Source: a virus
Taxonomy: Duplodnaviria; Heunggongvirae; Uroviricota; Caudoviricetes
Length of the DNA stretch: 6,410 bases
Direction: 5' to 3' (one strand)
IMG/VR virus record: IMGVR_UViG_2671180892_000009
Location: 1 to 6,410 of that record
Shown: positions 1 to 6,410 of the stretch, one piece after another
How positions within the stretch are numbered: the stretch's first letter is position 1
Layout: each line of letters begins with the position of its first letter
The notes under the pieces: model-generated
The model's database searches: none
The model's input: only the letters and a program-made list of their open reading frames with translations
Told to the model about the DNA's origin: nothing
Made by a program: the position numbers and the translations under genes

Positions 1-582
1 TTACTCTGCAGGTGAAGTCGGCCACTCAATATCAGGTGCAGTTGATGTATCAACACGGTTCAGCAATACCCGATACTTCTTCCAGGCTTCCAGCAACGAG
101 GTTTCTTCCTCCGTTGCAATTTCCAGATCTGCAGCATCCTGAAGCGGCGCAATATGCTCACTGGCTACCTGCATCAGGCTTTTTTTTGTTTCTTCCGCCT
201 CCCGGATCCGGAACAGTTTTTCTGCTTCCGTATCCTTCACCCAGGCTGTGCCGTTCCACTTCTGATATTCCCCTCCCGGCGATAACCAGGTAAAATTTTC
301 CGGTAACGGACCGAGTTCAGAAATAAATAACGCGTCGCCGGAAGCCACGTCATAGACGGTTTTACCCCGATGGTCTTCAACGAGATGCCACGATGCCTCA
401 TCACTGTTGAAAACAGCCACAAAGCCAGCCGGAATATCTGGCGGTGCAATATCGGTACTGTTTGCTGGCAGACCTGTATGAGGCGGAATATATGCGTCAC
501 CTTCACCAATAAATTCATTAGTTCCGGCCAGCAGATTATAAATTTTTATGGTCCGTGGTTGTTCACTCATTCTGAATGCCAT
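1..582 (-). CDS. tfa: Tail fibre assembly protein (lambda Tfa family), 193 aa. The ATG at 580-582 overlaps the stop of the upstream tail-fibre fragment as TAATG; a second in-frame ATG lies at 568-570.
   Basis: Full-length ORF with its stop at 1-3. The translation ([51 protein letters not shown]...) matches the lambda/enterobacterial Tfa family as I remember it. It sits directly downstream of a tail-fibre C-terminal fragment, as in lambda stf-tfa. Confidence 0.85.
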
Positions 583-914
583 TATGCAAGCCTCACAATA
601 TAGTTAAATGCAATGTTTTTGACGGTGTTTTCCGCGTTACCCGCAGCGTTAACGGTGATGGTGTGTCCGTGTGAACCAATACTGAAAGAATGGGCATGAG
701 CACCGATAACAACCGGATGCTGGTGCGCACCAATACCAACTGTATGCGCATGTGCACCGGCACTCACGGCTGTACCGGACAATGAGTGACTGTGGCTGCC
801 CTGACTGTCCGTTTTCGATAAATAAGCAATACCCTGTGTGTTGGTTCCTTTAACTGTGGATAAACTTCCTGTATCAATGCTTAAATCAATGACAAGGTCA
901 GCAATCTGGTCCAA
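582..914 (-). pseudogene. Deletion-fusion remnant: about 16 residues resembling the tape-measure (gpH) N-terminus joined in frame to a His-box side-tail-fibre C-terminal tip domain, 110 codons. The only possible start is TTG at 912-914.
   Basis: The N-terminus [16 protein letters not shown] resembles lambda gpH MAEPVGDLVVDLSLD. The rest (SHSHS, GAHAHT, GAHQHP, GAHAHS, GSHGHT ... [11 protein letters not shown]) has the repeated GxHxH boxes typical of T4 gp37 / lambda Stf fibre tips. There is no internal Met; an in-frame stop lies two codons upstream of the TTG; a strong Shine-Dalgarno (GGGAGGAA) precedes the TTG. The open frame is intact, so it may still be translated. Confidence 0.65.
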
Positions 915-1227
915 ATCTCATTCCTCCCGATATACCTTCCCCCAGATGCATCAGCTCTTCATCCGTGCGTTCAGGGATCACCCTGTCATCCGTAACCAGA
1001 CTGAAATCATCCGCCGGAATACGTTCACCGGACACCATCTGAACCATCAGCGACTTCAGTGTGGAAATCTGTGCATCCAGCCAGATATCCCCGAAACTCT
1101 GCTTCCGGAAGAAATCCCCCCATTCGCCCAGTTCTGACGCTGACATTTCTGATAACATCCGCCGCCAGTCTGCCCGCCGGAACTCACGGGCAAGCTGCAT
1201 CACAAACTGCATCTCCCGCGTCAGGAC
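898..1227 (-). CDS. gpT-like frame, the -1 frame relative to G, expected to be expressed only as a G-T fusion by programmed -1 frameshifting. The frame is open from 1251; the first ATG is at 1210-1212.
   Basis: Position and frame match the lambda G/T arrangement: the frame is -1 relative to G, it opens 9 codons before the G stop, and it ends just inside the start of the gpH-like ORF. The protein sequence was not matched to lambda gpT from memory, so the call rests on synteny. Confidence 0.55.
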
Positions 1228-1610
1228 TTTTCCGGTGTCAGGGGAACCTGTTCACCGTTCTGAACATCACCGGTGGAGACCGGCATACCACTCAGGGATA
1301 AAACCAGACTGCCCCCGTCGCCAAGCGCGTCATAAGACCAGGTGTTTTTTACATCCTCATTCAGCGCATCCACATCCTGTGACGGGTCCGTATTCCACAT
1401 TGACCGGGAAACCAGCCAGGCATTGATATCCATCCCCATACGCAGAAATTCAATCTGACGATCCGCCACCGGCATGGCATCATCCAGGGCGTCAAACTCA
1501 GCTGTCCGTTTCTGGACAAACGCCAGATACTCCACCCGCTGAAGTCCGGATAATTCTGTCAGTACCACAGACTGATTACCGTAGTTAAATGTGTCCTGTT
1601 TCAGAAACAT
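1221..1610 (-). CDS. G: Tail assembly chaperone gpG-like, 129 aa from the ATG at 1608-1610.
   Basis: The N-terminus MFLKQDTFNYGNQSVVLTELSGLQRVEYLA resembles lambda gpG MFLKTESFEHNGVTVTLSELSALQRIEHLA. A strong Shine-Dalgarno (GGAGGGG) lies 4 nt upstream of the ATG. It sits between V and the T frame, as in lambda. Confidence 0.8.
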   Translation of the reverse strand: MFLKQDTFNYGNQSVVLTELSGLQRVEYLAFVQKRTAEFDALDDAMPVADRQIEFLRMGMDINAWLVSRSMWNTDPSQDVDALNEDVKNTWSYDALGDGGSLVLSLSGMPVSTGDVQNGEQVPLTPEKS

Positions 1611-1619
1611 GTCCCCTCC

Positions 1620-1648
1620 GTAAACAAAAAACCCCGGCATACCGGGGT
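1620..1648 (-). terminator. Rho-independent terminator-like hairpin between V and G. On the minus-strand RNA it reads ACCCCGG-UAUG-CCGGGGU followed by UUUUUUGUUU.
   Basis: Seen in sequence: a 7-bp GC-rich stem (plus 1631-1637 and 1642-1648) with a 4-nt loop, immediately followed on the minus strand by a U-tract. It lies in the 56-nt V-G intergenic region just upstream of the G ribosome-binding site. Confidence 0.55.
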
Positions 1649-1666
1649 AAAAAACAGACTGCCAGG

Positions 1667-2407
1667 TTAATCACCATTAACGGTAATACCGGCCACAGCA
1701 ACCTGCGCACCACCCGCAGTCATCCCCACAATCGAGGTGCTGCCCGCTTTCACACCTTTCACCGTGGCCACCATGCCACTCAGCGTAACCGTGGCGATAT
1801 CAGGAGATGATGACGCCACGCTCACCGTTTTATCAGAAGCATCTTCCGGTACTGTGCTGAATGTCAGCGTCGTCGTTGCCCCCACTCTGACACTGGCGGA
1901 AACCGGCATTACTGTCAGCCCGGTCACCCCCACAATTTCAGTCCCCTCCTCAGCCAGATACGGACGCCCCACACCGCTGATTTTAACCGTACGGGTCATC
2001 ACATCTTTTGACGTAATGGTTTTACCCAGCGAACTCAGCCAGCCGCGGAACACATCAACGGTACCGTTAGGGTATTTAATGCGGAATGCACGAACTTCAC
2101 CGGAATCAAACAACTGAATCAGTTTTTTCTGTCCGCTGTCACCCGGACGCCAGGCCAGCGTCGCGGATGTATCACCAACAGATTTTTGCCCCTGAGTTGT
2201 CGTTTTCCAGTCAGCATTTTCATCATCGAGATAATCGTCATCTTCCGCATCTGCAGTCATTTCCCCCGGCTGCAGATCCTTCACCATCGCGAGGCGCAGC
2301 CAGTCCGTATCTGACAAAGGATTCGCAAATGCGTCGCCCTTGCCGGTATACATCCAGAACGTCGTCCCCGCCCCTTTCATTTTTTCAAGTGGATTCGGTG
2401 TCGTCAT
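1667..2407 (-). CDS. V: Major tail (tube) protein gpV-like, 246 aa, with a C-terminal Ig-like (Big_2-type) domain. Start at the ATG at 2405-2407 rather than the upstream start given in the ORF track.
   Basis: MTTPNPLEKMKGAGTTFWMYTGKGDAFANPLSDTDW... aligns along its length with lambda gpV ([36 protein letters not shown]...). Same length as lambda gpV (246 aa). Shine-Dalgarno AAGGGGTGGG upstream of the ATG. Confidence 0.9.
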   Translation of the reverse strand: MTTPNPLEKMKGAGTTFWMYTGKGDAFANPLSDTDWLRLAMVKDLQPGEMTADAEDDDYLDDENADWKTTTQGQKSVGDTSATLAWRPGDSGQKKLIQLFDSGEVRAFRIKYPNGTVDVFRGWLSSLGKTITSKDVMTRTVKISGVGRPYLAEEGTEIVGVTGLTVMPVSASVRVGATTTLTFSTVPEDASDKTVSVASSSPDIATVTLSGMVATVKGVKAGSTSIVGMTAGGAQVAVAGITVNGD

Positions 2408-2417
2408 TTCCCACCCC

Positions 2418-3026
2418 TTAATTTGTATATGTGATTTGATACGTGATTTCCGCCATCGCCCATGTTGCCATATCGTTATCACGCTGATAGTTAAATCCCC
2501 GTGGGATCATGGTATCGATAAGGCCGTAAAGCGCCGGAATATCCTCCAGTGCCGGGTAAATAATGTTGTCCATCCACGTATCCAGATCAGAATCCGGTGC
2601 CTGTGCGCGGATAAAGACGGCGACATGCAGAACTGCCAGCCAGTCATCCTCATCCGTCATTTTTCCGGTGTACTGTGCATCACTCAGCCACACCGCCACG
2701 GCAGGCAGCTCCTGCGCATCAATAAAGGCAGGAAGGCCGTCAAACAGGACGGTCTTCTCCCCGCACGTCGTTTTCAGGCGCGACAATACGGCCTGACGAA
2801 TTTGTGTGTGTCGGTTCATCGGGTCAGATATAACCTCAGTTGGTGTTTCAGGGCATACACCCAGCGCACTTTCCAGCTCTTCAATATACTGACGCAGTTC
2901 ACCAATTGTCGCCCGCGAATACTGAACCTGACGCCCGTCCTTGCTGACGGAAACCACAGCACGTCCGATCATCAGTTCATGTAACGCCCGGCGGGCATCG
3001 CATAGCATTTCATGCGTATAAATCAT
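2418..3026 (-). CDS. In-frame fusion ORF: gpW-like head-tail joining protein (about residues 1-57), a roughly 13-residue junction, then a complete gpU-like tail terminator starting at an internal Met at 2817-2819. Start at the ATG at 3024-3026; a GTG at 3027-3029 is also in frame.
   Basis: N-terminal part: ARRALHELMIGRAVVSVSKDGRQVQYSRATIGELRQYIEELE versus lambda gpW [42 protein letters not shown]. C-terminal part: MNRHTQIRQAVL...FDGLPAFIDAQELPAVAVWLSDAQYTG...IPALYGLIDTM...ITYQITY versus lambda gpU MKHTELRAAVL...FDGRPAVFDEADFPAVAVYLTGAEYTG...IPALSDLITSM...LTYVITY. Shine-Dalgarno GGAGGA 7 nt upstream of the ATG. Confidence 0.8.
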   Translation of the reverse strand: MIYTHEMLCDARRALHELMIGRAVVSVSKDGRQVQYSRATIGELRQYIEELESALGVCPETPTEVISDPMNRHTQIRQAVLSRLKTTCGEKTVLFDGLPAFIDAQELPAVAVWLSDAQYTGKMTDEDDWLAVLHVAVFIRAQAPDSDLDTWMDNIIYPALEDIPALYGLIDTMIPRGFNYQRDNDMATWAMAEITYQITYTN

Positions 3027-3029
3027 CAC

Positions 3030-4946
3030 TTATCCTCCACTCAGAGCAGCCGCGATTTCTTCAATAGTCATTTCATCGTCGTCCTGTTCATCTCTTCTGG
3101 CGCGGGCCAGTGCATCCAGATCCAGTTGCCACCGCTGAACGGAAATGCGCAGCGCTGCATAGGCATACACCAGACAGTCCAGAGCTTCATTACGCCGTTT
3201 TCTGGCATCCCACTGGAGTTTCACCCGCCCGTTCACAACTTTTTCAACCAGCTCTTCTGCCACGAGTTGTTTAGCTTCAACATCAGAAAAAATGTCCGGG
3301 TTATCCGGAAAACGGAAGGTATACGGTGCGACTTCACTGGCAGATACCACCGGCAGGGCAAAACGCGCATACAGCATTTCCTTGACGGTATCGGAACCCA
3401 CCTCACACAAAAACACCCCACGCTGGTTTCGCTTTTTTGGCATGGTGATCACCGGCTTGCCGTACACCGACGCCCCTTTGATGGGGAGCACAAAAAAAGT
3501 GCCGTGTTTTCTGGATCGCTGATACACAATGTCCTGGTCAATACCACCGGTATCCCAGCAGACGCGGGAAATGGAAATTTCAGTGCCATCTGCATGACGG
3601 TATTTTTTCCGGATCACGGCATCAACGCGTTTAAGGGTGTCCTCATCTTCCGGTCTCCCCATGATGATCTGCTTGTCAATCAGAAAAGCTTCTTCGCCAG
3701 GAGCCCAGCCCCAGACATAAATCTCATAACGGTTTTTCTGAGAGTCGATCCCTGCGGTCAGGTAAACCACCCGCAGGGGAACCTGCGCATCATAGTGGCA
3801 GACTTTTTCCAGCAATAACTCAAAGCTCAGTTTTTCTGCCACAGCCTCTTCATAAGGCTCCCCCAGCGTGGTGTTAATGAACGTCTTGACGCCATTCGGA
3901 TCCTTCAGTGCATCAAGCCAGTCATAAACAATCTGTACCCAGGTGGTGAACGGGCTGTATGCCGTCCAGATGTGGTACGAGATTGAGCGCGGTGGCGGGA
4001 TTTCCTCATCACCGGCGCTGTAAAATGTCAGACCGTCACGCGTCCACATCCCGGTATTGTCACAAATCCACCGCCCGTCGGTCTGGTCAAGTTCCGACTG
4101 ACGGATCGCGCAGCCATTATGTTCACACAGGTAATACACCGTCTCCGGCTTGCCCTTCTCCCATTTCAGGCCAAAGGTTGTCGCATCATCGCCAAACTTC
4201 AGATACTGGGCTTCACCACAATGAGGGCATGGCACATAAAACCGCATAAAATGTGCAGATTCGTTCGCGGCTTTTTCAATCTGGCAAAAACCTTTAATTT
4301 TGGGCGTTGAGCCGCGTATGGATTTAGGCCATACCGAACCTTCGATACGCTTATCGCCAAGCAGAGTTGGTGAACCTTCTTTTTCCACATCCGGTTCAAA
4401 CGAGGAGAGTTCGTCATAGCAGACCACATCCACAGATTTTTCACGGTAGTTTTTGGCAGCAGCTCCGCCCAGACACCAGAATCCCACACCGGAGGAGAAA
4501 CGTTTCAGGGTAAGCGTGTTGTCCCGATGTTTTCTGCCAAACCACGGAGCCAGCTCCAGTAATACAGGAACGTCTCTTATCGTTGGTTCGACATGGGATT
4601 TCATAAAATCTTCTGCCGCAGAATCTGTCGGCTGAAAAAGCAGGCTGTTACGGGATTTGTGTTCAATAAAATAAGCCTCCACCCCCAACAGCATTTTGGT
4701 GTAACCAACACGCGCCGATTTAATCAGATTAACGGTGCGGATCCGGTCATTCCCCATGCTGTTCATGATGGCAACCTGAAACGGCAGTGTTTCCCATTGC
4801 CCGGGAGTATATGAAGACTCTTTTGGCAGATAATAATGCTGATCAGCCCACTGAACTGTCGTCAGTGGTACCGGAATATTGAGAGATACAAGCCCTGTTG
4901 CTATCGCACCGGCTGCATTAGCTGCCTTCTGTGCGTCTGAAATCAT
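3030..4946 (-). CDS. A: Terminase large subunit gpA-like, about 638 aa. Start at the ATG at 4944-4946; a TTG at 4947-4949 is also in frame.
   Basis: Collinear similarity to lambda gpA over the whole length, for example [88 protein letters not shown] and [19 protein letters not shown]. Near-identical size to lambda gpA (641 aa). No internal stops. Confidence 0.95.
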
Positions 4947-5466
4947 CAATCCACCCGCCTACGTTCTCACCAGCTTTAGCTGCAACGTTGGAGGCTTTTG
5001 CGATTTCAGTTTTCACCACATCAAGGTGTGACGGTGAAATATCCGGATATTTACGCTGTAATGTCAGCGGCACACGTACAAGTATCCCCGAAATCTCCTG
5101 TGCCACACGTTGCAGAATGAAGGTAAACAATTCCGTTTCCAGTACCAGCCCTTCTTCGCGGGCATTTTTCAGTTCCTGTGCATCAGCCTGTGCTTTTGTG
5201 AGTCGGTAGCGCTCATAGTCAATGGTGCCGGGTTGTAAATCTGATTCCGCAGCCGCACGCAAATCCTCGGTCTCTTTGCGGAGTTTTTCGTTTTCAATAT
5301 CGGCTTCGCGCTGCGCATACCACTGAATTGCCATGGCGGTATCAAATACAGATTCAACCCCCTTACTACCACCAGAGACACAAGAGAGCCCCTGAGACTG
5401 CCAGCGTTCAATCGTTCGTGGATCCACGTTGAAAATTTCCGCGAGCTTCTTTTTATTAACCTTCAT
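4918..5466 (-). CDS. nu1: Terminase small subunit Nu1-like, 182 aa, with an N-terminal HTH DNA-binding domain. Start at the ATG at 5464-5466; the ORF track starts 6 codons upstream at 5484. The 3' end overlaps the start of A.
   Basis: [26 protein letters not shown]...[57 protein letters not shown] closely parallels lambda Nu1 (MEVNKKQLADIFGASIRTIQNWQEQG...[56 protein letters not shown]). Confidence 0.9.
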
Positions 5467-5490
5467 AAAACATTTCCATATCAAATGCAG

Positions 5491-5690
5491 GGTCCGACAT
5501 GGAAGTGCTCAAAAACGTCTTTTTCGGGCACTTTCATGTCGGACCTTTTACGGATGTGATTGATGAAAAAACAATGAGTTATACACGAGAAGTACCGACA
5601 CGCTTTTTCCCGAAAAATTTTCATAAATAGCGAAAATCCGCGCCGCTGCCGCCCCGTGGCAGACCACCCCACCGGAAGGACCCGTACAAA
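5491..5690 (-). other. Lambda-type cos site on the minus strand: cosQ-like element (about 5668-5686), cosN with a candidate 12-nt cohesive end GGGCGGCAGCGG (5643-5654), and cosB with candidate Nu1-binding repeats (18-bp inverted repeat arms at 5491-5508 and 5528-5545).
   Basis: The minus-strand sequence ACGGGTCCTTCCGGTG...GCCACG GGGCGGCAGCGG CGCGGATTTTCGCTATTTATGAAAATTTTTCGG aligns with the lambda right end / cos / left end as I remember it (ACGGGTCCTTTCCGGTG...GGTTACG GGGCGGCGACCT CGCGGGTTTTCGCTATTTATGAAAATTTTCCGG). The distance from cosN to the Nu1 start is about 180 bp, as in lambda. Confidence 0.75.
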
Positions 5691-5828
5691 TAGAGTTATT
5701 ATTAATTACATTTACAGTAGGAATGATGTACATCATTGAAACACCATTCAGTCATATACCGACAGCATTCGGTGTTGCACTTCATAACTCTGCGACTACG
5801 GTTATAAAAGCATTGGCTACTTTTGCCA

Positions 5829-5870
5829 CCGGCAAATCTTCAATGGATTTCCCCTGCCGGTTTTTTATTT
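5829..5870 (+). terminator. Weak terminator-like hairpin on the plus strand (CCGGCA...TGCCGG with an internal loop) followed by TTTTTTATTTT.
   Basis: Seen in sequence only. The stem is interrupted and the loop is long; no upstream plus-strand gene is evident in the window. Confidence 0.25.
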
Positions 5871-6008
5871 TCATCGATGCATAACATTGCTTTTACATCA
5901 ATAGCAGCTATTGTCAGTAGTATGTTGTATCGATGCATGGGTGGTATTGGCGATCTTCGCCGACCGGTTCTGTGTAGCTCCCTATGACCGGTTTTTTTAT
6001 TTCTAAGA

Positions 6009-6045
6009 TTATAGAAGTCCTTCACTGTATGAAGGACTTCTATAA
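6009..6045. repeat. Perfect 16-bp inverted repeat (TTATAGAAGTCCTTCA / TGAAGGACTTCTATAA) separated by 5 bp. Function unknown: a stable hairpin or a dimeric protein-binding site.
   Basis: Seen directly in sequence: 6009-6024 is the exact reverse complement of 6030-6045. It lies about 75 bp from the IS3 terminus in an AT-rich non-coding stretch. Confidence 0.6.
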
Positions 6046-6119
6046 CGCTTCTTACTTTGTAATTTTCGCACCTTCCGGTAATTCCATAGGTTAAAAAAAC
6101 CTCATAATCTCTGACAATT

Positions 6120-6410
6120 TGATCCTACCCACGTAATATGGACACAGGCCTAAGCGAGGTTCTGGTTTTCAAATTGTTCCGGACTGAGGCCGCCACACCA
6201 ACTGTGCCGCCGCCACCGATTGTAATCACATTCGATATAATTAAACACCGTTGCCCGCATTATTTCCCGGCTGATAAAGTGTTCTCCATGGATACATTCC
6301 ACTTTCAGCGAATGAAAGAAGCTTTCCACGCAGGCATTATCGTAGCAGCAACCTTTTGCGCTCATACTTCCACGCAGATTATGCCGTTTCTGTTGCGCCT
6401 GATAATCTGC
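6120..6410 (-). mobile_element. IS3 (IS3 family) insertion sequence, right-end portion, with the terminal inverted repeat beginning TGATCCTACCCACGTAATATGGACACAGGCC at 6120. The element continues beyond the window edge.
   Basis: The terminus starting with TGATCC matches the IS3 end sequence as I remember it, and the adjacent ORF encodes the C-terminus of the IS3 orfB transposase. Confidence 0.9.
6150..6410 (-). CDS. insF: IS3 transposase orfB (InsF-like), C-terminal 86 residues of the DDE catalytic domain. 5'-partial: the N-terminus lies beyond the window.
   Basis: The frame is open to the window edge. The translation [86 protein letters not shown] matches the IS3 InsF C-terminus with two substitutions relative to the copy I remember (L to Q, K to Q). 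Confidence 0.9.

Follow-up and report, generated by a model that had tools for sequence, protein, structure and literature searches.

The window analysed here, the whole stretch of 6,410 nucleotides from IMG/VR record IMGVR_UViG_2671180892_000009, combines a lambdoid cos site and terminase with a handful of tail genes, and a first-pass annotation had read it as a minimal prophage remnant whose open reading frames have all survived. Two explanations had been offered for this state, a very recent deletion or selection for a retained function, and the question raised by the locus is which of them applies. We conclude, with a probability of about 0.9, that the window is the late-gene arm of an ordinary phage-21-like Escherichia coli prophage that suffered two recent accidental deletions, and that its intact genes reflect recency and not selection.

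Late genes and cos region of the window

The features of the window are given below with the evidence for each; N61 (NZ_AP028880.1) and ARS-C101 (NZ_CP132979.1) are complete E. coli genomes that carry the full-length prophage.

1 to 582, minus strand: tfa, tail fibre assembly protein, 193 aa, intact (Pfam Caudo_TAP, E=9e-44)
582 to 914, minus strand: H'::stf' chimera, 110 aa (N61 H and stf translations, Pfam Phage_fiber repeat, deletion mapping)
871 to 873: junction of deletion 2, 11,551 bp missing relative to N61 and ARS-C101; 3-bp microhomology GTA
898 to 1212, minus strand: T reading frame, annotated at 104 aa and lying in the -1 frame with respect to G (Pfam Phage_tail_T, frame arithmetic, N61 annotation)
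1221 to 1610, minus strand: G, tail assembly chaperone, 129 aa, intact (Pfam Phage_TAC_2, E=4.7e-38; coordinates from the N61 annotation)
1227 to 1233, minus strand: slippery-like heptamer G GAA AAG at the end of G (read from the sequence)
1667 to 2407, minus strand: V, major tail tube protein with a C-terminal Big_2 domain, 246 aa, intact (Pfam Phage_TTP_12, E=9.3e-68, and Big_2)
2418 to 3026, minus strand: W::U chimera, 202 aa (Pfam gpW, PF02831, and Phage_tail_U, PF06141; translations, alignment)
2855 to 2858: junction of deletion 1, 6,043 bp missing relative to N61 and ARS-C101; 4-bp microhomology ATAC
3030 to 4946, minus strand: A, large terminase subunit, 638 aa, intact (Pfam GpA_ATPase and GpA_nuclease, PF05876 and PF20454)
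4918 to 5466, minus strand: Nu1, small terminase subunit, 182 aa, intact (Pfam Phage_Nu1, PF07471, E=2.6e-83)
5488 to 5602, minus strand: cosB, with R1 (5501..5488), an inverted R2 (5545..5529), the region of the IHF site I1, and R3 (5602..5586) (aligned with the cos of phage 21 as annotated)
5643 to 5654, minus strand: cosN, 12-nt cohesive end GGGCGGCAGCGG (aligned with phage 21, the record of which begins at its cohesive end)
5673 to 5684, minus strand: predicted cosQ/R4-like element ACGGGTCCTTCC, upstream of cosN (aligned with the R4 region that record M81255 annotates in phage 21)
6120 to 6410, minus strand: 3' part of an IS3 element, transposase C-terminus and terminal inverted repeat (Pfam rve_2/rve_3)

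Pfam searches and the cos alignment bear out every assignment of the first-pass annotation: the minus strand carries cos, Nu1, A, W::U, V, G(-T), H'::stf' and tfa, together with the partial IS3. Every open reading frame corresponds to a standard lambda late gene, with no other family hits on either strand, and the retained genes contain neither frameshifts nor internal stops, the large terminase gene among them, as had been noted.

The terminase genes encode a full-length Nu1-type small and a gpA-type large subunit, as in a lambdoid late operon, and both align end to end with their phage 21 counterparts, Nu1 at 94% identity to gp1 and A at 82% to gp2. At the DNA level A is the same as in N61 and differs from ARS-C101 by one synonymous change. 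The cosN site and cosB (R3-I1-R2-R1) lie immediately upstream of Nu1, where a lambdoid late operon requires them; phage 21 has identical R3 and R2 boxes and the same R3/I1/R2/R1 layout, and the inverted repeats I1 and I2 are found in the cos region. The cos-terminase segment of phage 21 (Jouyvirus) accordingly shares the whole arrangement of cosQ/R4, cosN, I2, R3, I1, R2, R1, gene 1 (Nu1) and gene 2 (A), but the nucleotide identity is only about 81%, and the cohesive end reads GGGCGGCAGCGG in the window as against GGGCGGCGACCT in phage 21 and lambda, a difference at 4 of 12 bases. The cosN of the N61 prophage is identical to that of the window. The tail genes of the window, in turn, are closer to those of mEp460/HK-type phages (about 78%) than to those of phage 21.

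Among the tail genes, V is identical in DNA sequence in the window, N61 and ARS-C101. The T frame is open in the -1 frame from the GGAAAAG heptamer at the end of G; this heptamer is presumed, by analogy with lambda, where it reads G GGA AAG and not G GAA AAG, to be the site of the G-T -1 frameshift. The two remaining reading frames are chimeras. W::U consists of W residues 1-57, a 12-aa linker and full-length U (residues 1-133); the linker is the Z 3' end translated in the frame of U, which is out of frame for Z, and U, whose own ATG lies at 2819, is present only within this fused reading frame. In H'::stf', H residues 1-14/15 are joined in frame to the C-terminal 95 or so residues of the side tail fibre Stf. 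That both junctions are in frame has a chance probability of about 1 in 9. Other E. coli and Shigella remnants contain independent U chimeras that derive from different deletions, so open junction reading frames are commonplace.

Two deletions in a prophage between potB and potC

The terminal part of an E. coli draft contig (GCA_001576105.1) matches the window at 100% identity. This contig breaks within IS3; on the opposite side tfa, the last prophage gene, adjoins potB, followed by potA-pepT-phoQP, and the chromosomal flank agrees with N61 at 100% identity over 9,419 bp. In both N61 (prophage at 2,693,094 to about 2,739,900) and ARS-C101 this potB/potC site is occupied by the complete prophage, about 47 kb long and bearing the same IS3 insertion. 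Its gene order is Nu1-A-W-B-C-D-E-FI-FII-Z-U-V-G-T-H-M-L-K-I-J-lom-stf-tfa, of which the window is a collinear subset; integrase, excisionase, immunity, replication and lysis genes are present, as are the Qin-type genes dicA/dicC/dicB, hokD and rem. The closely related intact prophages hence display the full order and not the compact one, and the alignment with an intact relative that had been proposed as a check resolves the difference into two clean deletions of 6,043 and 11,551 bp. The loss of everything from the portal to Z and from the tape measure to most of stf, which the first-pass annotation had deduced relative to lambda, is thereby seen directly.

Deletion 1 takes the last 12 W codons, B, C/Nu3, D, E, FI, FII and Z except for its final 36 or so nucleotides, and its ATAC microhomology sits within an imperfect 13-nt similarity (2852-2865). 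Deletion 2 takes H from codon 15, M, L, K, I, J, lom and the first 678 or so stf codons. With 17.6 kb gone, the portal, protease/scaffold, capsid, head-completion, tape-measure and tail-tip set is incomplete and falls short of that of a virion-forming prophage; heads and tail tips can no longer be made, which renders the prophage defective.

In the course of events we propose, a lambdoid prophage of phage-21-like and Qin-like type sits between potB and potC, and the window is its left arm, which holds the late operon. In a small group of near-clonal isolates it lost the 17.6 kb in two deletions, probably illegitimate and microhomology-associated. One runs from W codon 58 to a point 36 nt before U and accounts for the missing genes for portal, protease/scaffold, decoration and capsid and for FI, FII and Z; the other runs from H codon 15 to about stf codon 679 and accounts for the missing tape measure gene, M, L, K, I, J, lom and the greater part of stf. 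Judged from their sequence, the junctions look like the products of illegitimate recombination.

The IS3 element lies outside the late operon, about 470 bp upstream of cosN, and is annotated at the same position in N61 and ARS-C101. In the window it is cut by the contig end, and every one of the deletion-bearing contigs shown ends within or close to it. Beyond IS3 the parent prophage has a complete lysis, Q, replication, immunity and int region. The description of the locus as a minimal remnant is therefore unproven, since the window ends in IS3 where the contig ends and the extent of the element is unreadable from it. If the early region were kept as in the parent, induction would lead to excision, replication and lysis, but would yield no virions.

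Age of the deletions and alternative readings

Over everything retained, the window and the parental prophages are 99.9% identical in nucleotide sequence. Deletions aside, the roughly 6 kb contain 6 SNPs relative to N61 and 5 relative to ARS-C101, and no amino-acid difference separates Nu1, A, U, V, G, T and Tfa from the parental proteins. The SNP pair at 2784/2786 falls in a single codon with a joint effect of Leu to Leu, and the sole residue-changing difference, at 2843, lies in the non-native W::U linker. The only sites private to the window, 466 and 475 in tfa, are both synonymous, and a second deletion-bearing assembly has the parental alleles there. On their face, the exclusively silent differences in the retained native genes resemble the outcome of purifying selection. 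At all other variable sites, however, the window allele is also found in one of the intact prophages, so that no substitutions can be placed on the post-deletion branch; the silent changes fall on the branches of intact prophages or are allele exchanges. Between the two deletion-bearing assemblies there are 3 differing bases in 15.7 kb, which makes them clonal.

The distribution of the junctions is correspondingly narrow. Neither was found in any of 5,426 complete E. coli genomes, nor in metagenome contigs or species-representative genomes, and among the best 80 of 368 relatives in IMG/VR none extends over the W portion of the W::U fusion. Both junctions are confined to a handful of near-clonal isolates, and each of the exact chimeric proteins occurs on only 3 contigs. 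Both junctions do recur in independent assemblies, namely GCA_001576105.1, GCA_965259585.1, the Logan assembly of SRR3987556 and further samples, and a 264-kb NCBI contig. A second haplotype, P0009, shares the W::U junction but differs in the 3' half of U and in the allele of the linker, and hence this junction either persisted long enough to recombine or arose twice.

The recurrence in independent assemblies bears on the suspicion that the compact order stems from false joins in a draft genome. The source is indeed a short-read draft contig ending in a repeat, IS3, but 3-4 bp of microhomology falls far short of what it takes to mislead a k-mer assembler, and we regard the chance of an assembly artefact as practically negligible. 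A biologically richer reading is that of a helper-dependent, satellite-like element that has kept its own 21-type terminase and cos for packaging by a co-resident lambdoid phage. The complete cos (cosQ-like element, cosN and cosB) with intact Nu1 and A and the W::U junction shared by the second haplotype would fit, and cos-bearing islands do get packaged in trans in E. coli, where phage-inducible chromosomal islands (PICIs) rely on a cos site and Rpp (PMC6739421, PMC6092414). Against it stand the restriction to few near-clonal isolates and absence from the 5,426 complete genomes, the lack of post-deletion divergence that could show selection, the accidental look of the junctions and the absence of satellite-specific genes, with no PADLOC or other family hits; moreover, V, G, T and tfa would be kept to no purpose. 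Size is a further obstacle. If the rest of the prophage is kept, the element would measure about 29 kb, which is some 60-68% of the genome length of lambda or phage 21, and thus fall below the lower limit for stable lambda particles of about 75-78% of the genome. We therefore consider the suggestion of packaging in trans, made in the first-pass annotation, unsupported and very unlikely.

The same annotation had also proposed that the locus supplies terminase or tail parts to helper phages, and this too lacks support, the arrangement being confined to few near-clonal isolates. A broader version of the idea is a domesticated function, in which other prophages would draw on the terminase, tail tube or Tfa of this locus for complementation, or in which W::U and H'::Stf would be assembly poisons for lambdoid phages that infect the cell. 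The reading frames are open, the native proteins equal functional alleles, the chimeras join interaction surfaces of head-completion and tail-terminator proteins, and incomplete prophages are generally enriched in tail-fibre genes (PMC7744054). Nevertheless, the conservation does not extend beyond a clone, the W::U linker is out-of-frame Z sequence, which points to accident, and any helper phage has its own copies of these genes, which makes such a function extremely improbable. A mixed form, in which the derivative is not inert, is highly improbable as well: the element of about 29 kb with cos and terminase would be packaged by 21-type helpers as multimers or in aberrant particles, or the chimeras would act as assembly poisons against superinfecting lambdoid phages. 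In that case the recurrence of the W::U junction in P0009 would reflect maintenance or repeated origin and not chance.

Two recent accidental deletions, by comparison, account for the observations without selection. Of the two explanations offered for the intact reading frames, recent deletion is strongly supported by the 99.9%-identical intact parents at the same site, while nothing supports selection. Nu1, A, V, G/T and tfa are intact and the two junction reading frames open because the deletions are recent relative to the rate of point mutation. Incomplete prophages preferentially lose the terminase (Khan and Wahl, 2020; PMC7744054), in agreement with what had been remarked on this locus, and this marks the present copy as young rather than special. 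The deletions probably represent a neutral or mildly beneficial loss of lytic capacity, and the remaining late genes would have no selected role. Although its biological importance is small, the locus shows, as a dated snapshot, how prophage decay in E. coli begins: large microhomology deletions strip genes of the lytic cycle before decay by point mutation, while the intact parent still circulates in the same clone. The lesson for genome scanning is that a remnant with an intact terminase calls first for a comparison with full-length relatives of near-identical sequence, and only then for an appeal to selection or satellite behaviour.

Comparison with known systems

Cos-type PICIs are not known to carry phage terminase or structural genes, whereas the window has a native phage terminase and tail genes. 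What it shares with the cos-type E. coli PICIs (EcCICFT073, Rpp), which redirect the small terminase of the helper via Rpp, is only the idea of a chromosomal cos element packageable by helper capsids (PMC6092414, PMC6739421). Searches of the window on either strand with Pfam and PADLOC detected no PICI genes, and the confinement to few clonal isolates, with none among the 5,426 genomes, differs from the conservation of a PICI or cos-type satellite as a distinct element across strains.

Capsid-forming PICIs (cf-PICIs), phage satellites that encode capsid and packaging genes and borrow only tails, resemble the window in having a partial morphogenetic gene set. The window is the reverse, a deletion derivative with no capsid genes and only part of a tail shaft; with capsid and portal deleted and the tail genes U, V, G and T present, it does not belong to the cf-PICI class. 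Nor is it an F-type tailocin, a domesticated flexible tail with a full set of tube, tape-measure, tip/baseplate and fibre genes but neither head nor terminase genes, as tape measure and tip are deleted here and the terminase is kept.

The arrangement is instead an ordinary defective prophage. The parent in N61 and ARS-C101 differs from it by its full head and tail-tip gene sets, in place of which the window has the two junction chimeras. A further parallel would be the defective lambdoid prophages Qin and DLP12 of E. coli K-12, presumably internal-deletion remnants in which a Nu1 homologue (nohA/nohD), a cos-like site and remains of stf'/tfa survive, and presumably old and lineage-fixed, with pseudogenes and a large terminase that is lost or broken. 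Compared with these, the window still has an intact A, and its deletion is young and rare.

A parent prophage less two segments

The final 6,410 bases of contig LOPH01000003.1 (E. coli GCA_001576105.1), once reverse-complemented, are 100% identical to the window. As this contig stops within IS3 and runs beyond tfa directly into potB, followed by potA, pepT, roxA, phoQ, phoP, purB, hflD and mnmA, the window spans from an assembly break to the boundary between prophage and chromosome. The region upstream of IS3 in this strain lies outside the window, so the label "minimal remnant" in the first-pass annotation is unsupported. Its gene assignments, on the other hand, were each confirmed by Pfam, and the ORF list places every real gene of the window on the minus strand.

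Genes of the window, with supporting Pfam domains
5466..4918, minus strand: Nu1 (PF07471, E=2.6e-83)
4946..3030, minus strand: A, 638 aa (GpA_ATPase and GpA_nuclease)
3026..2418, minus strand: W::U, 202-aa chimeric ORF (gpW and tail-terminator U domains)
2407..1667, minus strand: V (lambda tail tube and Big_2)
1610..1221, minus strand: G, tail assembly chaperone (Pfam match)
1212..898, minus strand: T (Pfam match)
914..582, minus strand: H'::stf', 110-aa chimeric ORF (tail-fibre repeats)
582..1, minus strand: tfa (Pfam match)
6120..6410: 3' part of IS3 (rve_2/rve_3; terminal repeat visible)

The window as a whole occurs in no complete E. coli genome; its segment 2855..6410, including IS3, is matched at 99.8-100% in four of them (ARS-C101, VG35A2, N61 and EC11). 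In ARS-C101 (NZ_CP132979.1) and the bovine mastitis milk isolate N61 (NZ_AP028880.1, prophage at 2,693,094 to about 2,739,900), the matched segment is part of a complete lambdoid prophage located between potB and potC. The order in this parent is Nu1-A-W-portal-protease-D-E-FI-FII-Z-U-V-G-T-H-M-L-K-I-J-lom-stf-tfa, and past IS3 it carries bor, lysis genes, Q, replication genes, dicA/dicC-type immunity, dicB, exo, xis and int. Compared base by base with this intact close relative, as the first-pass annotation had proposed, the window is the parent prophage with two segments missing. Across deletion 1 (6,043 bp), W codon 57 is followed by sequence that begins 36 nt before the U start; the crossover falls in a common ATAC (2855-2858) within an imperfect 13-nt similarity. 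Deletion 2 (11,551 bp) has brought H codon 14/15 next to stf codon ~679, with a common GTA (871-873) at the junction. According to the parental translations, W::U consists of W residues 1-57, 12 wrong-frame residues from the 3' end of Z and the complete U, and H'::stf' starts with residues 1-14/15 of the tape measure and ends with the last ~95 of the side tail fibre.

An assembly artefact is ruled out, as both junctions are common to independent assemblies. Site-specific or IS3-mediated deletion was likewise rejected: IS3 is at least 3.3 kb away from the end points, and long repeats able to mediate such an event are absent from the window. That both junctions are open has a probability of about 1 in 9 by chance and is unremarkable. 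Remnants in E. coli and Shigella that are unrelated to this one carry further accidental U chimeras, either head-decoration::U followed directly by stf'-tfa or FI::U. In one unrelated E. coli remnant (GCA_011601165.1, contig JAAOWJ010000013.1, 8001-10287), for example, a Phage_cement_2 (head-decoration)::U chimera stands directly before a truncated fibre gene and tfa, next to an EcoRII-type restriction-modification pair; like the window, it illustrates how lambdoid prophages under decay acquire in-frame chimeras by accident.

The cos site and other sequence features

The closest cultured phage to the cos-terminase segment is phage 21 (~81% nucleotide identity), with Nu1 94% identical to gp1 and A 82% identical to gp2, both over their full length. 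The architecture of cos was read by aligning the window to the annotated cos of phage 21, and an independent repeat search also recovered the inverted repeats of the R boxes.

Elements of the cos site, from the alignment to phage 21
5684..5673, minus strand: cosQ/R4-like element
5654..5643, minus strand: cosN 12-nt cohesive end
5602..5586, minus strand: R3, identical to phage 21
Between R3 and R2, minus strand: I1 region
5545..5529, minus strand: R2, inverted, identical to phage 21
5501..5488, minus strand: R1, followed by the Nu1 start codon

The cohesive end reads GGGCGGCAGCGG in the window and GGGCGGCGACCT in phage 21 and lambda, a difference at 4 of the 12 positions. Since the intact N61 prophage has the same GGGCGGCAGCGG variant, it is a property of the phage lineage and not damage. 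These features point to a 21-type phage lineage with non-lambda sticky ends whose cosB R3 and R2 boxes are still those of phage 21. A literature search on cos in the Qin prophage (nohA) yielded nothing useful.

T is read in the -1 frame relative to G and is open from a heptamer, G GAA AAG, at 1233..1227, which differs by one base from the G GGA AAG of lambda; from this sequence we infer that the conserved G/G-T frameshift is probably retained. Neither defence genes (PADLOC) nor tRNAs (tRNA scan) were detected in the window, and the sole PHROGs match among antisense and small ORFs was a weak one to a spurious ORF spanning cos. The only Rfam match in the window is a full-length one to IS009 (RF02111; 223.7 bits, gathering score 117) at 41-239 on the minus strand, wholly within the tfa coding sequence. 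Between cos and IS3 lies an AT-rich spacer of ~430 bp (5691-6119) in which N61 annotates no gene and whose small ORFs have no PHROG match; within it, 6009-6024 and 6030-6045 form a perfect inverted repeat of 16 nt around a 5-nt loop, and two motifs of CCGG plus a T run (5857-5872 and 5988-6003) are terminator-like on the plus strand. IS3 itself separates the lysis/bor region from the late operon; its insertion point, ~470 bp upstream of cosN, is identical in the four complete genomes. In ARS-C101 the IS3-bearing prophage is ~99.9% identical, yet the chromosomal flank is ~1% divergent, which indicates that this prophage recently moved or recombined between lineages.

Age and distribution of the deletions

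The ~6 kb not affected by the deletions contain 6 differences between the window and N61 and 5 between the window and ARS-C101, none of which alters a retained native protein: the pair 2784/2786 falls in a single codon with the joint effect Leu to Leu, and position 2843 lies in the non-native linker of W::U. Except at 466 and 475, the allele of the window at each of these sites is shared with N61 or ARS-C101. These two are synonymous tfa changes private to the window strain, absent from N61, ARS-C101 and GCA_965259585.1, a second deletion-bearing assembly that has the parental alleles there. Thus, none of the substitutions is attributable to the branch of the deletions. Sites 466 and 475 are only 9 bp apart, which suggests that gene conversion by another tfa copy replaced a short tract here. 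The two deletion-bearing assemblies show 3 differing bases in 15.7 kb, and over the 9,419-bp chromosomal flank identity to N61 is 100%.

Neither junction is present in 5,426 complete E. coli genomes searched with junction-spanning queries, and an exact scan for junction 1 gave 0 matches in the metagenome collection and 0 in species-representative genomes. In IMG/VR, U has 368 relatives, and in none of the best 80 loci is the W part of W::U covered. The exact chimeric proteins are each encoded on three contigs, all from E. coli. A second haplotype with the same W::U junction, a variant 202-aa protein (PPZ19068.1, PPZ55278.1), occurs on two contigs; it has Thr at linker residue 62 (the N61 allele, located 15 bp from the junction), and the second half of its U is of another, widespread allele. 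Either a single deletion was later overlaid by recombination with a different lambdoid prophage, or an identical deletion occurred on two occasions.

Nature of the element

With a probability of roughly 0.9, we consider the element to be an ordinary defective prophage that arose when a small E. coli clone, a close relative of N61, recently underwent two illegitimate deletions. The first-pass annotation had offered recent deletion or selection for retained function as reasons for the intact ORFs. The near-identical intact parents and the lack of post-deletion substitutions strongly support the former; selection is unsupported, because in the absence of accumulated substitutions about zero inactivating mutations are expected in the retained genes, and intact ORFs need no selection. 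Its premise that the terminase is often among the first genes to decay in cryptic prophages is fair, and simply marks the window's copy as young. The proposed comparison of dN/dS across homologous loci is not meaningful with only 5-6 differences from the parents, none of them on the post-deletion branch.

Nothing positive supports the further ideas that the element is packaged in trans by a helper or supplies parts to one: the arrangement is not conserved beyond one clone, the element has no satellite genes and the junctions look accidental. With the portal, protease/scaffold and capsid genes gone, the element can form no proheads, and with the tape measure and tip genes gone, no tail initiators; as established for lambda, V, G/GT and U are insufficient alone to build a tail. 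If the early region is kept as in the parent, the element would measure ~29 kb (17.6 kb subtracted from the ~46.9 kb that a candidate 12-bp repeat, itself weak evidence for att, delimits in N61), which is below the usual lower length limit of stable particles in lambda packaging.

As a whole, the original observation of a lambdoid remnant holds. The element does not show the features that define PICIs (PMC6092414, PMC6739421), cf-PICIs or tailocins, and is of an already known kind.

Follow-up and report, generated by a model that had tools for sequence, protein, structure and literature searches.

A tape-measure/side-tail-fibre fusion open reading frame at the site of an 11,551-bp deletion in a defective lambda-like prophage of Escherichia coli

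Introduction

The native fold of the phage fibre tip is an iron-bound, intertwined trimer. In the invertible segments of Mu (Gin), P1 (Cin) and e14 (Pin), the coding part for a fibre C-terminus is followed by a tfa-type gene. In Ur-lambda the side tail fibre Stf comprises 774 aa, corresponding to orf-401 and orf-314 of the sequenced phage, and its companion Tfa is encoded by orf-194; the stop codon of orf-314 and the start codon of orf-194 overlap by a single nucleotide at position 21973. Lambda stf is said to have been used in place of the T4 gp37 tip, reportedly by Montag et al. in 1989. For T4 gp37 the domain limits have been defined as a collar (residues 811–881 and 1010–1026), a stem (882–931 and 960–1009) and a tip subdomain (932–959). 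Its needle is six-stranded, each of three chains contributing one descending and one returning strand, and contains seven irons, each bound by an HxH motif from all three chains; essential residues have been reported in the first half of the tip, namely I933, N937, G938, G940, G942 and G943 (PMC6957217). Fibre and chaperone genes homologous to those of lambda are also left in decaying lambdoid prophages of K-12 (stfR-tfaR in Rac and stfQ-tfaQ in Qin), and lambda acquires DNA from both through stf-tfa homology (PMC3945230).

Here we describe a related locus in a stretch of 6,410 nucleotides (hereafter, the window, to which positions refer unless stated otherwise), in which the start of a tape-measure gene, H, is joined in frame to the end of stf. 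Residues 16–110 of the fusion protein differ from lambda Stf by one residue, the tfa DNA is 99.4–99.6% identical to that of lambda and the stop/start overlap is the same; however, only the last 95 of the 774 fibre residues are present, behind a foreign N-terminus of 15 residues. The HxH iron-binding boxes and an identical C-terminal stretch of 11 residues are shared with the T4 gp37 tip (structure 2XGF), but the remnant corresponds to the returning strand only, with five boxes versus four in gp37, together with the equivalent of gp37 944–959. Unlike in Rac and Qin, only 95 codons of the fibre gene remain, placed directly behind the start of a tape-measure gene, and the prophage lies between potB and potC. 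The order of fibre end and tfa is that of the Mu, P1 and e14 segments, whereas an invertase gene, a recombination site and a second inverted fibre/tfa copy are all absent.

Results and discussion

Setting of the window within the prophage

The window is an end of E. coli contig LOPH01000003.1 (assembly GCA_001576105.1) and is the reverse complement of nucleotides 1–6,410 of L002. Loci are denoted L002 (the terminal LOPH01000003.1 stretch, in reversed orientation), L001 and L006 (ARS-C101), L007 (N61), and L003 and L004 (other copies of the remnant). The stretch is part of a lambda-like prophage and all of its genes lie on the minus strand. Read along that strand they are the end of an IS3 transposase (6150–6410), nu1 (4918–5484), terminase A (3030–4949), a W'-'U fusion (2418–3029), the major tail gene V (1667–2482), G (1221–1640), gene T for tail assembly protein T (898–1212), the H'-'stf fusion (582–914) and an intact gene for the tail fibre assembly chaperone, tfa (1–582). 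Gene T matches PF06223 (E = 1e-13) and carries the same name in the annotation of the relatives; its 3′ end holds the start signals of H. The product of tfa matches PF02413 (Caudo_TAP; E = 9e-44) across profile positions 1–131 and has 193 aa versus 194 in lambda. The last 19 nt of tfa (window 1–19) diverge from lambda and give a different C-terminal hexapeptide (...TSPAE); elsewhere the gene has 4 differences from lambda.

The prophage is inserted between potB and potC, splitting the potABCD operon (L002 6643–7506; L007 21106–21969; L001 43476), and in ARS-C101 its integrase end abuts an intact potC. In the source contig, L003 and the intact relatives, potB is found 233 nt beyond tfa with its 3′ end towards that gene, followed by potA, pepT, roxA and phoQP. 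This is where the initial annotation had suggested that a serine invertase might lie. Neither an invertase gene beyond tfa nor a second inverted fibre/tfa copy is present in these same sequences, and no gix/cix-like site was found within 3 mismatches of the gix consensus. The resemblance of TTACAGGAAGTTTATCCA, at the fusion junction, to invertase half-sites is taken as coincidence because of this last result.

Compared with N61, the prophage is a defective deletion remnant, collinear except for two internal deletions of 11,551 bp and 6,043 bp, and with the same IS3 and the same chromosomal site. The IS3-family element is located upstream of nu1 (about 6090–6410; L001 23296–24458). It occupies an identical site in the otherwise intact prophages of ARS-C101, VG35A2 and N61 (100% identity over 2855–6410), and the insertion is thus older than both deletions. 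The three assemblies of the remnant are all broken at this element or inside it.

Anatomy of the fusion open reading frame

The fusion ORF spans 110 codons (582–914, minus strand) and begins with TTG, which is the earliest possible start since an in-frame stop, TGA, lies at 920–918. This TTG had been described as the only start; it is indeed the first after the stop, but further in-frame start-type codons can be read inside the ORF (TTG at codon 45, GTG at codons 50 and 107). The ribosome-binding site of the tape-measure gene, GGGAGGAA (921–928, minus strand), is located within the 3′ end of T, and its GGAGG core ends 8 nt ahead of the TTG. The good spacing noted in the initial annotation is that native to H; the same sequence precedes the tape-measure start in the intact relatives.

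The tape-measure (gpH-like) stub, as delimited by comparison with N61, consists of the TTG and the first 41 nt unique to H (874–914, minus strand). The first 44 nt of the fusion are those of the 1007-aa tape-measure genes of N61 (L007 8409–11432) and ARS-C101, which are likewise placed after T, and PGAP annotation of the relatives assigns the same TTG start to the gene, with a 17-nt overlap with T. Residues 1–15 are accordingly the first 15 residues of the 1007-aa protein; the remainder of the tape measure (all but 15/1007 residues) is absent. The gpH-like N-terminus recognised from sequence in the initial annotation is thus that of a real tape-measure gene. The N-terminus of lambda gpH itself is MAEPVGDLVVDLSLDA.

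The fibre portion (585–870, minus strand) encodes residues 680–774 of the 774-aa side tail fibre, a segment that takes in the latter half of the tip subdomain, the returning strand of the needle, which bears five HxH boxes, and the final strand of the collar. Fusion residues 16–110 correspond to N61 Stf 680–774 with 100% nucleotide identity, and lambda differs by 1 nt (S to N), so that the in-frame fusion to the C-terminal end of stf is borne out. In order, this portion contains a 23-residue stretch, five GxHxH boxes at residues 39–84 (GSHSH, GAHAH, GAHQH, GAHAH and GSHGH) and the terminal 11 residues. The TAA stop (582–584, minus strand) shares base 582 with the tfa ATG (582–580), forming TAATG, an overlap already reported for this locus and identical to that between orf-314 and orf-194 of lambda. 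From its sequence, this overlap is predicted to make translation of tfa depend on the upstream ORF.

A consensus scan for sigma-70 promoters returned 7 sites against 6.4 expected, which is the chance level, with none near the fusion ORF. A terminator-like hairpin of 7 pairs, 6 of them G-C, is present between V and G (1648–1631, minus strand), where ACCCCGGTATGCCGGGGT is followed by a T run, TTTTTGTTT; the V-G gap in lambda is only 15 nt. Given this hairpin and the lack of a nearby promoter, expression would depend on anti-terminated late transcription from beyond the IS3. As the frame, start codon, ribosome-binding site and tfa coupling are preserved, the fusion could be translated if a transcript crosses the region.

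Parent sequences, breakpoints and age

The two parts of the fusion have separate, intact parents. Window 871–1100 is 100% identical to T and the tape-measure start in 15 complete E. coli genomes, many of them from bovine isolates, and window 700–873 matches the lambda-type stf of K-12 lambda lysogens at 100% identity. Among 5,426 complete E. coli genomes, the halves match only separately and none contains them joined; a search with the junction 40-mer against one genome per species also gave 0 matches. More broadly, window 20–873 (854 bp) is 99.4–99.6% identical to lambda tfa and the end of stf, and window 20–731 is about 94% identical to many other lambdoid phages.

In the intact sister prophages of ARS-C101 and N61, the 1007-aa tape-measure gene is followed by M, L, K, I, J, lom, a 774-aa stf, tfa and potB. 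The N61 prophage is full length and adjoins potB. Between window position 873 and the stf stop at 582 it does not differ from the window; over a longer stretch, through tfa into potB, potA and pepT, N61 and the source contig are 99.9% identical. Both flanks are exactly matched by N61 and ARS-C101 over the stretches compared. When the fusion is set against both intact H and intact stf, the deletion junction falls at 871–873 (minus strand), where the 3-nt microhomology TAC (window 873–871) comprises the only bases in common at the breakpoint. In the fusion, AGCATTGATAC is joined to AGGAAGTTTATCC; in intact H, AGCATTGATAC continues with CGCCGAT, and in intact stf, CAACCATTAC continues with AGGAAGT. 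The sequence across the junction reads CTGTGGATAAACTTCCTGTATCAATGCTTAAATCAATGAC. The fusion was made by a microhomology-mediated illegitimate deletion that removed 11,551 bp present in N61. The initial annotation had anticipated a deletion joining H to roughly the last 90 codons of stf. The deletion retained 95, and the 774-aa stf of N61 is a full-length gene that carries the identical end.

The exact 110-aa protein was found on four contigs, from two NCBI assemblies and Logan read sets, and its database entry (KXR37136.1) names it 'hypothetical protein AUQ22_00825'. L003 and L004 share both deletions and the IS3 with the window, from which their sequences depart at 0–2 positions, all of them synonymous sites within tfa; the two differences, both synonymous, are those seen between L003 and the window. 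The remnant has zero substitutions against its N61 parent, from which we conclude that the deletion is recent.

These comparisons dispose of a further set of readings, in which the ORF would be a fibre gene that is natively short, a chimera created in assembly or one arm of a fibre segment inverted by a Pin/Gin/Cin-type system: nothing favours them except that the ORF is small and adjoins tfa, and we consider them refuted, their probability being negligible, by intact parents with identical flanks over the compared stretches, 11,551 bp apart, by the same junction in independent assemblies and read sets (L002, L003 and L004), and by the presence of potB rather than an invertase after tfa with no gix/cix-like site.

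Structural mapping of the fibre remnant

Lambda Stf was aligned to the T4 gp37 tip structure 2XGF, which covers gp37 residues 785–1026, with E = 3.7e-73. The 110-aa fusion protein alone aligned with E = 1e-18, its residues 33–110 falling on chain residues 174–242 (gp37 958–1026). An alignment to Stf/gp37 C-termini had been proposed as a check on the fibre part, and the score points to homology with gp37 far beyond chance. In the alignment of lambda Stf with 2XGF, the junction pair T679 and G680 lies opposite about G943 and N944 of gp37, in the middle of the tip subdomain.

Intact Stf contains eight HxH boxes, of which three are in the descending strand (residues 599–659) and five in the returning strand (703–748). 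The remnant keeps 5/8, all from the returning strand. A complete hairpin is absent, as the remnant lacks the opening half of the tip, the descending strand of the needle and its 3/8 boxes, and all of the collar but its last strand. Stf residues 1–679 are deleted, and with them the N-terminal attachment and shaft part; the intact 774-aa protein is annotated as 'prophage tail fiber N-terminal domain-containing protein'. Judged by this mapping, the remnant is the returning half of the hairpin and not an intact receptor-binding tip. The proposal that the deletion had kept the receptor-binding tip is hence not upheld: the breakpoint, near gp37 943/944, bisects the tip subdomain (932–959) and leaves the specificity region incomplete.

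A second in-frame fusion

A second fusion is encoded at 2418–3029 (minus strand), with its junction near 2855–2858. It comprises the first ~57 codons of the head-tail joining gene W and the complete U, connected by a 12-codon linker, read in the U frame, that stems from the 3′ terminus of the gene preceding U. From lambda gene order, this gene upstream of U is probably the equivalent of lambda Z. Relative to N61 the deletion amounts to 6,043 bp, occurred at a GTAT microhomology, and took the portal, protease, decoration, capsid, FI and FII genes together with most of the gene upstream of U. This deletion and the upstream IS3 fit a decaying prophage. Both deletions are in frame, with a joint prior of about 1 in 9, which gives a faint hint of selection against polarity.

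Origin and fate of the fusion

In our assessment the ORF is very probably a recent, non-functional fusion pseudogene, the scar left when one illegitimate deletion took 11,551 bp out of a lambda-like prophage that is decaying. The deletion extended from codon 16 of H to codon 679 of stf, taking out the body of H and 88% of stf along with M, L, K, I, J and lom between them, and joining the ends at TAC. Because the left breakpoint falls just inside H, the fusion inherits the native TTG and the ribosome-binding site in the end of T, and because the right breakpoint falls inside stf, the one-base overlap with tfa is likewise the native one. Preservation of the frame would be due to chance, the prior for one deletion being 1 in 3. 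If translated, the product would comprise only the returning His-box needle strand and about half of the tip subdomain. Without a descending strand, full collar, shaft and tail-attachment domain it could not build or decorate a fibre, and we infer that it is non-functional and that its frame is accidental.

The initial annotation had instead regarded the fusion and tfa as a retained, expressible receptor-binding cassette that passes host-range determinants to incoming phages by recombination, which we consider improbable. Recombination as such is plausible, given that lambda recombines with the stf-tfa homology of the defective prophages Rac and Qin (PMC3945230), and the homology on offer is extensive, both to lambda (window 20–873) and to many other lambdoid phages (20–731); the translation signals, frame and tfa overlap are also intact. 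The difficulty lies on the left side, where the specificity region is cut and only 41 nt of H and gene T remain upstream of the half-tip. With no homology upstream of the specificity region, the remnant is ill suited to donating a new host range. If the left crossover fell outside the variable part, the phage would be expected to take up the 11.5-kb deletion and be killed by it, and phages that match only 20–731 are without left homology for the unique part, 732–873. Only tfa and the returning strand, which is conserved, would then be open to donation by double crossover; the special donor role suggested for the cassette is not sustained. No promoter was found, moreover, and the fusion is rare and recent.

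A more restricted function may be imagined, in which the fusion is kept for coupled translation of tfa and the 95-residue strand and Tfa act as a standing recombination or complementation resource for superinfecting phages. We hold this to be quite improbable; its users, if it were true, would be lambda- or T-even-type phages that share the conserved His-box and 11-residue C-terminal sequences and tfa. Selection of the in-frame state to keep tfa translated by coupling, with Tfa as a domesticated chaperone that aids superinfecting phages or serves a host function, is in our view very improbable. That tfa is full length with a strong Pfam match, that the TAATG overlap ties its translation to the upstream ORF and that both fusions of the window are in frame would be accommodated by such selection; the joint prior of 1 in 9 is, however, unremarkable, and the remnant, being unchanged from its parent, offers no substitutions from which selection could be gauged. 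The differences between L003 and the window are synonymous, but number only two, and no transcription signal was found.

The fusion is an ordinary scar of small overall importance. It nonetheless offers a clean and datable case of prophage decay in which microhomology-mediated deletions can leave translatable chimeric ORFs, and it cautions against assuming a complete receptor-binding module wherever an ORF with a 'His-box tip' adjoins tfa. The label of KXR37136.1 should be tape-measure/side-tail-fibre fusion pseudogene, not hypothetical protein.

Other features of the prophage

The intact N61 prophage is a mosaic. From M through tfa it is 94.5% identical to lambda over 9.4 kb (L007 11507–20854 versus lambda 13175–22535), with the stf end and tfa about 99.5% identical, and blastn of N61 G, T and H gave no match to lambda. 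The immunity region of the intact relative is of the dicA/dicB (Qin-like) type.

A cos-like region is present in the window at about 5567–5686 (minus strand), with 76% identity to lambda cos over 122 nt (GGGCGGCAGCGG versus GGGCGGCGACCT in lambda). This region and intact nu1 and A are still present although the portal and capsid genes are gone. Just upstream of nu1 there is a 25-nt inverted repeat that is 88% complementary (5491–5545). At 6009–6045 two 16-bp arms form a perfect inverted repeat around a 5-nt loop, and similarity to several related prophages stops around it, at 6025, 6048 and 6088.

Follow-up and report, generated by a model that had tools for sequence, protein, structure and literature searches.

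The closest described counterpart of the locus analysed here is the junction of genes G and T in phage lambda, which is a proven site of ribosomal -1 frameshifting (Levin 1993, cited in PMC5009743) and where the T domain is functional only within the G-T fusion protein (Xu 2013/2014, as summarised in PMC5009743). The lambda site reads GCG GGA AAG TGT TCG ACG GTG AGC TGA and the product of its -1 frame, from the heptamer onward, is GKVFDGELSFALKLARE.

The heptamer GGAAAAG is also known as a G-T slip site already and is annotated in two phage records. In phi80 (FN582354) a misc_feature, 'slippery sequence for -1 translational frameshift', covers exactly GGAAAAG and is accompanied by a joined gpG-T CDS; in phage LLS (PQ299149) a joined CDS goes with a 'minus-one programmed translational frameshift site GGAAAAG'. 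Each of the two annotations seems to be a prediction; we found no experiment behind either of them, and the literature on GGAAAAG frameshifting and on phi80 frameshifting yielded no experimental test of GGAAAAG at a G-T junction. Among the motifs on which annotated tail chaperone genes slip, the PRFect paper includes one of two plus four bases ('twofour'); it also discusses the re-pairing of tRNA-Glu from GAA to GGA via G.U (PMC10885494). The tetramer A_AAG is the most shift-prone in Escherichia coli, and N_NGA_AAG sites related to the one described below are in use in Bacillus subtilis cdd and in IS1222 (PMC5009743; PMC4066793).

The G-T overlap

The window, by which we mean the whole 6,410-nt stretch of DNA analysed here, carries on its minus strand a G/T gene pair with the following features.

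1221..1610, minus strand: gene G, tail assembly chaperone, 129 aa, Pfam PF06894 (Phage_TAC_2)
1251-898, minus strand: -1 frame ORF with the gpT domain, PF06223 (Minor tail protein T, Phage_tail_T), E 1.5e-13
1252..1254, minus strand: UGA that closes the -1 (T) frame on its 5' side, the 5' limit of the shift window
1227..1233, minus strand: putative slip site G_GAA_AAG; GAA would be held by the P-site tRNA-Glu and AAG by the A-site tRNA-Lys
898..1227, minus strand: T segment read after a -1 shift, from GTC 1227-1225 to TGA 900-898, 109 aa
join(1610..1227, 1227..898), minus strand: predicted G-T fusion, 237 aa
1210..1212, minus strand: in-frame ATG of the T frame, taken as the T start by automatic annotation; a GGGAG ends 1 nt before it

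Gene G starts with the ATG at 1610, which has GGAGGGG in front of it, and stops with the TGA at 1223-1221; its homologues begin MFLK. Its product matches PF06894 with an E value of 3.6e-38 and is 34% identical to lambda G (BLASTP, E 2e-18). The T frame product is 38% identical to lambda T (BLASTP, E 2e-23). A reading of this DNA made earlier from the sequence alone had proposed a lambda-type G/T pair that requires a -1 shift, and had left it to homology searches whether the ORF at 898-1212 belongs to the gpT family. The two Pfam matches and the overlap bear out the pair, the ORF is related to gpT, and re-reading the sequence returned the same coordinates and frames, including the UGA at 1254-1252 and the G stop at 1223-1221.

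On the minus strand the 3' end of the G frame reads ...GTT CCC CTG ACA CCG GAA AAG TCC TGA. The -1 frame runs from the TGA at 1254-1252 as ACA GGT TCC CCT GAC ACC GGA AAA GTC CTG ACG CGG GAG ATG CAG and stays open until 898. Since the T frame opens only at this UGA, T can be joined to G solely via a shift within 1251-1224, an overlap of 28 nt. GGAAAAG (1233-1227) in the phase G_GAA_AAG is the sole slip-prone motif within the overlap and becomes GGA AAA G in the -1 frame; its A_AAG is in zero-frame phase (GAA AAG at 1232-1227). U_CCC_CUG, considered as an alternative slip site in the overlap, was rejected, re-pairing being impossible there and conservation absent. A shift on GGAAAAG would give the trans-frame junction ...TPEK joined to VLTREMQF..., which the sequence-only reading predicted correctly.

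That reading had also described the slip site as non-canonical and possibly weaker than that of lambda. The heptamer does fail the canonical X_XXY_YYZ pattern, its first triplet being G-G-A, but it is not degenerate: it is a full heptamer, one transition from that of lambda and at the homologous position. With 1.07 occurrences expected by chance, the single GGAAAAG of the window is by itself no proof of a shift. What exceeds chance, as judged from sequence comparison, is its phase, its lambda-homologous position and its invariance in diverged relatives.

A deleted lambdoid prophage

The surroundings of the G-T overlap are those of a prophage remnant. G and T sit between V and H, in lambda-type order and frames.

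5484-4918, minus strand: small terminase
4949-3030, minus strand: large terminase
3029-2418, minus strand: 203-aa ORF, gpW N-terminus and complete gpU (Pfam gpW at residues 7-58, Phage_tail_U at 72-201)
1667..2407, minus strand: major tail protein V, upstream of G (Pfam PF16461, E 7e-68, plus Big_2)
1631..1648, minus strand: strong terminator-like hairpin between V and G, 7-bp stem with 6 GC pairs and a T-run
871..914, minus strand: first ~15 codons of the tape measure gene H, matching the R1 prophage to 871 (H is annotated in L001)
914-582, minus strand: ORF made of the H start and a tail-fibre C-terminus, with a Phage_fiber repeat in the remainder
582-1, minus strand: tail fibre assembly gene

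In the 203-aa ORF (2418-3029) the N-terminal 58 residues of the head-tail joining protein W are followed by the whole tail terminator U, with a junction near 2865. This fusion marks an in-frame deletion of the genes for portal, protease, decoration, capsid, FI, FII and Z. In the ORF at 582-914 the start of H is joined, near 871, to a His-rich tail-fibre C-terminus, and this marks a second deletion, which runs from H into the side tail fibre gene and has taken most of the latter. The segment in between (871-2865) is the only part of the window that is collinear with an intact E. coli R1 prophage, at 99.85% identity; that prophage has portal, protease, capsid, Z, U, V, G, T, H, M, L, K, I and J. 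Over 781 nt of G-T DNA the two are 100% identical. The window is thus a prophage remnant that has lost the head genes and most tail genes, and because of these deletions its G-T product has no role in tail assembly here.

The hairpin between V and G has a counterpart that is labelled 'terminator' in phages Ayreon and mEp460; judged by its sequence, it would lower the expression of G, G-T and H relative to V. At the other end of the window, a C-terminal fragment of an IS3-family transposase (6150-6365, minus strand) adjoins the small terminase gene, and E. coli genome matches beyond 5700 carry an annotated IS3-like element. The entire window was not found in any complete E. coli genome, the best match covering 55% of it.

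The site is homologous to that of lambda

The window and lambda have in common PF06894, PF06223 and the gene order V-G-T-H, the -1 direction of the shift and the position of the slip site relative to the T domain. The A-site codon is alike (AAG to AAA) and the -1 frame encodes Gly-Lys-Val in both. Across the 19 aligned representatives, which stand for each lineage that could be collected, the heptamer lies 13 codons upstream of the conserved LARE...DW motif of T in every case (19/19) and without gaps. At this homologous position G_GAA_AAG is found in the window, cdtI, mEp460, Salmonella and Citrobacter prophages, Superficieibacter, phi80, mEp043 and a Klebsiella phage, G_GGA_AAG in lambda and PhiR5_1, A_AAA_AAG in VT1-Sakai, C_CCA_AAA in Vibrio phage K242, and G_GCA_AAA followed by UAG in an Ewingella-like group (L096-L099 / L191).

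The window differs from lambda by one transition in the third base of the heptamer, which is A instead of G. As a consequence of this base, the P-site codon is GAA (Glu) and would re-pair with GGA at the cost of a middle mismatch, whereas lambda moves from GGA (Gly) to GGG. The G stop lies one codon past the site in the window but five codons past it in lambda, and a strongly predicted stem-loop 8 nt 3' of the site is present in the lambda and phi80 types and not in the window lineage. Compared with phi80 and LLS, the heptamer, its phase, its position and the trans-frame logic are alike. However, phi80 belongs to another G/T lineage (tblastn gives ~45% identity between its T and that of the window), the codon ahead of the site is GCG in phi80 and LLS and CCG in the window, and in phi80 and LLS the stop is five codons downstream of the site, with a predicted downstream stem-loop of z -3.5 to -4.6.

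GGAAAAG is conserved as a nucleotide sequence

The G-T region of the window is ~75% identical to that of the isolated phages cdtI, mEp460, Ayreon, Tritos, HannyBb and others. CCGGAAAAGTCCTGA is present in 79/79 IMG/VR loci retrieved with window G (65-100% protein identity), while the codons just upstream vary. Salmonella relatives, whose G is 50-55% identical to that of the window, retain CCGGAAAAG(T/C)CCTGA, and GGAAAAG is found in 80/80 loci retrieved with phi80 G. In the Salmonella relatives the -1 frame opens just 16 nt ahead of the G stop. A very distant E-K representative reads TCA TTG GAA AAG TAA at the DNA level, and here the -1 frame opens 13 nt upstream; together these two openings confine the shift to the heptamer.

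G proteins of the window, Salmonella and phi80 types served as queries for the loci that we pooled. Wherever the T motif gave a reference position, the locus had one of two heptamers: GGAAAAG in 185 loci, which represent 70 distinct 108-nt contexts, or GGCAAAA in five, all from one distant sub-lineage. The 70 contexts span three deep lineages (window/cdtI/mEp460; Salmonella/Citrobacter prophages; phi80/mEp043/Klebsiella), and all seven positions of the heptamer are invariant in 70/70 of them. Third-codon positions upstream of the heptamer (-2, -5 and -8) show two to four bases each. G1 and A4 of the heptamer are also third-codon positions, yet they do not vary. The codon that supplies G1 changes between CCG (Pro), GCG (Ala), GTG (Val) and TTG (Leu) and retains its final G each time. 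Since G1 and A4 are fixed while neighbouring third positions and the amino acid of the G1 codon vary, the alignments indicate that selection acts on the nucleotides of the heptamer rather than on the G protein. There is no circularity here, since the loci were picked by G-protein homology and not by the heptamer. In the -1 frame, the protein is conserved from the heptamer on, ahead of any ATG, in all lineages compared.

The E-K ending in the G family

A profile search of 1.84 billion cluster representatives gave 72 full-length G-family proteins. The C-terminus is formed by [A/P/L/S]-E-K plus 0-6 residues in 48 of the 72, against five with a lambda-like G-K ending and four with K-K, figures that are biased toward GGAAAAG/E-K by a profile built from E-K sequences and by queries of the GGAAAAG type. 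Among the 48, the number of residues after E-K is 0 (4 cases), 1 (32), 5 (11) or 6 (1). Despite the sampling bias, E-K appears, on these sequences, to be the majority type in the G family and not an exception. A scan of genome contigs returned 10 loci; a scan of viral contigs with lambda G found near-identical copies only, and a scan with P0194 gave no matches. One locus of a distant lineage (L281, 1190-1202) carries a natural variant, A_GAA_AAG-UAA, in which G1 is replaced by A. Three natural G-T fusion proteins (P0045, P0064, P0088) were considered as evidence on the site and set aside as uninformative, being internal deletions.

Stimulators and expected efficiency

In vivo, tetramer motifs without a stimulator shift at 0.147% against a background of 0.112%, and A_AAG reaches 5.6% only when given a strong pseudoknot (Sharma, PMC4066793). 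With reconstituted E. coli components, frameshifting on G GGA AAG was heavy under limiting EF-G, whereas AUG GAA AAG served as the 'less slippery' control and gave mainly the 0-frame product at all EF-G concentrations (Peng 2019, PMC6924986).

Downstream structure is not significant in the window (fold z -0.78), nor is there a significant downstream fold in the window/cdtI/Salmonella lineage (z -1.5 to +1.6, consensus -9.9 kcal/mol). In the lambda and phi80 types a stem-loop is predicted from 8 nt after the heptamer, with z -2.2 to -4.6 over 80 nt, a consensus energy of -28.4 kcal/mol and one covarying pair (A-U to G-C).

L083:524-594: predicted stem-loop, lambda
L192:615-685: predicted stem-loop, phi80
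The same predicted stem-loop in relatives of both

It overlaps the codons for LARE...DWRAM and may therefore be a by-product of coding.

Shine-Dalgarno (SD)-like stimulators were sought by scoring pairing against the 3' end of 16S rRNA. The best upstream anti-SD pairing in the window is -3.2 kcal/mol, an unremarkable value at the 61% quantile of the gene. Only a Salmonella sub-clade (L084, L094) has a GGAGG 10 nt upstream of GGAAAAG, which at -9.5 kcal/mol lies in the top 4% of its own gene and has the spacing of the stimulatory SD of dnaX. An upstream SD-like stimulator was rejected as a general feature: it is only weak in cdtI-type loci, phi80-type loci lack it, and that of the window does not stand out. 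The acidic G tail, moreover, yields GAG-G through coding alone.

In the window lineage, then, either little shifting is enough or there is a signal that has gone unrecognised. A G:GT ratio different from that of lambda, which the sequence-only reading expected of a weaker site, is plausible, because G GAA AAG is far less slippery in vitro than G GGA AAG. It is a rather improbable extension that most lambda-family G-T junctions use the near-non-slippery G_GAA_AAG and that, if G-T amounts to ~3-4% as in lambda, a stimulator has gone unrecognised; candidates would be the YCC-UGA sequence conserved on the 3' side of the site, the stop codon that almost adjoins it and the nascent acidic G tail.

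Proposed mechanism and alternatives

From the observed anatomy, homology, positional equivalence and conservation we infer the occurrence of the shift, its efficiency and the tRNAs that move. On this sequence evidence the site is very probably a conserved -1 programmed ribosomal frameshift site of the lambda-family tail chaperone pair. Most ribosomes would translate G up to its own stop, while a minority would slip by -1 on G_GAA_AAG (1233-1227) and read on in the T frame, which would yield the G-T fusion. The main driver is likely to be the single E. coli tRNA-Lys, which would shift from AAG to the better-matched AAA at the A_AAG motif. In the P site, tRNA-Glu would re-pair from GAA to GGA, keeping the first and third pairs and tolerating a G.U-type mismatch (G opposite U35) in the middle of the codon. 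The invariance of G1 suggests that this re-pairing matters; the existence of L281, with A at G1, and of the G_GCA_AAA group suggests that it is perhaps not strictly required.

The sites of cdd (A_CGA_AAG) and IS1222 (G_CGA_AAG) resemble that of the window in having a weakly or non-slippery P-site codon followed by A_AAG, and in a shift that hinges on a single tRNA-Lys favouring AAA. They differ from it in two respects. Stimulators at A_AAG-type sites are an SD-like sequence in cdd and a downstream structure in the IS3-based reporters of Sharma, and none was found in the window; the P-site tRNA of the window can still form two Watson-Crick pairs and one G.U in the -1 frame.

How many tRNAs move is the point on which an alternative has some weight. 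It is possible, albeit less likely, that tRNA-Lys slips alone on A_AAG, with G1 and G2 as just context. In lineages with a stop immediately after AAG, this tRNA would then slip from the P site, the A site being occupied by the stop. NNA_AAG frameshifting is documented (PMC5009743), the stop is 0 or 1 codon past E-K in 36 of the 48 E-K representatives, and both A_GAA_AAG in L281 and G_GCA_AAA then UAG in the Ewingella type, where the P-site tRNA is unable to re-pair, suggest a tRNA-Lys that slips alone, possibly aided by the adjacent stop. For the main lineages the invariant G1, in 70/70 contexts and at a synonymous position, speaks against it, and on the window mRNA a ribosome with tRNA-Lys in its P site would need to advance by one more codon before the stop entered its A site. 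A slip of the polymerase rather than the ribosome deserves next to no credence. One A fewer in the A4 run would indeed bring T in frame, so that the mRNA would encode G-T directly. However, the known cases of slippage by bacterial RNA polymerase require about 7 consecutive A or T or more, and four A are far too short; moreover the homologous lambda site has only three A and is nevertheless a proven ribosomal shift (Levin 1993, via PMC5009743).

Two further readings dispense with the shift. T could be made as a free protein from ATG 1212, directly or by re-initiation after the G stop, since this ATG lies 8 nt after the UGA of G with GGGAG in front of it, is kept within the window/cdtI lineage and is the T start of automatic annotation. 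We regard this as very unlikely, and ATG 1212 is probably not a genuine T start: the 1-nt gap from GGGAG is below normal ribosome binding site spacing, the Salmonella (GCT GAA ATT), Citrobacter, phi80 and lambda lineages have no ATG at this position but keep the overlap and the heptamer, the T-frame residues between heptamer and ATG are conserved as protein, and a free T is at odds with the dependence of the lambda T domain on G-T (Xu 2013/2014, via PMC5009743). Alternatively, as the sequence-only reading had allowed, frameshifting has been lost or is negligible in the window lineage, GGAAAAG being a decayed lambda site with an unexpressed T that is tolerated. The poor slipperiness of G GAA AAG in vitro (PMC6924986), a stimulator that was not detected in the window lineage and the defective state of the window prophage itself would all fit, but the comparison of G-T junctions in related intact phages makes such a loss hard to credit. 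A decayed site should drift, and the heptamer is invariant in 70 contexts from lineages with 35-55% protein identity that include plaque-forming phages and intact prophages; it is kept in phi80, cdtI, mEp460, mEp043, Ayreon, Tritos and LLS, and an intact prophage has G-T DNA identical to that of the window. The T frame is open and conserved in all lineages compared, and most G-family representatives appear to end in E-K, contrary to decay. Programmed -1 frameshifting on G_GAA_AAG remains our preferred reading.

Implications for annotation and for the G family

G and T are listed separately in the records of cdtI, Ayreon, Tritos, mEp460, mEp043 and a second phi80 (JX871397), and in the PGAP annotation of the R1 prophage. 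The G-T region of the cdtI/window type is present in 1,843 of 5,426 complete E. coli genomes, with G and T separate in the 30 records listed. The G-T fusion thus appears to be systematically absent from E. coli annotation. Pipelines and phage submissions miss it, plausibly through expecting XXXYYYZ.

What had been overlooked from the sequence alone is that GGAAAAG is a full heptamer at the lambda-homologous position, that it is the apparent majority type, that it is annotated in phi80 and LLS, and that the window prophage is a deletion remnant. As far as sequence can tell, the feature is an ordinary lambda-family G/G-T frameshift site, in its commonest sequence form, within a defective prophage. 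A site that looks non-canonical beside lambda is the normal state of the G family, and as such has little discovery value. The poor slipperiness of this heptamer in vitro, set against its strict conservation in phages, does pose a small and testable question, namely how much G-T a lambdoid tail needs.

Follow-up and report, generated by a model that had tools for sequence, protein, structure and literature searches.

A W–U fusion ORF in a lambda-like Escherichia coli prophage remnant, in all probability an accident of prophage decay

The DNA analysed here, 6,410 nucleotides in all and referred to below as the window, matches exactly, on the opposite strand, positions 1-6410 of locus L006; that locus is the end, bounded by an IS3, of contig LOPH01000003.1 in the E. 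coli draft assembly GCA_001576105.1. It is a late-gene remnant of a lambda-like E. coli prophage adjoining potB. Its features are as follows; 'intact' genes encode proteins identical to those of a close relative, the prophage of E. coli strain ARS-C101.

6150-6410, minus strand: 3′ part of an IS3 transposase gene (Pfam), upstream of Nu1; the source contig ends here
4918-5466, minus strand: Nu1, intact terminase gene (Pfam)
3030-4946, minus strand: A, intact terminase gene (Pfam)
3034-3038, minus strand: Shine-Dalgarno sequence GGAGG, 7 nt upstream of the W ATG; duplex dG -9.3 kcal/mol
2418-3026, minus strand: chimeric W–U ORF; ATG at 3026, stop codon at 2418-2420; 202 codons plus stop
2856-3026, minus strand: W-derived part of the chimera, residues 1-57 of a 69-residue gpW homologue (Pfam and alignment with 1hyw)
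2855-2858, minus strand: junction 1, exact microhomology GTAT common to W and Z (alignment with ARS-C101)
2820-2855, minus strand: 12-codon linker, CPETPTEVISDP; 3′-terminal Z sequence translated in the frame of U instead of that of Z
2418-2819, minus strand: complete CDS of a gpU-like tail terminator, 133 codons plus stop (Pfam and PDB)
1667-2407, minus strand: V, intact tail gene (Pfam)
1221-1610, minus strand: G, intact tail gene (Pfam)
898-1212, minus strand: T, intact tail gene in the -1 frame relative to G (Pfam)
582-914, minus strand: another chimeric ORF, of 110 aa; 15 codons from the start of H (tape measure) run in frame into the closing 96 codons of stf (Pfam Phage_fiber repeat)
1-582, minus strand: tfa, tail fibre assembly gene, the final prophage gene ahead of potB

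Nu1 and A precede W–U in the same late operon. Past tfa, the order downstream is potB, potA, pepT, roxA and phoQP; potC is a recognised integration site for lambdoid phages. The genes essential for particles that are missing from the element are B, C, D, E, FI, FII, Z, H, M, L, K, I, J and most of stf. Lacking portal, capsid, FII, Z, tape measure and tail tip, the element by itself can make neither heads nor tails. The cohesive-end (cos) sequence of lambda, GGGCGGCGACCT, does not occur anywhere in the window, even with up to 2 mismatches allowed, and so the cos of this phage—expected upstream of Nu1, at 5467-6149—must differ from that of lambda. T lies in the -1 frame with respect to G, as it does in lambda, but where lambda has its slippery site GGGAAAG, the end of G here (1212-1235) has CCGGAAAAGTCCTGA; because GGGAAAG is found nowhere in the window, any G–T frameshift would need the GGAAAAG / A-AAG stretch, instead. 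The sole Rfam match, IS009 (RF02111), falls at 41-239 on the minus strand, wholly inside tfa (gathering-level, 223.7 bits, E 1e-55, full model). It is unrelated to W–U, and may reflect an RNA family that was built on prophage tfa sequence.

From the letters alone, a first-pass annotation had read 2418-3026 as one uninterrupted frame, composed of most of a gpW-like head–tail joining protein, a short junction and a complete gpU-like tail terminator, and matches to Pfam and the PDB confirm this. The ORF list begins the frame at a GTG one codon further upstream, giving 203 aa; the ATG used here is the start annotated in relatives. From that ATG the computed product has a mass of 22.9 kDa and a pI of 4.5, and free U would be 15.1 kDa. 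Residues 7-58 match Pfam gpW (PF02831; 63.1 bits against a cut-off of 22.5, profile positions 4-55 of 66), and residues 72-201 match Phage_tail_U along the whole of its profile (PF06141; 191.7 bits, E 7e-57, positions 1-130 of 130). Searched against sequences of known structure, residues 5-58 match residues 4-57 of the 68 of lambda gpW (1hyw, E 5e-10), and residues 72-200 match lambda gpU (1z1z/3fzb, E about 1e-38 to 3e-38; residues 2-129 of 131 in 1z1z). Neither match, judged as sequence similarity, is marginal: the N-terminal 57 residues are W-like and the C-terminal 133 are U-like.

The two halves have fared differently. The U half matches both its family and lambda gpU over the full length, and is identical in protein sequence to the U of ARS-C101. 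The W half, although above the curated cut-off for its family and 100% identical to the W of ARS-C101 as far as the breakpoint, is not a complete gpW: it retains the helix-hairpin-helix core, but the last 12 residues, SGRRRGPAGVGL, the equivalent of the C-terminal arm in lambda, are gone. Nor does it sit next to a portal gene, as gpW should in a head-gene module; portal, protease/scaffold, decoration, capsid, FI and FII are all absent from the window. W extends to about residue 57, as the first-pass annotation had it, with the small correction that VCPETPTEVISDP takes its V from W, as residue 57. The junction, forecast to fall at 2820-2860, does so, the GTAT at 2855-2858 lying inside that range. 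Between the halves is a linker that belongs to neither. In its own frame Z terminates as ...QLGYALKHQLRLYLTR and a stop; in the U frame the identical DNA yields CPETPTEVISDP.

How the two genes came together can be read from the closest intact prophage, which occupies positions 1951771-1974830 of the E. coli ARS-C101 chromosome (NZ_CP132979.1; locus L003 below), beside potB. Its late region is complete: Nu1, A, W, portal, S49 peptidase, decoration protein, major capsid protein, FI, FII and Z, followed by U, V, G, T, H, M, L, K, I, J, lom, stf and tfa. The window aligns with it as three collinear blocks, 6410-2855, 2858-871 and 873-1, that differ from it by 1, 1 and 3 SNPs, respectively. In ARS-C101, W (L003 8212-8421) and U (14462-14863) are separate genes. 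The window tracks W exactly through ...GCGCTGGGTGTAT, and then the 3′ end of Z exactly from GTATGCCCTGAAAC... onward. What is missing between these points is a single contiguous segment of 6,043 bp (L003 8384-14426), with flanks that are 99.9-100% identical. It takes 12 codons from the end of W and 184 of the 196 in Z, together with the whole of the genes between them, B, C, D, E, FI and FII.

A deletion, then, made the fusion, as had been proposed from the window alone: a near-identical relative has W and U apart, and the window lacks exactly the intervening 6,043 bp. Loss of the head-gene block was likewise part of that proposal and is borne out; its extent is 6,043 bp, against the about 7 kb given for the W–U distance in lambda, and it reaches beyond the head genes to take most of the tail gene Z as well. 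Microhomology had been suggested as something to look for against an intact relative, and it is there. The GTAT at the junction is part of an imperfect 10/11-nt repeat, GCTGGG(T)GTAT, that reads GCTGGGTGTAT in W (window 2855-2865) and GCTGGGGTAT in Z. When breakpoint pairs were placed at random in the same prophage (n=200,000), microhomology of at least 4 bp arose in 2% of cases, and of at least 3 bp in 5.8%. At this 2% chance level, the GTAT gives junction 1 the signature of microhomology-mediated illegitimate recombination. All that marks a deletion chimera is thus present: separate genes in a close intact relative, a single contiguous deletion, microhomology at its ends, and the loss of genes essential for particles.

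That the product should be one open frame is a matter of what happens to lie upstream of U. The stop codon of Z overlaps the start codon of U in ARS-C101 (ATGA), and Z and U are therefore in different frames. The 36 nt before the U ATG are nevertheless free of stops in the U frame, and it was into this frame that the deletion put W. Other lambdoid phages also have this frame open ahead of the U ATG, as shown by tblastn matches that start at query residue 55-57. We propose that an otherwise intact prophage was struck by two RecA-independent microhomology deletions, through slipped mispairing or illegitimate recombination. The first would have removed the 6,043 bp that lie between the GTAT at W codons 56-58 and its counterpart 40 nt ahead of the U start; the frame of W would have run by chance into that of U, which has no stop in the 12 codons' worth of Z that remain, and an ORF of 202 codons would have resulted. 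We also considered a parent in which Z and U were already joined by a frameshift, as they are in P0032 (its 'QLGVC...' would give an exact 11-bp repeat), and set it aside. It is unnecessary—W as far as the GTAT plus a Z of the ARS-C101 type explains everything—and P0032 itself amounts to one extra G in a GGGG run, sharing residues with the chimera solely by way of the same point of entry into the U frame.

The second deletion is of the same kind. At 871-873 the window carries the microhomology TAC, and 11,551 bp present in ARS-C101 are missing, taking out H, M, L, K, I, J, lom and most of stf and joining H to the native frame of stf, the side tail fibre gene. The resulting H′–′Stf protein is deposited in NCBI as hypothetical protein KXR37136.1. 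Both deletions of the element are in frame, for which the chance is about 1/9.

Neither event can be old. The Nu1, A, U, V, G, T and Tfa proteins are identical between the window and ARS-C101, which indicates that the deletions are recent and that neither selection nor decay has had time to act on what was retained; by the same token, the chimera offers no test of selection. The IS3 is older. In ARS-C101 it sits (L003 3926-5088) between the lysis/Bor/DUF1398 region and Nu1, and it is found also in the intact relatives EC11, VG35A2 and N61; it is absent from R1 and others. Being common to intact relatives, its insertion must have preceded the deletions, and it may already have cut the late structural genes off from their promoter. 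The intact form of the prophage, at 99% identity or more, is present in about 11-22 complete E. coli genomes, mostly from cattle or cattle faeces.

The fusion itself is rare. Megablast of 5,426 complete E. coli genomes found the W–U junction in none, each flank occurring separately in prophages, and none of the 843 complete-genome records that carry most of the terminase–W region has the deletion. No fusion was found by tblastn among 50,697 phage records, where no single place covers 80% or more of the query. Exact-pattern scans for the junction were negative in the GTDB species representatives and, with one degenerate base allowed, in JGI metagenome contigs, and in the homology search no cluster representative paired PF02831 with PF06141. 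Neither the phage nor the homology searches turned up an intact phage that encodes W and U as one protein. In NCBI, the exact 202-aa protein is hypothetical protein HBA2713964.1, found on a handful of contigs, one of them 263 kb long. As far as these searches show, the W–U junction has been deposited only as a 'hypothetical protein', and never described.

A junction that occurs in no complete genome, on a draft contig cut short at an IS element, might be suspected of being a misjoin, two parts of an intact prophage brought together in the assembly of short reads. The chance of this is vanishingly small. Assemblers work with k-mers far longer than 3-4 bp, and the overlaps at the two junctions, 4 bp and 3 bp, fall far under those sizes. 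Both junctions, moreover, are identical in independent assemblies of different origin—GCA_001576105.1, GCA_965259585.1, Logan SRR3987556 with 3 samples, and the 263-kb contig that carries HBA2713964.1—one of which has 3 SNPs over 14 kb. The loci retrieved from the first three of these differ by 0-3 SNPs over up to 15.7 kb, near-identity that points to one lineage sequenced repeatedly and rules out an artefact of assembly.

A second version of the chimera does exist. P0009 (PPZ19068.1 and PPZ55278.1, from E. coli drafts) is another 202-aa W–U protein with the identical junction, but its linker carries P62T, an allele also present in strain C5, and the C-terminal half of its U differs from the window's: residues 130-185 are those of the common U allele found in P0034 and P0040. 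Either the junction outlived recombination within U, or it arose twice. If twice, the imperfect 10/11-nt repeat shared by W and the end of Z could be a hotspot that yields the same fusion over and over in this family of prophages. Diverged relatives, strain C5 among them, have kept the repeat, and P0009—the same junction, a C5-like P62T linker and another C-terminal half of U—is what such a hotspot might produce. P0009 is explained equally well, however, by homologous recombination within U after one deletion, and a site prone to deletion sits badly with the 843 terminase–W records from complete genomes, of which 0 have the deletion. We consider recurrence unlikely.

Whatever its origin, the chimera is placed to be translated. 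The GGAGG in front of W would drive translation of the entire fusion. At the internal ATG of U there is only GAGG, 14 nt upstream (dG -6.8; a value of -6 or below is found at 21% of background positions). The first-pass annotation had seen no obvious Shine-Dalgarno there, which is roughly right, except that this weak one exists. In the intact phage, the ATGA overlap between the Z stop and the U start suggests translational coupling; with the Z frame no longer there in front of it, U should be made as a free protein in small amounts at most. Were the late operon transcribed, the fusion should predominate over free U: the strong ribosome binding site of W would yield a protein of 22.9 kDa, in which a disordered linker connects a W core and a U domain that are both folded. 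An AF2 model, built from 46 homologues, mainly of U, has this form. In it the W module (residues 5-55) is predicted at a pLDDT of about 78-88 as helix 5-19, strand region 24-37 and helix 38-55; linker residues 60-69 fall below 50; and the U module is at about 90. A frame that is intact, a good ribosome binding site and two modules that could each fold make a stable product possible. They count against the view that the fusion is a mere accident, as do the in-frame outcome of both deletions and the second allele, P0009.

Could such a protein be useful? The first-pass annotation left the choice between an evolutionary accident and a functional adaptor open, and the evidence favors the accident: the fusion is recent and rare, the element is left without any head gene and with few of its tail genes, and the W part is without its C-terminal arm. 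The structure of the lambda virion makes the last of these telling. There, gpW forms a 12-mer under the portal and binds the portal wing through its C-terminal arm, residues 55-68, and a hexamer of gpFII lies between gpW and the gpU hexamer (PMC10721106). The fusion severs W at the equivalent of lambda residue 56. With the portal-binding arm gone, and a 12-fold component tied to a 6-fold one that is not its neighbor, a constructive role as an adaptor seems unlikely. Nor would the chimera find much to assemble with in its own prophage, the genes for portal, capsid, FII, Z, tape measure and tail tip having gone and its W having no C-terminal arm; on this proposal it would have no role in assembly at all.

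The alternative is a destructive role. The chimera could have been domesticated or exapted and act as a dominant-negative decoy, directed at lambdoid phages that superinfect the cell or already reside in it. Its U module could cap or join tail tubes while the bulky N-terminal W keeps gpFII and the head from docking, or, alternatively, its W core could enter adaptor rings without the arm that binds the portal. The features that make for a stable product—intact ORF, strong ribosome binding site, two modules predicted to fold—would serve this end, as would a U that is complete and identical to one that looks functional, and there is no shortage of potential targets: E. coli genomes commonly harbour a number of related lambdoid prophages, with a median of 6 matching places per genome. 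The same junction, too, is found on two alleles of U. Against these stand the lack of divergence from the intact relative, and hence of any evidence of selection, and the absence of the junction from all of the complete genomes and phages searched. The location counts against it too: in a late operon, expression would come solely after induction, and the contig breaks off in the IS3 before it reaches the prophage's regulatory region. Similar chimeras with many other partners, finally, look like random products of decay. We judge domestication highly unlikely. That the chimera, perhaps along with the terminase, V, G and T, is kept because it interferes with head–tail joining in related lambdoid phages has a very slim chance indeed of being correct. 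If it were correct, an anti-phage function would have arisen from a deletion in a prophage, and decay products could become defence genes.

Those other chimeras belong to prophage remnants of E. coli and Shigella, and they are varied. The decoration protein is fused to U in P0034 and P0039 (D–U), at two different junctions, one of which again enters through the 3′ end of Z in the U frame. FI is fused to U in P0109, from Shigella dysenteriae (13 contigs); Z is fused to U in P0032, by the +1 shift in the GGGG run close to the end of Z; and W residues 1-36 are joined to the C-terminus of a tail fibre in P0122. P0033 is also among the chimeric ORFs of these remnants. The variety implies that in-frame ORFs spanning deletion junctions recur as a by-product of the decay of lambdoid prophages, the degeneration of which into cryptic, or 'grounded', prophages has been reviewed (PMC6379469). 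The W–U fusion is, we think very probably, one of these: an accidental chimera of prophage decay that has no working role. As an event it is an ordinary scar of such decay, another instance of a familiar type. Its significance is limited to annotation unless the chimera interferes with the assembly of lambdoid phages, and HBA2713964.1 and PPZ19068.1 should be annotated as W′–′Z-U deletion chimeras of a defective prophage. The locus has value of another sort as a clean and datable case of microhomology-mediated prophage decay, the intact parent of which still circulates, mostly in bovine E. coli.

The element shares with the intact prophages—those of ARS-C101, R1, EC11, VG35A2 and N61—the site by potB-potA-pepT-roxA-phoQP and, on the segments that it retains, 99.7-100% nucleotide identity, and differs from them in lacking the 6,043 bp from the 3′ end of W into Z and the 11,551 bp from H through most of stf. 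Its W part resembles lambda gpW (PF02831; PDB 1hyw, 8k38) in having a predicted helix-hairpin-helix core, in following directly after terminase gene A, and in possessing its own ribosome binding site; unlike gpW, it is without the C-terminal 12 residues, is covalently tied to U, and has had the genes of its portal and FII partners deleted. Its U part matches lambda gpU (PF06141; PDB 1z1z, 3fzb, 8iyd) over the full length and, as in lambda, precedes V, G and T, but it bears an N-terminal extension of 69 residues, is not a free-standing gene, and has lost Z from upstream; the role of gpU as a free protein of ~15 kDa, forming a hexameric ring between gpV and gpFII, is in this element putative. 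The closest likeness in kind is to the deletion chimeras of cryptic prophages (PMC6379469), with which it has in common the loss of structural genes, a remnant that is non-inducible, and new ORFs at the junctions.

Follow-up and report, generated by a model that had tools for sequence, protein, structure and literature searches.

The discrimination between lambda and phage 21 in DNA packaging is set by residues 20 and 24 of the small terminase subunit (TerS) and by bp 56 and 59 of the R3 box (Feiss et al., PMC4669245). Other lambdoid phages are organized differently: the N15-type simple cosB has one critical R3 site and is devoid of an IHF site, or of R2 and R1, before the TerS gene (PMC4669245). 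The nicking region, cosN, has been analysed as well. cosQ, the left half of cosN and its CG flanks are conserved, and mutations at bp 7-12 of cosN have minimal effect; for example, no phenotype is seen with C11G, whereas G2C, its partner by symmetry, cuts the yield about tenfold (PMC4669245). Nature has made similar changes: N15 and phiD326 differ at bp 9 and 12, and Gifsy-1 differs at bp 8, 9 and 11 (PMC4669245). As for phage 21 itself, the records M81255 and OL657228 annotate R3, I1, R2, R1, I2 and I0.

The DNA described here, referred to as the window, is a stretch of 6,410 nucleotides whose genes lie on the minus strand. An initial annotation, made from the letters alone, recognized a cos site in it, and alignment with phage 21 and lambda bears this out: a lambda-family cos occupies 5489-5683 (-). 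Most probably, with a likelihood that we put at roughly 85%, this interval is the complete cos of a lambdoid prophage and works as the cos of phage 21 does. The reading rests on homology, on positions and on protein identities, from which binding, nick positions and activity are predicted.

Layout of the cos Site

Read on the minus strand, the site runs ...GGGTCCT-TCCGGTGGGGTGGTCTGCCACG/GGGCGGCAGCGG/CGCGGATTTTCGCTATTTATGAAAATTTTTCGGGAAAAAGCGTGTCGGTACTTCTCG..., where the strokes mark the predicted nicks. It opens with the cosQ heptamer GGGTCCT (5677-5683, -), the packaging-termination signal, which is the same as the lambda/21 heptamer in the alignments. In lambda-like cos sites the heptamer stands about 23 bp upstream of the nick; the spacer here is 22 nt. 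The 22-bp nicking region cosN, CCACG/GGGCGGCAGCGG/CGCGG, follows at 5638-5659 (-) and aligns column for column with the cosN of lambda and 21. It has the left half GGGCGG and the CG dinucleotides flanking both nick positions, the features that are conserved according to PMC4669245. When the symmetry of cosN is counted from the sequence, 7 of 11 pairs match, versus 5 of 11 in lambda. The predicted 12-nt 5' cohesive end, GGGCGGCAGCGG, is located at 5643-5654 (-) by positional homology to the phage 21 record, which begins at its own cohesive end.

Next comes I2 (5611-5625, -), an IHF-like site or cosN-cosB spacer element, which agrees with the annotated I2 of M81255 at 14 of 15 bases. The string CGCGGATTTTCGCTATTTATGAAAATTTT, previously noted as nearly identical to lambda, is indeed so, at 28 of 29 bases (lambda reads CGCGGG...); it corresponds to the right flank of cosN plus I2, and not to cosQ as had been proposed.

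The putative small-terminase sites then follow one another. The R3 box, AAGCGTGTCGGTACTT, adjoins cosN at 5590-5605 (-), bp 50-65 from the end, and matches phage 21 R3 at 15 of 16 positions. A weaker third copy of the repeat had been suspected at 5579-5594; the copy exists, and it is this R3, whose TGTCGG core falls at 5595-5600. Between R3 and R2 lies I1, a putative IHF bending site, TAACTCATTGTTT (5569-5581, -), which agrees with the annotated phage 21 I1 at 11 of 13 bases and occupies the same position, bp 74-86. R2 (5532-5547, +) is inverted with respect to R3 and R1; the minus strand reads AAGGTCCGACATGAAA, and the match to phage 21 R2 is 16 of 16. R1, TTCCATGTCGGACCCT (5489-5504, -), has 13 of 16 bases in common with phage 21 R1, with the CATGTCGG core kept. 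Finally, the interval 5468-5482 (-) aligns with the putative I0, an IHF site, and ribosome-binding region of M81255; about 10 of the 15 bases are conserved, a hint that the two may be equivalent.

With three R boxes, of which R2 is inverted, and an IHF site separating R3 from R2, all upstream of the ATG at 5466, the arrangement is that of a complex cosB. The presence of the three boxes and of I1 sets it apart from the N15-type simple cosB, N15 being compared here by its description in PMC4669245.

Among annotated phages, phage 21 is the best BLAST match in the phage collection, with 83% identity over window 5305-5657, i.e., from cosN through the 5' part of the small-terminase gene. The order, orientation and spacing of I2, R3, I1, R2 and R1 are alike in the two (R3 is at bp 50-65 in OL657228 as well), and so are the R boxes, at 13-16 of 16 positions, and the cosQ heptamer, which is identical. 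Differences begin at the cohesive end, GGGCGGCGACCT in phage 21 versus GGGCGGCAGCGG in the window, and continue upstream of it: the left flank is TTACG in phage 21 and CCACG in the window, the spacer from cosQ to the nick is 23 nt instead of 22, and the cosQ-cosN intervals, GGTGGGGTGGTCTGCC in the window and GTCGATCCAACAGGTT in phage 21, are unrelated. Lambda shares with the window the architecture of cosQ, cosN, I2, R3, I1, R2 and R1, along with a terminase of the Nu1 and gpA families, and it differs in the sequences of the R boxes, in cosN's right half and in the TerS helix.

Terminase Genes and Packaging Specificity

The cos site adjoins, as a lambda-like cos is expected to do, two overlapping terminase ORFs that Pfam assigns to the Nu1 and gpA families. 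The small subunit gene (4918-5466, -) encodes 182 amino acids of the Nu1/gp1 family (Pfam Phage_Nu1, E = 2e-83); its product matches solved Nu1-type DNA-binding domains and shares 94% identity with phage 21 gp1 and 53% with lambda Nu1. The large subunit gene (3030-4946, -) encodes a 638-aa protein of the gpA family, with the ATPase and the cosN-nicking endonuclease (Pfam GpA_ATPase and GpA_nuclease). Both domains are intact, and the protein has 82% identity with phage 21 gp2 and 65% with lambda gpA.

Which specificity does this terminase have? The initial annotation suggested for the repeats a distinct Nu1/cosB pairing, of the sort that separates phage 21 from lambda, and stated that they bear no resemblance to the lambda R elements. 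The latter claim went too far: 12 of 16 positions in R3 agree with lambda R3, and a core of the TGTCG/TTTCCG type is common to all of the boxes. Nevertheless, lambda specificity does not fit the data, given that R2 has only about 9 of 16 bases in common with its lambda counterpart and that the recognition helix of lambda Nu1 (RTIQNWQEQGM) departs from that of the window at residues 20, 21, 24 and 27. The residues Q20/E24 in lambda and E20/S24 in the window, taken with the R boxes, make up the classic difference in specificity between lambda and 21.

The remaining choice is between phage 21 specificity and a new one, distinct from both. In favor of novelty one can cite the low similarity to the lambda boxes just mentioned and the changes with respect to phage 21, three in R1 and 11 substitutions in TerS. 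Still, all of these substitutions fall outside helix residues 17-27, and this helix is the same as in phage 21 gp1. R2 shows no difference from phage 21 R2, each of R3, R2 and R1 keeps the CRTGTCGG core, and both R3 bp 56 (G, at 5599) and bp 59 (G, at 5596) are as in phage 21. All four lambda/21 determinants, two in the protein and two in the DNA, are therefore in the phage 21 state. A new specificity is thus very improbable: with near-identical R boxes, G/G at R3 bp 56 and 59, a TerS at 94% identity and the same helix, the cosB/TerS pair is, as judged from these sequences, of phage 21 specificity. The pairing thought to be novel is that of phage 21 itself.

If the site functions in the manner of phage 21 cos, R3, the inverted R2 and R1 would be bound on circular or concatemeric phage DNA by dimers of the gp1-like small terminase, and IHF would bend the DNA at I1, bringing R3 and R2 together. 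The complex bound at R3, R2 and R1 would anchor the gpA-like large terminase on cosN, and this enzyme would nick twice, 12 bp apart, at ACG/GGGCGGCAGCGG/CGCGG, leaving 5' cohesive ends. Packaging would proceed toward the terminase and head genes, namely toward lower window coordinates, and at termination the next cos would be recognized via cosQ, cosN and I2.

The Inverted Repeat

The 18-nt inverted repeat with one mismatch, GGTCCGACATGAAAGTGC / GCACTTCCATGTCGGACC, reported at the outset is real, and its assignment to putative small-terminase sites at the R2 and R1 positions agrees with the alignments, in which the two arms are homologues of phage 21 R2 and R1. R2 forms the left arm and R1 the right arm. 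The arms extend to 25 nt (5491-5515 and 5521-5545), over which they are 88% complementary, and the 14-mer TTYCATGTCGGACC is present twice with zero mismatches; the figure available for chance, a mean of 1.16 matches per shuffled window, was counted at up to 3 mismatches.

The R boxes of the window sit in longer units of about 27-28 nt that start with TTTTT(C)GRG (window 5488-5617), and the same is seen in phage 21. These extended units are found at 5590-5617 for R3, at 5520-5547 (plus strand) for R2 and at 5489-5515 for R1. The repeated unit is thus longer than the annotated 16-bp boxes.

Is this palindrome a pair of binding sites, or could it also, or instead, act as a structure? The start codon of terminase comes 25 nt after it, and a hairpin at this place in the late mRNA leader, or a cruciform, might regulate the translation or transcription of terminase. 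The predicted RNA hairpin is strong (-38 kcal/mol, z-score -6.6 versus shuffles), nine diverged cosB sequences of the 21 type retain the palindrome (89% of cells are paired), and its 25-nt arms run past the 16-bp R boxes. Yet any pair of inverted protein-binding sites is expected to give the same signal. The stem has no U-tract after it (nor did a terminator scan flag this long stem), and covariation is weak, with 124 of 500 shuffles reaching the observed count of pairs changed on both sides; the compensatory changes come from a single sequence, the IMG/VR contig L027. What argues for a repeated binding unit rather than a stem is R3, which has the extended 27-28-nt unit of R2 and R1 (TTTTTCGGG-N-CRTGTCGG-ACC) in direct orientation. 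A regulatory hairpin or cruciform is hence unlikely; inverted protein-binding sites account for the R2-R1 palindrome, and a structural role is not called for by the evidence.

The contig L027 deserves a mention of its own. About 95-175 bp from its cohesive end it combines a 21-type R3 (GTCGGTAC) with R2 and R1 that are both lambda-like TGTCGTTTC, and its cosB may be a hybrid or an intermediate.

Two other sequences in the window recall these repeats or their symmetry. An R-box-like TCCCATGTCGAACC occurs at 4585-4598 (-), inside the large terminase gene, with 2 mismatches to the R1/R2 consensus; as some 1.2 matches would arise by chance when up to 3 mismatches are allowed, this candidate for a fourth R site is probably fortuitous. 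A perfect 16-bp palindrome, AATGATGTACATCATT, is located at 5722-5737, about 40 bp upstream of cosQ, and is nearly conserved in phage phiSTEC1575-Stx2k (AATGATGTGCATCATT).

The Variant Cohesive End

The variant part of the site includes the cohesive end. The 12-mer picked out initially does occupy the cohesive-end position and is a diverged allele; the divergence from GGGCGGCGACCT, the end of lambda and 21, affects bp 8, 9, 11 and 12 with bp 10 conserved, and not the last four bases as was claimed. Compared with the mutational and natural variation already described, the cosN of the window keeps, in its sequence, every conserved element and varies only where variation is tolerated.

A known allele close to it is that of Gifsy-1, whose cosN has the same changes at bp 8, 9 and 11 (CAGCG). 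Gifsy-1-type contigs carry GGGCGGCAGCGT, so that the allele of the window is the Gifsy-1 allele plus T12G. Gifsy-1-type sites differ in having T at bp 12, a TTACG flank, a 23-nt spacer and a cosB of their own (AGATCCGT repeats).

To place the allele among others, cos sites were collected from IMG/VR with bp 8-12 left free in the search pattern. At least 118 read GACCT, at least 3 AGCGG and at least 1 GACCG; these counts are biased by the search patterns and are not frequencies. The GGGCGGCAGCGG allele is also present in the IMG/VR contigs, and AGCGG always comes with a CCACG left flank, instead of TTACG, and with a 22-nt spacer between cosQ and the nick, instead of 23. For this cosQ-cosN module, consisting of the 22-nt spacer, the CCACG flank and ends of the form GGGCGG[C/G]AGCG[G/T], the name "type B" is coined here.

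The length of the spacer is worth noting in itself. It is 22 nt in every cos with a CCACG flank (5655-5683 in the window, and likewise L014, L091, L135, L203, L216, L244 and L245). Sites of the lambda, 21 and Gifsy-1 types have 23 nt or, in rare cases, 24, which makes a consistent difference of 1 bp in the element thought to position the termination nick.

Type B is not restricted to one recognition system. It stands next to a 21-type cosB in the lineage of the window and in strain TW10690 (GGGCGGGAGCGT), and it also accompanies cosBs of at least four other types, including those of the isolated phages cdtI, phi458, mEp460, PhiR40_1, HannyBb and 569R4. The cdtI record starts with GGGCGGGAGCGT and finishes in ...CTGCCACG. 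cdtI, phi458, mEp460, PhiR40_1 and HannyBb have in common with the window the 22-nt spacer in the form TCCGGTGGGGTGGYCTGCCACG, the CCACG flank and AGCG at bp 8-11; they differ from it by a G at bp 7 (GGGCGGGAGCGK). Beyond cosN these phages differ as well: their cosB reads CGCGGAAAAAGGCTAG..., their small terminase is unrelated, and their 699-aa large terminase (TerL) is 25% identical. The exact combination of a type B cosN with a 21-type cosB was found in no isolated phage of the phage collection.

The site in E. coli TW10690, a strain from human stool, represents a fourth 21-type cosB sub-lineage (L254), 84% identical to the window and with the end allele GGGCGGGAGCGT. As this is yet another end allele, the 21-type cosB occurs with at least three cosN alleles.

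Two scans addressed the module more widely. A 14-mer scan of viral contigs gave mostly chance matches, and these were filtered by requiring cosQ upstream. In species-representative genomes, 4 of 13 matches to the type B cosN were real cos sites, all with a non-21 cosB: one in E. coli, one in E. ruysiae and two in MAG contigs that are probably mis-binned, the other matches being chance occurrences in GC-rich genomes. This second scan speaks little to the spread of type B, as it includes a single E. coli genome. The two MAG contigs (L263 and L265), labeled "Veillonella parvula" and "Bacillota bacterium", have a type B cosN with a cdtI/phi458-like cosB and are probably mis-binned enterobacterial phage DNA.

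A full-text literature search with the 12-mer GGGCGGCAGCGG and related alleles returned only unrelated primer and construct sequences, and no paper or record on the allele. In brief, the diverged cosN is an allele that already exists in sequenced phages and prophages, and its end module has been little discussed.

Mosaic Structure and Its Possible Origin

BLAST against the phage collection separates the two sides of the site. Upstream of cos the window resembles cdtI and phi458, at about 79-80% identity, and downstream of it phage 21; the cos is thus a mosaic, and sequence comparison puts the joint within cosN, near bp 13-18. It illustrates that cosQ-cosN, the end module, reassorts independently of cosB-TerS, the recognition module.

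How might such a mosaic arise? Ordinary recombination could produce it. It could also come from the cyclization of a chromosome that ran from a 21-type cos to one of type B, a mixed-end event of the kind that Feiss et al. analysed for N15 and lambda (PMC4669245).

A broader proposal is that type B constitutes a second cohesive-end compatibility group in the lambdoid phages of Escherichia, which would partly hinder gene flow whatever the cosB specificity. Type B ends and lambda/21 ends mismatch at 4-5 of 12 bases, and in hybrids between the two end types represented by the window and phage 21 the ends would be mismatched at four positions; by comparison, a fourfold drop in viable yield has been seen for the 2-bp mismatch of N15 and lambda. 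Were the proposal true, a chromosome started at one type of cos and finished at the other could fail to cyclize, and the lineage of the window would be a successful crossing of the barrier, in which a 21-type terminase and cosB captured a type B end module; the capture could have needed an adaptation of TerL to the shorter cosQ spacing. We offer this idea as speculative, and consider that the odds are against it.

Distribution in E. coli

The same cos, at 95% identity or more, was found in 21 of 5,426 complete E. coli genomes, each time with a terminase small subunit gene annotated under the match. Three of these genomes come without a source; wherever one is stated, it is cattle or farm, with the exception of one human isolate. 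In seven complete chromosomes of cattle or farm origin, e.g., that of EC11, prophages are 100% identical to the window over the 281 bases from 5440 to 5720, and the 12-mer GGGCGGCAGCGG was conserved in all six of the E. coli homologues sampled at 95% identity or more. The flanks in EC11 are those of a lambdoid prophage: the Q antiterminator, holins, endolysin and bor, then the terminase, portal, capsid and tail genes.

Among the prophages of cattle E. coli, as this site shows, the packaging specificity of phage 21 is in circulation together with another cohesive-end allele. The site provides a natural example for a conclusion of the Feiss laboratory, according to which the right half of cosN is free, and what is conserved is cosQ, the left half and the contacts of R3. 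From a practical standpoint, GGGCGGCGACCT should not be assumed for 21-like phages in annotation or in the prediction of ends. Otherwise this is ordinary biology, the phage 21 repeats joined to a rarer, already sequenced version of the cutting site, and it matters little.

One can ask whether such a site is alive. It might be the relic of a defective prophage, in which the variant cosN and the spacer shortened by 1 bp make a poor or dead substrate for a 21-like large terminase. In favor of this, an IS3 interrupts the stretch from the lysis genes to cos, and the exact cos is absent from the cultured phages of the phage collection. The site also has the look of a recombinant whose modules usually work with very different terminases, as the distance to the cdtI TerL illustrates (just 25% identity). 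Against decay is the fact that the cos adjoins an annotated, unflagged small-terminase gene in the 21 genomes, which come from several countries, and that in two of them or more, among which are RM8082 and C5, the upstream flanks are different and lack IS3 sequence. Moreover, the positions known to be critical are all conserved, from cosQ and the left half and CG flanks of cosN to the R3 contacts, and TW10690 provides a second 21-type lineage with a type B allele, which indicates that the pairing has persisted. A relic is accordingly an improbable explanation, and a working cos of the phage 21 kind remains the preferred one.

As for the IS3 itself, one end of it (terminal repeat TGATCCTACCCACGTAATATGGACACAGG...) lies at window 6121-6410, 467 bp upstream of the nick, and its transposase is annotated in EC11. 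Even with cos intact, the insertion may impair the late transcription of the window prophage or affect the length of its packaged genome, by making it over-length.
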